NCBI RefSeq assembly: GCF_044324875.1 | Contig: NZ_CP172185.1 | Source of the DNA: Escherichia coli | Lineage (GTDB): Bacteria > Pseudomonadota > Gammaproteobacteria > Enterobacterales > Enterobacteriaceae | DNA length: 64,000 nucleotides | Reading direction: 5' to 3' (one strand) | In this document: piece by piece, positions 1 through 64,000 of the stretch | Position numbering within the stretch: position 1 is the first letter of the stretch | Layout: every line of letters begins with the position of its first letter | Program-made: the position numbers and the translations under genes | The notes under the pieces: generated by a model | What the model saw: the letters and a program-made list of their open reading frames with translations, nothing else | Told to the model about the DNA's origin: nothing | Database searches by the model: none

Positions 1-11001: not shown

Positions 11002-11907
11002 TTAACGTGCCGCTGGGCTAAAAAGCGCAGAATAATCCGTATTGCAGATTCGCTGTACCGCCGGGTGCTGAATCATCCGCTCAGCAAAAATAGCATGGTA
11101 CTCTTCCATCACATTTTCGACGCGACCAATTTCTACGACAGTTTTATCGGCATAAAAGTCATATGCATAAAGCGTTGGGGCAACGAAGATTGCATTGTGC
11201 ATCGCACCAAAAGCTTTCATCAACGCGGCATCATCAAACTCGCCGAGGATTTCTACGTTTAATCCCTGGGAGTTAAACCAGTTAAGCAATTTGCGCCCTA
11301 ACATTGAACGTCGCCCAGGAATCAAAAGCCGCCGTTCTTCCAGACAAGCCGGGAACGGTTTTTCCGGTGGTGGATTTGTACACCAGAAACTCACGCCACA
11401 TTCGCCAATTCTCACGGAGAACAGACCTTCCTGCTGCGTAGAATCTATCGGACAGTCGGAAATGATCATATCCAGTTTATGCTGACTTAATTGCTCCAGC
11501 AGCATTTCGTGGGTGGATTCGAAGCAGCGAAGATGAATCGGCTCGCCTTCTACCACTGCGGCGTTAAGTACGCTACTGACCAGGCGTTTAGAAAGTGCAT
11601 CAGCCACGCCAACGTCAAACAATAAATTGGATTCTTTGCGATAGTTCACAATATCCAGCATTTCCTGGCTTAAGGTGAACATTTTATCGGCATAGCGATA
11701 GACCAGCTCTCCCAGCTCGCTGGGTTCGAGACCACGTCCCTTGCGTTTAAATAATTTGCCTTGCAGGCGCTCTTCCAGCGCCCGAATCTGCCCGGTAATG
11801 GTTTGTGGTGTTAAATAAAGCGCCTCCGCTGCGCCAACCACGGAACCTTCTTTATAGACATGCCAGAAGTAATACAAGTGGTTGTAATTGATATGAGACA
11901 TGCTCAT
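11002..11907 (-). CDS. nhaR: LysR-family transcriptional activator of nhaA
   Basis: ORF contains [48 protein letters not shown] (NhaR, 301 aa from the internal Met); adjacent to nhaA. Confidence 0.94.
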
Positions 11908-11966
11908 TTCTCTCCCTGATAACAATGAAAAGGGAGCCGTTTATGGCTCCCCGGTAAACCGTCCTG

Positions 11967-13133
11967 TCAAACTGATGGACGCAAACGAACGCGTAACCAG
12001 CTGTATCCAATTACCGCCGAAGAGATAGAACCGACCAGGATACCGAGTTTCGCCCAGTTAATCAGTTCTGGATCTACGCTACCAAAGGCCAGGCTGGCAA
12101 TAAAGATAGACATAGTAAAACCGATACCGCACAGGATCCCCACCGCCATAATTTGCTGATAAGTCGTTCCCTCAGGCAGATGCGCCAGTTTCAAACGCAG
12201 CGCCAACCAGCAGAACAGACTAATCCCCAGCGGTTTGCCAATCAGCAAGCCAGCGATGATCCCCAATGGCAGAATGGAGGTCAAGCCATCCAGCGTGACG
12301 CCTTGCAGTGAAACGCCAGCATTAGCAAATGCAAACAGCGGTAAAATCAGATACGCCACCCACGGGTGCAACACATGCTCCAGTCGCTTCGCTGGAGAAC
12401 GCCCATGCTTCTCTTTCAAAGGAATAAAGAAGCCGACAATTACCCCCGCCAGGGTTGCGTGAACCCCCGATTTCAACACCGCAGTCCACAACACCACGCC
12501 AACCAGAATATAAACGCCCGTGCGGCGTACACCACACAGATTCAATACCGCGAGTACCGCAATTGCTACAGCCGCGACGCCAAGAGAGGCCATCGATAAG
12601 TCATTAGTGTAGAACAATGCGATGATAATGATGGCCCCAAGATCGTCGATAATAGCCAGAGCCATCAAAAAGATCTTCAGCGCTAACGGAACACGACTTC
12701 CCAATAGCGCCAGCACACCAAGTGCAAAAGCAATGTCAGTAGCCGCCGGGATCGCCCACCCTTCGCGGGTAATCGGATCGGCATGGTTAAAGGCCAGATA
12801 GAGTAATGCAGGCACAATCATCCCACCAATAGCGGCGATAACTGGAAATGCAGCCTGGCGTAAGCTGGCTAGCGATCCTTGCATCAGTTCACGTTTAACT
12901 TCCAGACCGACTAACAGGAAAAATACCGCCATCAGCGCGTCATTTATCCATAACAGCATGTTTTTGTTGATTTCGAGTGAACCAACCCGGAGCTGAACCG
13001 GCGTCTCCAGAAAGTCGTGATACCATCCACTGGTTGCGCCGCTGTTGGCCATAATCATCGCCAGGATAGCGGCAATGATAAGAATAATGCCTCCCGAGGC
13101 ATCACTGCTAAAGAATCGATGCAGATGTTTCAC
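11967..13133 (-). CDS. nhaA: Na+/H+ antiporter NhaA
   Basis: 388-aa polytopic membrane protein [52 protein letters not shown], recognised as NhaA. Confidence 0.95.
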
Positions 13134-13384
13134 TTTTTATTTCTCTTTCAGGTGAATAGATCGTTTTTACTATCTTACCCCGCACGAATCATCGTTAAAA
13201 TCAGATTATAGTGTAGGAATAATTCGTTTTTTACGAACCATTGAAGGATTTGTGCCATCAGCGATGAGATGAGTTTTTGACGGCTGTAAGCGCTCACGAG
13301 TGACCCTAAGCCCTGATAATCATAGCTTAAGGTCAGGATTTCTGAGGGATTAATTAGGAAAAGTAATAATAAAATCGCACTGTG

Positions 13385-14629
13385 CTATAGCTGTTTATTC
13401 CAGAGATGCTTGAAAATATCTAATGTTGAGACAACATTGGCAGGCGACATTCGGTTTAATGAGGGTAGAAAGGGATGAGCCTCCAGAAAGTTGATAAAAC
13501 GAGTCGCGCTTGCCAACGTCGAATACCGCATTTCATTTGCTTTCTTGTTTCCTGTAAGGTTACAAACAGCCATTGAATAATCACGGGCGGAAAATGCACG
13601 CCAGACATTATTTCTCACGCCACCACTCAAAAATAACCGCGGCGGCGTATCATAATGAGTCGTTTTCTCGCCGCGTTCTTTCACAAATGAAATATGGCAC
13701 CGGCCTTGATGAATATGCTGTAAATTAGCCATCAGACAACCGCCTAATATAAAGCACTCGTGATCAAGGTAGTGTTGAATATTTATAGAATATGCTTCAG
13801 TCAGTGCTCTAACCAGTTCAAAATGGCGATACGCCGGAAGAACCGGTTTCACCAGCATCCCCGGATCGTTTTGATGTAATATCGCCCGACCATAATCAAT
13901 ATCAAATAAGGTATCACGCCGCATAGTAAGTAACTCCTTGCGTTGTACGTGATGCGCCAGTGTACCTGGAGACAAACGCTCTTCATAACTTGATGCATAT
14001 TGATAATGCGACTCTACCGCTGATGAAGAATAATTTGTTGAAATAGCGACGACTCTACCGCTTTGTTCTTCTGCGGTAACAAGACTATAAAGATAGTTGT
14101 TACTACCGTTAAACTTTACGCGAAAAGCGCGGGTAGATAGAGAAATATCAGAAGCAGAAGAATACTGGCAACTTTCTTTATAGTTTACTTCCCGGGCTAG
14201 TTTCATCAACTCACGGTTAAGCCCTGTGCTATTAAGAAGTAATAATTTACGGATATCTGCAAGTGAAGCGCCTTGATCAATCATCAATGCTAAATGTGTT
14301 CTTCGTGGCGTTGTATTTACATGATCCAGAGTGATAAAAGTTCTGGAACAATGATGACAATACATTCTCCTCTGCCCCTGAGCTGAATAGCCATACTTTT
14401 TCAGAGATGTGCTTCCGCAAGCTGAACATTGTGGAACCAACCCTCTCCATGAATGATTAACACGATTACGATAAATATTAAGAGATCGTTCAGATATCAC
14501 AGGAAACAAGTAACCGCATTCCCGACATAAAATATTTTTGCCTTGTGCAATATAATCCTGGCTATTCAACAACCCCAGGTTTTTGCATCCTGGTGTTTTG
14601 CAACAATCAACATTTACGTTGGTAAACAT
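13385..14629 (-). CDS. Cys-rich zinc-ribbon / HTH-like protein of unknown function (about 414 aa from the Met with the best ribosome-binding site)
   Basis: GGGAG ribosome-binding site before the second in-frame ATG (MFTNVNVDCC...). N-terminus carries CC-x4-C, CRECG, CSACG and CHHC pairs; the segment CSACGSTS...YCHHCSRTF followed by a helix-turn-helix-like stretch resembles the zinc-ribbon DNA-binding module of IS1 InsA-type proteins; the C-terminal ~280 aa have no family I recognise. Confidence 0.65.
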   Translation of the reverse strand: MFTNVNVDCCKTPGCKNLGLLNSQDYIAQGKNILCRECGYLFPVISERSLNIYRNRVNHSWRGLVPQCSACGSTSLKKYGYSAQGQRRMYCHHCSRTFITLDHVNTTPRRTHLALMIDQGASLADIRKLLLLNSTGLNRELMKLAREVNYKESCQYSSASDISLSTRAFRVKFNGSNNYLYSLVTAEEQSGRVVAISTNYSSSAVESHYQYASSYEERLSPGTLAHHVQRKELLTMRRDTLFDIDYGRAILHQNDPGMLVKPVLPAYRHFELVRALTEAYSINIQHYLDHECFILGGCLMANLQHIHQGRCHISFVKERGEKTTHYDTPPRLFLSGGVRNNVWRAFSARDYSMAVCNLTGNKKANEMRYSTLASATRFINFLEAHPFLPSLNRMSPANVVSTLDIFKHLWNKQL

Positions 14630-14758
14630 ATTCACTCCCTGCGAATACCCGGATATTATCGTCATATGTCAAAGAAAAGAACCTGATTCAATGTGTAACA
14701 TTGAATCAGGCGGGCATGGCCCTGAAAGGCATACATTACATATATTATGGTTATCAGA

Positions 14759-16252
14759 TTAGCCCCAGGTTACCGCTTCCGGTTTATCACCTCTGGCTTT
14801 CATTAATGAATCATTATCAATATCGGCTTTATACTTTAAGAACTTACCATACATTTGTTTTTCAATGTCTGGATTTTTACCTATCTGATTAATGGTCTCA
14901 AAACGATCGGTTTTGAGGTTGTATAGGTACTTTGGCTTATTGTTACGATCGATGATCATTTTCCAGTCACCATCACGTATCGCCCATTCGTCGGTTGGAT
15001 CATCCTGGAATGGCATGTCAATTCCGAAGATTAATGGCTTTTCACGTTTTAGCGCCTTGTTCTCAAGGACAGGAACCAACGATTCGCCATCAAAAGTCCG
15101 GTCCGTCGGTAATTTGAAGTTCATCATTTTCGCTAAAGTAGGCATCCAGTCCAGACCATAAACGGGTGTATCTGAAACCATTCCCTGTGGTAGATGTTTA
15201 CCATATTTAATAATCGCTGGAACACGAATTCCGCCTTCCCAAAGGTTATCCTTGCGACCGCGTAATCCATCCGTTTCCCCTGCCAAATTCAGCTCATACA
15301 CTTTGCGCGCTTCACGCGTTACCGGACCGTTATCACTGGTAAAAATAACAATGGTGTTATCTTCTTCACCCATCGCTTTGATTTTATCCAGCACTTTTCC
15401 AACCTGTGCATCCAGATAGCTGATATTGGCATAATATTCCCCCACACCACGCCAGGGTTTGTCTGCCCAGTCGCCATAAAATAAATCAGGATGCTGCTTC
15501 TGATACGCGCTCATATATTGTGAGTACATATCGAGGTATTTTTTGGGCGAAGCCAGGGGGCTATGCACTTCGGTAAAAGCGACATAGAGGAAGAAAGGCT
15601 TGCTGTCCTTTTTGTTATCCAGCCAGTTGACGACTTCCGAACTGACATACTCACCGCTCATTTTATCGGCTCGTGGAGTGGGTTGCCCATTACGCAACCA
15701 ACCCGTCGGATACACCATGCCAAAACGGGGACGCTCCTTCGCATTATCCAGAGTAGCGTCGGTAACAAAACCCGCCGTATTAACCAGTGAGTAATCAAAG
15801 CCCATATCTTTTGCCTGCGGCTGATCGGTGCGATCGCCGCCTGCATTCAGATGCAGCTTACCCATCATGGCCGTGTCGTACCCTTGCGCTTTGAGTAGAT
15901 TAGCAATCGTGAGTTCATTACGCCCTAATGCCACATCTTTTCCCGTTGGGATCCATGAGCGTATGCCGGTACGAAATGGCATCCGCCCTGTTAATAGTCC
16001 CGCCCGTGAAGGAGAACTTAAGGGGGCAGGTGCATAATAGTCGGTAAATTTGACGCCTTCCTGGGCAAGCCTGTCTATATTGGGCGTTTTAACGATCTGA
16101 TGTCCATATGTTGCTAAATCACCATAGCCTAAATCATCCGCCATAATGATGACTAAATTGGGTTGTTTAGTTTCGGCGGCTACGGCTGGATTAAAAGCAT
16201 TCCCTGTGCAAACTGCAAGGCCGATCAAACTGGCCATTAATGTTTTCTGCAT
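14759..16252 (-). CDS. Periplasmic Ser-type sulfatase (alkaline phosphatase superfamily)
   Basis: AAGGA ribosome-binding site before ATG (MQKTLMASLIGLAVCTGNAFNPAVAAE signal peptide); sulfatase signature P-L-S-S-P-S-R-A-G-L-L-T-G with Ser at the formylglycine position; metal-binding DDLGYGD near the N-terminus. Confidence 0.88.
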   Translation of the reverse strand: MQKTLMASLIGLAVCTGNAFNPAVAAETKQPNLVIIMADDLGYGDLATYGHQIVKTPNIDRLAQEGVKFTDYYAPAPLSSPSRAGLLTGRMPFRTGIRSWIPTGKDVALGRNELTIANLLKAQGYDTAMMGKLHLNAGGDRTDQPQAKDMGFDYSLVNTAGFVTDATLDNAKERPRFGMVYPTGWLRNGQPTPRADKMSGEYVSSEVVNWLDNKKDSKPFFLYVAFTEVHSPLASPKKYLDMYSQYMSAYQKQHPDLFYGDWADKPWRGVGEYYANISYLDAQVGKVLDKIKAMGEEDNTIVIFTSDNGPVTREARKVYELNLAGETDGLRGRKDNLWEGGIRVPAIIKYGKHLPQGMVSDTPVYGLDWMPTLAKMMNFKLPTDRTFDGESLVPVLENKALKREKPLIFGIDMPFQDDPTDEWAIRDGDWKMIIDRNNKPKYLYNLKTDRFETINQIGKNPDIEKQMYGKFLKYKADIDNDSLMKARGDKPEAVTWG

Positions 16253-16271
16253 AATTATTCCTTGATGAAAA

Positions 16272-17033
16272 TTAGAAATCATAACCAAGCATATAAATCA
16301 TTTGATCGCCAAAACCATCGTAGCCTAACTTATTATCGAAATAACGCCACGTCACACTGGCTTTCCAGCGAGGATAGAACTTCCAGGCAACTGTTAAACC
16401 GCCATTTAACCCATTCCGACCAAATTGTTGTTCCGCATAGGCATCATTTCTGTCCAGTTCTATTTCATTCCAGTTAGATAAAACAAATTTTTCGTCAAAT
16501 AACGTAAAAGGTAATACTGCTGTCCAGCCAACAACATAACCATTCCAGCCATTTGTTTGTCCATATTTGGCTGAGACGTAGTCTCCAGATTGATTATGTA
16601 ATCCAATATACGGTTTAAAAACCCCCCATGAACCATTCCAGCCGAGGTAGCCCAAACCATAAAACATATCAAGATCGTCACCCCATGAGTTATCCCATTG
16701 ACCATAGATCTTGCCAAAGAAAGTCATATTGGAGTCAAAAAGTCTGACATGTGTCATAGCAGAAACGGTATGATTACGCCCCGCTACGGCATGGTTAAGC
16801 ACATTGCTTTCATAAAATGAGTAAAACTCGGCTTCTTTAAAATTCACACCAAAGTCCGCAGTCACTTTCCATACTTCACCACGATGAGTGTTAACGAAGC
16901 CACTATTCCAGTCAGCATAACCTGCATTTATTGAGCCAAAGGAACCTTTATATTCTAATGAAGAATATGCAGGAAGGTGATAGAAAATCGTTGTCAGGGC
17001 ACACGCAATAAGAAGCCGTCTTTTGGCAGACAT
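16272..17033 (-). CDS. Small outer-membrane beta-barrel channel (Tsx/KdgM-like, 253 aa)
   Basis: Signal peptide, aromatic- and Gly-rich alternating strands, and a C-terminal ...GYDF with terminal Phe typical of outer-membrane beta-barrels; immediately upstream of the sulfatase on the same strand. Family assignment is approximate. Confidence 0.75.
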   Translation of the reverse strand: MSAKRRLLIACALTTIFYHLPAYSSLEYKGSFGSINAGYADWNSGFVNTHRGEVWKVTADFGVNFKEAEFYSFYESNVLNHAVAGRNHTVSAMTHVRLFDSNMTFFGKIYGQWDNSWGDDLDMFYGLGYLGWNGSWGVFKPYIGLHNQSGDYVSAKYGQTNGWNGYVVGWTAVLPFTLFDEKFVLSNWNEIELDRNDAYAEQQFGRNGLNGGLTVAWKFYPRWKASVTWRYFDNKLGYDGFGDQMIYMLGYDF

Positions 17034-17543
17034 ATAATATGCTCTCCATTCATTGTTTTTATGGTTCCATAGAAATCAATACATCAGATAATTCATTTTG
17101 ATTAAGAACGACTCAGAAAGTATATTTAAAGGTGAATGGCAAAGCGTGATGGAGATCGCAGATTACTTTTACCCCCGGGTGTGGAGGTATCGTGTTTCAA
17201 AAAGTGTGTCTATTTTAAATATCACTCATTGATTTATAGACATTTTTTCCTTATAAAAAAACACTAAATTCTGTACAAGAATTATTTTGTATCTTCTACT
17301 ACTTTCTCCAGTAATAACTCACCTTTCAGGCATAACTTAAATCTGCTTGTTCATAATCTCAATTTTTGTAAATGAAAAGGCACATAAGAGTTAAAATAAA
17401 CAATGATCTAAAGATTAATTACGCAAAAATGCGAGGCGTCTTCAAGATTAGAATCGATAAAACAGAATGGGTTAAAGAGAGCGATATAATAGCGGCGGGT
17501 GCTTGAGGCTGTCTGTCTCAGGCATTAGCTGAACGGCAGATAG

Positions 17544-17598
17544 AGAAAAGCCCCGAGTGATATTTTACTATCAACCCGAGGCCCCCTATATGCAGAAC
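17544..17598 (-). ncRNA. sokC: Sok-type antisense RNA of the hokC/mokC locus (approximate coordinates)
   Basis: Placed by the known architecture of hok/sok loci (antisense RNA overlapping the mok start on the opposite strand); coordinates are projected, not read from a structure. Confidence 0.35.
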
Positions 17599-17799
17599 AC
17601 ATGTAGAGTGCCTCTTACTGACCGTAAGGTCAAGGAGAAGAGAGCAATGAAGCAGCATAAGGCGATGATTGTCGCCCTGATCGTCATCTGTATCACCGCC
17701 GTAGTGGCGGCGCTGGTAACGAGAAAAGACCTCTGTGAGGTTCACATCCGAACTGGCCAGACGGAGGTTGCTGTTTTCACGGCTTACGAATCCGAGTAA
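17590..17799 (+). CDS. mokC: Mok-type overlapping regulatory reading frame (69 aa)
   Basis: In-frame extension MQNTCRVPLTDRKVKEKRA upstream of the hok ORF, sharing the same stop. Confidence 0.55.
   Translation: MQNTCRVPLTDRKVKEKRAMKQHKAMIVALIVICITAVVAALVTRKDLCEVHIRTGQTEVAVFTAYESE
17647..17799 (+). CDS. hokC: Hok-family type I toxin (50 aa membrane peptide)
   Basis: MKQHKAMIVALIVICITAVVAALVTRKDLCEVHIRTGQTEVAVFTAYESE, the canonical Hok/Gef sequence pattern. Confidence 0.85.
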   Translation: MKQHKAMIVALIVICITAVVAALVTRKDLCEVHIRTGQTEVAVFTAYESE

Positions 17800-17902
17800 G
17801 AGCAACGGCGGGGAGTGATCCCCGCCACTTTACAGGTGCTCGCATATCTTCAACGCACCCTGGTTTTACCCAGGCCTGCCCACGGGCAGGCTTTTGGGGA
17901 GG

Positions 17903-19033
17903 TTAGCGGGTCAGGTCGTCAAAAAACTTCTTCACACCATCAAAGAAGCTCTTTGAGCGCGGGCTGTTGTGCTCGCCGGTTGGGCCACCGAAGCTTTCTT
18001 GCAGCTCTTGCAGCAGCTGTTTCTGCTTCTCGTTCAGGCCTACCGGTGTTTCGACGACAACGCGGCACAGCAAATCACCCTGTGCGCCACCGCGGACAGA
18101 CTTGACGCCTTTACCGCGCATACGGAACAGCTTACCGGTCTGGGTTTCGCCAGGCACTTTCAGTTTGACGCGACCATCAAGGGTCGGTACTTCGATTTCG
18201 CCACCCAGCGCCGCCATAGCGAAGTTGATCGGGACTTCGCAATAGAGGTTGTTGCCTTCACGCTCGAAAATCGGGTGCTGTTTAACCTGAACCTGAACGT
18301 ACAGATCGCCTGCCGGTGCGCCATGCTCGCCCGCTTCACCTTCGCCCGCAAGACGGATGCGGTCTCCAGTGTCCACCCCTGCCGGGATTTTAACGGACAG
18401 CGTTTTGCTGCGCTCAACACGACCATGACCATGACATTTGTTGCACGGATCTTTGATCAGCGTACCGCGGCCCTGACAGTGTGGACAGGTCTGCTGCACG
18501 GCAAAGAAACCCTGGCGCATCTGCACCTGACCAGAACCATGACAGGTCGGACAGGTCTGCGGCTGTGTACCTGGTTTTGCACCGCTACCGTGGCAAACGT
18601 CACACTCTTCCAGAGTCGGAATGCGGATCTCTTTGGTCACGCCACGTACAGCTTCTTCGAGGGTGAGCTCCATGTTATAGCGTAAATCAGCACCGCGCGC
18701 CGCACGTTGACGACCACGTCCGCCGCCAAAAATATCGCCGAAAACGTCACCAAAAATATCGCTGAAGTCTGCGCCGCCGCCGAAACCGCCGCCGCCCATG
18801 CCACCTTGCTCAAACGCAGCATGACCATACTGATCGTATGCCGCACGTTTTTGCGAGTCGGTCAGAACTTCATAAGCTTCCTTGATCTCTTTAAATTTCG
18901 CCTCGGCCTCTTTGTCACCCTGGTTACGGTCCGGGTGGTATTTCATGGCCAGGCGTTTGTAGGCCTTTTTGATTTCACGCTCTTCCGCTGTTTTGGAAAC
19001 GCCTAAAATCTCGTAATAATCTTGCTTAGCCAT
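17903..19033 (-). CDS. dnaJ: Chaperone DnaJ (Hsp40)
   Basis: [38 protein letters not shown]-domain, Gly/Phe-rich region and four CxxCxGxG zinc-finger repeats; downstream of dnaK. Confidence 0.96.
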
Positions 19034-19121
19034 CTTTTTTAAATTGCCCCTAGATGAATGCACGGGCGGAGAGGAAATTCCCCTTCGCCCGTGTCAGTAT
19101 AATTACCCGTTTATAGGGCGA

Positions 19122-21038
19122 TTATTTTTTGTCTTTGACTTCTTCAAATTCAGCGTCGACAACATCGTCATCTTTCGCGTTGTTTGCAGAAGCATCAGCA
19201 CCGGCAGTCTGCTGCTGGGCATGTTGCTGCTGGGCGATTTCCATCAGTTTCTGGGAAACCTGTGCCAGTTCCTGCATTTTCGCTTCGATAGCGGCTTTGT
19301 CTTCACCTTTCAGAGCAGTTTCCAGTGCAGTCAGCGCAGACTCGATAGCAGTTTTGTCGTCAGCCGGCAGTTTGTCGCCTGCTTCTTCAACCTGCTTACG
19401 GGTGCTGTGCAGCAGATGGTCACCCTGGTTGCGAGTCTGTACCAGCTCTTCAAACTTACGGTCAGCTTCGGCGTTAGCTTCTGCGTCGCGTACCATTTTC
19501 TGGATTTCATCTTCGTTCAGACCAGAAGAAGCCTTGATGGTGATCTTCTGCTCTTTACCGCTGTTTTTATCTTTCGCGGAAACGTGCAGGATACCGTCAG
19601 CATCGATATCGAAGGTAACTTCGATCTGCGGCATACCGCGCGGTGCCGGGTTGATACCATCCAGGTTGAACTGACCCAGAGATTTGTTATCAGCCGCACG
19701 TTTACGTTCACCCTGCAGCACATGGATGGTTACCGCAGACTGGTTGTCTTCAGCGGTAGAGAACACCTGGCTGTGCTTGGTCGGGATAGTGGTGTTTTTC
19801 GCGATCAGCGTCGTCATCACACCGCCCATGGTTTCGATACCCAGTGACAGCGGGGTAACGTCCAGCAGCAGTACGTCTTTTACGTCACCAGTCAGAACAC
19901 CACCCTGAACAGCAGCACCGATTGCTACAGCTTCGTCCGGGTTAACGTCTTTACGCGGCTCTTTACCAAAGAACTCAGCAACTTTCTTCTGAACCATTGG
20001 CATACGAGTCTGACCACCAACGAGGATAACGTCGTCGATATCAGATACGGACAGGCCAGCGTCCTGCAGTGCAACTTTCAGCGGCTCAATGGAACGGTTT
20101 ACCAGATCTTCAACCAGGCTTTCCAGTTTCGCACGAGTCACTTTGATGTTCATGTGTTTCGGACCGGTCGCGTCTGCAGTGATGTACGGCAGGTTAACGT
20201 CGGTCTGCTGAGCGGAAGACAGCTCGATTTTCGCTTTTTCTGCCGCTTCTTTCAGGCGCTGCATTGCCAGCGGATCGTTGCGCAGGTCAATGCCCTGATC
20301 TTTCTTGAATTCTTCAACCAGGTAGTTGATCAGACGGCTGTCGAAATCTTCACCACCCAGGTGGGTATCACCGTTGGTTGCCAGAACTTCGAAGGTTTTT
20401 TCGCCGTCAACTTCGTCGATTTCGATAATAGAAATATCGAAAGTACCACCACCCAGGTCATAAACCGCGATAGTACGGTTGCCAGTACCTTTGTCCAGAC
20501 CGTAAGCCAGCGCAGCTGCGGTCGGTTCGTTGATGATACGTTTTACTTCCAGACCAGCGATACGGCCTGCGTCTTTGGTTGCCTGACGCTGAGCATCGTT
20601 AAAGTATGCCGGTACGGTGATAACAGCTTCAGTTACCGGTTCACCCAGGTAATCTTCAGCGGTTTTCTTCATTTTTTTCAGCACTTCAGCAGAGATCTGC
20701 GGCGGTGCCATTTTCTGGCCTTTAACTTCGACCCATGCGTCGCCGTTATCAGCAGCAATAATTTTGAACGGCATGATGGAAACATCACGCTGTACTTCTT
20801 CGTCCTGGAAGCGGCGGCCAATCAGGCGTTTAATCGCAAACAGGGTGTTTTGCGGGTTCGTCACTGCCTGACGTTTAGCCGGCTGACCAACCAGAGTTTC
20901 ACCATCCTGGGTATAGGCAATGATAGAAGGCGTGGTGCGATCGCCTTCGGCGTTCTCCAGTACACGAGGAGTGGTGCCATCCATAATCGCTACACAAGAG
21001 TTGGTAGTACCCAGGTCGATACCAATTATTTTACCCAT
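19122..21038 (-). CDS. dnaK: Chaperone DnaK (Hsp70)
   Basis: 638-aa [24 protein letters not shown]...; unmistakable Hsp70. Confidence 0.98.
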
Positions 21039-21080
21039 CTAAACGTCTCCACTATATATTCGGTCATCATGTGGTTGTGA

Positions 21081-21190
21081 GTCTGTAATAGGGGCGAAAC
21101 GTCTGGTTTCAACTGCCCAATTTCATTTTTTTGCAGACTCACTCACTGCGGTTGACTACTAAATGGGGTCGTAACCCACGTCATCAAGGG
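21081..21190 (-). promoter_or_regulatory. dnaK heat-shock (sigma-32) promoter region, P1 and P2
   Basis: On the minus strand: CCCCCTTGATGACGTGGGTTACGACCCCATTTAGTAGTC (TTGA -35 and CCCCATTTA -10-like) and further downstream TTGAAACCAGACGTTTCGCCCCTATTACAGA; matches the sigma-32 consensus CTTGAA ... CCCCATnT. Confidence 0.7.
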
Positions 21191-21413
21191 GGAGATGCAA
21201 AAATTTTTTGTGCTTTTGCGCAGAAATTTCGCGATATGCCAGAACAAGACACGATACTGACAGCAATTTTATTCATATAGAGAATGAATGGCAGGCAAGA
21301 CATTCATAGAAAAATTGTAATAAAAAGAAAATATTACGTACCTGAATCTTCTCTTTATCAGCAGTAAACTAGTGGGTATTTATCCCCTACCTCTCCCCAC
21401 TAAGAGAATCCTT

Positions 21414-21818
21414 ATGAAATCCGTTTTTACGATTTCCGCCAGCCTGGCGATTAGCCTGCTGCTGTGCTGCACGGCGCAGGCAAACAACCATAAAATCCTC
21501 GGCGTCATTGCGATGCCGCGTAACGAAACCAACGATCTGGCGCTGAAACTTCCTGTTTGTCGCATTGTTAAACGCATTCAACTCACTGCCGACCATGGCG
21601 ATTTACAGTTAAGTGGTGCATCGGTTTATTTCAAAGCCGCCCGTAGCGCCAGTCAGAGCCTGAATATTCCTTCAGAAATAAAAGAAGGGCAAACCACTGA
21701 CTGGATCAACATTAACAGCGATAACGACAATAAACGCTGCGTCTCAAAAATCACCTTTTCCGGCCATACGGTGAACTCATCGGATATGACCACGCTGAAA
21801 ATTATCGGCGATGACTAA
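21414..21818 (+). CDS. yaaI: Secreted/periplasmic DUF2541-type protein YaaI
   Basis: ORF with signal peptide [23 protein letters not shown]; position divergent from dnaK as in E. coli. Confidence 0.8.
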
Positions 21819-21842
21819 CGCCAGAATATAGAAGCCAAAAAA

Positions 21843-33795: not shown

Positions 33796-34194
33796 ATTGC
33801 CACTCTTCTTGATCAAATAACCGCGAACCGAGTGATCACTGTCAACTTATTACGCGGTGAGAATTTACAAATTCTTAACGTAAGTCGCAGAAAAAGCCCT
33901 TTACTTAGCTTAAAAAAGGCTAAACTATTTCCTGACTGTACTAACGGTTGAATTGTTAAAAAATGCTACATATCCTTCTGTTTACTTAGGATAATTTTAT
34001 AAAAAATAAATCTCGACAATTGGATTCACCACGTTTATTAGTTGTATGATGCAACTAGTTGGATTATTAAAATAATGTGACGAAAGCTAGCATTTAGATA
34101 CGATGATTTCATCAAACTGTTAACGTGCTACAATTGAACTTGATATATGTCAACGAAGCGTAGTTTTATTGGGTGTCCGGCCCCTCTTAGCCTG

Positions 34195-34335
34195 TTATGT
34201 TGCTGTTAAAATGGTTAGGATGACAGCCGTTTTTGACACTGTCGGGTCCTGAGGGAAAGTACCCACGACCAAGCTAATGATGTTGTTGACGTTGATGGAA
34301 AGTGCATCAAGAACGCAATTACGTACTTTAGTCAT
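34195..34335 (-). CDS. yjjY: Small protein YjjY (46 aa)
   Basis: Reverse-complement ORF MTKVRNCVLDALSINVNNIISLVVGTFPQDPTVSKTAVILTILTAT, hand-translated; it is below the ORF-track cutoff. Confidence 0.5.
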   Translation of the reverse strand: MTKVRNCVLDALSINVNNIISLVVGTFPQDPTVSKTAVILTILTAT

Positions 34336-34430
34336 GTTACGCCGATCATGTTAATTTGCAGCATGCATCAGGCAGGTCAGGGACTTTTGTACTTCCTGTT
34401 TCGATTTAGTTGGCAATTTAGGTAGCAAAC

Positions 34431-35147
34431 ATGCAGACCCCGCACATTCTTATCGTTGAAGACGAGTTGGTAACACGCAACACGTTGAAAAGTATTTTCG
34501 AAGCGGAAGGCTATGATGTTTTCGAAGCGACAGATGGCGCGGAAATGCATCAGATCCTCTCTGAATATGACATCAACCTGGTGATCATGGATATCAATCT
34601 GCCGGGTAAGAACGGTCTTCTGTTAGCGCGTGAACTGCGCGAGCAGGCGAATGTTGCGTTGATGTTCCTGACTGGCCGTGACAACGAAGTCGATAAAATT
34701 CTCGGCCTCGAAATCGGTGCAGATGACTACATCACCAAACCGTTCAACCCGCGTGAACTGACTATTCGTGCACGCAACCTGCTGTCCCGTACCATGAATC
34801 TGGGTACTGTCAGCGAAGAACGTCGTAGCGTTGAAAGCTACAAGTTCAATGGTTGGGAACTGGACATCAACAGCCGTTCGTTGATCGGCCCTGATGGCGA
34901 GCAGTACAAGCTGCCGCGCAGCGAGTTCCGCGCCATGCTTCACTTCTGTGAAAACCCAGGCAAAATTCAGTCCCGTGCTGAACTGCTGAAGAAAATGACC
35001 GGCCGTGAGCTGAAACCGCACGACCGTACTGTAGACGTGACGATCCGCCGTATTCGTAAACATTTCGAATCTACGCCGGATACGCCGGAAATCATCGCCA
35101 CCATTCACGGTGAAGGTTATCGCTTCTGCGGTGATCTGGAAGATTAA
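34431..35147 (+). CDS. arcA: Aerobic respiration control response regulator
   Basis: 238-aa OmpR-family regulator [43 protein letters not shown], recognised as ArcA. Confidence 0.97.
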
Positions 35148-35164
35148 TCGGCTTTACCACCGTC

Positions 35165-35201
35165 AAAAAAAACGGCGCTTTTTAGCGCCGTTTTTATTTT
35201 T
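35165..35201. terminator. Bidirectional Rho-independent terminator between arcA and creD
   Basis: aaacggcgct-tttt-agcgccgttt hairpin flanked by an A-run upstream and a T-run downstream, so it can terminate on either strand. Confidence 0.75.
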
Positions 35202-35206
35202 CAACC

Positions 35207-36559
35207 TTATTTCCAGATACGTAATTCATCGTCCGTTGTAACTTCTTTACTGGCTTTCATTTTCGGCAGTGAAAACGCATACCAGTCGATATTACGGGTC
35301 ACAAACATCATGCCGGCCAGCGCCACCACCAGCACACTGGTTCCCAACAACAGCGCGCTATCGGCAGAGTTGAGCAGTCCCCACATCACACCATCCAGCA
35401 ACAACAGCGCGAGGGTAAACAACATGCTATTGCGCCAGCCTTTCAATACCGCCTGCAAATAAATACCGTTCATTAACGCCCCAATCAGACTGGCGATTAT
35501 CCATGCCACGGTAAAACCGATATGTTCAGAAAGCGCCAGCAAGAGCAAATAAAACATCACCAATGAAAGCCCCACCAGCAAATATTGCATTGGGTGTAAA
35601 CGTTGCGCGGTGAGCGTTTCAAAAACAAAGAACGCCATAAAAGTCAGTGCAATCAGCAGAATGGCGTACTTAGTCGCCCGGTCAGTTAATTGGTATTGAT
35701 CGGCTGGCGTCGTTACTGCGACGCTAAACGCCGGGAAGTTTTCCCAGCCGGTATCATTGCCTGAAGCAAAACGCTCACCGAGATTATTAGCAAACCAGCT
35801 GCTTTGCCAGTGCGCCTGAAAACCTGACTCGCTAACTTCCCGTTTGGCTGGTAGAAAATCACCTAAAAAACTGGGATGCGGCCAGTTGCTGGTTAAGGTC
35901 ATTTCGCTATTACGCCCGCCAGGCACCACAGAAAGATCGCCGGTACCGCTTAAATTCAGGGCCATATTCAGCTTCAGGTTCTGCTTCCGCCAGTCCCCTT
36001 CAGGTAAAGGGATATGCACGCCCTGCCCGCCTTGCTCTAACCCGGTGCCGGGTTCAATGGTCAGCGCCGTTCCGTTAACTTCAGGCGCTTTCACCACACC
36101 AATACCACGCGCATCCCCGACGCTAATCACAATAAATGGCTTGCCTAAGGTGATATTTGGCGCGTTGAGTTCGCTAAGACGCGAAACATCGAAATCGGCT
36201 TTTAGCGTTAAATCACTGTGCCAGACCTGACCGGTATAAATCCCTATCTTGCGTTCTTCCACGTTCTGATTGCCATCAACCATCAATGACTCAGGTAACC
36301 AAAAATGGATAAAACTTCGTTTCCGCTCCACGGTTTTATCCTCTTCCTGCACCGTATAAAGCTCGGTCACAGGAATAGCGATGAGCGGCCCAACGAGTTT
36401 TTGCGGCCCGCTGGTACTTTGGCGAATCGCATCTTCCACATCGCTACGGTAATCAGCACGTTCGACAATCACCTGCCGAATCAGCATTATCGGAATCAAC
36501 AACAGCAATACTGCACCAAACAGGGTGGTCATTTTCCAGAACAGGGGGGATTTCAACAT
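35207..36559 (-). CDS. creD: Inner-membrane protein CreD
   Basis: 450-aa membrane protein downstream of creC; size and position match CreD. Confidence 0.9.
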   Translation of the reverse strand: MLKSPLFWKMTTLFGAVLLLLIPIMLIRQVIVERADYRSDVEDAIRQSTSGPQKLVGPLIAIPVTELYTVQEEDKTVERKRSFIHFWLPESLMVDGNQNVEERKIGIYTGQVWHSDLTLKADFDVSRLSELNAPNITLGKPFIVISVGDARGIGVVKAPEVNGTALTIEPGTGLEQGGQGVHIPLPEGDWRKQNLKLNMALNLSGTGDLSVVPGGRNSEMTLTSNWPHPSFLGDFLPAKREVSESGFQAHWQSSWFANNLGERFASGNDTGWENFPAFSVAVTTPADQYQLTDRATKYAILLIALTFMAFFVFETLTAQRLHPMQYLLVGLSLVMFYLLLLALSEHIGFTVAWIIASLIGALMNGIYLQAVLKGWRNSMLFTLALLLLDGVMWGLLNSADSALLLGTSVLVVALAGMMFVTRNIDWYAFSLPKMKASKEVTTDDELRIWK

Positions 36560-36616
36560 AGTCTTCTCCTTTGCAATGGCAGCAGGATACGAAGGCTATG
36601 TGGGAAGAATTTGAAG

Positions 36617-38041
36617 CTATGTGAAGTGACGGTGAAGTCGAAGCGAAGCCAGCACGCCACCTTCCTGCACGTTGCGCAGCGTGACTTCGCCGTTAAACAA
36701 ACGGGCGACCTCACTGACGAACGCCAACCCCAGACCGCTGCTTTTTTGCCCATTTGCACGAGGCAAAGAGTAAAAGCGTTCAAAAATACGTGAAAGCGCG
36801 TAGTCAGGAATACCACTACCGGTATCCAGCACCTTAAGCGTGACGTGTTCCTGCTCCACTTCGGCGCTTAGCGTGATGCAACCGCTCTCGGGGGTAAAAT
36901 CGATGGCGTTATCCAGTAAATTTCCCAGCGCCTGCTCCAGTAACGCCGGTTCAGCAGCAACGTTAACCTCGGTGGGCGTAACATGCAGAGTGATTTTTTT
37001 TTCTGCCAACTGCACGGTGCGCGCTTCGCTGACGCGGCGAAATAATGCCGCCACATCAACAGCAGTCAGAACGACTTCCTGACGATTCTCCAGTCTTGCC
37101 TGGCGTAGAAACGTTTCTACCAATGCCTGCATACGCACATTTTGCGTCAGAATGTTGTCAGTAAAACGAGCCACCACTTCCGGCGGCGGACCTTCGCGTA
37201 AAATTTCCGCCGCTCCACGAATCGCCGCCAGTGGGCTTTTTAGCTCATGAGTTAATGCGTAAACATACTGCTCAATATAGTTTTTCCCTTCCAGCTTCAC
37301 GCGCATACTTTCCAGCGCCTGCGCGAGTTTACGCAGCTCGCTACTACCGAGATCGGGGAGAGGAACGGGCTTATTGTCAGTGACGGAATCAGCATAGCGA
37401 GTGAGCCGGGCAATGGAGCGGTTGATCCACCAAACCATGCCTGCGCCAATCACCAGTGCAATCCCCAACAAAATGGCGCTGGCCCATAAAATTCGCCGCT
37501 CGCTGCGTTTAATGACCGGAGCCATCGCCGCGTTCGGTTTGCCTACGCTCAAAACGCCAATAAGCCGCGAGCCGTCCATAATCGGCGCGGCAACATACAT
37601 CACCGAACTTTCGGGATCGGTAGGATTTTGCAACGTGCTGCGCGCACCATACTGACCACGCAACGTTAGCCAGACGTCATTCCAGCGCGAATAATCCTGT
37701 CCAACGGCTTTATTTGCCGAATCGAACAATACTTTGCCCTGCGCATCGGTCATATAGACATGATATTCATTGCGCACTTTGTTAATGCCACCGATATTGG
37801 CGCGAAACGGGCGATGCTGTAGCTGATTAAACGCCTGCGCCAGTTGCCCATGCGTTGGGTCCCCAGAGAGCAAATCGGGACGCGCCAGCTCCGCCAGCAA
37901 CGTTGCGGTGTCGATCAATGTCCCCTCCGTTGCTCTTCGCACGCCCGGTTTAACTTCTTTGACAAAAATGGCCAGTACGAACCAGGCTGCCACCGCCACC
38001 AGTAAAAAATAGCCCAGCAACAACCGCATGCCGATACGCAT
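36617..38041 (-). CDS. creC: Sensor histidine kinase CreC
   Basis: 474-aa ORF with two transmembrane segments and an H-box (ALTHELKSPLAAIRGAAE) plus ATPase motifs. Confidence 0.95.
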   Translation of the reverse strand: MRIGMRLLLGYFLLVAVAAWFVLAIFVKEVKPGVRRATEGTLIDTATLLAELARPDLLSGDPTHGQLAQAFNQLQHRPFRANIGGINKVRNEYHVYMTDAQGKVLFDSANKAVGQDYSRWNDVWLTLRGQYGARSTLQNPTDPESSVMYVAAPIMDGSRLIGVLSVGKPNAAMAPVIKRSERRILWASAILLGIALVIGAGMVWWINRSIARLTRYADSVTDNKPVPLPDLGSSELRKLAQALESMRVKLEGKNYIEQYVYALTHELKSPLAAIRGAAEILREGPPPEVVARFTDNILTQNVRMQALVETFLRQARLENRQEVVLTAVDVAALFRRVSEARTVQLAEKKITLHVTPTEVNVAAEPALLEQALGNLLDNAIDFTPESGCITLSAEVEQEHVTLKVLDTGSGIPDYALSRIFERFYSLPRANGQKSSGLGLAFVSEVARLFNGEVTLRNVQEGGVLASLRLHRHFT

Positions 38042-38730
38042 TACAGGCCCCTCAGGCTATATCCCATGCCGCGATGAGTATTAATCGGTGAAAGATCGGG
38101 GTTGATGGCGCGCAGCTTGGCACGCAGCGTTTTAATGTGGGTATCGACGGTGCGATCGTAGGTGTCCTGCGCATCTTCCCACACGCTATCCATCAGTTGC
38201 TGGCGGGACCAGACACGGCCCGGTGACTTGAGTAACGTCTTCAGCAATAAAAACTCATACCGCGTCAGCGTTAATGGCGTGTCAAACCAGCTGATCTGCG
38301 CCGCGGGTTCATTCAATTCAAAATGTCCAATACGGATGACGGGAGACGGCGTCGAGAACTTCTTCATCCGACGCAGTAAGGTGCGCACCCTGGCGCACAC
38401 TTCGCGGGGTGAAAACGGTTTAGCCACATAGTCGTCAGCGCCAATTTCCAGCCCAAGCAGGCGATCGACCTCTTCACTTCGGGCCGTCAGGAACAGTACA
38501 GGTAACGCCGGATGGAGCGCCAGTAACTGGCGGCACAATTCAAAGCCACTGATATCAGGCAAACCAACGTCGAGAATCATGACATCGGGAACCTGCTGGC
38601 GAGCTTTATCCAGCACCGGCAAGCCTCGCTCAAAGACCTCGACGGCAAAACCTTCCTGCTGCAACATGTAGACCAGAGTGTCGGCTATCCCTTGCTCATC
38701 TTCCACTAACCAGACCGTTTCCCGTTGCAT
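38041..38730 (-). CDS. creB: Response regulator CreB
   Basis: 229-aa OmpR-family regulator MQRETVWLVEDEQGIADTLVYMLQQEGF; its stop overlaps the creC start. Confidence 0.95.
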   Translation of the reverse strand: MQRETVWLVEDEQGIADTLVYMLQQEGFAVEVFERGLPVLDKARQQVPDVMILDVGLPDISGFELCRQLLALHPALPVLFLTARSEEVDRLLGLEIGADDYVAKPFSPREVCARVRTLLRRMKKFSTPSPVIRIGHFELNEPAAQISWFDTPLTLTRYEFLLLKTLLKSPGRVWSRQQLMDSVWEDAQDTYDRTVDTHIKTLRAKLRAINPDLSPINTHRGMGYSLRGL

Positions 38731-38742
38731 AAATCGCCTCTG

Positions 38743-39216
38743 TTATTGCCGCCACGGCATGACAGGAACCGCGCTAATCGCGTTTTTCGGCGAACCTTCT
38801 ACAACTTTGTCGGAGTAAGCCAGATAAGCGAGCGCGTTGCGTTTGGCGTCATAAAAGCGCACGACCTGTAACGACTTAAAGACCAGGGACGTGCGTTTTT
38901 TGAATACTACCTCGCCCTGAGCTTTGCCGTTTTTAATACGATCCGACAGTTCAATCGGCCCGACTTGCTGACAAGAAATGGCCGCATCGGAGGTATCTTC
39001 TGCCAGGCCCAATCCCCCTTTAATACCACCGGTTTTCGCCCGGCTCACATAACAGGTGACATTTTTCACATCGGGATCGTCAAAGGCTTCCACAACAATT
39101 TTGTGATCCGGGCCGATCATTTTAAATACGGTGTCGACCGAACCAATCTCTTCTGCATGAGCCAATGGCCCCAGCATTATCAGGCTTAAAGACAGGATCA
39201 AATGCTTGTATTTCAT
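38743..39216 (-). CDS. creA: Periplasmic protein CreA
   Basis: 157-aa ORF with signal peptide, first gene of the creABCD cluster. Confidence 0.9.
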
Positions 39217-39426
39217 ATTGTTACCATTTTTATCTATTACACGAGCAATTAGTTCGTCACGGTAAATAACATATTGATTAAGAACAAAATCTCAATACTT
39301 TTATTTCCGTCAAGTCCTAAAACATACTCTACTAAGAAAAAAACACTGAATGCTAAAACAGCAAAAAATGCTATTATCCAATTACCTGATGTCAGGTGCT
39401 CGTTGTTGAAAGGATGAGGATATTTT

Positions 39427-40296
39427 ATGGATCAGGCCGGCATTATTCGCGACCTTTTAATCTGGCTGGAAGGTCATCTGGATCAGCCCCTGTCGCTCGA
39501 CAATGTAGCGGCGAAAGCAGGTTATTCCAAGTGGCACTTACAGAGAATGTTTAAAGATGTCACTGGCCATGCTATTGGCGCGTATATTCGTGCTCGTCGT
39601 TTGTCGAAATCGGCGGTCGCACTACGCCTGACTGCGCGTCCGATTCTGGACATCGCGCTGCAATACCGCTTCGACTCTCAACAGACATTTACCCGCGCAT
39701 TCAAGAAGCAGTTTGCCCAGACTCCTGCACTTTACCGCCGTTCTCCTGAATGGAGCGCCTTTGGTATTCGCCCGCCGCTACGCCTGGGTGAATTCACTAT
39801 GCCAGAGCACAAATTTGTCACCCTGGAAGATACGCCGCTGATTGGTGTTACCCAGAGCTACTCCTGTTCGCTGGAGCAAATCTCTGATTTCCGCCATGAA
39901 ATGCGTTATCAGTTCTGGCACGATTTTCTCGGCAACGCGCCGACCATTCCGCCGGTGCTCTACGGCCTGAATGAAACGCGTCCGAGTCAGGATAAAGACG
40001 ACGAACAAGAGGTATTCTATACCACCGCGTTAGCCCAGGATCAGGCAGATGGCTATGTACTGACGGGGCATCCGGTGATGCTGCAGGGCGGCGAATATGT
40101 GATGTTTACCTATGAAGGTCTGGGAACCGGCGTGCAGGAGTTTATCCTGACGGTATACGGGACGTGCATGCCAATGCTCAACCTGACGCGCCGTAAAGGT
40201 CAGGATATTGAGCGATACTACCCGGCAGAAGATGCCAAAGCGGGAGATCGCCCAATTAATCTGCGCTGTGAACTACTGATTCCGATCCGTCGTTAA
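39427..40296 (+). CDS. rob: AraC/XylS-family right-origin-binding regulator Rob
   Basis: 289-aa ORF with an N-terminal AraC-type double HTH (MDQAGIIRDLLIWLEGHLDQPLSLDNVAAKAGYSKWHLQRMFK). Confidence 0.95.
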   Translation: MDQAGIIRDLLIWLEGHLDQPLSLDNVAAKAGYSKWHLQRMFKDVTGHAIGAYIRARRLSKSAVALRLTARPILDIALQYRFDSQQTFTRAFKKQFAQTPALYRRSPEWSAFGIRPPLRLGEFTMPEHKFVTLEDTPLIGVTQSYSCSLEQISDFRHEMRYQFWHDFLGNAPTIPPVLYGLNETRPSQDKDDEQEVFYTTALAQDQADGYVLTGHPVMLQGGEYVMFTYEGLGTGVQEFILTVYGTCMPMLNLTRRKGQDIERYYPAEDAKAGDRPINLRCELLIPIRR

Positions 40297-40940
40297 CGCT
40301 GCAGCTCATCTAATGCAGGGGCGTCCAGATGCGAGATGTCCCCTGCGGTTTCAACGACCCAGCCAGACGCCAGCCACAGGCTTTCCTGATAATCCACGCG
40401 CGAAATAGAACAGTTACGCAGACGTAAGCGACGCTCTGCCCATGCTGGTAATCCGAGAATCGTACTCACCAGGCATCCCAGTGCAATACCGTGGCTCACC
40501 AGCAGCGGTCGGCTTCCCTGCGGTAAGTCCCGGCAAGATTCCAGTGCCGCATTGACGCGATCGCTGAGCTCCTGCATTGACTCGCCTTCAGGAATACGCC
40601 CGTCAACGGTGCCATTGACCAGCTGCCGTCGCCAGTTCTCTTCTTCTTCGGTCAGAGAATCGATATGTCTTTTTTCCAGCACACCCATGTTTAATTCACG
40701 CAGGCGAGAATCAAAGATGATGTCACAGCCGCAGGCCTGGGCGATGATTTCCGCCGTACGCCGGGTGCGCCCTAAATCGCTACTGATGATATGCGTAATG
40801 CCAAGCTCTTTGGCACGGGTTGCCACCTGCATCGCCTGTTGCTCACCTTTGGCGGTCAGCGGGCTGTCAGACTGGCCCTGAATACGTCGCTCGGCGTTCC
40901 ACTGCGTTTCACCGTGGCGGACTAGGTATACCTGTAACAT
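40293..40940 (-). CDS. gpmB: Phosphoglycerate mutase family phosphatase GpmB
   Basis: 215-aa ORF MLQVYLVRHGETQWNAERRIQGQSDSPLT with the histidine phosphatase RHG motif. Confidence 0.92.
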   Translation of the reverse strand: MLQVYLVRHGETQWNAERRIQGQSDSPLTAKGEQQAMQVATRAKELGITHIISSDLGRTRRTAEIIAQACGCDIIFDSRLRELNMGVLEKRHIDSLTEEEENWRRQLVNGTVDGRIPEGESMQELSDRVNAALESCRDLPQGSRPLLVSHGIALGCLVSTILGLPAWAERRLRLRNCSISRVDYQESLWLASGWVVETAGDISHLDAPALDELQR

Positions 40941-40978
40941 GCTTTTTTTCCGTATACTGCTGTAACGTTAATTTTTGA

Positions 40979-41841
<863 letters not shown>

Positions 41842-41915
41842 TTAGCGGGGGAAGCAAAATGCCTCCCCCGGTTGTACTCGCTAAAGAGTACGATAGCATA
41901 TCATAAACGTGCGGA

Positions 41916-43853
41916 TCAGTAACGACGTCCCCATTCCGTGGCGCTCATCAATGTCGGTTTATCCCCCATGAAATAGCGGTAGTAAGCGTCATAAGCCAGC
42001 ACGTTCTTCACATAACCGCGCGTCTCGGAGAACGGAATACTCTCGACAAATGCCACTGCGTCGATACGCCCGGCGCTGTTGCCAAGCCAGGTTCGCACCC
42101 GCCCTGGTCCGGCGTTATAAGCTGCTGAGGAGAAAATACGGTTATTACCAAACTGCTGATAAACATATTGCAGGTAACTGGTGCCAATGTTGATGTTCGT
42201 TTCCGGATCCAGCAATTGCCCAGGGCTGCTATAACCAGGAATAGAGAACATCTTCACCGTATGGGTCGCCGTGCCCGGCATAATCTGCATCAGGCCGCTG
42301 GCCCCTACCGGTGATTTCACTTTCGGATTCCAGGCGCTCTCCTGACGGGCAATCGCCATCGCATAGCTTTGCGGGATCTCCTTCCCACTGGTGTAACGTT
42401 TGAAAAGATCGTTGTAAGCCAGCGGGAATCGCTCTTCCAGATGATCCCATAGCTTCCCGGCGATCGTTGCCTGAACGCTAAGATCCCACCATTGGTTATT
42501 GAAAGCATACCGAGCCAGTTGCGCCTGCTCTGTTTTTGACTTGCTCTTCACCAGATTGGCCCACTCGCTACGCGCGGTATTATCGAGATTCCAGTACATC
42601 AACTCGCGCACGCGCGCCATCTCCGGCCCCTGAGTCAAGGTGCTGTCAACATTCTGCGGCGCTTTATCAATCTTCAGCTCATACTCTTCACCGATGCGTT
42701 GTGCTGCAACCATCGGGTAGAAACCACGCTGTTGCATGAGTTGATGCAAAATCTCTTTTGCTTCAGCTTCACGTCCGCGTTCCAGCAGTAAATCCGCCTG
42801 CCAGTAACGCCATTCATCTTTCTCTTTCGCCTCCATCGGCAGACGCGCCAGCCAGGTATTCAGGCCGCGACGATCGCCGGTGCCAAGCGCCATTCGCACA
42901 CGGCGTTCAATAAGCGAAGTAGATTGCGAACGCATAATGGCGTCATCACGCCATTTCGCCTGTTCGTCGGTGACATCGTTGCCCATCAAACGCCAGGCGA
43001 CGATATCGCGCAGCTCCTGAATCTGATCTTCATTAAGCTGCTGCGCCTGGGCAAGCGACGGGATCATCAGCCGTGCATTTTCAGCATCCTGCCGCGCTAC
43101 ACTGGCAAACGCCACCGCCGCCATTTGACGGGTAAAATCGGTCGCTCCGGTTGTACGCGCGAAGGTCAGTACCGTATTAGGATTGTTCGCTAGTGAAATG
43201 ATTGCCGAAGCGATAGTCTGGTAATCGGCAGGCATCTGCCCTGCCAGCACTGTTACCAGGCCAGTGTTACCCGCTTTCATCGCCAGACGGATACGCTCTA
43301 AATACGCCAGCGGATCTTGTTTACCTGACGCACGCCAGACGCTGAATAACTTGTCACAGGCGTTAGGCTGGCTCTTGCCGGTTAGCCACAGCTCTTTCGC
43401 CCCTTGCCAGGCTTCTTCACTCTGCCCGGTGTTCCATTTCGCATAGTAGTAATTACATTGCGCTTCGGTAGTTCCGGGCTTTTCTGGGCTAAAGGCTAAC
43501 AAGCCACGCCAGTCTTCACGCCGCGCCAGTTCATTGACGAAACGAGATTGCAGCGTGCGAGCGGGAGGAAGCGTGGGGTTAGCGCGAACAAAGTTAGTGA
43601 CCGTCACCGCCGGTTGATTCATCAGGTCATCGGTGATCTGACGGTATTCCAGGTAGGGATAAAGCGGATAATCCTTCAGTCCAGGCATCATTTGTTCGAC
43701 CACATCCATTTGTCGATTATCCCAGGCCTGCTTGATTTGGGCGTAGCGGCTACGCTGCTCATCCAGTGAGTCGGCTCGCGCCACGCTGCTGACCGTCAGC
43801 AGACAGACACCGGCAGCCAACAGCCGCCAGGTAACGTGTTTGGCTTTTTCCAC
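41916..43853 (-). CDS. slt: Soluble lytic murein transglycosylase (Slt70)
   Basis: Long ORF with signal peptide, superhelical N-domain and C-terminal lysozyme-like GLMQIMP motif; the likely start is a GTG (VEKAKHVTWRLLAAG...). Confidence 0.94.
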   Translation of the reverse strand: MEKAKHVTWRLLAAGVCLLTVSSVARADSLDEQRSRYAQIKQAWDNRQMDVVEQMMPGLKDYPLYPYLEYRQITDDLMNQPAVTVTNFVRANPTLPPARTLQSRFVNELARREDWRGLLAFSPEKPGTTEAQCNYYYAKWNTGQSEEAWQGAKELWLTGKSQPNACDKLFSVWRASGKQDPLAYLERIRLAMKAGNTGLVTVLAGQMPADYQTIASAIISLANNPNTVLTFARTTGATDFTRQMAAVAFASVARQDAENARLMIPSLAQAQQLNEDQIQELRDIVAWRLMGNDVTDEQAKWRDDAIMRSQSTSLIERRVRMALGTGDRRGLNTWLARLPMEAKEKDEWRYWQADLLLERGREAEAKEILHQLMQQRGFYPMVAAQRIGEEYELKIDKAPQNVDSTLTQGPEMARVRELMYWNLDNTARSEWANLVKSKSKTEQAQLARYAFNNQWWDLSVQATIAGKLWDHLEERFPLAYNDLFKRYTSGKEIPQSYAMAIARQESAWNPKVKSPVGASGLMQIMPGTATHTVKMFSIPGYSSPGQLLDPETNINIGTSYLQYVYQQFGNNRIFSSAAYNAGPGRVRTWLGNSAGRIDAVAFVESIPFSETRGYVKNVLAYDAYYRYFMGDKPTLMSATEWGRRY

Positions 43854-44188
43854 AAGCGCATCCTCTAAGTGTAAATACATCAATGCAGCGTCATGCCGCG
43901 TAATAGATTTATGCTAACCAGTCATTGCCGTTTACGCCACGTTACGGACACTTTTTTACTTTTATACTCTAAATAATTCGAGTTGCAGGAAGGCGATAAG
44001 TGAGTGAGTCCCCAGGAGCTTACAGAAGTAAGTGACTGGGGTGAGCGAGCGTAAGCGCAGCACATGCAACTTGAAGTATGACGAGTATACTGCGAGGGTG
44101 ATCGACCGGCTGGGATTAGATAAGGAAACAGGCTACACTTCGCCTTTGAAAACTCATCATCACGATAAACATAGAGGCGAAGTCCAAC

Positions 44189-45856
44189 GTGGCTCAATTC
44201 GTTTATACCATGCATCGTGTCGGCAAAGTTGTTCCGCCGAAACGTCATATTTTGAAAAACATCTCTCTGAGTTTCTTCCCTGGGGCAAAAATTGGTGTCC
44301 TGGGTCTGAACGGCGCGGGTAAGTCCACCCTGCTGCGCATTATGGCGGGCATTGATAAAGACATCGAAGGCGAAGCGCGTCCGCAACCGGATATCAAGAT
44401 TGGTTATCTGCCGCAGGAACCGCAGCTGAACCCGGAACACACCGTGCGTGAGTCCATTGAAGAAGCGGTTTCAGAAGTGGTTAACGCCCTGAAACGCCTG
44501 GATGAAGTGTATGCGCTGTACGCCGATCCGGATGCCGATTTTGACAAGCTGGCCGCTGAACAAGGCCGTCTGGAAGAGATCATTCAGGCTCACGACGGTC
44601 ACAACCTGAACGTTCAGCTGGAGCGTGCGGCGGATGCGCTGCGTCTGCCGGACTGGGACGCGAAAATCGCTAACCTCTCCGGTGGTGAGCGTCGTCGCGT
44701 GGCGTTGTGCCGCCTGCTGCTGGAAAAACCAGACATGCTGCTGCTCGACGAACCGACCAACCACCTGGATGCCGAATCCGTGGCCTGGCTGGAACGCTTC
44801 CTGCACGACTTCGAAGGCACCGTTGTGGCGATTACCCACGACCGTTACTTCCTCGATAACGTTGCGGGCTGGATCCTCGAACTGGACCGCGGTGAAGGTA
44901 TTCCGTGGGAAGGTAACTACTCCTCCTGGCTGGAGCAGAAAGATCAGCGCCTGGCGCAGGAAGCTTCACAAGAAGCGGCGCGTCGTAAGTCGATCGAGAA
45001 AGAGCTGGAGTGGGTACGTCAGGGAACTAAAGGCCGCCAGTCGAAAGGTAAAGCACGTCTGGCACGCTTTGAAGAGCTGAACAGCACCGAATACCAGAAA
45101 CGTAACGAAACCAACGAACTGTTTATTCCACCTGGACCGCGTCTGGGCGATAAAGTGCTGGAAGTCAGCAACCTGCGTAAATCCTACGGCGATCGCCTGC
45201 TGATTGATGACCTGAGCTTCTCGATCCCGAAAGGGGCGATCGTCGGGATCATCGGTCCGAACGGCGCGGGTAAATCGACCCTGTTCCGTATGATCTCCGG
45301 TCAGGAACAGCCGGACAGCGGCACCATCACTTTGGGTGAAACGGTGAAACTGGCATCGGTTGATCAGTTCCGTGACTCAATGGATAACAGCAAAACCGTT
45401 TGGGAAGAAGTTTCCGGCGGGCTGGATATTATGAAGATCGGCAACACCGAGATGCCAAGCCGCGCCTACGTTGGCCGCTTTAACTTTAAAGGGGTTGATC
45501 AGGGTAAACGCGTTGGTGAACTTTCCGGTGGTGAGCGCGGTCGTCTGCATCTGGCGAAGCTGCTGCAAGTTGGCGGCAACATGCTGCTGCTCGACGAACC
45601 AACCAACGACCTGGATATCGAAACCCTGCGCGCGCTGGAAAACGCTCTGCTGGAGTTCCCGGGCTGCGCGATGGTTATCTCGCACGACCGTTGGTTCCTC
45701 GACCGTATCGCCACGCACATCCTGGACTACCAGGATGAAGGTAAAGTCGAGTTCTTCGAAGGTAACTTTACCGAGTACGAAGAATACAAGAAACGCACGC
45801 TGGGCGCAGACGCGCTGGAGCCGAAGCGTATCAAGTACAAGCGTATTGCGAAGTAA
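44189..45856 (+). CDS. ettA: Energy-dependent translational throttle ABC-F protein EttA
   Basis: 555-aa ORF MAQFVYTMHRVGKVVPPKRHILKNISLSFFPGAKIGVLGLNGAGKSTLLRIMAG with two ABC ATPase domains. Confidence 0.96.
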   Translation: MAQFVYTMHRVGKVVPPKRHILKNISLSFFPGAKIGVLGLNGAGKSTLLRIMAGIDKDIEGEARPQPDIKIGYLPQEPQLNPEHTVRESIEEAVSEVVNALKRLDEVYALYADPDADFDKLAAEQGRLEEIIQAHDGHNLNVQLERAADALRLPDWDAKIANLSGGERRRVALCRLLLEKPDMLLLDEPTNHLDAESVAWLERFLHDFEGTVVAITHDRYFLDNVAGWILELDRGEGIPWEGNYSSWLEQKDQRLAQEASQEAARRKSIEKELEWVRQGTKGRQSKGKARLARFEELNSTEYQKRNETNELFIPPGPRLGDKVLEVSNLRKSYGDRLLIDDLSFSIPKGAIVGIIGPNGAGKSTLFRMISGQEQPDSGTITLGETVKLASVDQFRDSMDNSKTVWEEVSGGLDIMKIGNTEMPSRAYVGRFNFKGVDQGKRVGELSGGERGRLHLAKLLQVGGNMLLLDEPTNDLDIETLRALENALLEFPGCAMVISHDRWFLDRIATHILDYQDEGKVEFFEGNFTEYEEYKKRTLGADALEPKRIKYKRIAK

Positions 45857-45863
45857 TGCGTAA

Positions 45864-45900
45864 AATGCCGGATGCGGCGCGCCAGCATCGCATCCGGTAT
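45864..45900. repeat. REP-like palindromic unit downstream of ettA
   Basis: tgccggatgcggcgcgccagcatcgcatccggta, an imperfect GC-rich palindrome of the REP type. Confidence 0.5.
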
Positions 45901-46011
45901 TAGTTAAATGATTAGTCCCCGGAAAAAAGCAAAATTTTCTTTAAGCGTATTAGCTCAGATGCGGACTGACATCTCAAATCAAGCGGGAACTCATGGTTCC
46001 CGCTTAACGTT

Positions 46012-46899
46012 TTATTCACCGCGCAGGATCTGGCGGAAATGGGAAACCAGCGGACGTTGGTTGGCTTTATGCCAGGCTGCCCATAATTGCGTTGAATAAT
46101 TCATCCACGGCAATTCACGTAATACCACCCCTTCCGGCGCATTATGACGCAGACTATTTTGAATTAAGGCCAGACCTAATCCCGCAGCGACCAAACCTAA
46201 TGCCGTGAGGGGTTCACCCGCTTCCAGGCGAATATCAGGATTAAACCCGGCGTTAACACAGGCGGCGACAAAATGATCGCGAGAATGCGCATCGTCGTTA
46301 TGAATCACCGCAATCCACTGCTCATCGCCAAGTTGTGACGCGACAAGGTTTTCCTCCTGCGCCAGAGGATGATTTTGCGGTAAGGCCAACAACATTCGAT
46401 CATCCAGAACCTGAATATATTCCAGATCCTGCTCGCTGTCGGTGGGCGGCGTATCGACCAGAGAAAAATCGAGACTGCGCTGACGCAGGCCTTCAATCTG
46501 GGTAGCCGGTGGTTGGCTGTAAAGAGCGATATGCACATTCGGACGCGATACACGTAACGTACGTAGCGCCGTAGAAAGCACACCGGAATGCATGGCGTTT
46601 TCGATATAGCCAATACACAAGCCACCATCTTCCCCCCGTCCCAGGCGTTTGCCTAACGACTCCAGGCGGTTGGCGTGTGTCAGCAACGAACGTGTTTCGG
46701 CAAGGAATGTCTGTCCATCAGCGGTCAGGCGAATGCGCTGCTGATTACGCTCAAACAGCGTCAGTCCCAGCCGTTCTTCCAGTTGTGCAATCTGGCGGCT
46801 CAGCGGCGATTGCGAGATATGTAATCGCTCGGCTGCGCGTCCCACGTGCTCTTCTTCTGCGACCACCACGAAGTACTTCAGTTGGCGTAAATCAATCAT
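46012..46899 (-). CDS. LysR-family transcriptional regulator
   Basis: MIDLRQLKYFVVVAEEEHVGRAAERLHISQSPLSRQIAQLEERLGLTLFERNQQRIRLT N-terminal HTH, followed by an effector-binding domain; divergent from the aldo-keto reductase gene. Confidence 0.85.
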   Translation of the reverse strand: MIDLRQLKYFVVVAEEEHVGRAAERLHISQSPLSRQIAQLEERLGLTLFERNQQRIRLTADGQTFLAETRSLLTHANRLESLGKRLGRGEDGGLCIGYIENAMHSGVLSTALRTLRVSRPNVHIALYSQPPATQIEGLRQRSLDFSLVDTPPTDSEQDLEYIQVLDDRMLLALPQNHPLAQEENLVASQLGDEQWIAVIHNDDAHSRDHFVAACVNAGFNPDIRLEAGEPLTALGLVAAGLGLALIQNSLRHNAPEGVVLRELPWMNYSTQLWAAWHKANQRPLVSHFRQILRGE

Positions 46900-47031
46900 G
46901 TTAGACCTCAAAGGACTTAAGTCAGACGAATTATGTCCTATCAAGTCACAACCTCGCAAGGTATTGTGATCCACGTCACAGGGCAATAGCAAAAAACGCC
47001 CGAACCCAAACCGAATAATTGAGGACATCTT

Positions 47032-48042
47032 ATGAGCATCAAAAATTTACTTCCCGGCAAAATTGGCTTAGGCGGCGCACCACTCGGCAACATGTTCCGT
47101 GCCATTCCGGAAGAAGAGGCCCACGCCACCGTGAGCGAAGCCTGGAACCTGGGTGTGCGTTACTTTGATACCGCGCCGCTGTACGGCTCTGGCCTTTCTG
47201 AAATCCGCATGGGTGAAGCGCTGTCTCAGTATCCACGCGATGAATACGTTCTGAGTAGCAAAGTCGGTCGCATCGTGCTGGACGAAATGGAAGATCCGGC
47301 AAAACGGGATTTCGGTGAAAAAGGTGGCCTGTTCGAACACGGCCTGAAAAACAAAATTCTGAATGACTACTCTGCTGACGCCACGCTGCGCTCGATTGAA
47401 GACAGCCTGAAACGCCTGAAAACAGATCGTCTGGATATTGTCTGGATCCACGACCCGGCGCAGGACTTCTACGGTGACAGCTGGCTGGAGCAGTTCAACA
47501 TAGCCCGTACCGGTGCGTTTCGTGCGCTGACGCGTTTGCGTGACGAAGGTGTGATTAAAGCCTGGGGACTGGGTGTCAACCGCGTCGAACCTTGCGAACT
47601 GACGCTGGCGCTGGACGAACCGAAGCCGGATGCGTTCCTGCTGGCGGGGCGTTATTCCCTGCTGGATCACGAACGTGCGCTGCAACGCCTGATGCCAGAA
47701 GCACTGGAACAGAACGTGGATATTGTTGTGGGCGGTCCGTACAGCTCTGGCGTACTGGCAGGCGGCGAGCACTTTGAATATCAGAAAGCTTCTGCGGCCA
47801 TCCAGCAGAAAGTGGCGCAAATTAACGCCATTGCCACACGTTTCAATGTGAACGTTAAAGCGGCTGCGCTGCAGTTCGCGCTGGCAAACCCGGCCGTTGC
47901 AGCGGTTATTCCTGGCTCCAGCCGTCCTGGCCGTATGGCAGAAGATCTGGCTGCACTGAATGCGCCTGTTCCGGCTGAATTCTGGGCAGAAATGCGCCGT
48001 CAAAATCTGGTTGCGGAAAACGCTCCGCTGCCGACCCGTTAA
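47032..48042 (+). CDS. Aldo-keto reductase family oxidoreductase (336 aa)
   Basis: N-terminal GLGGAPLGNMF...EAWNLGVRYFDTAPLYGSGLSE pattern typical of the AKR fold. Confidence 0.85.
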   Translation: MSIKNLLPGKIGLGGAPLGNMFRAIPEEEAHATVSEAWNLGVRYFDTAPLYGSGLSEIRMGEALSQYPRDEYVLSSKVGRIVLDEMEDPAKRDFGEKGGLFEHGLKNKILNDYSADATLRSIEDSLKRLKTDRLDIVWIHDPAQDFYGDSWLEQFNIARTGAFRALTRLRDEGVIKAWGLGVNRVEPCELTLALDEPKPDAFLLAGRYSLLDHERALQRLMPEALEQNVDIVVGGPYSSGVLAGGEHFEYQKASAAIQQKVAQINAIATRFNVNVKAAALQFALANPAVAAVIPGSSRPGRMAEDLAALNAPVPAEFWAEMRRQNLVAENAPLPTR

Positions 48043-48061
48043 TCAACCTGGTGAGAAAACG

Positions 48062-48858
48062 ATGAAACTGGATCTGACAGGTAAAGTCGCGGTGGTCAGC
48101 GGCTCAACCTCCGGCATTGGGCAGGGTATCGCCGCCGGACTGGCAAAAGCAGGCGCAACGGTGGTTGTCGTCGGCCGTAAACAGCGCGGCGTTGATGATG
48201 CCATGGCTGCGATTGCGGCACAAACTCCCACGGCGTCACTGCGCGGCGTGGTGGCCGATCTCAGCACCGAAGACGGCGTGGCTGCGCTGATCGCTGCAGT
48301 CCCAACGGCTGATGTGCTGGTCAATAATCTGGGCATTTTTAACGATAAAGATTTCTTTAGCGTTCCGGATGATGAGTGGATGCACTTCTATAACGTCAAC
48401 GTCCTCTCCGGCGTTCGTCTGGCGCGTCACTATGCGCCAGGCATGACGGAACAGGGCTGGGGCGGATTATCTTTGTCTCGTCTGAATCCGGCGTGGCAAT
48501 TCCTGGCGACATGATCAACTACGGCGTCACCAAAGCCGCGAATCTGGCGGTTTCTCATGGTCTGGCGAAACGACTGGCAGGGACCGGTGTGACCGTCAAC
48601 GCCATTCTGCCAGGGCCAACCTTTACCGATGGCCTGAAAGAGATGCTGGCGGATGCCGCTGCACAATCGGGACGCAGTGCGCGTGAACAGGCCGATGAGT
48701 TTGTTAAAACCTCGCGTCCGAGCTCCATCATCCAGCGTGCGGCGGATGTGGAAGAAGTGGCGAATCTGGCGGTTTATCTCGCGTCACCGCTTTCCTCGGC
48801 AACCACAGGGGCAGCCCTGCGCGTCGATGGCGGCGTCGTCGACACCCTGACAATGTAA
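48062..48858 (+). pseudogene. Short-chain dehydrogenase/reductase (SDR) interrupted by a frameshift near 48461-48466
   Basis: N-terminal half (MKLDLTGKVAVVSGSTSGIGQGIAAG..., Rossmann TGxxxGIG motif) is in one frame and ends prematurely; the catalytic half (...RIIFVSSESGVAIPGDMINYGVTKAA... with YxxxK) continues in another frame; the nucleotide context ggctggggcgga looks like a single-base indel. Confidence 0.7.
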
Positions 48859-48883
48859 CCCTATAAATTAAGAGAAAATTATC

Positions 48884-49300
48884 ATGGCTAAAACAACTGT
48901 ATCGATCGAAATTCCGGCTTCTGCCGACGCCGTATGGCAATTGATGGGCGGCTTTGATGCGCTGCCAGACTGGCTGCCGTTCATCCCGAAAAGCGTAGTG
49001 ACAGAAGGCGGTCGCGTTCGTTCGCTGACAACCTCTGACGGCGGCACTGTGGTTGAACGTCTGGAAGCGTTTGATAACCGTCAACGCAGTTATACCTATT
49101 CCATTATTCAGGCACCGTTCCCGGTGGTGGATTACCTCTCCACCATTACCGTTCATGAAACCGCCGACAGCCAGGTTTCCCGTGTGGAATGGTTCGGTGA
49201 ATTCACCCCGGTGAATGTGACGAACGAAGAGGCCGAAGCGCTGTTTACCGGCATCTATCGGGATGGTCTCAAGGCGCTGAAGGACAACTTTGTTGCCTGA
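48884..49300 (+). CDS. SRPBCC (Bet v1 / polyketide-cyclase-like) ligand-binding protein, 138 aa
   Basis: Size and the AVWQLMGGFDALPDWLP pattern resemble SRPBCC-fold proteins; assigned on composition and pattern only. Confidence 0.6.
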   Translation: MAKTTVSIEIPASADAVWQLMGGFDALPDWLPFIPKSVVTEGGRVRSLTTSDGGTVVERLEAFDNRQRSYTYSIIQAPFPVVDYLSTITVHETADSQVSRVEWFGEFTPVNVTNEEAEALFTGIYRDGLKALKDNFVA

Positions 49301-49457
49301 TGCGATCGACAGGCGTCGGAACGTCCGGCGTCTGATTATTAACAAAAACAGAATAGTCTATTGCCATTTGTATCATTTATGTTATCAGGCAGTAGGCGTA
49401 TTCTCTCCCCATCGCGTTAATAAACGCCAAACAATTAAGACACTCTGGAATATAAAC

Positions 49458-49670
49458 ATGAAAACGATCATCGCAATTTTTACGGCTTCTCTTTTCTCTG
49501 TCGCGGCGTTTAACGCATCGGCGCAAAGCGTGACAGCAACCGGTACAACACTGGATTCCGCTGAAGCGGTTATTGCGCAGAAAGCGAAAGAGATGAACGC
49601 CTCTGAATACAAAATTACCAGCGCTCGCATGGGCAATACCGTCACCATGAGTGCCGAACTGTACAAATAA
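49458..49670 (+). CDS. Small periplasmic DUF1471 (YdgH/BhsA/McbA-like) protein, 70 aa
   Basis: Signal peptide MKTIIAIFTASLFSVAAFNASA, then a ~50-aa domain ending in ...SAELYK, typical of this stress-associated family. Confidence 0.7.
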   Translation: MKTIIAIFTASLFSVAAFNASAQSVTATGTTLDSAEAVIAQKAKEMNASEYKITSARMGNTVTMSAELYK

Positions 49671-49718
49671 CCGCACGAGAGACCCATTACGTAATTTGCT
49701 AAATATGCGCTGAATGCG

Positions 49719-49990
49719 TTGCCATTAATAAACCGTATTGTAATGCCACCGATGACGCGTTCCCGTGCGGGTGACGTTGCGACTGACATAATGGCGGCCT
49801 ATTACGCGCAGCGCGCCAGTGCTGGACTTTTCATTAGCGAAGGTACGCAAATCAGCAGAAGCGCTGCGCATAATTTTCCACGGCACGCTGATTTACTCCG
49901 GTAAAGACACCAAAGCGCGCGCCGAACAGGCGCTGGCTAACGGCTAGTCGGATCTGATTGGATTTGGTCGTCCGTATAGTGCCAAAAGCG
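49719..49990 (+). pseudogene. Remnant of an old-yellow-enzyme (NemA-like NADH:flavin oxidoreductase) gene
   Basis: MPLINRIVMPPMTRSRA...DIMAAYYAQRASAGLFISEGTQIS matches the OYE N-terminal FMN-binding region but stops after about 60 codons; a downstream out-of-frame stretch (...DLIGFGRPY...) resembles the OYE C-terminus, consistent with an internal deletion. Confidence 0.55.
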
Positions 49991-50097
49991 GAAGTTGGTA
50001 GTTTCAGCCTATGTTGATAAACGGGGAGCCGGTCAGCACGTAAAGAGATTTTTTTGTACTGCTATGGCCCGATCAAAAATCGATTGAGCCGAATGTG

Positions 50098-50469
50098 CTA
50101 GCTATCTCCGAAGATAATTTTTTCGAGCTCCTGCAAGTCCTGCTGTGATTGCTCGTTAAGGTTAGCCTCTAACTTGTCGTACCATGTAAGCAGTTTCTTG
50201 CCAAGTGGTGTCAAAACCGAGCCTCCACCTTTACTGCCGCCTGTTGATGTAATTACCACCGGCTTACCTATGCCTTTATTGAGTGTATCAATCAGGAGCC
50301 ACGCCCTTTTATAGGGGATTCCCAGATCTTTTGCGGCAGCTGAAAGGGAATGAAACCCATCTATAGCTCGTAAAAGATCGATTTTCCCCGGTCCCAGCGA
50401 GATATTGTCATTAATGTAGATTCGGGGTCTGACCAAAATAAAATCAAACATAAGCGTTTTTTTATTCAT
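50098..50469 (-). CDS. ModE N-terminal-domain-like winged-helix regulator (about 120 aa)
   Basis: ...LSAAAKDLGIPYKRAWLLIDTLNKGIGKPVVITSTGGSKGGGSVLTPLGKKLL resembles the ModE N-terminal DNA-binding domain; start codon is ambiguous (Met at 50487, 50469 or 50451). Confidence 0.6.
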   Translation of the reverse strand: MNKKTLMFDFILVRPRIYINDNISLGPGKIDLLRAIDGFHSLSAAAKDLGIPYKRAWLLIDTLNKGIGKPVVITSTGGSKGGGSVLTPLGKKLLTWYDKLEANLNEQSQQDLQELEKIIFGDS

Positions 50470-50494
50470 TCTGAGAACTCCGTGCAAAGTATTT

Positions 50495-50914
50495 TTATCG
50501 GGTGTGTTTGAAAGTTTTGATGGCAGAAATAAGAAGGATCACACCAAGTAAAGTCATAAGGGCTTTAAGTGGGAACAAGCCGACCATAAGTCCACCAATT
50601 GCTGCACCAATTACTGAACCAATAACCATCCATACAAACAGTGTCCTTTCTTGCTTCAGAATCAGGAAAGCATCTGCATTTATATAACGGGAAAAGCCAA
50701 CAATCATTGTTGGCAGGCTAATCATCAGTGAAAGACTTCCGGCCAGTTTAATATCTTCCCCGAAAAGGATAACGATTGTGGGGATAAGAAGCTCTCCGCC
50801 AGCCACTCCGAGCAATGCTGCGACTATCCCGATAAAGCCCCCTGATACCACCCCCACAATAATCATGGCAAGGCCAGGTTGAAATAACCCGCCTGAAATA
50901 CTGTGCAACGGCAT
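50495..50914 (-). CDS. DUF81 (TauE/SafE sulfite-exporter family) permease, C-terminal half (139 aa)
   Basis: Four predicted transmembrane helices with the GVAGGELLIPTIV motif; starts at the codon immediately after the TAG that ends the upstream half, in the same frame. Confidence 0.65.
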   Translation of the reverse strand: MPLHSISGGLFQPGLAMIIVGVVSGGFIGIVAALLGVAGGELLIPTIVILFGEDIKLAGSLSLMISLPTMIVGFSRYINADAFLILKQERTLFVWMVIGSVIGAAIGGLMVGLFPLKALMTLLGVILLISAIKTFKHTR

Positions 50915-51301
50915 CTAGGCTTCAGAGAGCATGACAAAAGACAGTAAAACAAGCAGGATCAGAATGATTCTGTCCAGCCAGATTCTGGACATCTTTATGG
51001 CACGACCTGCGGCCCACCATGCTCCAATAAGACTTCCTGCCAGCAAATTTATGACAATATCAAGATGCGCCACCAACTGATCAAAAGATATAGATTTTGT
51101 TCGGAAAATTAAAGCAATAGCCACCACGGCGAGACTCATTGCTTTGTTAAAAATGACGGCTTCCAGAGAAGGGATTTTGAAACTACCGATCAGTACGGGA
51201 AGGCGAAATTCAGCCCCTCCGAGGCCAATCAACCCACCTAAAGCCCCTATTACCGCGCCTGAGAAAAAACCTTTACCATTCCTGTTTGAAACTGACGACA
51301 T
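50915..51301 (-). CDS. DUF81 (TauE/SafE family) permease, N-terminal half (128 aa)
   Basis: Four predicted transmembrane helices with the GLGGAEFRLPVLI motif; ends at a TAG that is immediately followed in frame by the ATG of the second half. Confidence 0.65.
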   Translation of the reverse strand: MSSVSNRNGKGFFSGAVIGALGGLIGLGGAEFRLPVLIGSFKIPSLEAVIFNKAMSLAVVAIALIFRTKSISFDQLVAHLDIVINLLAGSLIGAWWAAGRAIKMSRIWLDRIILILLVLLSFVMLSEA

Positions 51302-51714
51302 GCGTTCCTCTCTAATTCGTTATGTCTTTTTTGACATAACGACAAGCATAGCATTGCAGAACAGGCGTCTGGTAGTTGCTTGTAAAGACGAGGATTGATC
51401 CAGGTTAAAATTTATTCTATTAACCTGCTCTCCGTTGTTTAACACACCACGATTTATGTGATGCTTTCATGAGAAATTAAAACAACTAAGAACTTCCGCT
51501 TCTCGCTCGAAGCGGACTGTCAGATTTGATTGCATTCTGGCTACGCAACTGGTCGGTTGGAGTATGAAGTTGCTCACGAATAGCCTTAGCATCCGCAATT
51601 TCGTAGCGGGTCACCCGTGCAGGTTCTTTCTAATCTCAACAGCCTCTTCCAGAGAGTTTTTCAACTCATCAAAAAACTCAATTTATACCTCGCCTTTGAG
51701 CCGTTTCATCACGG

Positions 51715-52947
51715 TTATCTCTGCTCCCCCATCATCTCCCGCACAAGTTCCACGCAGCGCAGGAAACGGCTGTCATAATCGTCCTCTTCAACACGCACGA
51801 ATTCGATATTGTTCTCTTCCAGCATCTCCACCAGCAAGTTCTGGAACTCTTTGCGATCCACCGAACTACCGAGGCTGCGTAAACCATCCGCCACCCACGG
51901 GGTGTTGTTCTCCAGCAAGATAACCAGATCAAAACGGTATTCATCAATCAGCGCCTGCACGAACGGATGCTCACGCCCTTCGTACTTTTTGCAGAACGCC
52001 TGGGTAGTGACAAAATCAGTGTCGATAAACGCCACTTTATTGGCGTATTTCACTGCAAAATCAATATATTGCGCGTGTCCCAGCGCGATTTTATCGTAGT
52101 CAGAATACTGCAATGCGATCTCATCACCGCCGAGGTGTGAAAAGACATAATCGCGACCATATTCCCACGCACTGGTGGTATTGAAGATATTGGCAAGTTT
52201 GTTTACCAGGGTGGATTTACCGCTCGACTCGCCGCCAAGGATCGCCACGGTACGCACAAAAAACGGCTTCACTTCAGTGGGGATATATTCCCAGTAGCGG
52301 AACGGGTTTTCGCGGATCTGCGCACCGCTGATACTCATAAAGGTGCGTTTCGGATCGACCAGCACCGTTTCGATCCCCAGATGTTCCATATACTGTGGCG
52401 CATCGGCTTCTTCCGAGGTGTAGATCAGGTCCGGCTGGATCCCCTTTTCAGCCATAAACTTTTTGATGCCATTGCTCCACACATCCCAGCCGTGCGGATA
52501 TGGCTCCATGCCCTCTTCGTTGAAAGCATGAATACGGATATTTTTCTGATATTTAAAGGTTTGCAATAACCAGCGCAGACGATCCGGCACGGTGGGCTGC
52601 TGCGACATGGCGCTGTCTTCAAACAACGCACGGTCACGGGTATCGTCAAAGCCCATAATGATATGCAGCTCGTCAACCTGGCTACAGGCGCGCTGGATAA
52701 GGTAGATATGTCCGGTATGTAGCGGGTAGAACTTACCGAATACGACACCAATGGTTTTCTTCTGCCGGGGAAATTCAAGCCCCAAAAAACGGTGCAACGC
52801 CTCCAGCTTTTGCGCGCTGGGGCTTTTAATTTTGGCATTCAGTAACTGGCTTAAATACCCTTTGGTCATACCGCTGGCATCAGCTACCTGCTGTAGCGTG
52901 CAGCCCTGTTGCTTGATGGCAGTTTTCAGGTAATCAAATGACGACAT
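51715..52947 (-). CDS. nadR: Trifunctional NAD biosynthesis/regulator protein NadR
   Basis: MSSFDYLKTAIKQQGCTLQQVADASGMTKGYLSQLLNAK HTH, followed by NMN adenylyltransferase and ribosylnicotinamide kinase (P-loop GGESSGKST) domains. Confidence 0.95.
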   Translation of the reverse strand: MSSFDYLKTAIKQQGCTLQQVADASGMTKGYLSQLLNAKIKSPSAQKLEALHRFLGLEFPRQKKTIGVVFGKFYPLHTGHIYLIQRACSQVDELHIIMGFDDTRDRALFEDSAMSQQPTVPDRLRWLLQTFKYQKNIRIHAFNEEGMEPYPHGWDVWSNGIKKFMAEKGIQPDLIYTSEEADAPQYMEHLGIETVLVDPKRTFMSISGAQIRENPFRYWEYIPTEVKPFFVRTVAILGGESSGKSTLVNKLANIFNTTSAWEYGRDYVFSHLGGDEIALQYSDYDKIALGHAQYIDFAVKYANKVAFIDTDFVTTQAFCKKYEGREHPFVQALIDEYRFDLVILLENNTPWVADGLRSLGSSVDRKEFQNLLVEMLEENNIEFVRVEEDDYDSRFLRCVELVREMMGEQR

Positions 52948-52967
52948 ATCTCCCTCCGTATCTCTCA

Positions 52968-54350
52968 TTATAAGTCGTCGAACACGCTAAGCGCGTCGGA
53001 GAGTTTTTTAACGCCAAAAATCTGCATCCCTTCCGGCGCTTTTTTCGGCACGTTAGCCGCCGGAACAATCGCCCGCCGAAAACCGTGTTTCGCCGCTTCA
53101 GAGATTCGTTCCTGGCCGCTGGGCACCGGGCGGATCTCCCCTGCCAGCCCGACTTCACCAAACACCACCAGATCCTGCGGTAGCGGTCTATCACGCAGGC
53201 TGGAAACCATCGCCAGCAGTAACGCTAAGTCGGCACTGGTTTCCGTCACCTTCACGCCGCCGACCACGTTAACAAATACATCCTGATCGGCCATTTGCAA
53301 CCCACCGTGACGGTGCAGCACCGCCAGCAGGATTGCCAGACGGTTTTGCTCCAGCCCTACTGCGACGCGGCGTGGATTCGCCATCATCGAGTGATCGACC
53401 AATGCCTGGATCTCCACCAGCAGTGGACGCGTTCCTTCCCATACCACCATCACTGAGCTACCGGAGGTCACTTCATCACCGCGGCTTAAAAAGATGGCGG
53501 AAGGGTTGCTAACTTCACGCAGCCCCTGTTCGGTCATCGCGAAGACGCCCAGCTCATTCACCGCGCCGAAGCGGTTTTTATGGCTGCGTAAGGTGCGAAA
53601 ACGGGAGTCGGCATCGCCATCCAGAAGCACCGAACAGTCGATACAGTGTTCCAGCACTTTAGGGCCAGCCAGCGAGCCATCTTTGGTTACGTGCCCAACC
53701 ATGACAATCGCCACACCGCGCGTTTTGGCGAAGCGCGTCAGATAAGCCGCCGTTTCACGCACCTGCGCCACGCTGCCAGGCGATGACTGAACATCCGCCA
53801 TATGCATCACCTGGATCGAGTCAATTACCATCAGCTTCGGTTGCTCTTCTTCGGCAATCAGGCAGATTTGTTCGATGCTGGTTTCAGACAGCATATTGAG
53901 ATTGTCAGTCGGCAGGCCAAGGCGATGAGCGCGCATTGCCACCTGTTGCAGCGACTCTTCGCCGGTGACATACAGCGTTTTCATCTGCTGGGCCAGTTTG
54001 CACAGCGTTTGCAACAGCAGCGTGGATTTCCCCGCGCCTGGGTTACCGCCAATCAGAATGGCGCTTCCCGGCACCACCCCGCCGCCTAATACGCGGTCGA
54101 ACTCTTTAAATCCGGTGGAAAAACGCGGCAGCTCTTCAAGGCTGATGTCGGAAAGTTTCTGGACTTTTGCCACCCCGGCGCTACCGGCATAGCCACTGAG
54201 ACGCTCGTTACGCGCCACCGTTGGCGACGCTGCAAGACGCACCTCGGTGATGGTGTTCCAGGCATGACAGGCGCTGCACTGCCCCTGCCAGCGCGGATAA
54301 TCGGCCCCGCATTCATTACAAACAAAGGCGCGTTTTGGAGCTTTTGCCAC
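52968..54350 (-). CDS. radA: DNA repair protein RadA (Sms)
   Basis: GTG start (VAKAPKRAFVCNECGADYPRWQGQCSACHAWNTITE zinc finger), RecA-like P-loop GGNPGAGKSTLLLQ and a Lon-like C-terminus. Confidence 0.95.
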   Translation of the reverse strand: MAKAPKRAFVCNECGADYPRWQGQCSACHAWNTITEVRLAASPTVARNERLSGYAGSAGVAKVQKLSDISLEELPRFSTGFKEFDRVLGGGVVPGSAILIGGNPGAGKSTLLLQTLCKLAQQMKTLYVTGEESLQQVAMRAHRLGLPTDNLNMLSETSIEQICLIAEEEQPKLMVIDSIQVMHMADVQSSPGSVAQVRETAAYLTRFAKTRGVAIVMVGHVTKDGSLAGPKVLEHCIDCSVLLDGDADSRFRTLRSHKNRFGAVNELGVFAMTEQGLREVSNPSAIFLSRGDEVTSGSSVMVVWEGTRPLLVEIQALVDHSMMANPRRVAVGLEQNRLAILLAVLHRHGGLQMADQDVFVNVVGGVKVTETSADLALLLAMVSSLRDRPLPQDLVVFGEVGLAGEIRPVPSGQERISEAAKHGFRRAIVPAANVPKKAPEGMQIFGVKKLSDALSVFDDL

Positions 54351-54398
54351 GGTGTACCTCGTTAATGCTGTGCCGCCCGCAGGATGACGGGCGAGCAA

Positions 54399-55367
54399 TT
54401 ACTTCTGATTCAGGCTGCCAGAGAGGATGCAGAATACCCCCATCAGGTCAGCGTGACGGATGGTGACTTCCGTCTTTTCATTCACTTTTGGCTTGGCATG
54501 GTAGGCAATCCCCAGCCCTGCCGCTTTGATCATCGGCAGGTCATTGGCTCCATCACCAATCGCCACGGTCTGCGCCAGCGGGATTTCATACTCCTGCGCG
54601 AGGCGAGTCAGAGTTTTCGCTTTGTACTGCGCGTCTACGATGTCGCCGATCACATTGCCGGTAAATTTACCGTCCATGATCTCCAGTTCATTGGCTACCA
54701 CGGCTGTCAGGCGCAGCTTGTCGCGCAGGTATTCAGCAAAGAAAGTAAAGCCACCGGAGGCAATCGCCACTTTCCAGCCCAGCGTTTCCAGCTTGAGTAC
54801 CAGTTGCGTTAAGCCTGGCATCAGCGGCAGATTTTCACGCACCTGTTGCAGAATATTGGCGTCAGCGCCTTTCAGCGTCGCCACGCGGCTGCGCAGGCTG
54901 GCGGTAAAATCGAGTTCGCCGCGCATCGCCCGTTCGGTTACCTCCGCCACCATCTCGCCCGTTCCGGCCAGTTTGGCAATTTCATCAATACATTCAATCT
55001 GGATGGCGGTGGAATCCATGTCCATCACCAGCAAACCCGGCGTGCGCAGGTGCGGGATTTTCCCCAGCGGCGCGACATCCAGCTGCGCTTCGTGAGCCAG
55101 GCGCGTAGCCCGCGCGGTGAGTGAACCTGCCAGACGAATCACCTGATAATCTTCCACGCACCAGGCGGCAACAATCACCATCGCCGCGCCCAGTTTGCTC
55201 TGGTATTGGGTCAGACGTTGTTTATCCAGCCCACGACCATACAGCAGCCAGCCGCTACGACCTGCGTGGTAATCCAGTGGCATCACTTCATCACCACTTA
55301 ATGAAAGAGGCAGCCCCGGCCATAAAGAGACATCTTCAGGCAGGTCGCACCAGGTAATGTTAGGCAT
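54399..55367 (-). CDS. serB: Phosphoserine phosphatase
   Basis: MPNITWCDLPEDVSLWPGLPLSLSGDEVMPLDYHAGRSGWLLYGRG... with the HAD motif DMDSTAI; 322 aa from the internal Met. Confidence 0.95.
   Translation of the reverse strand: MPNITWCDLPEDVSLWPGLPLSLSGDEVMPLDYHAGRSGWLLYGRGLDKQRLTQYQSKLGAAMVIVAAWCVEDYQVIRLAGSLTARATRLAHEAQLDVAPLGKIPHLRTPGLLVMDMDSTAIQIECIDEIAKLAGTGEMVAEVTERAMRGELDFTASLRSRVATLKGADANILQQVRENLPLMPGLTQLVLKLETLGWKVAIASGGFTFFAEYLRDKLRLTAVVANELEIMDGKFTGNVIGDIVDAQYKAKTLTRLAQEYEIPLAQTVAIGDGANDLPMIKAAGLGIAYHAKPKVNEKTEVTIRHADLMGVFCILSGSLNQK

Positions 55368-64000: not shown

Follow-up and report, generated by a model that had tools for sequence, protein, structure and literature searches.

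In eukaryotes, transposases have often been recruited as transcription factors, FHY3/FAR1 and many vertebrate factors among them; to our knowledge, such recruitment is hardly documented in bacteria. FHY3/FAR1 are plant transcription factors derived from Mutator-like transposases (PMC6000157, PMC13306707). Among prokaryotes, TnpA_REP (RAYT) has been described as the first domesticated transposase (PMC8266576). In the insertion sequence IS1, the zinc finger and helix-turn-helix (HTH) of InsA bind the inverted repeats of the element, and InsA represses the IS1 promoter (PMC12428005, PMC12903888). Here, we describe an Escherichia coli gene, hereafter X, whose product resembles InsA and InsAB' in having an HTH behind a Cys4 zinc ribbon, a homology detected at the profile level. 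In concept, X comes closest to the plant FHY3/FAR1 factors and to InsA. The likeness to FHY3/FAR1 is one of concept only, namely an N-terminal zinc-finger DNA-binding domain joined to an inactive transposase core in a host transcription factor; the plant proteins are eukaryotic, come from an unrelated domestication, use another type of zinc finger and carry a SWIM domain, and we claim no homology between them and X. TnpA_REP resembles X in being a single-copy, host-retained transposase derivative of gammaproteobacteria, but it is an HUH/Y1 enzyme of the IS200/IS605 type that remains catalytically active on REP sequences and does not regulate genes. Our literature searches found no publication on the X family.

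The window analyzed here is a 64,000-nt stretch of an E. coli chromosome, in which X occupies positions 13385-14629 on the minus strand and encodes 414 amino acids plus a stop. By ORF translation, the ATG starts at 14629 and the stop codon lies at 13385-13387; a Shine-Dalgarno sequence, GGGAG (14635-14639), stands 5 nt ahead of the ATG. The reading frame, proposed as a gene in a first-pass annotation of the window, is real: PGAP calls the same CDS, and in other E. coli strains it annotates an identical one as [quoted passage not shown]. In contrast to InsAB', X is a single unbroken ORF of 414 codons with no programmed -1 frameshift of the insA/insB' type. The gene order in the window is dnaJ, mokC/hokC, a three-gene insert, nhaA and nhaR. 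The insert lies entirely on the minus strand and is comprised of a gene for a Tsx-family outer-membrane channel (16272-17033; "OmpK" in PGAP, assigned through Pfam Channel_Tsx matches of its orthologs), a sulfatase gene (14759-16252; 497 aa with a signal peptide, from the ORF and the annotation) and X. K-12 and O157 Sakai lack this insert. The sulfatase-channel pair was found in 1271 of 5426 complete E. coli genomes and full-length X in at least 1165 of them, so that X, the sulfatase gene and the channel gene are gained and lost jointly within the species; the cassette is present in about one quarter of E. coli genomes and X is missing from about three quarters. X is chromosomal, with a median of one place per genome across 5316 genomes.

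Two further features of the window were recorded. The mokC/hokC type I toxin locus lies at 17557-17805, between dnaJ and the promoter region of the cassette, as in K-12, and the 80-aa ORF at these positions is the MokC frame. Positions 4000-10000 have a low GC content (33-41%, against about 52% elsewhere); the matching region of a near-identical strain carries a fimbrial chaperone-usher operon beside nhaR, while K-12 has IS1A instead.

The N-terminal module of X contains two zinc ribbons and an HTH. Its conservation was followed in an alignment of 71 homologs, the most distant of which share about 17% identity. Zinc ribbon 1 (aa 9-43; 14501-14605, minus strand) has the pattern CCx4C...CxxC and was delimited from Cys conservation and from the beta-hairpins of the predicted model (26-29, 32-35 and 41-43); its ligands C10, C15, C35 and C38 are each at least 90% conserved. 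IS1 InsA has no counterpart of this extra, N-terminal ribbon. Zinc ribbon 2 (aa 65-99; 14333-14437, minus strand), of the form CSAC...CHHC, was placed by the NCBIfam model NF050000 and by hhalign to InsA and InsAB'. Among its ligands, C68, C91 and C94 are invariant and C71 is at least 90% conserved. An InsA-like HTH region follows (aa 108-153; 14171-14308, minus strand), with helices at 108-119, 123-130 and 134-153 and with sub-matches to sigma region 4 and LuxR-type domains. The four Cys pairs pointed out in the first-pass annotation are all present (C9/C10..C15, C35..C38, C68..C71 and C91..C94), and their conservation shows that they are not due to chance.

The same annotation had likened the second ribbon and the HTH to InsA, and profile comparisons bore this out. 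NF050000 (IS1_IS1595_Zn) matched X with an E-value of 1.6e-7, above its cutoff. In hhalign, the X-family profile aligned to K-12 InsA with 96.8% probability (E 2e-10), pairing X 65-141 with InsA 5-84, an alignment that spans both the zinc finger and the HTH of X. Against full InsAB' the probability was 95.7% (E 1e-8), and only InsAB' residues 5-89 were covered. The NCBIfam model of the IS1 transposase matched X over positions 1-83 of its 199 only, with 27.8 bits against a cutoff of 100. A sequence search of the PDB with the X-family profile gave nothing beyond spurious matches of C2H2 zinc fingers to the Cys-rich N-terminus. Judged by homology, X would thus possess a sequence-specific DNA-binding domain.

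For the C-terminal part of the protein, the first-pass annotation had recognized no family. This stands for sequence libraries: a Pfam scan of X gave nothing significant, residues 158-414 have no match in Pfam or NCBIfam, and the domain has no detectable sequence similarity to InsB or PF03400. It does not stand at the level of the fold. The structure of X was predicted from an alignment enlarged by distant relatives, which were collected by an exhaustive phmmer search, and reached a pLDDT of 92 and a pTM of 0.92. Residues 158-414 (13388-14158, minus strand) are predicted to form an RNase H-like domain of the DDE-transposase type. The model runs through beta1 (161-173), beta2, beta3, alpha1, beta4 (258-260), alpha2, beta5 (283-288) and a further alpha helix, which is the order of elements in the DDE/retroviral integrase superfamily; after this core come a four-stranded beta insertion (aa 311-357) and the C-terminal helices. 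Compared with InsAB', the protein has the extra N-terminal ribbon, and its C-terminal domain is about 90 aa longer, contains the beta-sheet insertion and lacks the first two catalytic positions (D1 and D2). Insertion domains also occur in other DDE transposases, such as ISCth4 of the IS256/Mutator family (PDB 6xg8), Tn5, Hermes and piggyBac. X differs from ISCth4-type transposases in that identity is 7-10%, no PDB profile match is obtained, the triad is not conserved and X is not mobile.

The catalytic triad of DDE cores consists of an Asp on beta1, a second Asp directly past beta4 and a Glu that opens the helix past beta5. These positions were mapped in X by secondary structure and conservation, not by residue-level superposition, using alignments of 40 and 71 sequences. 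In both alignments, no Asp is conserved on strand 1 or past strand 4: beta1 carries S/T and F, and the position past beta4 reads K/R-P, with P262 at least 90% conserved. The sole conserved acidic site is E291, within a D/E-H-E motif that includes D/E289. The three catalytic carboxylates that characterize the DDE superfamily are therefore not found together in the X family; since beta1 and the position past beta4 lack Asp and only E291 is kept, two of the three are gone family-wide. The distance from P262, the D2 equivalent, to E291 is 29 aa, while that from D166 to E191 of InsAB' is 24 aa; both are short, the latter two residues being those that we take to be catalytic, at positions read from the InsAB' sequence. 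Pfam, NCBIfam and hhalign all failed to detect in X an InsB/PF03400 catalytic domain with its D...D(24)E signature, and hhalign alignments to InsB and to full InsAB', run to map the DDE residues, ended with the InsA part. Manual pairings of X 160-200 with InsAB' 100-143 and of "KPVLPAY" with "TDGWPLY" are suggestive only and were kept outside the evidence. Elsewhere in the domain, H269, R238, Y211 and W343 are invariant in the X family.

Next, we considered mobility and selection. The first-pass annotation had named terminal inverted repeats as the mark of a mobile element; a search around X showed that none flank the gene. The combination of terminal inverted repeats, multiple copies and mobility that distinguishes IS1 is absent from X, which, in contrast to IS1, is single-copy, syntenic and linked to host metabolic genes. 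Since three of the four defining features of IS1 fail, the database name "IS1 family transposase" is misleading for X. In comparisons among the window allele, another E. coli allele at 85% amino acid identity and E. albertii, X had a dN/dS of 0.08-0.12 at a dS of about 1. In the same comparison, the sulfatase, channel and nhaA genes had dN/dS values of 0.02-0.06; X evolves roughly 3-5 times faster than its neighbor genes. With a dN/dS of about 0.1, X is under clear purifying selection.

Close orthologs of X, at 33-36% identity, occur in cassettes of Klebsiella, Salmonella, Scandinavium and two more enterobacterial lineages. The order in these cassettes is Tsx-like channel, sulfatase, radical-SAM/SPASM maturase and, last, X. 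The linkage of X to the cassette holds in 8/8 close orthologs, and the cassette itself occupies at least three unrelated chromosomal loci across genera. Outside Escherichia, the stop of the maturase gene is only 8-27 nt from the start of X, and the Salmonella radical-SAM protein is an anaerobic sulfatase maturase (TIGR03942, 534 bits, cutoff 349). The maturase gene has been lost in all Escherichia examined, that is, two E. coli alleles and E. albertii, where a 129-nt spacer between the sulfatase gene and X takes its place. X has remained intact and under selection in Escherichia after this loss, and it is thus not merely a dedicated partner of the maturase. Nor is X itself an anaerobic sulfatase maturase, a reading that was rejected: the protein lacks CX3CX2C, as had correctly been read from its sequence before, and has no Radical_SAM or SPASM match in Pfam or NCBIfam. 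Its reading as FGE was likewise rejected.

The spacer between the sulfatase stop and the X start contains a terminator-like hairpin with a perfect stem of 14 pairs (14681-14711, minus strand) and a T-rich tail at about 14671-14680. The hairpin sits in the scar left by the loss of the maturase gene in Escherichia, and may uncouple X from the operon in E. coli. Just past it, at 14667-14672, is a consensus TTGACA; as it is accompanied by no convincing -10, we claim no promoter for X. A scan for sigma-70 promoters found sites no more common than in shuffled controls.

The sulfatase and its surroundings vary between genera as well. At about residue 79 of the sulfatase precursor, the formylglycine motif reads C-S-P-S-R in every genus that keeps an adjacent maturase, and S-S-P-S-R in 3/3 Escherichia alleles, all of which lack the maturase (the window was compared with loci L002, L004, L006, L007 and L017). 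The Escherichia sulfatase is under strong purifying selection (dN/dS 0.02-0.03); either a different radical-SAM enzyme would act on it in trans as its maturase, or Ser would now serve as its nucleophile. In Salmonella, the island from dnaJ to nhaA (L002, 404-11091) is larger than the E. coli version. The cassette has two arylsulfate sulfotransferase genes and a 5'-nucleotidase gene at its flanks, and its channel gene runs opposite to sulfatase-maturase-X. Such a gene content suggests a periplasmic pathway that joins sulfate-ester and nucleotide chemistry.

When the sequences ahead of the channel gene were aligned for eight cassettes, two conserved blocks stood out. The first is a candidate operator box, ATAAATCAATGAGTGAT, at 17221-17237 on the minus strand of the window, about 190-205 nt upstream of the channel gene. 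In the form ATAAATCAATrrGTTA, this block is shared by 8 cassettes from different chromosomal loci, at a distance of 150-205 nt from the ATG, and it is retained in Salmonella despite the inverted channel gene. Its core, ATCAATAAGTT, is the reverse complement of nt 11-27 of the IS1 inverted repeat (K-12 IS1A). With a PWM of seven promoter instances, the two ends of IS1 were the top two matches among about 1500 positions. In a control restricted to segment ends, 37 of 9000 random genomic segments equaled the IS1-end result; when the match could lie anywhere, 5.8% of random 768-bp segments held an equal one, and the absolute score was modest. Because the likeness of the box to the IS1 inverted repeat was noticed post hoc, we treat it as suggestive only. 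To this degree, the box fits an InsA-type domain of X that would still read an inverted-repeat-like sequence. Downstream of X, a second, inverted box of this kind was absent in 6/6 cassettes.

The second block, also upstream of the channel gene, is a CRP-like site, TGCGATCTCCATCACG (17145-17160, minus strand), with the counterparts GTGATAACAATCAC in Scandinavium and GAGATCTGCATCAC in Salmonella. It fits what we take to be the CRP consensus. A -10-like TATACT is found at 17119-17124, and the center of the CRP-like block is about 40 nt upstream of the start site that TATACT implies; the site and this spacing suggest a class II CRP-dependent promoter. X thus shows the combination looked for in a local regulator, that is, conserved gene linkage together with a conserved promoter cis-element.

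More distant relatives of X, at 17-30% identity, were found in Vibrionaceae, Agarivorans, Aliagarivorans, Motilimonas, Psychromonas, Celerinatantimonas, Proteus and Serratia. In 13 of the 14 loci examined, they lie beside deo genes or 5'-nucleotidase genes. The linked genes are deoC/A/B/D, add, Tsx-like and 5'-nucleotidase genes, to which the homolog is placed divergently or directly downstream. In one placement, it is divergent from a deo operon (TAL, add, deoC, deoA, deoB, deoD and sometimes a Tsx-like channel or nucleoside transporter); in another, it directly follows deoD; in a third, it adjoins a 5'-nucleotidase gene of the UshA/CpdB type. In Aliivibrio, two sulfatase genes, a 5'-nucleotidase gene and the X homolog stand in a row. 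Such a divergent or directly downstream placement is typical of local regulators. Given this linkage in the family and a nucleoside-type channel as the first gene of the cassette, the sulfatase cassette is tied to nucleoside and nucleotide scavenging. The classical E. coli regulators of the deo, tsx, cdd and nup genes are DeoR and CytR. Their target repertoire matches the putative one of the wider X family (deo operon, Tsx-type channels, nucleoside transport), and they likely share with X co-operation with CRP at the promoter. Their folds, a DeoR-type HTH with a sugar-phosphate-binding domain in DeoR and the LacI-family fold in CytR, are unrelated to that of X, which would be an analogous, non-homologous solution.

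Several additional members of the family were noted. A second X paralog, located between metL and metF, is present in 1700 of the 5426 complete E. coli genomes, and also in Salmonella and Citrobacter (7001-8014 of L009, 6986-8110 of L010 and 7001-8176 of L013, respectively). It has 22-26% identity and about 374-391 aa, is divergent from a 5'-nucleotidase gene of the UshA/CpdB type, and is named "hypothetical" or "cytoplasmic protein". Database names of X relatives include "IS1 family transposase", "cytoplasmic protein", "transposase-like protein" and "lactate dehydrogenase". The last is applied to members from Salinivibrio, Photobacterium and Vibrio in both RefSeq and UniProt (L011, 6968-8434; protein clusters P0123 and P0162-P0171); since a dehydrogenase domain is absent, it looks like a mis-annotation that has spread. 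In Alteromonadales-type genomes, a quasi-palindrome, TTAACCAwAwATGTTG, lies in the intergenic region between divergent deo operons and X homologs, 40-93 nt upstream of the start of the homolog (L019, L021, L023 and L026), and may be the operator of this subfamily. A word-indexed database profile search with the 71-sequence alignment yielded no further distant relatives. Putative transposase relatives in AFDB, E8WS89 among them, are about 570-630 aa long and labeled "Insertion element protein" or "C2H2-type".

The first-pass annotation had raised the possibility of a domesticated, transposase-derived regulator. The analysis supports this in part. The InsA homology, the DDE-type fold, the lost Asp residues, the linkage to the cassette and the upstream box agree with it, as do the single copy without inverted repeats and the purifying selection; binding of X to the box, regulation and ligand sensing are what we infer from them. 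We assign a probability of about 55% to the reading in which X, once an IS1-like transposase, has been domesticated and regulates transcription of the channel-sulfatase cassette in a pathway-specific manner. By this mechanism, an IS1-like transposase would have been recruited by the host and would no longer transpose. Its N-terminus, with two zinc ribbons and the InsA-type HTH, would bind a specific site, for which the box at 17221-17237 is the candidate. The RNase H-fold domain, minus two of its three catalytic carboxylates, would serve in oligomerization and/or effector sensing, and X together with CRP would control transcription of the channel-sulfatase(-maturase)-X cassette. The wider gammaproteobacterial family would act likewise on genes of nucleoside and nucleotide catabolism. 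Some points speak against regulation by X. The D/E-H-E motif and the invariant H269, R238, Y211 and W343 could be parts of a non-canonical active site instead of a ligand site, and the upstream box could be the property of another factor. Moreover, X stands at the end of the operon and is not divergent from it, in E. coli it lies behind the terminator-like hairpin, and it evolves faster than its neighbor genes. A bolder and more tentative extension, for which we see rather lower odds, is that the X family constitutes unrecognized one-component regulators from an IS1-like transposase across Enterobacterales, Vibrionales and Alteromonadales. The dead domain would sense a nucleoside-derived, possibly sulfated, effector, the operator would be descended from or convergent on the inverted repeat, and the proteins would control scavenging (deo genes, 5'-nucleotidases and Tsx channels) and the associated sulfatase pathway.

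Alternatively, X could work through its RNase H-like domain as an enzyme or an accessory factor, its active site being non-canonical and built from D/E289-H290-E291, H269, R238 and Y211, for example as a nuclease that feeds the 5'-nucleotidase and deo pathways, or as a factor for sulfatase maturation or export. The fold comes from the nuclease/transposase superfamily, several polar C-terminal residues do not vary over a range of about 17-100% identity, genes for enzymes of nucleoside and nucleotide catabolism are consistently found near members of the family, and the close orthologs adjoin the maturase. However, RNase H-fold nucleases need three or four carboxylates and only one conserved carboxylate is left; a complete InsA-type DNA-binding module is strongly conserved; X is intact and selected in Escherichia without the maturase; and X has no signal peptide, unlike the exported sulfatase, channel and 5'-nucleotidases. 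We regard an enzymatic or accessory role as unlikely. Still less probable, indeed improbable by a wide measure, is that X is a working, if unusual, transposase or site-specific recombinase with the sulfatase cassette as its passenger. The occurrence of the same cassette at no fewer than three unrelated chromosomal sites in different genera, the IS1-like box at the channel-gene end and the name "IS1 family transposase" given to members in some databases would agree with this, but neither the second inverted box (six cassettes) nor terminal inverted repeats were found, X is single-copy, and the D1 and D2 positions are non-acidic in every subfamily. Moreover, the paralogs beside core deo and 5'-nucleotidase genes show no passenger structure, and the match to the NCBIfam IS1 model stays far below its cutoff and within the N-terminus. 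A decaying IS remnant without host function would also be transposase-derived, short of catalytic residues and absent from most E. coli genomes, as X is. This explanation was rejected as scarcely credible, being contradicted by the selection and synteny data: the ORF has stayed full-length in lineages as far from Escherichia as 33-36% identity, dN/dS stands near 0.1 for a dS of about 1, the zinc ligands and some 15 other positions are invariant, and the position of X within the cassette is conserved.

The X family keeps a full transposase architecture, has lost the catalytic aspartates, and is fixed beside metabolic genes in three gammaproteobacterial orders. Names such as "IS1 family transposase", "cytoplasmic protein" and "lactate dehydrogenase" inflate counts of insertion sequences and mask a probable regulator. 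If X and its relatives are regulators, they would account for the local regulator still missing at deo and 5'-nucleotidase loci of many marine gammaproteobacteria, and X would provide a handle on an uncharacterized periplasmic sulfatase pathway carried by about one quarter of E. coli and by Salmonella and Klebsiella.

Follow-up and report, generated by a model that had tools for sequence, protein, structure and literature searches.

The paradigm for the hok family is the hok/mok/sok system of plasmid R1, in which a promoter, the mRNA 5' element tac, a metastable hairpin, ucb, the mok Shine-Dalgarno sequence (SDmok), the sok promoter with dcb, the hok Shine-Dalgarno sequence (SDhok), hok, a 3' hairpin, the fold-back inhibition element fbi and a terminator follow one another in order. 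Covariation between tac and fbi in the family has already been published. In R1, the 3' hairpin shields the trimmed mRNA from exonucleases (PMC9841398). Also part of the paradigm are processing of the mRNA at its 3' end, cutting of the hok/Sok duplex by RNase III and cell killing upon decay of Sok, on which the literature for hokC is mixed. A chromosomal relative, hokC(gef)/mokC/sokC(sof), is located between nhaA and dnaJ in Escherichia coli K-12, where a 1337-bp IS186 lies in the loop of the 3' hairpin. A further relative is the hokC of strain ECOR24, described in 1999, which reportedly lacks IS186, gives a transcript of some hundreds of nucleotides and has a cis-encoded sokC; the comparison with ECOR24 is by description only. 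An uninterrupted hokC/mokC/sokC locus is thus already known and ordinary.

The DNA analysed here, called the window throughout, is a 64-kb stretch of the E. coli chromosome with the gene order thr–dnaK–dnaJ–hokC–island–nhaA. It contains, with high confidence, a chromosomal type I toxin-antitoxin system, hokC(gef)/mokC/sokC, in its wild-type form free of IS186. The segment 17300-18000 found a match in 5425 of 5426 complete E. coli genomes, and the RefSeq annotation of matching genomes places mokC and dnaJ there, flanked by dnaK, yaaI and thrCB and, in the opposite direction, by nhaA and nhaR. Strain PCN033 aligns to 17497-17960 without gaps and at 100% identity. In the sequence, the reading frames of the toxin and of mok, the antisense region and all named RNA elements are present, contiguous and unmutated (Table 1). 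The locus shares with K-12 its nhaA–dnaJ site and identical HokC, tac, sok promoter region and Shine-Dalgarno sequences, and differs from it in an empty IS186 site and in a 4-kb island that replaces 125 bp of K-12 on the nhaA side. Two other RNA families were recognized in the window, both expected for the region: the tpke11 sRNA between dnaK and dnaJ (19034-19111, minus strand, Rfam 69.6 bits) and the threonine operon leader (32775-32894, minus strand, 121 bits).

Table 1. Coordinates of the hokC/mokC/sokC locus and its neighbours in the 64-kb window.
Feature	Position	Strand	Remarks
426-aa ORF, nhaA end of island	13385-14665	-	no Pfam match; 32-aa IS1/IS1595-type zinc-binding motif, NCBIfam 31.8 bits
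Sulfatase	14759-16288		
Tsx/OmpK-like channel (porin)	16272-17033		
Putative hokC promoter, -10 TATAAT	17485-17490	+	7 nt before the inferred mRNA 5' end
Full-length hokC mRNA, ~400 nt (inferred)	17497-17897	+	5' end from Rfam and R1 homology; 3' end from a G+C hairpin followed by a U run
tac, mRNA 5' end	17497-17508	+	GGGUGCUUGAGG; 12 nt; identical to K-12
sokC antisense RNA gene, 55 nt	17544-17598	-	overlaps the mok SD and start codon; coordinates transferred via K-12 alignment
ucb / anti-SD box	17548-17554	+	AAGCCCC; element definition from PMC9841398
mok Shine-Dalgarno	17578-17581	+	GAGG; 8 nt 5' of the mokC ATG; partner ucb (closed) or dcb (open)
mokC frame, 69 aa	17590-17799	+	ATG at 17590; same frame and stop as hokC; Pfam match
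Putative sokC promoter	17605-17633	-	-35 TTGACC (17633-17628), 17-nt spacer, -10 CACTCT (17610-17605)
dcb	17610-17614	+	GCCUC; in the sok promoter region; definition from PMC9841398
hokC (gef) toxin gene, 50 aa	17647-17799	+	Pfam PF01848 HOK_GEF; SD AAGGAG at 17632-17637
TACG motif, HokC Tyr47	17785-17788	+	unchanged relative to K-12
3' hairpin	17807-17826	+	GGCGGGGA/UCCCCGCC; starts 8 nt past the hokC stop
fbi (fold-back inhibition) element	17848-17860	+	CUUCAACGCACCC; 12 bp with tac, one bulged C
Intrinsic terminator-like hairpin	17870-17897	+	GGCCUGCC/GGCAGGCU then UUUU; between hokC and convergent dnaJ
dnaJ	17903-19033	-	convergent with hokC; ORF list and RefSeq annotation of near-identical genomes

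The canonical Hok peptide claimed in the original prediction is borne out. The HokC frame matches Pfam PF01848 at 85.5 bits (E = 1.8e-24, cut-off 22), and its peptide, MKQHKAMIVALIVICITAVVAALVTRKDLCEVHIRTGQTEVAVFTAYESE, is identical to K-12 HokC/Gef; both results fit a Hok/Gef protein, a peptide of about 50 aa with an N-terminal transmembrane helix. A mok frame with its own Shine-Dalgarno sequence is also found 5' of hok. It had been described as overlapping hokC; the overlap is not a shifted one, as mokC is read in the same frame and is therefore an N-terminal extension of hokC. The codon for Tyr47 holds A17786, presumably a site of TadA A-to-I editing that converts Tyr to Cys; in K-12, 9% of hokC mRNA carries A-to-I editing (PMC12214031). 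In RefSeq, the 153-nt hokC coding sequence is labelled by PGAP 'mokC: type I toxin-antitoxin system toxin MokC', a name liable to misdirect automated readers.

The order of elements given above for R1 is also that of hokC, and a GGCTTACGAATCCG stretch at the end of the reading frame is conserved between the two. One tac/fbi pair has changed in a compensatory manner, being U-A in hokC and C-G in R1. The differences are that R1 is a plasmid, whereas hokC is chromosomal with mokC in frame, that the first hairpin, and with it the leader, is some 22 nt shorter in hokC, that the sok -10 is weaker, and that HokC has 50 aa compared with 52 aa in R1 Hok. Two other segments, 17613-17619 and 17795-17801, were considered as ucb and dcb and rejected, since the definitions in PMC9841398 lead to the positions in Table 1. 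The 3' hairpin, from the comparison with R1, is presumed to form the 3' end of the processed hokC mRNA.

A candidate antisense arm is likewise recognizable. Rfam RF01794 ('sok') matches 17497-17649 with 118.8 bits (gathering score 59); as this match is on the strand of the hok mRNA, the family models the conserved leader and not the Sok transcript itself. The placement of sokC was instead taken over from K-12, where we take the annotated gene to occupy 16952-17006, and the left end of the interval singled out in the original prediction, 17544, turns out to be the 3' end of sokC. A size of 55 bp for sokC is also reported in the literature. The predicted fold of the sokC strand (-23.6 kcal/mol, z = -4.7) consists of an unpaired 5' tail, a hairpin and a tail rich in U. 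Its putative promoter is in a position homologous to the R1 sok promoter (TTGCGC / TATCCT) and the promoter region is identical to K-12, base for base, with a -10 that is a poor match to the consensus. The putative hokC promoter combines a perfect -10 with a weak -35, ACAGAA at 17462-17467. A scan for consensus promoters and terminators recovered none of the locus's own signals, because it is too strict for weak promoters and a terminator tail of four U; the hairpin at 17870-17897 was missed for having fewer than five T in the tail window.

Thermodynamic folding, with mRNA ends inferred by homology, predicts that hokC retains the RNA switch published for hok. For the nascent 34-nt transcript (17497-17530), a metastable 5' hairpin is predicted, in which tac pairs with 17515-17526. 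The full-length transcript has a minimum free energy of -171.1 kcal/mol (z = -7.05 against 100 shuffles) and is predicted to be closed, with pairing probabilities of 0.94-1.0 for tac/fbi and 0.99 for ucb/SDmok, and with segments of 17827-17847 providing further pairing with the mok start region. Transcripts trimmed to ends at 17826-17835 are predicted to be open, tac pairing with ucb (0.95-0.99) and SDmok with dcb (0.91-0.98). These predictions match exactly the three conformations described for the R1 hok mRNA (PMC9841398). For the native sequence, the tac-to-3' pairing probability is 0.99, compared with a mean of 0.12 and a maximum of 0.77 among 150 shuffles of 17827-17868. The fold-back context, which had been said to be intact, is so in the sequence and in the predictions, as fbi is contiguous with the reading frame and tac/fbi complementarity is complete.

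By analogy with R1 and from the predicted folds, the following course may be proposed. The hokC mRNA of about 400 nt would first form the metastable 5' hairpin, and would then be closed as tac pairs with fbi and ucb sequesters the mok Shine-Dalgarno sequence, a form that would permit neither translation nor binding of SokC. Slow exonucleolytic trimming from the 3' end to the hairpin at 17807-17826 would remove fbi, whereupon the 5' end would re-pair with ucb and leave the mok start region open to both ribosomes and SokC. As long as the short-lived SokC is available, it would bind by pairing to this region, and the resulting duplex would be degraded. After a drop in SokC, translation of mokC, coupled to that of hokC, would yield the 50-aa peptide that depolarises the inner membrane. 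For full toxicity, TadA editing of Tyr47 to Cys is probably needed as well.

The position of IS186 in K-12 determines what its absence can mean. In a BLAST comparison, the K-12 locus aligns to the window as two collinear blocks, 17424-17822 and 17811-18100, whose 12-bp overlap GGGAGTGATCCC (17811-17822) is the IS186 target duplicated in K-12. It comprises the loop and inner stem of the 3' hairpin. In the window the target exists as a single, unduplicated copy, the K-12 IS186 has no match in the entire 64 kb, and the hokC stop (17799) is separated from the dnaJ stop codon, which begins at 17903, by 103 bp. The predicted absence of IS186 and the interval of about 100 bp up to dnaJ are both confirmed by these data, and the window is not an interrupted allele of the K-12 type, given the empty target, the 103-bp gap and the lack of the element. 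The original prediction had also held that the missing IS186 leaves the native promoter intact. That argument is misplaced, as IS186 in K-12 lies 3' of hokC and its absence has no bearing on the promoter.

What IS186 does affect is the 3' side. Being inside the 3' hairpin, it cuts the K-12 reading frame off from everything downstream of 17822, including fbi and the terminator. When the K-12 transcript is extended 200 nt into IS186, its predicted fold stays open permanently, at probabilities of 0.97 for tac/ucb and about 1.0 for SDmok/dcb. The absence of IS186 restores fbi, the terminator and those 3' segments that, in the predictions, give additional pairing with the start region of mok. On these models, the state so restored would be the closed, stored mRNA and not toxicity as such, and the difference from K-12 would be limited to this closed form being possible in the window.

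The state of the window is that of the majority. An uninterrupted hokC–dnaJ region is present in 3815 of 5426 complete E. coli genomes (70%), and the remaining genomes mostly break at window position 17822, like K-12; the K-12 reference represents a minority state. Both orientations of IS186 occur at the target, about 846 genomes resembling K-12 and about 953 having the opposite orientation, counts that are slightly too high, as they sum to 1799 compared with 1611 genomes that are not uninterrupted, probably because of cross-matching of a hokE-IS186 junction at about 79% coverage. Orientation was resolved only by junction queries of 70+70 nt. Four other junction queries were uninformative: copies in the wrong orientation and unrelated copies passed the 80% coverage threshold because of the inverted repeats of IS186 and the similarity of its GGGG..CCCC targets. 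Two orientations at one target require at least two independent insertions. The hok 3' hairpin, with its GGGG-N-CCCC, is a recurrent IS186 hotspot, and the recurrence in both orientations is an example of target-site specificity that leaves the identity of the locus unaffected.

Individual genomes illustrate the variety of insertions. In strain H106, IS186 occupies the identical 12-bp target (locus L004, 3752-5088) in the orientation opposite to that of K-12 (locus L001, 2900-4236). In addition to this downstream IS186, the same strain has an IS150 in the sokC/hokC leader (L004, 2060-3500), at the equivalent of window positions 17572-17576, which indicates that the locus attracts several IS elements. 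Strain HS-01 possesses at the nhaA–dnaJ site a hok allele whose identity to hokC is just 79.5% (L005, 1744-2163), annotated hokD by PGAP, with IS186 at the same target. BL21-AI (H129) has a hokE-IS186 junction of the same kind.

Allelic variation bears on whether the locus might be inactivated by an overlooked point mutation or a cryptic insertion. Within 17424-17822 (399 bp), the window is 98.7% identical to K-12 and differs at five positions, 17445, 17465, 17569, 17584 and 17594; two more SNPs, at 17862 and 17863, adjoin fbi on its 3' side. These seven differences are all that could speak for inactivation, which we hold to be very unlikely. Free of SNPs relative to K-12 are tac, ucb, the Shine-Dalgarno sequences, dcb, the sok promoter region, the hokC reading frame, the 3' hairpin and the fbi pairs. 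T17569 even improves pairing, replacing an A·C mismatch of the leader/Sok hairpin by an A-U pair, and 17594 alters only residue 2 of MokC (Gln, compared with Leu in K-12). A cryptic insertion is further opposed by the gap-free, 100% identical alignment with IS-free genomes. The findings that the original prediction had named as damaging to it were likewise absent: the sok promoter region and tac match K-12 at every base, complementarity between tac and fbi is complete, and the locus is free of IS elements. All paired RNA elements are invariant across four other IS-free alleles and K-12, which suggests purifying selection. One IS-free allele (isolate 30821_1#280, L006) has a CAG to TAG change in hokC that converts Gln3 to a stop, at the equivalent of window position 17653; in the PGAP annotation, the Hok/Gef protein begins at Met7 and is shortened to 44 aa, and the locus is otherwise intact. 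It is a natural null allele, which the copy in the window is not.

On the nhaA side, homology to K-12 ends at 13370 and resumes at 17424, so that 13371-17423 (4053 bp) replaces 125 bp of K-12. This island is low in G+C and has three genes (Table 1); no gene for a sulfatase maturase was found in it. Its edge, 17423/17424, lies 120 bp to the left of 17544 and 73 bp upstream of the hokC mRNA start. With the junction upstream of that start, hokC is not the boundary itself; it comes first among the conserved features on the right-hand side of the island, which corrects the earlier designation of hokC as the right-hand boundary of the sulfatase cassette. Such proximity could be taken to mean that hokC serves as an addiction module stabilising the 4-kb island. 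This role is very unlikely, because hokC is present in essentially all E. coli whereas the island occurs in only 1271 of 5426 genomes, always chromosomal and in single copy, and because K-12 has hokC without the island. Moreover, island copies are 80-90% identical in 926 of 1281 matching genomes, which points to an old chromosomal polymorphism and not to a mobile cassette with its own toxin-antitoxin system.

As to the toxin arm, HokC is toxic when overexpressed, according to a 2026 preprint surveying Hok proteins. The same preprint, citing Pedersen & Gerdes 1999, reports neither post-segregational killing nor rifampicin-induced killing for the IS-free hokC of ECOR24. The proposition that IS-free hokC is proficient in post-segregational killing was considered and rejected, being contradicted by this preprint. 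SokC is functional in K-12, where knockdown of sokC is reported to be strongly deleterious even with IS186 present, in agreement with the permanently open fold predicted for the K-12 transcript. As the IS-free copy of ECOR24 reportedly does not give post-segregational killing and the interrupted copy of K-12 still needs SokC, a description of hokC as functional here and dead in K-12 is too simple. The suggestion that the copy in the window may be functional is weaker than implied in view of what the preprint says of ECOR24.

From the ECOR24 result it follows that the killing arm may be inert in practice. The locus could then be intact in sequence and yet a physiologically inert relic, with Hok remaining below toxic levels and the absence of IS186 being irrelevant. 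This is a real possibility, though we would not favour it. Besides the reported lack of post-segregational killing and of activation by rifampicin in ECOR24, it draws on the low proportion (9%) of K-12 hokC mRNA edited to the Cys codon and on natural null alleles, namely the Gln3 stop of L006 and the leader IS150 of H106. Against it speak the invariance of the paired RNA elements in the sampled alleles, the toxicity of overexpressed HokC, and the deleterious sokC knockdown in K-12, which implies that hokC can reach harmful levels from the chromosome.

Beyond its correct annotation as the common wild-type configuration of a textbook toxin-antitoxin system of type I, the locus is of little consequence. 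That the IS186-free and IS186-interrupted alleles are functionally distinct states under selection is a doubtful proposition, to which we attach little probability. If it were true, IS186-free alleles would represent stored mRNA and delayed killing, e.g., on transcription shut-off by phage or stress, and IS186-interrupted alleles would be permanently open and purely SokC-titrated. Repeated insertion of IS186 in the 3' hairpin, whatever its orientation, would then serve as a switch (about 850 compared with about 950 genomes in the two orientations); a junction of the same kind occurs at hokE. What is learned about hokC in K-12, where the fold-back element is severed, may not apply to the majority of natural isolates of E. 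coli, nor what is learned in natural isolates to K-12.

Follow-up and report, generated by a model that had tools for sequence, protein, structure and literature searches.

In E. coli, defence against electrophiles and carbonyls is organized in units that combine a regulator with a reductase, as in nemR-nemA-gloA, yqhC-yqhD-dkgA and rclR-rclABC. The left part of the islet analysed here resembles these units in that a dedicated regulator adjoins NAD(P)H oxidoreductases of the aldo-keto reductase (AKR) and old-yellow-enzyme (OYE) types and, like rcl, it includes a DUF1471 periplasmic protein. It differs from them in its regulator, which is of the LysR type and not TetR or AraC, in the SRPBCC protein of its conserved core, and in an AKR that belongs to an L-galactose-dehydrogenase-like branch rather than with DkgA or YdjG (72 bits against the YdjG model, whose cut-off is 550). 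The right part encodes a permease that shares with the TSUP / TauE-SafE (DUF81, PF01925) anion permeases a full-length Pfam match and the two-repeat architecture, although the copy found here is truncated, unlike typical TSUP permeases. Its subfamily is set apart from other TSUP proteins by its pairing with a ModE-N-type regulator and by its location within modABC operons in Burkholderia and Methylomonas, not in sulfonate/sulfite pathways. This regulator is homologous to ModE in the N-terminal winged-helix DNA-binding domain, but it comprises only 123 aa, lacks both of the molybdate-sensing Mop/TOBE domains and falls under the TIGR00637 cut-off.

The chromosomal site is also familiar. The nadR-ettA interval is a known variable locus of E. 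coli, which holds a parE-3/yiaG-2 toxin-antitoxin (TA) islet in AIEC strains and is a gene-free spacer in K-12 (PMC7232551). The window, by which we mean the whole 64,000-nucleotide stretch of E. coli DNA analysed, presents the identical site as the RelE/ParE-NadS islet and retains relics of nadS; LF82 holds the intact TA pair, whereas in the window the toxin gene has been lost, nadS is in two pieces and the site carries 5.6 kb of unrelated cargo. The interval 45857-51714 extends exactly from the ettA stop to the nadR stop, as judged from the open reading frames. The initial annotation had described it as an accessory island of about 5.8 kb, absent from K-12, in which a reductase-rich module with a divergent LysR is joined to a regulator and anion-permease module. 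This description holds: in K-12 MG1655 the nadR-ettA spacing is 307 bp with zero annotated genes, and all eight genes or remnants that had been named are present. The island is not a single unit, however, but two independently mobile modules within a disrupted nadS, which had been missed. Its features are as follows.

44189-45856, + strand: ettA, left core flank; open reading frame, at best 98.7% identical in a comparison with 5,421 E. coli genomes, whose annotation likewise names it ettA.
45900-45945, - strand: nadS 3′-end relic with an 11-bp deletion; local alignment to the C-terminal codons of LF82 nadS (…IKENPAFFRELASH, then stop).
45949-45972, + strand: A-type hairpin unit, degenerate, marking the insert's left edge; over 19 nt (GCTCAGATGCGGACTGACA) it agrees with the unit at 51505-51523 in 16/19 positions.
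45979-49985: left cassette, LysR / AKR-SDR-SRPBCC-DUF1471-OYE remnant; colinear blocks occur at other chromosomal sites.
45981-46005, + strand: hairpin, probable terminator of the LysR gene and first bases of the shared cassette; 11-pair stem, DNA fold z-score = -4.4; homology to loci L007 and L008 starts here.
46012-46899, - strand: intact LysR-type transcriptional regulator of 295 aa; matches to NCBIfam LTTR models reach E = 3.6e-66, with every score under the equivalog cut-off.
46903-46951: conserved block with the palindrome GACTTAAGTC, candidate LysR operator; alignment of the divergent control region from 12 taxa.
47032-48042, + strand: AKR, 336 aa, intact; structure and NCBIfam comparisons.
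48062-48858, + strand: SDR oxidoreductase pseudogene with a -1 frameshift; G run at 48459-48462, G4 here and G5 in intact homologues.
48884-49300, + strand: SRPBCC / Polyketide_cyc2 protein, 138 aa, intact; Pfam PF10604, E = 1.9e-30; PDB 3CNW 'XoxI', E = 4e-52.
49458-49670, + strand: intact gene for a small secreted protein of 70 aa, DUF1471 (YhcN/BhsA/RclB-like); DUF1471 annotation in RefSeq homologues.
About 49695-49985, + strand: NemA-like OYE remnant, which lacks its start, 686 bp of internal sequence (deletion at 49856/49857) and, from about 49985 on, its 3′ end.
49970-50003, + strand: left arm of inverted repeat I1 (34 nt, imperfect, 76% complementary) and B-type hairpin unit.
49986-51490: tauE / modE-N-like module, which forms the exchangeable cargo; positions 49979-51522 share 91.8% identity with IncN plasmid pCTX-M15_Kpn2166.
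50098-50469, - strand: ModE N-terminal-domain-type winged-helix regulator; TIGR00637, 81 bits with a cut-off of 98.5; PDB 2IJL, E = 2e-18.
50495-51301, - strand: TauE/SafE (TSUP, DUF81) permease pseudogene, W129*; the intact allele matches Pfam PF01925 at E = 1.7e-18; TAG at 50915-50917.
51484-51517, + strand: right arm of the inverted repeat, with an intact A-type hairpin unit at 51494-51517.
51523-51681, - strand: nadS 5′-part relic, frameshifted; partial NadS pseudogene annotation in homologues and alignment to LF82 nadS.
51715-52947, - strand: nadR, right core flank; open reading frame and comparison with E. coli genomes.

The full structure recurs in 20 of 5,426 complete E. coli genomes, colinear, with 100% query coverage and 98.4-98.7% identity, so that a misassembly, which the initial annotation had named as a possible refutation, is excluded. 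The 5.8 kb between ettA and nadR are a real yet fairly ordinary strain-variable islet. Taken as a whole, it is probably a mosaic, assembled horizontally at the nadS / RelE-ParE site from a reductase cassette and a plasmid-derived transporter module.

The left cassette is present in about 485 of these 5,426 genomes. It is colinear in 'E. coli' E69, where it adjoins yhiN (97.6% identity), and in E. whittamii, where it lies between glyS and ghrB (95.4% identity). In nearly every one of 80 loci, which come from Enterobacterales, Acinetobacter and Pseudomonas, the core LysR/AKR-SDR-SRPBCC is syntenic, and these four genes are found together from Yersinia to Pseudomonas. The cassette travels between genomes as a self-contained block; no recombinase, tRNA or target duplication that would explain the movement of this cassette was found. 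Its LysR regulator differs by one amino acid from WP_000566334, with a dN/dS of 0.04-0.07. Between its gene and that of the divergent AKR, alignment A1, whose 12 taxa range from Escherichia to Acinetobacter, shows the candidate operator block to be near-invariant, and a promoter-like site for the LysR gene is located at 46959-46930. The AKR has 570 relatives in genome representatives, and the SDR matches PDB 8G9M (E = 1.5e-137). NCBIfam matches of the DUF1471 protein to BhsA, RclB and YhcN are weak and each below cut-off, and every NCBIfam match of the AKR, the LysR regulator and the ModE domain is likewise under the curated cut-off. The OYE remnant matches the NemA subfamily (E = 1.9e-13); its deletion and truncation were measured against the intact 365-aa copy in locus L007 (12659-13756).

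The anatomy of the islet, its distribution, mobility and selection pattern, and the lesions in its genes are established by the data above and below; substrates, regulation and transport direction of its genes we infer from sequence comparisons. The left cassette would act in carbonyl/electrophile reduction. The LysR regulator would control a divergent operon for the AKR, the SDR and, originally, a NemA-like OYE, all predicted NAD(P)H-dependent oxidoreductases, together with a putative SRPBCC ligand-binding protein and the small secreted DUF1471 stress-type protein. Most likely, an effector, for which a quinone, a reactive carbonyl or another electrophile is plausible, would trigger LysR via the conserved operator block by the start codon; LysR would then activate the operon, and its enzymes would reduce the compound. 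The detoxification role suggested in the initial annotation gains some support from the intact NemA-like OYE in the cassette of other lineages (396 bits, cut-off 403).

The right module was found in only 20 of the 5,426 genomes; among plasmids, 228 carry it, of which 188 are conjugative. On the IncN plasmid it adjoins ncrABCY, an Edwardsiella prophage holds the gene pair as inserted cargo, and IncHI2-like plasmids encode a second TauE, paired with an FmdE-family protein. The regulator is 57% identical to that of a Burkholderia mod operon. The suggested anion transport can be sharpened, since bona fide modA-modA-tauE-modB-modC operons of Burkholderia and Methylomonas, whose mod genes pass NCBIfam cut-offs, enclose the orthologous regulator/TauE pair; in the Enterobacterales loci examined, the pair never accompanies modABC. 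The module is a plasmid-borne two-gene operon, tauE followed by the modE-N-like regulator, and most likely, to judge from its gene neighbourhood in other bacteria, it would transport a molybdate-class oxyanion under the control of a ModE-like repressor.

Several genes of the islet had been taken as decaying, and the islet as an old acquisition under relaxed selection. This is not borne out by dN/dS values of 0.02-0.16 for all intact genes (four comparators) or by the SDR and TauE lesions, which are single-nucleotide events private to this strain in reading frames otherwise (nearly) identical to intact alleles. In comparison with the E. coli copy L001, the right module differs at 2 of 1,505 bases (0.13%), while the divergence amounts to 1.35% in the left cassette and to 2.2-3.9% in ettA, nadR and radA; the right module is therefore recent, not old. 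Old, shared damage is limited to the OYE and nadS relics. The ancestor that the E. coli copies share already had a destroyed OYE, and in this strain the SDR (-1 in the G run) and TauE (TGG to TAG in frame, G to A at 50916) were each inactivated by one recent mutation. A frameshift was ruled out as the cause of the TauE split; the lesion is a nonsense mutation.

It is very unlikely that the region is instead ancestral to Escherichia at ettA-nadR and that K-12, like the majority of lineages, has lost it by deletion. In favour of such differential loss, the divergence of the left cassette is of the same order as that of the flanks (best identities 98.3-98.7%), all carriers have nadS relics on both sides of the insert, and neither integrase nor tRNA is present. 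Yet the cassette occupies three chromosomal sites in three Escherichia lineages and only ~9% of genomes, its AKR is 92-93% identical to a Yersinia protein, and LF82 has an intact copy of the nadS interrupted here and shows no trace of the cassette. Moreover, G+C departs from the flanks both ways (53-59% in the left part, 41-47% in the right), and the right module resembles plasmid sequence and has hardly diverged. Concerning the function of the left cassette, a catabolic or sugar-oxidation unit of aldose 1-dehydrogenase and ketoreductase, in place of detoxification, is an unlikely alternative. The closest solved structures to the AKR are L-galactose dehydrogenases (E = 2e-29), a kinship no less compatible with catabolism than with detoxification, and the SDR is similar to sorbose reductase and to 3-hydroxybutyrate dehydrogenases. 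Against this, the core comes without transporter, lactonase, dehydratase, kinase or aldolase, its downstream neighbours vary between taxa, and in Enterobacterales it is joined by the NemA-like OYE and the DUF1471 stress-type protein.

The two pseudogenes allow further alternatives. That both are sequencing or assembly errors, leaving the islet fully functional in this strain, is distinctly doubtful. The SDR frameshift removes one base from a G5 homopolymer and could be a sequencing error, its repaired product being 100% identical to the intact E. coli allele WP_000762714, and repaired TauE is also (nearly) identical to intact alleles; the TauE lesion, however, is a G-to-A substitution, no homopolymer error, and one of just two differences in the 1,505 bp. 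We regard it as highly improbable that split TauE still works as two half-size subunits. Residues 11-38 of its first half align with 21-48 of its second, as internal repeats, and the stop at codon 129 falls between the two repeats with an ATG directly after the TAG, but a clear ribosome-binding site is not evident and close homologues, among the matches listed, are all single chains of ~267-281 aa.

In the mosaic we favour, the insert would have replaced the middle of nadS, leaving relics on either side, and the right module would have been captured after the left cassette, between two hairpin repeat units. The 5′ arm of the B-type unit is OYE coding sequence, a microhomology junction revealed by junction comparison. 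Other E. coli carry at the cargo position a GNAT gene, a DUF2846 gene or nothing; both alternative cargos share the same junctions, and the cargo-less form is a small deletion that also takes flanking bases. As short imperfect palindromes bounding one- or two-gene accessory modules, the hairpin units recall integron cassette arrays and REP/REPIN. They differ from these analogues in unconserved AAC/GTT core sites, mixed gene orientations, arms that are conserved in sequence without co-variation and low copy number (1-3 copies in 466 E. coli genomes). No integron integrase gene was present among the annotated loci examined, which within the 64-kb window cover 43-54.5 kb. These 24-nt units, which bracket exchangeable cargo here, also part accessory modules elsewhere, where GNAT, NUDIX, DinB and TA genes are the typical cargo.

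The genes ettA (44189-45856, + strand) and nadR (51715-52947, - strand) are convergent and bound an accessory interval at 45857-51714. Every element that the initial annotation had named there was found, arranged as a left cassette (45979-49985), from a LysR-type regulator to an old-yellow-enzyme remnant, and a right module (49986-51490) comprising a permease and its neighboring regulator.

Genes and gene remnants of the ettA-nadR islet
46012-46899, - strand: LysR-type regulator, 295 aa, divergent from the AKR gene
47032-48042, + strand: aldo-keto reductase (AKR), 336 aa
48062-48858: SDR gene, one G lost from a G5 run at 48459-48462
48884-49300: SRPBCC / Polyketide_cyc2 protein (PF10604, E = 1.9e-30, residues 1-136)
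49458-49670: DUF1471-type protein, 70 aa
~49695-49985: NemA-like old-yellow-enzyme (OYE) remnant
50098-50469, - strand: ModE-N-type regulator, 123 aa
50495-51301, - strand: TauE/DUF81 permease, interrupted by TGG -> TAG at 50916

The structure is neither an artefact nor unique to this strain, because 20 complete E. coli genomes carry it whole and colinear at 98.4-98.7% identity; the junctions common to these genomes rule out a misassembly. Its proposed absence from K-12 is confirmed by the gene-free 307-bp spacer between ettA and nadR in that strain (PMC7232551). The left five genes and the OYE remnant are present in about 485 of 5,426 complete E. coli genomes, and the regulator/TauE pair additionally in only 20 of the 5,426. 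A GNAT gene fills the right-module slot in strain 1190 and a DUF2846 gene fills it in strain 48, while in other E. coli a small deletion has produced a slot without cargo. K-12 and most other E. coli hold only a nadS relic at the site, and LF82 has an intact NadS / RelE-ParE toxin-antitoxin pair there and no island. In the window, the last ~14 nadS codons remain beside ettA (45900-45945) and the first ~57 beside nadR (~51523-51681), and the insert therefore sits within a disrupted nadS. With the toxin gene gone and nadS reduced to two relics, the window holds no RelE/ParE-NadS type II pair.

The idea of one classical genomic island was rejected, as integrase, tRNA and direct repeats were looked for and not found: no tRNA lies within 20 kb, and the homologous interval in E. 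coli WP4-S18-ESBL-07 has no recombinase among its annotated genes. The two islet edges share only a degenerate 19-nt similarity. Seven proteins compared with PADLOC models of anti-phage defence gave no match. As a mosaic accessory islet at a known variable site, the region is ordinary and, for E. coli genomics, routine. It is machine-annotated in RefSeq and apparently undescribed in the literature searched, where titles and abstracts returned nothing relevant to the left cassette or to a link between TauE and ModE. The main points of interest are an uncharacterised conserved reductase cassette, a context lead for a TSUP subfamily, and an unexplained family of boundary hairpins.

Among the 5,426 complete E. 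coli genomes, the best matches to the flanking core genes (44189-45856 and 51715-60000) reach 98.3-98.7% identity, which places the lineage somewhat outside the sampled diversity; the source strain possibly belongs to a cryptic lineage. No Rfam family matches inside the interval, and the sole match, an ERIC-like one, lies outside it. Between slt and ettA (43962-44089) there is an ERIC/IRU element of ~128 bp that the E. coli genomes used for comparison lack. It gives a weak Rfam match (V_AS5, 36 bits) and a perfect match to the ERIC2 primer sequence.

The initial annotation had read the islet as a detoxification cassette joined to an anion exporter, acquired long ago and decaying under relaxed selection. 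This interpretation stands in outline, and fails on age and selection.

Window segments and their divergence from E. coli WP4-S18-ESBL-07
ettA: 2.2%
nadR: 2.6%
radA: 3.9%
Left cassette: 1.35%
Right module: 0.13% (2 of 1,505 bases)

Across four comparators, dN/dS is 0.02-0.16 for all intact left-cassette genes, values that are not those of relaxed selection. The right module is young, judged by its divergence, and one of its two differences is the tauE nonsense mutation; a frameshift as the cause of the split permease was rejected, since the lesion is a substitution. Each of the two strain-specific lesions is a recent single event in a gene that is otherwise kept by purifying selection, which, together with the youth of the right module, contradicts an old acquisition under relaxed selection. 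Among the relics of the islet, only OYE and nadS are old and shared. The SDR frameshift falls in a G run and could be a sequencing error, an explanation that is less likely for the tauE substitution.

The LysR-type regulator belongs to the LTTR family, whose models align over its full length (AlsR 3-292, E = 3.6e-66), and its RefSeq homologue is annotated 'LysR substrate-binding domain-containing protein'. It fits no named equivalog (AlsR, HcaR, OxyR and others), scoring for example 223.6 against a cut-off of 430 and 207.3 against 290. Beside its start, a 49-bp block (46903-46951) that holds the palindrome GACTTAAGTC is nearly invariant from Escherichia to Acinetobacter and is a good candidate for the operator. 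The AKR is a member of its superfamily, matching AKR structures down to E = 2e-29, and the catalytic tetrad D46, Y51, K77 and H140 can be read in the translation, by inspection rather than from a structure; it remains below the NCBIfam cut-offs for the methylglyoxal- or diketogluconate-reductase equivalogs YdjG, DkgA and DkgB (72 vs 550, 38 vs 327 and 27.9 vs 425, respectively). The window SDR does not qualify as a classical SDR, its frameshift at about codon 133 lying upstream of Ser/Tyr/Lys, and the repaired product, which is 100% identical to an intact E. coli allele, has both the cofactor TGxxxGxG and the Ser…YxxxK motifs. The SRPBCC protein spans the full-length Pfam domain (PF10604), and close relatives of this protein and of the SDR are structural-genomics entries of unknown function (3CNW 'XoxI', 8G9M, 3T4X). 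The 70-aa protein matches its best family model weakly (31 bits vs a cut-off of 90); RefSeq labels its homologues as DUF1471 / YdgH-BhsA-McbA family, and its N-terminus looks, by inspection, like a signal peptide. The OYE remnant, having lost its start, undergone a 686-bp internal deletion and been truncated at ~49985, keeps ~47 N-terminal and ~43 C-terminal residues and is no intact OYE/NemA. An intact 365-aa NemA-like OYE (396 vs a cut-off of 403) is present at the locus of 'E. coli' E69 (L007, 12659-13756). The cassette's OYE is also intact in Yokenella, and the deletions in E. whittamii (L008, 12656-13111) and in the E. coli copies (window 49695-49985) are independent, with different end points.

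We read the left cassette as a probable detoxification system, because AKR, SDR and OYE are combined with a DUF1471 stress-type protein under a dedicated regulator, because neither a transporter nor a downstream catabolic enzyme accompanies them, and because the neighbours vary between taxa. A rival reading as a sugar-oxidation unit would draw on the resemblance of the AKR to L-galactose dehydrogenases. A conserved extra gene downstream of SRPBCC was also sought as a pathway clue and rejected, as the genes in that position differ by taxon.

A scan of one genome per species recovered 570 AKR relatives. In nearly all of the best 80 of these 570 loci, LysR is divergent from AKR-SDR-SRPBCC, a few lacking the SDR gene or being ended by a contig edge. 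These 80 include enterobacterial and Acinetobacter loci (Trabulsiella, Yokenella, Yersinia, Raoultella, Klebsiella, Serratia, Providencia, Ewingella, Acinetobacter), ~60 from Pseudomonas, and one record each from Duganella and Streptomyces; in Enterobacterales, a DUF1471 gene and an OYE gene are frequent additions to the core. Within Escherichia, the block adjoins yhiN in E69 and lies between glyS and ghrB in E. whittamii, giving three sites in three lineages with a constant start of homology at the probable LysR terminator hairpin (45979-45981). Since this uncharacterised unit is under strong purifying selection and common to Escherichia through Pseudomonas, it is a clean target for function assignment. 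Three database records deserve comment. The E69 record (CP089930.1), labelled Escherichia coli, has a yhiN-prlC core only ~92.5% identical to E. coli and looks like another Escherichia species. A 1.4-kb contig in a Collinsella MAG bin (L009, JAIJJM010000794.1) carries an Escherichia AKR at 99% identity and is probably misbinned. The contig of Streptomyces sp. Ru62 (L081, NZ_PQSU01000008.1), with LysR divergent from AKR-SRPBCC at 75% identity, reflects either cross-phylum transfer or contamination.

From the left cassette to the right module, G+C drops from 53-59% to 41-47%. The 123-aa regulator is not a ModE: with the full-length model it scores 54.5 against 369, its match is confined to the N-terminal domain (81 bits vs a cut-off of 98.5), and, unlike ModE, which has two, it is devoid of Mop/TOBE molybdate-binding domains. 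A TSUP / TauE-SafE permease is built from two internal repeats with about four predicted membrane spans apiece. The match of the intact TauE allele to PF01925 covers model positions 2-236 of 237, and the window allele, with TAG at codon 129, does not encode such a permease as a single chain. The stop falls between the two repeats, and an ATG comes immediately after it (TAGATG, 50914-50917); two half-size products are conceivable.

The stretch at 49979-51522 is 91.8% identical to the IncN plasmid pCTX-M15_Kpn2166 of K. pneumoniae, where the regulator/TauE pair abuts the nickel/cobalt resistance genes ncrABCY. Many large plasmids, from Citrobacter, Klebsiella, Salmonella and others, have copies at 86% identity, and in total the module was found on 228 plasmids, 188 of them conjugative. 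One IncHI2-like plasmid was examined, and there the pair has a serine recombinase gene as its neighbour, with a second TauE and its FmdE-family partner close by. In Edwardsiella tarda (L094-L096, 5001-6244), a lambdoid prophage carries a TauE and 122-aa regulator pair as inserted cargo, flanked by replication and Rha-type genes. In Burkholderia, Methylomonas and metagenomic contigs, an orthologous pair (regulator 57%, TauE ~65% identical) sits within modA-modA-tauE-modB-modC operons on Tn3-type elements, and the mod genes of these operons exceed NCBIfam equivalog cut-offs. Because the pair is embedded in mod operons, we propose a molybdate-class oxyanion as the likely substrate. This context, in a pair that rides conjugative resistance plasmids beside metal-resistance genes, ties it to molybdate-class transport and provides a hypothesis that can be tested for a family of permeases that is poorly understood.

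A 34-nt imperfect inverted repeat, 76% complementary, brackets the right module (49970-50003 and 51484-51517). Its arms are 24-nt hairpin units, GTCCGCT-N10-AGCGGAC, which have loop types A and B and often form a ~72-nt doublet. In the left unit, OYE coding sequence provides the 5' arm, a sign of a microhomology junction. The GNAT and DUF2846 cargos share the junctions of the right module, making the slot a worked example of small-module exchange at a fixed chromosomal site. On the IncN plasmid, a complete ~72-nt two-unit element precedes the module and folds as a long imperfect hairpin.

Similar doublets occur on 473 plasmids, mainly of Klebsiella, Enterobacter and Pantoea, and in 466 E. coli genomes, whose one to three copies each are too few for an abundant native REP. 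None was found in 1.7 Mb of unrelated loci, and the chance expectation for the units is none. The units part the successive modules DJ-1, DinB, NUDIX and AraC-TauE in E. coli AR_0128, and ArsR, SDR, hypothetical, LysE and DUF4440-GrpB on a Pantoea megaplasmid. Most simply, they can be seen as dispersed repeats giving homology for module exchange. They match no Rfam family and show no covariation, and a canonical integron attC was rejected because AAC/GTT is not conserved among four full element copies. On Rahnella and Pantoea megaplasmids the GNAT cargo gene has at most one unit nearby, and a search for the DUF2846 cargo on plasmids with the same flanking units gave only weak matches. We consider it improbable that the units serve as recombination sites for a cassette-shuffling system, as yet undescribed, that is integrase-independent or acts in trans; if true, such a system would move one- or two-gene modules among Enterobacterales plasmids, integrative elements and docking sites on the chromosome, ettA-nadR being one.

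The hairpin units are unannotated; besides the ettA-nadR slot, plasmids and an integrative element have one- or two-gene accessory modules bracketed by them. Further sites are present in five comparison loci.

Other hairpin unit sites
L087: 5943-6008
L097: 3504-3568
L098: 3503-3568
L099: 3505-3568
L102: 13488-18649

At the E69 locus, the intact OYE is followed by a fragment that resembles, by eye, the C-terminal part of another LysR-type gene (L007, 13800-14080), and after it comes a degenerate copy of the hairpin doublet (14211-14290).

Follow-up and report, generated by a model that had tools for sequence, protein, structure and literature searches.

Bacterial accessory genes are known to become frameshift pseudogenes by slippage in a homopolymer. 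In such cases a single base is deleted from a mononucleotide run, the gene differs by that base from its intact orthologues and survives as two adjacent open reading frame (ORF) fragments of one protein family, and it is dispensable, with other decayed genes near it in the same accessory island. Two overlapping frames also jointly code one protein in programmed −1 frameshifting, as in dnaX and the transposases of IS elements, and in the poly-G/C contingency loci of Neisseria, Haemophilus and Campylobacter a coding G tract of strain-variable length switches the reading frame. Here we describe a short-chain dehydrogenase/reductase (SDR) gene that is split between two frames in Escherichia coli. 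The window, that is, the whole stretch of DNA that was analysed, comprises 64,000 nucleotides of contig NZ_CP172185.1 (assembly GCF_044324875.1). In comparison with homopolymer-slippage frameshift pseudogenes nothing essential differs; what is additional here is that the change from five to four G residues (G5 to G4) recurs on several haplotypes. The features concerned are as follows.

46012..46899, minus strand: LysR-family regulator, divergent from the cassette; intact (tblastn against PCN033, 295/295 amino acids, no stops; Pfam HTH_1 and LysR_substrate).
47032..48042, plus strand: aldo/keto reductase (AKR), cassette gene 1; intact, 336 amino acids (Pfam Aldo_ket_red, E = 8e-45).
ATG 48062 to TAA 48856-48858, plus strand: classical SDR gene as a whole, with the frame change at GGGG 48459-48462.
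48062..48514, plus strand: SDR N-terminal fragment ORF of 150 amino acids; 134 authentic and 16 out-of-frame residues, then TGA 48512-48514.
48459..48462, plus strand: the lesion, GGGG against GGGGG in intact alleles, in which TGG GGG CGG codes for Trp133-Gly134-Arg135.
48463..48858, plus strand: SDR C-terminal part, authentic residues 135-265, in the −1 frame; holds Ser140/141, Tyr154 and Lys158.
48511..48858, plus strand: callable C-terminal fragment ORF of 115 amino acids (MINYGVTK...), which lacks residues 135-150, the catalytic Ser included.
48884..49300, plus strand: SRPBCC/polyketide-cyclase-like protein, cassette gene 3; intact (Pfam Polyketide_cyc2, E = 1.7e-30).
49458..49670, plus strand: small DUF1471 (YdgH/BhsA/McbA-like) protein downstream of the cassette; intact (PF07338; tblastn 70/70 amino acids).
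49695-49986, plus strand: remnant of an Old Yellow Enzyme (OYE)/Oxidored_FMN gene; only about residues 3-61 and 275-330 of the 366-residue Yokenella orthologue are recognisable.
50495-51301, minus strand: TauE/SafE sulfite-exporter family gene with an in-frame TAG at 50915-50917 (TGG to TAG, codon 129).
51630-51671: nadS remnant next to nadR, with deletions of 4, 6 and 1 bases relative to PCN033, in which it is already an incomplete pseudogene.

Direct reading of the window gave the string ggctggggcggattatctttg at 48455-48475. Translation from ATG 48062 opens with MKLDL, runs as MKLDLTGKVAVVSGSTSGIGQ...GMTEQGWG and leaves the authentic frame after Gly134; what follows is the aberrant 16-residue tail GLSLSRLNPAWQFLAT, which ends at the TGA. 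The authentic continuation, RIIFVSSESGVAIPGDMINYGVTKAAN...VDTLTM, lies in the −1 frame, from CGG 48463 to the TAA at 48856-48858. The stop codon of the N-terminal fragment overlaps the start codon of the C-terminal fragment as ATGA (48511-48514), and the gene calls for the two SDR fragments on contig L007 likewise overlap by 4 nt. Such an ATGA overlap is an arrangement typical of translational coupling; here it is a chance product of the frameshift.

Addition of one G gave a protein of 265 residues that has an identical counterpart among the public intact E. coli alleles (P0031) and is 100% identical to the representative of the 90% identity cluster (P0032). The repaired protein matched Pfam adh_short_C2 (PF13561; E = 2e-44, 152.3 bits, gathering cut-off 27) and adh_short (PF00106; E = 8e-38, 130.3 bits, gathering cut-off 26.6) as well as, among solved structures, most closely PDB entries 8g9m (E = 1.5e-137) and 3t4x, both of which are named only as SDR-family oxidoreductases, and an NCBIfam search with it returned no model at or above cut-off. 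It carries all the hallmarks of classical SDRs in 265 residues: the cofactor motifs SGSTSGIG (residues 13-20) and NNLG (residues 88-91), the catalytic Ser140/141, and Tyr154-x3-Lys158. Both cofactor motifs fall within the N-terminal fragment, and the catalytic residues are coded only in the −1 frame downstream of 48462. Unlike in classical SDRs, the window therefore has the cofactor-binding and the catalytic halves in different frames, and as the gene is encoded there the catalytic Ser and YxxxK are not in the same polypeptide as the cofactor-binding fold. Judged from its coding content, the DNA descends from an SDR gene, yet in its encoded form it should not yield a functional member of the classical family. 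These results agree with the earlier note, which had described a single-base frameshift splitting one SDR oxidoreductase and had the position, the direction and the repaired length of 265 residues right; its account of the split stands throughout except for the exact start codon, which is 48062-48064.

In four intact E. coli alleles aligned to the window, GGGGG stands in place of the GGGG at 48459-48462. Of 5,426 RefSeq complete E. coli genomes, 482 carry the locus. A G5 35-mer used as a positive control matched all 482 of these, each with one 265-residue ORF, while the G4 query, a 34-mer centred on the run that seeds only in genomes with the same allele, matched 0 RefSeq complete E. coli genomes. 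The exact 150-residue N-terminal fragment is present in a public protein collection (P0001), the exact 115-residue C-terminal product was found on 62 contigs, and intact SDR alleles were found on well over 2,000 contigs. The G4 allele is called rare because none of the 482 finished RefSeq genomes carries it; a crude estimate from the contig counts suggests that it makes up roughly 1% of contigs.

The SDR gene is the middle gene of a LysR-regulated AKR-SDR-SRPBCC cassette. The same cassette was found in Klebsiella, Enterobacter, Ewingella, Yokenella and Pseudomonas, and the SDR is always a single 265-residue ORF there. The E. coli copy of the cassette belongs to an accessory island flanked by ettA and nadR. 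Only two separate parts of the OYE gene in this island are recognisable, which points to a deletion of its central portion; in other E. coli records the remnant is annotated as an incomplete hypothetical protein. Another kind of damage was observed in a single sample, on contig L010 (1395-1500; SRR24907259), where a clean 1,868-bp deletion equivalent to window positions 46587-48454 takes part of the LysR gene, the whole AKR gene and the N-terminal half of the SDR gene. It stops 4 nt short of the G run, which is still G5 there, and its junction shows 2 nt of microhomology. The Chi sequence is GCTGGTGG; the string GCTGGGGG at the lesion, near the end of the L010 deletion, is one mismatch away from it, and this was taken as coincidence, the junction having only the 2-nt microhomology.

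Elsewhere in the window, the only large insertion relative to PCN033 is one of about 4 kb (13371-17416) between mokC/hokC and nhaA, which encodes a 509-residue sulfatase-like protein, a 253-residue probable outer-membrane protein and a 426-residue protein, the sulfatase and outer-membrane labels having been assigned by eye. No IS element was seen in the 64-kb window, and Shigella is accordingly an unlikely source of this DNA. The product of an espX1 effector homologue (4540-5958) is 89% identical to the PCN033 protein, and the neighbouring core proteins are 98-100% identical.

The age of the lesion was estimated from close relatives. Over 46916-55301 (8.4 kb), contig L023 differs from the window by one single-nucleotide polymorphism (SNP) and the base in the G run, and contig L024 by three SNPs and the same base; in both, the SDR is intact with 265 residues. 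Two draft assemblies (GCA_044147985.1 and GCA_044682655.1) are nearly identical to the window. Since the near-isogenic G5 relatives differ by only 1-3 SNPs and the run base, the frameshift is considered recent. The TAG in the TauE gene, which splits that gene into ORFs of 128 and 139 amino acids, is common to a large clade: its N-terminal fragment was found in 150 index blocks and on at least 24 contigs. The stop was found in L023, in L024 and in 22 similar places, the DNA having been read for L023 and L024 only. The TauE-stop relatives that were checked have an intact SDR, implying that the TauE stop predates the SDR frameshift. On this comparison, the SDR frameshift is a single base lost recently, within a sub-lineage of the clade in which the TauE stop was already present. 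Core genes in the window (52000-64000) are at most 98.5% identical to those of any of the 5,426 RefSeq complete E. coli genomes, and the lineage of the window seems to be absent from the finished-genome set.

The G4 run was also found on at least five other haplotypes (L008, L012, L013 [GenBank CP027763.1], L015 and L016), and L014 has G3. In the 2.27 kb of AKR-SDR-SRPBCC, the other G4 haplotypes differ by 25-32 SNPs from the window and by 22-45 from each other; L016 (G4) has 0 SNPs relative to L009 (G5) and 6 relative to L017 (G5). At the variable sites closest to the run, 48406 and 48483, G4 occurs together with either allele. For one original mutation to have reached these backgrounds through recombination, conversion tracts no longer than about 80 bp would have been required many times over, so recurrent slippage is the simpler explanation. 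Exact G4 N-terminal fragments were found on 21, 3, 2, 2 and 1 contigs, as would be expected under clonal inheritance. The SDR gene contains just two homopolymers of five or more bases, a T5 run and the G5 run; that the latter is its sole G/C run of this size explains why unrelated E. coli lineages acquired the same lesion. In E. coli, indel rates climb exponentially with the length of the homopolymer run (PMC8510543). Loss from G5 to G4 on at least five other haplotypes, together with one G3, marks the run as a slippage hot spot. The codon for Gly134 is GGG in E. coli and GGA or GGC in Klebsiella, Enterobacter, Ewingella, Pseudomonas and Yokenella; from this comparison, the G5 run is specific to E. 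coli, an accident of codon choice. One further record, P0060 (NCBI, 5.39-Mb contig), is a 265-residue product with a G4-type frameshift and a second shift back about 50 codons further on, which would be either a compensating mutation or the product of a noisy long-read assembly.

These observations were weighed against two other explanations that the earlier note had raised for the split. If the four Gs were a sequencing or assembly error, the strain would truly have G5 and one G would have been lost in base calling or consensus. A homopolymer is a classic site of indel miscalls, an allele found in 0 of 482 finished genomes resembles an occasional homopolymer miscall, and some other broken public copies are plainly noisy, L009 and L017 having several scattered indels. 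However, a separate Logan assembly of ERR1512459 contains a contig that is 100.000% identical to window positions 44060-58514 (14,455 bp), G4 included; this contig was reported in four samples and encodes the exact 150-residue N-terminal fragment. The window may derive from ERR1512459 or from one of the three other samples, in which case the match is an independent assembly and not independent sequencing, and the evidence for G4 consists of assemblies, not reads. The near-isogenic assemblies read G5 at the same position, indicating that the site is not systematically miscalled, and the clonal pattern of the G4 haplotype on 21 contigs also argues against error. In addition, comparison with the collinear PCN033 genome gave 14 small indels, of which 11 are intergenic, two are in the nadS remnant and one is in the SDR gene. 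The last is the only one inside an otherwise intact coding sequence (CDS); the other 13 in the 64 kb avoid intact genes, a pattern of selection and not of random error. When 58 PCN033 CDSs were searched by tblastn, 55 were intact, SDR and TauE were broken, and ileS runs off the end of the window. The window is not an error-prone assembly, and an error at the lesion is very unlikely. In programmed recoding, the second explanation, −1 ribosomal frameshifting or transcriptional slippage at the G run would restore a full-length SDR. Read with a −1 shift at its GGC, U GGG GCG G would give exactly G-W-G-R, and re-pairing of tRNA-Gly on GGG would be possible in principle. In contrast to dnaX and the IS element transposases, however, the locus has neither a slippery heptamer nor a stimulatory structure: no X_XXY_YYZ was found in any frame between 48380 and 48514, and the 98 nt downstream (48463-48560) have a folding energy of −25.2 kcal/mol, where the shuffled controls average −25.5 (z = 0.10) and 97 of 200 shuffles fold at least as well. 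Transcriptional slippage requires long A/T runs, not a G4. The split is also unconserved. It was found in none of the orthologues, every genus examined having a single ORF of about 265 residues (five orthologous loci); among the 120 homologues listed, nearly all have about 265 residues and the shorter ones are partial entries, and the most distant homologue examined was that of a Pseudomonas cluster with 72-74% identity. All 482 finished genomes and the near-isogenic relatives have the in-frame G5. Programmed frameshifting is rejected on these sequence grounds, its probability being close to nil. A single full-length SDR would be of about 28 kDa, and the stretch spanned by peptides diagnostic of the unsplit protein is GWGRIIFVSSESG. 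The prfB +1 frameshift site is UAU CUU UGA; UAUCUUUG, just after the run, was considered as a prfB-like site and discarded, as its CUU is not in the zero frame, there is no stop there, and a −1 shift is needed, not +1. Of the possibilities put forward in the earlier note, that of a genuine pseudogene is the one favoured by the G4 in the ERR1512459 assembly and the G5 in near-isogenic relatives; the refutation named in that note, resequencing with an extra base that restores a 265-residue ORF, is not borne out by the available public data.

The recurrence of the lesion raises two further explanations. If the locus were phase-variable, G5 (on) and G4 (off) would be reversible and the window would be in the off state. 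Tract length is indeed polymorphic between strains, with G5 in the majority, G4 on at least six haplotypes and G3 once, and a coding G tract of strain-variable length that switches the frame is what the contingency loci of Neisseria, Haemophilus and Campylobacter have. The homopolymer tracts that give high-frequency switching at contingency loci are typically of about 7-8 bases or more, however, and the tract here, G5 when intact and G4 in the window, is far shorter than such long repeats. Nor is the tract conserved outside E. coli, the GGA or GGC at Gly134 in the five other genera leaving only G4 in frame; 482 of 482 finished genomes have G5, and nothing pointed to reversion. An unconserved tract of five bases is unlikely to be truly phase-variable, and we give very little credence to the window being an off state. 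Alternatively, the repeated loss from G5 to G4 or G3, taken with the island's other lesions (the TauE stop, the OYE remnant and the 1.9-kb deletion in one sample), could reflect repeated selection, in some niches, against the SDR step of the LysR-AKR-SDR-SRPBCC carbonyl-reduction cassette instead of neutral decay at a hot spot, which we regard as improbable. The GGG codon specific to E. coli would then be an accidental evolutionary 'fuse'. The reading that we prefer is a genuine, recent loss of function by G5 to G4 slippage in an accessory SDR gene, to which we assign a probability of roughly 90%.

In the preferred reading, replication slippage would have removed one G from the G5 (TGG GGG CGG) of the gene. 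The 150-residue product would keep the NAD(P)-binding Rossmann motifs and have none of the catalytic Ser, Tyr and Lys, and ribosomes reinitiating at the ATGA overlap could make the 115-residue C-terminal fragment. As neither product contains residues 135-150 and with them Ser140/141, the split SDR gene is not expected to give an active enzyme. About 370 nt, from the stop of the N-terminal fragment to the SRPBCC start, would be untranslated unless the C-terminal fragment is made, and this untranslated stretch may reduce expression of the SRPBCC gene through polarity.

Taken together, the frameshift that turned the SDR gene into a pseudogene is real, recent and of an ordinary kind. It fell at a homopolymer hot spot, and the island around it is decaying, with the TauE stop and the OYE and nadS remnants as its other lesions. 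What is mildly notable is the repeated independent loss at a G5 run specific to E. coli. For annotation, 48062-48514 and 48511-48858 are to be treated as one frameshifted SDR-family pseudogene, not as two genes and not as a candidate for recoding. Two wider points follow, neither of them surprising to a specialist. Near-isogenic public assemblies can date lesions, as with the TauE stop, which is older and clade-wide, and the SDR frameshift, which is younger and confined to the sub-lineage; and a synonymous codon choice, here GGG after TGG, can make a mutational hot spot that is specific to a lineage.

Follow-up and report, generated by a model that had tools for sequence, protein, structure and literature searches.

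A short segment of the Escherichia coli chromosome, positions 49689-49985 on the plus strand of the 64,000-nucleotide stretch analysed here (the window), is a non-functional remnant, or pseudogene, of a 365-codon old-yellow-enzyme (OYE) 'alkene reductase' gene, a reading to which a probability of about 95% is given and against which no observation speaks. About 290 of the 1,098 bases of the gene are left, in the form of two OYE (PF00724) pieces that lie in different reading frames between 49695 and 49985; the larger extent, from 49689, takes in the former start. Judged from its sequence, the remnant encodes no enzyme, since of its 365 codons no more than about 96 are left, in two frames, and both the start codon and the active site are gone. 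As pseudogenes go it is an ordinary one, and public annotation had flagged it previously: RefSeq (PGAP) labels it 'alkene reductase; incomplete; missing C-terminus'. A literature search found no paper on the remnant or on the island that carries it.

Two pieces of one gene and six lesions

The N-terminal piece (49695-49856, plus strand) holds codons 3-58 minus codons 28-29 and bears the PPMTR FMN-contact motif. It was delimited by tblastn, by the PF00724 profile and by blastn against the intact allele of cryptic Escherichia, represented by 'E. coli E69' (CP089930.1, locus L014), with which it is colinear up to position 4174 of that locus. When ten orthologues were aligned to it by tblastn, nine of them intact and one (L039) frameshifted, residues 3-59 matched at 79-88% identity with E values of 1e-24 to 4e-27. 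The C-terminal piece (49857-49985, plus strand) is read in the other frame and consists of the last nucleotide of codon 287, codons 288-329 and two nucleotides of codon 330. Residues 288-329 of the orthologues match it at 79-86% identity (E 2e-17 to 1e-19), and by blastn it corresponds to L014 4861-4989 at 93.0% identity, beyond which homology stops. By tblastn with the closest intact orthologue the two segments reach 98.2 and 75.5 bits, while 100 shuffles of the segment gave 23.5 bits at best, so the similarity is well beyond chance.

Much of what the initial annotation had proposed from the letters alone is borne out by these alignments. The 61-codon open reading frame that it described at 49719-49904 exists and is OYE-like, with its first 50 residues matching Oxidored_FMN (PF00724, profile positions 12-65 of 342) at 33.1 bits (E 4.8e-08) against a curated cut-off of 27 bits; the C-terminal piece alone gives no match in a Pfam search. 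The internal deletion that it suspected of removing most of an approximately 365-aa gene is 686 bp long, the orthologue has a length of exactly 365 aa, and the C-terminal-like sequence that it placed out of frame downstream is the second tblastn piece. A tblastn search of the whole window with K-12 NemA returned two matches only, residues 7-66 at 49695-49865 (52% identity, E 2.5e-11) and residues 288-330 in the other frame at 49858-49986 (E 0.003), and alignment to the intact orthologue mapped the deletion endpoints to gene nucleotides 175-860, with the junction at 49856|49857. Its statements on the N-terminus and on the start have to be corrected. The N-terminus that it called intact has lost its start codon, carries a stop at codon 2 and lacks two codons, and the start that it placed at 49719 lies 24 bases inside the homology, which begins at 49695 and ends at 49985. 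Two further lesions, a stop at W317 and a 36-codon truncation at the 3' end, were absent from it.

A base-level alignment of the window allele and four other E. coli remnant alleles with the intact L014 allele gives six lesions for the window. The former start and codon 2 (49689-49694, plus strand) read ATG TTA in the intact allele and ACG TAA in the window, so that the start is lost (ATG to ACG, 49689-49691) and codon 2 has become a stop (TTA to TAA, 49692-49694); ACGTAA is present in all five remnant alleles. An in-frame deletion of 6 bp at about 49769/49770 removed codons 28-29, one unit of an imperfect Ala-Gly repeat, for which slippage is a plausible cause. The major lesion is the 686-bp deletion with its junction at 49856-49857 (plus strand; L014 4175-4860), which took out codons 59-286 and two nucleotides of codon 287, about 62% of the gene, and shifted the frame. 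In the C-terminal piece, W317 is replaced by a stop (TGG to TAG, 49945-49947). The last lesion is the 3' breakpoint at 49985-49986 (plus strand), where the sequence after gene nucleotide 989 (codon 330) is gone, and with it the last 36 codons and the stop codon.

The catalytic residues of the OYE active site are a His/Asn pair that binds the substrate and a Tyr that donates a proton (PMC3659409). The corresponding H183-G-A-N186-G-Y188 motif of the intact orthologue falls inside the 686-bp deleted segment, and the remnant accordingly lacks H183, N186 and Y188. Nor does it hold a complete (beta/alpha)8 TIM barrel in one frame behind a start codon, as about 96-98 of 365 codons are left, in two frames. 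The OYE TIM barrel takes about 340-400 residues.

The 686-bp junction is identical in all five aligned remnant alleles, which span all three arrangements of the DNA to the right of the remnant that are described below; it was checked base by base in these five and is deduced for other genomes from two-piece BLAST coverage. A sequencing or assembly artefact was considered and is refuted, as independent complete genomes, whose hosts and countries of origin differ, carry the identical junction. When compared with the intact allele, the junction shows no microhomology; the flanking bases forbid even a one-base slide, and the junction is blunt. Replication slippage between repeats is therefore unsupported as a source of the 686-bp deletion.

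The lesions divide into shared and secondary ones. Start loss, codon-2 stop and deletion junction are common to all five aligned alleles. The 3' breakpoint is common to both arrangements that still reach it, the third type, found in O145:H28 strains, being without the region from gene nucleotide 931 on. Among the five alleles, the 6-bp deletion and the W317 stop are confined to those of the window type, and P0002, P0003 and L081, alleles of other E. coli, retain the W317 codon. Protein variants from other strains carry further secondary changes, so that the secondary lesions are polymorphic among strains.

Intact orthologues and family placement

A protein search with the fused remnant brought up mostly short fragments from E. 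coli, together with a single longer relative (P0012), on whose contig the OYE gene is immediately preceded by a DUF1471 gene. When one genome per species was scanned with this relative, orthologues were found in Kluyvera, Citrobacter amalonaticus, Yokenella, Kosakonia and 'E. coli E69'. Nine of ten translated orthologues are intact at 363-366 aa, that of E69 having 365 aa. The DUF1471 neighbour accompanies intact orthologues in Kluyvera, Citrobacter, Yokenella, Kosakonia and cryptic Escherichia, and in Yokenella the whole six-gene module described below is present and colinear at 81.5% identity. Intact orthologues with a conserved DUF1471 neighbour in several genera indicate that the intact state is ancestral. 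The remnant thus combines homology with a gene order that is conserved in intact relatives, at 97.55% identity in cryptic Escherichia and 81.5% in Yokenella.

The initial annotation had called the gene NemA-like, which stands at the level of the family (PF00724) and fails at that of the subfamily. The intact orthologue shares 48% identity with K-12 NemA, and its score with the NemA subfamily model NCBIfam NF007899 is 396.4 bits, just below the cut-off of 403. Of its solved relatives, SYE1 of Shewanella oneidensis comes closest by far, at 464.5 bits (E 2.8e-138, residues 2-364), compared with 344 bits for solved NemA. By sequence comparison, then, the ancestral gene is a separate SYE1-like paralogue. 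With SYE1 (PDB 2GOU and related entries) the intact orthologue shares the PPMTR motif, the HxxN...Y active site, the length of 365 aa and the long beta-3 loop region; unlike SYE1, the window keeps codons 3-58 and 288-329 only, in two frames, with neither start codon nor active site. NemA (b1650, the E. coli N-ethylmaleimide reductase) has the PF00724 domain and the 365-aa length in common with the intact orthologue and is a paralogue rather than an orthologue. Its context in K-12 is nemR-nemA-gloA, whereas the remnant lies beside a DUF1471 gene in an ettA-nadR island.

The PGAP pseudogene ACU5TU_RS20805 (NZ_CM128601.1) represents the same locus, the 701-bp query 49400-50100 being 98.9% identical there. 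That annotation spans just 117 bp of the N-terminal piece and omits the C-terminal piece, the deletion endpoints and the lost start.

Loss of this gene is not confined to E. coli. A Kluyvera genome (GCA_027681865.1, L003 8001-8934) carries an orthologous OYE gene with a 167-bp internal deletion that is 98.9% identical to the K. ascorbata gene, and in Trabulsiella odontotermitis (L039 4001-5079) the orthologous gene is broken by a 16-bp deletion. The Kluyvera and Trabulsiella deletions are independent, and the SYE1-like reductase gene appears to be dispensable and repeatedly lost.

Reading frames, transcription and constraint

Two short open reading frames lie over the remnant. The 61-codon frame (49719-49904, plus strand) starts with a TTG that is codon 11 (Leu) of the ancestral gene and no real start codon. 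It is a by-product of the deletion, made up of 46 codons of OYE sequence followed by about 15 codons in which the C-terminal piece is read out of frame. The second frame, of 42 codons with a GTG start (49819-49947, plus strand), lies over the C-terminal piece and recurs in two other islands (L001 6420-6548 and L002 3420-3548).

It is conceivable, at very long odds, that one or the other of these frames is a real small-protein gene exapted from OYE fragments. RefSeq annotates the 42-codon frame as a coding sequence in some genomes (WP_000883916.1, 'hypothetical protein', and WP_025210167.1, 'oxidoreductase'), and about 9% of complete E. coli genomes still carry the remnant. Against this, a Shine-Dalgarno-like sequence is absent before the start of either frame, and the boundaries of the frames vary by strain: P0001 fuses both frames, P0002 and P0003 read through at the position of the TAG in the window, and P0011 and P0064 retain two extra codons relative to the window. 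In O145:H28 strains part of the region that bears the frames is deleted, and about 98 residues of a 365-residue TIM barrel from which the active site is gone cannot form the enzyme. The 42-codon frame reads the C-terminal OYE piece out of context, and its annotation as a coding sequence is most likely spurious.

The pattern of substitution also runs against small-protein genes, non-synonymous changes in the remnant outnumbering synonymous ones. Compared with the intact allele, 5.9% of its bases differ, with 6 synonymous and 10 non-synonymous codon changes, whereas the LysR, SRPBCC and DUF1471 genes of the same island differ from the intact-module allele at about 2.2% of bases, with 29 synonymous and 5 non-synonymous changes; the counts are small in both sets. 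Constraint on the remnant is relaxed relative to its neighbours, in the direction that a pseudogene predicts, on small numbers.

The conserved upstream partner of the OYE gene, a DUF1471 gene of the YdgH/BhsA/McbA family (49458-49670, plus strand), is intact in the window. In intact loci the spacer between the two genes is 18 bp, and we infer that they were once co-transcribed. The remnant is probably still transcribed from the DUF1471 gene and would at most be an untranslated trailing stretch of its mRNA. An Rfam scan of 48800-51800 with E values up to 1 gave zero matches, so that neither the remnant nor its surroundings contain a known RNA element. When 49300-50600 was scanned for promoters and terminators, there was one prediction of each kind, at or below the shuffle expectation, which provides no evidence of a regulatory role for the region.

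The island, its distribution and the order of events

The window has the gene order slt, ettA, island, nadR, radA, serB and is an E. coli-type chromosome segment. The accessory island (45882-51578) fills the ettA-nadR interval, which is about 5.7 kb long here versus 135 bp in K-12. It holds, in order, genes for a LysR regulator, an aldo-keto reductase, a short-chain dehydrogenase-type (SDR) oxidoreductase, an SRPBCC protein and a DUF1471 protein, and then the OYE remnant, 3' of which lie a ModE-like winged-helix (wHTH) gene, a TauE/SafE gene and a NadS remnant. The module from the LysR gene to the OYE remnant (45981-49985) is 97.55% identical to a module of cryptic Escherichia, window 45981-49856 corresponding to L014 291-4174 at that identity.

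Elsewhere in the window, the nadR-radA-serB segment shows 96.6% identity to K-12. Between slt and ettA lie 123 bp (43965-44087) that are without a K-12 counterpart, the flanking K-12 alignments abutting, and that may be a small repetitive extragenic element. The best match among 5,426 complete E. coli genomes reaches 99.2% over 20000-44000 and 98.4% over 44000-56000, which leaves the lineage of the window without a close representative among them.

Decay is not limited to the OYE gene, and the suggestion of the initial annotation that the island is undergoing genome decay is supported by two further genes. The SDR-family oxidoreductase gene (48062-48858) is frameshifted by the loss of one G from a GGGGG run (about 48455-48459), its counterparts in other E. 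coli and in cryptic Escherichia being intact at 265 aa. The TauE/SafE sulfite-exporter-family gene (50498-51301, minus strand) has an in-frame TGG to TAG change at codon 129 (50915-50917) and is intact (268 aa) in other islands of the window type (L001, L002). This stop is of the same mutation kind as the W317 stop in the OYE remnant.

A query spanning the intact gene matched the locus in 482 of the 5,426 complete E. coli genomes (about 9%), always as two pieces that cover about 32-36% of it. The deleted 686 bp were found in none of the 5,426; the only matches to this segment were paralogous alkene reductases in 8 genomes, at 69-78% identity. A query reaching into the wHTH-TauE side was covered to at least 80% in 41 genomes.

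On its right side the remnant is followed by one of three arrangements: wHTH-TauE-NadS, the type of the window, a DUF2846 gene in deer strain 48, and a direct join to nadR in O145:H28. The variable spot corresponds to window 49986-51578, to L081 4615-5534 and to about position 4542 of L082, and the short NadS-family remnant beside nadR is shared. The window and DUF2846 types also have in common the first 12 bases past the OYE break (49986-49997). An inverted 11-mer about 450 bp downstream of the intact gene was considered as a source of these bases; the match does not extend and was taken as chance.

In contigs with an intact copy, the six-gene module always lies between yhiN and yhiM/arsP and never between ettA and nadR, a placement that rests on two exact protein sequences with 24 contigs each. 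The sources of these intact proteins are named E. ruysiae, E. marmotae, Escherichia sp. or E. coli. The core genes flanking the intact module are about 92% identical to K-12, against the 97.55% identity of the module to the window island (e.g. L085 6291-11098; L083-L096), which points to horizontal exchange after the lineages had split. On these identities a horizontal exchange of the island module with cryptic Escherichia is probable, and the right end of the exchanged DNA would then fall inside the OYE gene; the 3' breakpoint of the remnant coincides with the right edge of the shared module. Some cryptic Escherichia genomes carry, just 3' of the intact OYE gene, a gene of 1,952 aa with DUF4011, AAA_11-AAA_12 helicase, MTES_1575 and DUF3320 domains that is absent in others (L083 11865-17723 compared with L092 9099-9202) and that may be a defence-type gene.

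The best explanation for the whole takes the ancestral OYE gene as the last gene of a small module of redox and stress functions. In E. coli the module sits as an accessory island at ettA-nadR, where the OYE copy lacks its last 36 codons and its start codon. This copy has also lost an internal segment of 686 bp, in one blunt event for which we infer illegitimate recombination. Neutral drift would have followed, with lesions accruing by lineage, those of the window lineage being the 6-bp slippage deletion and the W317 stop.

Solely in the order of events does a further account depart from this explanation, and it is put at somewhat less than an even chance. It holds that the OYE gene was never intact at ettA-nadR and formed the ragged right end of an acquired piece of about 4 kb, with the 3' truncation first and the 686-bp deletion later; the gene may thus have reached E. 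coli already truncated at its 3' end. Homology to the donor-type module ends within the OYE gene, at 49985, every intact copy found sits elsewhere, at yhiN-yhiM, and no intact or 3'-complete copy is present in any of the 5,426 complete E. coli genomes; the difference in identity between flanks and module, in implying horizontal exchange, agrees with it as well. On the other side, what follows the break on the right varies in its own turn (wHTH-TauE, DUF2846 or the direct nadR join), and the 3' end could just as well have been lost through later insertions or deletions at such a hot spot.

A related and similarly tentative proposal, also held short of evens, is that the module of about 4 kb moved between the yhiN-yhiM site of cryptic Escherichia and the ettA-nadR site of E. 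coli and that the OYE gene was broken at insertion, which would make the remnant an exact recombination endpoint. If true, this would be a small, well-resolved case of illegitimate integration into a hot spot that also takes wHTH-TauE or DUF2846 cassettes; it would mark the endpoint of an inter-species transfer, yet no new kind of element.

The remnant opens no new biological question, and the result mainly tidies the annotation: a pseudogene at 49689-49985 with six mapped lesions and an embedded 42-codon coding sequence that is almost certainly spurious. It also documents the repeated loss of an SYE1-like reductase that appears to be dispensable.

Follow-up and report, generated by a model that had tools for sequence, protein, structure and literature searches.

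A split nadS antitoxin pseudogene and a predicted ModE-type operator at the nadR-proximal border of an Escherichia coli accessory island

The window analyzed here is a 64-kb stretch (64,000 nt) of Escherichia coli DNA, and the segment of interest (51302-51714) lies between nadR and the start of a TauE/SafE-family permease gene. Features were identified on both sides of this segment and at the far, ettA-proximal end of the accessory island that it borders. The intact nadR-relE-nadS-ettA locus used for comparison is referred to as L046, and wHTH denotes a winged helix-turn-helix regulator. The features, with the evidence for each, are as follows.

45901-45944, minus strand: 3' relic of nadS, 44 nt, at the island border next to ettA (window-L046 BLAST and translation)
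45945-51567: accessory island, 5.6 kb (genome comparisons, BLAST)
49979-51522, minus strand: nested mobile unit, 1.54 kb, comprising a left flank, the TauE-wHTH cargo and a head element of ~95 nt (comparison with an IncN plasmid)
50098-50469, minus strand: gene for a winged-helix regulator of 123 aa with a ModE-N-like DNA-binding domain only (TIGR00637, PDB, alignment with ModE)
50495-51301, minus strand: TauE/SafE-family (DUF81) permease gene, a pseudogene (PF01925, allele comparison)
51317-51342: first palindrome, a predicted ModE-box operator, TCGTTATGTC-N6-GACATAACGA, perfect over 10+10 nt (motif fit, conservation, linkage)
51345-51350, minus strand: predicted -10 hexamer TATGCT, with TGc before it (conservation at this position)
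51401-51427: second palindrome, CAGGTTAA-N11-TTAACCTG, perfect over 8+8 nt (sequence)
51495-51516, minus strand: G+C-rich hairpin, TCCGCTTC-GAGCGA-GAAGCGGA, at the head element's outer end (fold)
51518-51567: island DNA, 50 bp, from the nadS breakpoint to the cassette end (in both island variants)
51568-51681, minus strand: 5' remnant of nadS, codons 1-43, encoding a HigA2-like antitoxin (NF041265, PGAP pseudogenes, alignments, BLAST)
51683-51711, minus strand: 3' relic of a toxin gene (relE/higB-like, ending MKRLKGEV and a stop; alignment with L046)

The nadS remnants and the island junction

The RelE/ParE-superfamily toxin gene expected beside nadS is not there in the window; its last ~29 nt (51683-51711) are all that is left, and they fill the space between the nadR stop codon (51715-51717) and the nadS start. 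The two minus-strand reading-frame fragments reported in a first-pass annotation are present as they were read, one ending in EFFDELKNSLEEAVEIRKNLHG and a stop (51679-51611), the other beginning (M)TRYEIADAKAIREQLHTPTDQLRSQ (51614-51486). Both belong to a single gene, whose frame is shifted between them by a 10-bp deletion (between 51631 and 51630) that falls at codons 18-21. The start is also damaged: TTG replaces ATG at 51681-51679, and a run of seven T residues has lost one (T7 to T6, 51671-51676), which throws the start out of frame, such that the start codon reads into a stop after 6 codons.

The proposal that these fragments derive from a disrupted small regulatory or antitoxin-like gene is borne out. 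A reconstructed nadS (VCSW7-type) scores 77.4 bits against NCBIfam NF041265 (cut-off 60), although over profile positions 1-46 of 94 only, and in the PGAP annotation of the nearest genomes the corresponding stretch is a 'NadS family protein' pseudogene, frameshifted and incomplete. The translated fragments have homologues in the intact nadS of other E. coli and in NadS encoded on plasmids. A full-length NadS of ~94 aa with a C-terminal XRE-type HTH is absent in the window; the HTH (residues 35-79 of the full protein) has been lost. As its sequence stands, the window copy is a gene fragment and would not be a functional member of the NadS family.

Homology to the intact gene stops after codon 43, at 51568 (BLAST against L046). 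The 3' relic translates to LKENFAFFRGLII and a stop, where the intact gene has IKENPDFFRELASH and a stop, and the match between the window and L046 at this relic continues through L046:2742. Since the 3' end of nadS lies at 45901-45944 and its 5' part extends to 51568, the 5.6-kb island sits within nadS, where it takes the place of 116 nt from the middle of the gene. Thus the fragments do mark the island junction, as first suggested, and alignment with the island-less locus places it at 51568. The island carries genes for LysR, aldo/keto reductase, SDR, SRPBCC and DUF1471 proteins, an alkene-reductase pseudogene and the TauE-wHTH cassette. Island genes were found in 482 of 5426 complete E. coli genomes. 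No terminal repeats or target duplications were found around the whole island, and the 50 bp at 51518-51567 match neither intact nadS nor K-12.

The nested 1.54-kb unit and the second palindrome

The unit at 49979-51522 is 91.8% identical, over exactly the same limits, to a segment of a Klebsiella pneumoniae IncN plasmid (L051), and the DNA outside is unrelated. It has an imperfect terminal inverted repeat (49970-50003 and 51484-51517), and it occurs in only 20 of the 5426 E. coli genomes. Its ~95-nt head element also occurs alone beside other cargo, including CBASS and TIR-domain genes. We found no target-site duplication, recombinase or transposase for the unit, and by-eye inspection of the cassette flanks gave no convincing fit to integron attC, Xer/dif-like, Tn3, Tn7 or IS3 ends. 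RNAalifold gave no covariation support across five copies of the head element, and an Rfam 15 scan of 49600-51900 returned two chance-level matches only (E=0.78 and E=3.8). PADLOC gave no match for TauE, the wHTH protein or the RelE-like toxin, and generic HTH matches only for NadS; the possibility that the cassette is an anti-phage defence system was rejected for lack of a PADLOC match.

The unit resembles mobile insertion cassettes and MITE-like passenger elements in having short imperfect terminal inverted repeats and no internal transposase, and in sitting, with identical limits, in both a chromosomal island and a conjugative plasmid. It differs from them in that no target-site duplication was found and no cognate IS was identified, and its head element is separable. 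We treat this likeness as a lead only.

The first-pass annotation took both palindromes as candidate operators and as marks of the island junction. The second, given there as an 8-bp repeat at 51400-51427, is present at 51401-51427, where it bridges the join between head element and cargo and overlaps a weak sigma-70-like site. As a conserved operator it was rejected: the IncN copy retains 6 of 8 arm positions, and a Serratia copy lacks the first arm. Chance occurrence was estimated from 2000 dinucleotide shuffles of 51302-51714, scored for perfect inverted repeats with a 3-20 nt loop. Repeats with arms of at least 8, 9 and 10 nt arose in 9.8%, 2.5% and 0.9% of shuffles, respectively. A single 8-nt repeat is therefore unremarkable (two more perfect ones lie at 51495-51516 and 51654-51679), and the second palindrome is probably due to chance. 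The G+C-rich hairpin (-14.8 kcal/mol, z=-1.7) is terminator-like, with no adjacent U-run, and most of its stem is retained in related elements. It is a weak candidate for a nadR terminator, given its z score and the missing U-run.

A different role for the palindromes, chiefly the second one and the G+C-rich hairpin, would be as recombination or terminal sites of mobile DNA, and hence as true junction marks. The 1.54-kb unit carries the hairpin at its outer end, inside the imperfect terminal inverted repeat, and the cassette-less island variant JNEC-KY178 breaks within this hairpin. The position of the second palindrome across the head element/cargo join also fits. However, that palindrome is poorly conserved and of a kind expected in about 10% of shuffles, the unit comes with neither target-site duplication nor recombination enzyme, and the first palindrome is accounted for as a ModE box (see below), which travels with the TauE-wHTH cassette in unrelated contexts. 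In JNEC-KY178, 49927-51507 are missing and the join has 4 bp of microhomology. The deletion takes away part of the alkene-reductase relic, and together these features favor, and point to, an ordinary deletion with no site-specific excision. We consider such a role improbable, and the palindromes did not hold up as junction marks.

The first palindrome and the TauE-wHTH operon

The first palindrome had been described as a 9-bp repeat at 51319-51342; in full it is a perfect 10+10 nt repeat at 51317-51342 (coordinates given earlier for the palindromes and fragments are correct within 1-2 nt). Arms of 10 nt or more were reached in 0.9% of shuffles, so a chance origin is unlikely. With up to 3 mismatches allowed, the whole window contains the 24-nt pattern a single time, where 0.02 occurrences are expected. 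Its GTTATGT-N8-ACATAAC core fits perfectly RTTATGT-N8-RCATAAY, the ModE motif of the archaeon Methanosarcina acetivorans shown by EMSA (PMC12327845). For ModE the consensus ATCGNTATATA-N6-TATATANCGAT has been given (PMC545781), and comparison with CGNTATATA-N6-TATATANCG (PMC545781) gives 12 of 18 core positions, or 14 of 18 counting two N positions. The sequence CGTTATATT-N6-TACATAACG upstream of K-12 modA matches the box at 15 of 18 half-site positions with identical spacing; a full-text literature search returned no match for the K-12 modA operator sequence. The box thus shares its dyad symmetry and spacing with the E. coli modABC operator and the M. acetivorans motif.

Conservation and gene context are consistent with the motif fit. 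The box is present at all nine loci with wHTH homologues that were examined, including those in Pectobacterium, an ars-island plasmid, an Edwardsiella prophage, Proteus, a Shewanella Tn3-type transposon, Undibacterium and a metagenome contig, and the DNA flanking it differs at each of these loci. A scan of 100,044 species genomes for the exact pattern found 26 loci, where we estimate ~4-9 by chance (18 specified bases, 298 Gb). ModE-N-like and/or ModA/ModB-like genes are nearby at 13 of them, two further loci adjoin Mo/W cofactor enzymes and two adjoin TonB-dependent receptors. The remaining nine lack a recognizable Mo/W context, approximately the number expected by chance.

Downstream of the box is the permease gene, with GAGG as its Shine-Dalgarno sequence (51307-51310). 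PF01925 (TauE/SafE, TSUP, DUF81 permease) matches both halves of the protein above gathering score. The alleles of ST2747 and VCSW7 are intact (268 aa). The window copy carries a nonsense codon (W129*, TAG at 50915-50917), and the TauE-wHTH module is therefore probably inactive in this genome. The 123-aa regulator matches TIGR00637 (E=5e-23, 81 bits), short of the curated cut-off of 98.5 bits, as well as PDB 2ijl (E=2e-18) and E. coli ModE (1b9m, E=2e-11, residues 16-98), and has 45% identity to the K-12 ModE N-terminus (residues 19-92). Although the cut-off is missed, homology to ModE (262 aa in E. coli) and 2ijl is clear, in a ModE/LysR-type winged helix-turn-helix. Unlike ModE it has no di-Mop molybdate-binding domain: no match to a Mop/TOBE domain was found, and similarity is confined to ModE residues ~12-98. 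Molybdate sensing, if any, thus cannot work as in ModE. Single-domain ModE homologues have been noted in delta-proteobacteria (PMC545781).

The hexamer TATGCT lies 2 nt upstream of the box and is kept at the same position in Pectobacterium, Serratia, Citrobacter, Undibacterium, the metagenome contig and the IncN copy. We found no convincing -35 element for it, and a generic promoter scan called one weak site further upstream only, not this one. We predict a promoter here, and the spacing would put the transcription start of the operon inside the upstream half-site of the operator. The ModE site at E. coli modA likewise overlaps the transcription start. Because the box is 2 nt downstream of TATGCT and 15 nt before the TauE start codon, a bound dimer would occlude the start. 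The binder may be the cassette regulator or the host ModE in its molybdate-bound form, and the predicted effect is repression. In contrast to known ModE operators, the gene regulated would be a TauE-family permease on a mobile cassette, with a regulator consisting of the DNA-binding domain alone next to it, rather than a modABC or molybdoenzyme operon.

Instead of being a DNA operator, the first palindrome might work at the RNA level, as a hairpin in the 5' UTR of TauE that serves as an attenuator or as an element for translation or stability. Its fold (-13.4 kcal/mol, z=-5.9) and its distance from the start codon are compatible with such a hairpin, and in the ars-island variant (L008/L036) the symmetry reaches ~22-nt arms and includes the start codon. 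However, it is the sequence of the box, beyond mere pairing, that is conserved from Enterobacterales to Betaproteobacteria and further, and it matches ModE sites validated as DNA (PMC12327845). The box is found in either orientation to neighboring genes and also in divergent intergenic regions (L014), and the conserved TATGCT would put the transcript start inside the first arm. Changes in the arms are uncompensated, as expected of a protein site, with a double change in the outermost pair only, and 70-80 of 500 shuffles reach scores as high as those observed. Given the missing compensatory change we rejected the hairpin, which is improbable. The first palindrome is thus retained as a predicted ModE-type operator of the TauE-wHTH cassette. 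The suggestion that both palindromes are operators stands for the first, with its consensus fit and conservation, and falls for the second, which is not conserved even in the 92% identical cassette copy.

The ancestral toxin-antitoxin operon and the meaning of the locus

An intact relE-like toxin gene and a gene for a 94-aa NadS antitoxin lie between nadR and ettA in 674 of the 5426 complete E. coli genomes. The putative toxin (110 aa, matching PF06296 RelE) is encoded directly upstream of nadS, and full-length NadS is found downstream of a RelE/ParE toxin gene both on plasmids and in E. coli chromosomes. In the type II module HigB2-HigA2 of Vibrio cholerae, as in the intact E. coli allele, a toxin gene of the RelE superfamily comes first, followed by the antitoxin gene. 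NadS (94 aa) aligns with HigA2 (104 aa; PMC5416850) in the C-terminal HTH (PDB HigA-2 5jaa, E=2e-7; HTH_3 over residues 35-79). The N-terminal disordered region of HigA2 is the part that neutralizes the toxin (PMC5416850). No similarity between the two N-termini is detectable by sequence, so a neutralizing role of the NadS N-terminus is an analogy only. The window differs from HigB2-HigA2 in that the toxin is deleted and codons 1-43 and the ~14 last codons of the antitoxin gene remain.

Alignment with L046 shows a toxin-deletion junction common to K-12, VCSW7 and the window. The K-12 nadS (a 55-aa ORF, NF041265) shares this junction, the locus and the N-terminal sequence with the window. The K-12 gene is cut at codon 39 by REP sequences and has an ATG start and an open frame, whereas the window gene is cut at codon 43 by the island and has a TTG start and two frameshifting deletions. 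The nadR-ettA spacer in E. coli thus has at least four allelic states, all from one toxin-antitoxin operon. That the window remnant is itself a working small gene, whose orphan peptide could disarm plasmid-borne RelE/HigB2-like toxins as putatively in K-12, is very unlikely: the K-12 ORF is PGAP-annotated and detected by PIRT-Seq (PMC12350097), the residues still encoded (1-39/43) are the counterpart of the HigA2 segment sufficient for toxin inhibition (PMC5416850) and the N-terminus is 81-84% identical to that of plasmid NadS, but the frame in the window is broken twice (T6 and the 10-bp deletion) and the equivalent gene is annotated as a pseudogene in the nearest genomes.

We conclude, with a probability of roughly 0.85, that the region is a wrecked toxin-antitoxin operon with a nested 1.54-kb unit whose TauE-wHTH operon has the first palindrome as its ModE box. 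The ancestral spacer would have held a toxin-first module, with the gene for the 110-aa RelE-like toxin followed by that for NadS, which by analogy with HigA2 would combine an N-terminal toxin-neutralizing segment with its C-terminal XRE HTH. The toxin gene would have been lost in this lineage except for its last ~29 nt. Next, the 5.6-kb island would have displaced the middle of nadS, leaving codons 1-43 by nadR and the ~14 last codons by ettA, and the 10-bp deletion, the T-run loss and the change of ATG to TTG would later have left the gene dead. We infer the order of toxin loss, island entry and K-12-type truncation from shared junctions only. At the nadR-proximal end of the island, the 1.54-kb unit would bring in an operon for a TauE-family anion permease and a ModE-N-only regulator, repressed when a dimer covers the transcription start.

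This is ordinary, mostly annotated biology, and with antitoxin remnant and permease both inactivated here, physiological importance in this genome is unlikely. The 413-bp 'intergenic' stretch is resolved into a toxin-gene tail, a split antitoxin pseudogene, the end of a mobile cassette and a predicted ModE-box promoter. The split nadS fixes the island insertion point to the nucleotide, and the nadR-ettA spacer with its allelic states is a useful marker locus.

TauE-family transporters have so far been linked to sulfite, sulfoacetate and sulfate, and one homologue is able to import sulfate (PMC11535334). A literature search found no link between TauE and ModE. Modules of the TauE-wHTH type occur in arsenic and nickel resistance regions, prophages, Tn3-type transposons and IncN plasmids, and Betaproteobacteria carry the same permease within an operon that resembles modABC. 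Molybdate, tungstate or another tetrahedral oxyanion is the most likely substrate, and the repeated association of the permease with ModE-type control and with ModA/ModB/ModC-like genes predicts a role in molybdate or tungstate handling. More speculatively, and with doubts that outweigh our confidence, a canonical Mo-box, a TauE-family permease and a ModE-like regulator that lacks Mop domains may together form an unrecognized mobile module for transport of, or tolerance to, molybdate/tungstate-type oxyanions, and the ~95-nt head element may be the mark of a novel type of cassette that has no transposase and carries accessory genes from one member of the Enterobacterales to another.

Palindromes between nadR and the TauE gene

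The genes flanking the studied stretch (51302-51714) of the E. coli chromosome are arranged as follows.

51715-52968, minus strand: nadR, after serB and radA
50495-51301, minus strand: TauE/SafE (DUF81) gene, downstream of nadR and of the studied stretch
50098-50469, minus strand: small winged-helix regulator gene, after the TauE gene
49719-49977: alkene reductase (OYE/NemA-like) pseudogene, with the TauE-regulator cassette abutting its end

Past the regulator the order is alkene-reductase pseudogene, DUF1471, SRPBCC, SDR, aldo/keto reductase, LysR and ettA. Identity to the closest complete genomes is 96-98% across 51250-51760, an interval covered in full by only 20 of 5426 complete genomes. 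Outside the studied stretch, a small helix-turn-helix gene lies between lplA and deoD in two comparison loci (L001:11941-12204, L002:11955-12218); some strains carry it intact, and in strain VCSW7 it has an internal stop.

The two palindromes and the two reading-frame fragments described in the first-pass annotation are all present, and its interpretation holds in part. The first palindrome is a perfect 10+10 nt inverted repeat, TCGTTATGTC-N6-GACATAACGA (51317-51342), and the second is CAGGTTAA-N11-TTAACCTG (51401-51427). Perfect repeats of at least 10 nt arise in 0.9% of dinucleotide shuffles of 51302-51714, and those of at least 8 nt in 9.8%. The 24-nt pattern of the first palindrome occurs once in the window, even when three mismatches are allowed. 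Of the two palindromes offered as candidate operators, we retain the first, as a putative ModE box, and regard the second as an unconserved chance repeat: it spans the join of a ~95-nt head element with the cargo, its symmetry is degraded to 6 of 8 positions in an IncN plasmid copy, and one arm is absent in Serratia. A sigma-70-like site overlapping it did not rise above shuffle level. Two further perfect 8-nt inverted repeats were identified, at 51495-51516 and 51654-51679. The latter is taken as chance because it lies within coding sequence and its symmetry is imperfect in the intact nadS allele. The former, a G+C-rich hairpin, lies furthest out among the conserved features of the head element and may, tentatively, aid in terminating nadR read-through.

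Evidence for a ModE box

We identify the first palindrome as a ModE box by sequence comparison. The cassette regulator matches TIGR00637 (81 bits) and PDB 2ijl (E=2e-18) and shares 45% identity with residues 19-92 of K-12 ModE; the homology is confined to the ModE DNA-binding domain, and no Mop domain was found in the regulator. In a conservation survey, regulator homologues were located and their surroundings read. The palindrome recurs beside them in diverse contexts whose flanking DNA is unrelated: a Pectobacterium chromosome, the arsenic-resistance region of a plasmid, an Edwardsiella prophage, Proteus (between divergent genes), a Shewanella Tn3-type transposon, and Undibacterium (L015:3001-6363) and a metagenome contig (L016). 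The operons of the last two start with genes for a ModE-N regulator, a ModA-like binding protein, TauE and a ModB-like ABC permease, followed in Undibacterium only by a ModC-like ATPase with a TOBE domain. Over nine instances the upstream half-site is near-invariant, the downstream half-site is more variable, and the 6-nt spacer is A/T-rich and constant in length. Departures from symmetry are uncompensated, which argues for a protein site rather than an RNA helix.

When 100,044 species, each represented by one genome, were scanned for the exact pattern, 26 loci from many phyla matched, against an estimated chance expectation of ~4-9. Half of them (13/26) have ModE-N-like and/or ModA/ModB-like genes nearby, two adjoin Mo/W cofactor enzymes (FmdE with a molybdopterin-binding domain; aldehyde:ferredoxin oxidoreductase) and two adjoin TonB-dependent receptors. 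The half-sites are identical at 15 of 18 positions, with equal spacing, to the sequence upstream of K-12 modA (CGTTATATT-GTCGCC-TACATAACG). The palindrome fits perfectly the motif RTTATGT-N8-RCATAAY, needed for Methanosarcina ModE binding by EMSA (PMC12327845), and also fits the proteobacterial consensus ATCGNTATATA-N6-TATATANCGAT (PMC545781). By these likenesses it is assigned as a new example of a well-known operator type, on a widespread uncharacterised cassette.

In Betaproteobacteria (L015, L016) the TauE homologue lies inside a modABC-like operon, and the ModE box precedes the binding-protein gene.

Decay of nadS and placement of the island

The reading-frame fragments, previously read as a disrupted small regulatory or antitoxin-like gene, are identified by profile match as the 5' half of nadS. 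A reconstruction based on VCSW7, a strain in which neither of the small deletions occurs, reaches 77 bits against NCBIfam NF041265 (cut-off 60), the match covering only profile positions 1-46 of 94. In the nearest genomes RefSeq annotates this stretch as a pseudogene, frameshifted and/or incomplete, for a 'NadS family protein'. Many small enterobacterial plasmids encode full-length NadS (94 aa) directly after a RelE/ParE-family toxin gene. NadS ends in an XRE helix-turn-helix (PF01381), which makes up its C-terminal half and aligns with the Vibrio cholerae antitoxin HigA-2 (5jaa, E=2e-7); in HigA2, the disordered N-terminal ~36 residues suffice for toxin neutralisation (PMC5416850).

The ancestral state, with intact toxin and nadS, persists in E. 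coli: 674 of 5426 complete genomes have the order nadR, relE-like toxin (110 aa, PF06296), nadS (94 aa), ettA. A four-way alignment of the intact allele, the window, K-12 and VCSW7 shows that the nadR-nadS 'spacer' (51683-51711) consists of the final ~29 nt of the toxin gene, and that the toxin-gene deletion junction is common to K-12, VCSW7 and the window. The window nadS differs from the intact gene as follows.

51681-51679: TTG replacing ATG
51671-51676: T6 replacing T7
between 51631 and 51630: 10-bp deletion
51568: homology ends after codon 43

The T6 run is absent from all 3019 matching complete E. coli genomes, the others compared having T7; the best matches over this region are 99.1% identical, with one gap the sole difference. 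It may be either strain-specific or a homopolymer sequencing error.

On the ettA side, homology with the intact allele runs beyond ettA into the final 44 nt of nadS (45901-45944; translation LKENFAFFRGLII*, against IKENPDFFRELASH* in the intact gene). With the 5' homology ending at 51568, this places the 5.6-kb island (45945-51567) within nadS, where it replaces 116 nt of the middle of the gene. The suggestion that the fragments mark the island junction is thus borne out, with nadS pieces at both borders. K-12 lacks the island; REP sequences truncate its nadS at codon 39, and window homology stops at 51579. Between this remnant and ettA, clustered REP-like palindromic units take the place of the 3' part of K-12 nadS (L004:2195-2355); the K-12 55-aa ORF is the source of the NadS family name and is reported to be expressed (PMC12350097). 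Island genes occur in 482 of 5426 genomes. Given the K-12 REP cluster, E. coli has four or more allelic states of the nadR-ettA spacer: the intact toxin-antitoxin module, the REP-truncated form, and the island either with or without the cassette. The nadS remnant was annotated previously; new here are the decay history of the locus and the placement of the island within the gene.

The nested cassette and its predicted control

The TauE-regulator unit (49979-51522) is 91.8% identical, with exactly matching limits, to a segment of the conjugative K. pneumoniae IncN plasmid pCTX-M15_Kpn2166 (L051:2548-4088), which carries the whole 1.54-kb unit, both flanks and the ModE box, between a replication gene and ncr nickel-resistance genes. 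About 30 nt past the end of the plasmid unit is a solo copy of a GTCCGCT..GAGCGAGAAGCGGAC hairpin motif. Imperfect inverted repeats (49970-50003 and 51484-51517) lie at the termini of the unit in the window, and their core AAGCGGAAGTTnnTAGTT occurs in the window only there. For the cargo proper (50039-51420), matches at 86% identity occur in Serratia and Huaxiibacter, flanked by other sequence. Among 5426 E. coli genomes, no more than 20 contain the unit. JNEC-KY178 is one of the other island-bearing strains, in which 49927-51507 is missing; the join has 4-bp microhomology and part of the alkene-reductase relic is also lost, a state that looks like ordinary deletion of a cassette formerly present. 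In the window that pseudogene has lost an internal segment and contains a stop codon; its N-terminal ~45 codons are fused to a C-terminal piece (..EALRIIFHGTLIYSGKDTKARAEQALANG*SDLIGFGRPY).

The TauE gene of the window carries W129* (TGG to TAG, 50915-50917), specific to this genome and lacking in intact alleles. An in-frame ATG (50914-50912) follows directly, dividing the gene for the 8-TM permease into two halves of 4 TM segments each. A conserved TATGCT (51345-51350), preceded by TGc in the window, lies 2 nt upstream of the ModE box, with a Shine-Dalgarno sequence (GAGG, 51307-51310) and the start codon (ATG, 51301) downstream of it. From the TATGCT position, transcription is predicted to start inside the upstream half-site, and a dimer bound to the box would thus block initiation. 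Candidate binders would be the cassette regulator (autoregulating its two-gene operon), host ModE-molybdate, or both; the regulator itself lacks Mop domains. Nothing here departs from known mechanisms. In the ars-island variant (L008:2075-2125, L036:1010-1060) the ModE box lies within a longer palindrome with ~22-nt arms (ATGTTACTTTTCCCGTTATGTCA...) that takes in the TauE start codon; an additional, RNA-level control might operate there. The linkage of TauE to ModA/ModB/ModC-like genes, with the reported import of sulfate by a TauE homologue (PMC11535334), suggests that this subfamily transports a tetrahedral oxyanion, e.g., molybdate or tungstate.

The conserved non-coding head element (window 51421-51522; comparison loci L017:2491-2595, L051:2545-2655, L052:2993-3105 and L053:3475-3590) adjoins quite different accessory cargo: TauE-regulator genes, a hypothetical gene near torT, a type II CBASS operon (Klebsiella plasmid) and DNA near an OsmC gene (Rahnella). 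A diverged form adjoins a TIR-domain gene. The element has no Rfam match and no covariation. Copies of the 58-nt left flank (49979-50036) at 82-88% identity occur in >130 E. coli genomes; at the one locus inspected (L018:3001-3057) its neighbour is a TIR-domain gene, within a CP4-like island. The inner end of the flank, towards the cargo (TGACCKGCTCYCCGTT), resembles an IS-type terminus. Most novel, though less probable, is the reading that the TauE/ModE-N module is a mobile transporter of molybdate/tungstate and that a family of transposase-less cassettes is marked by the shared head element.
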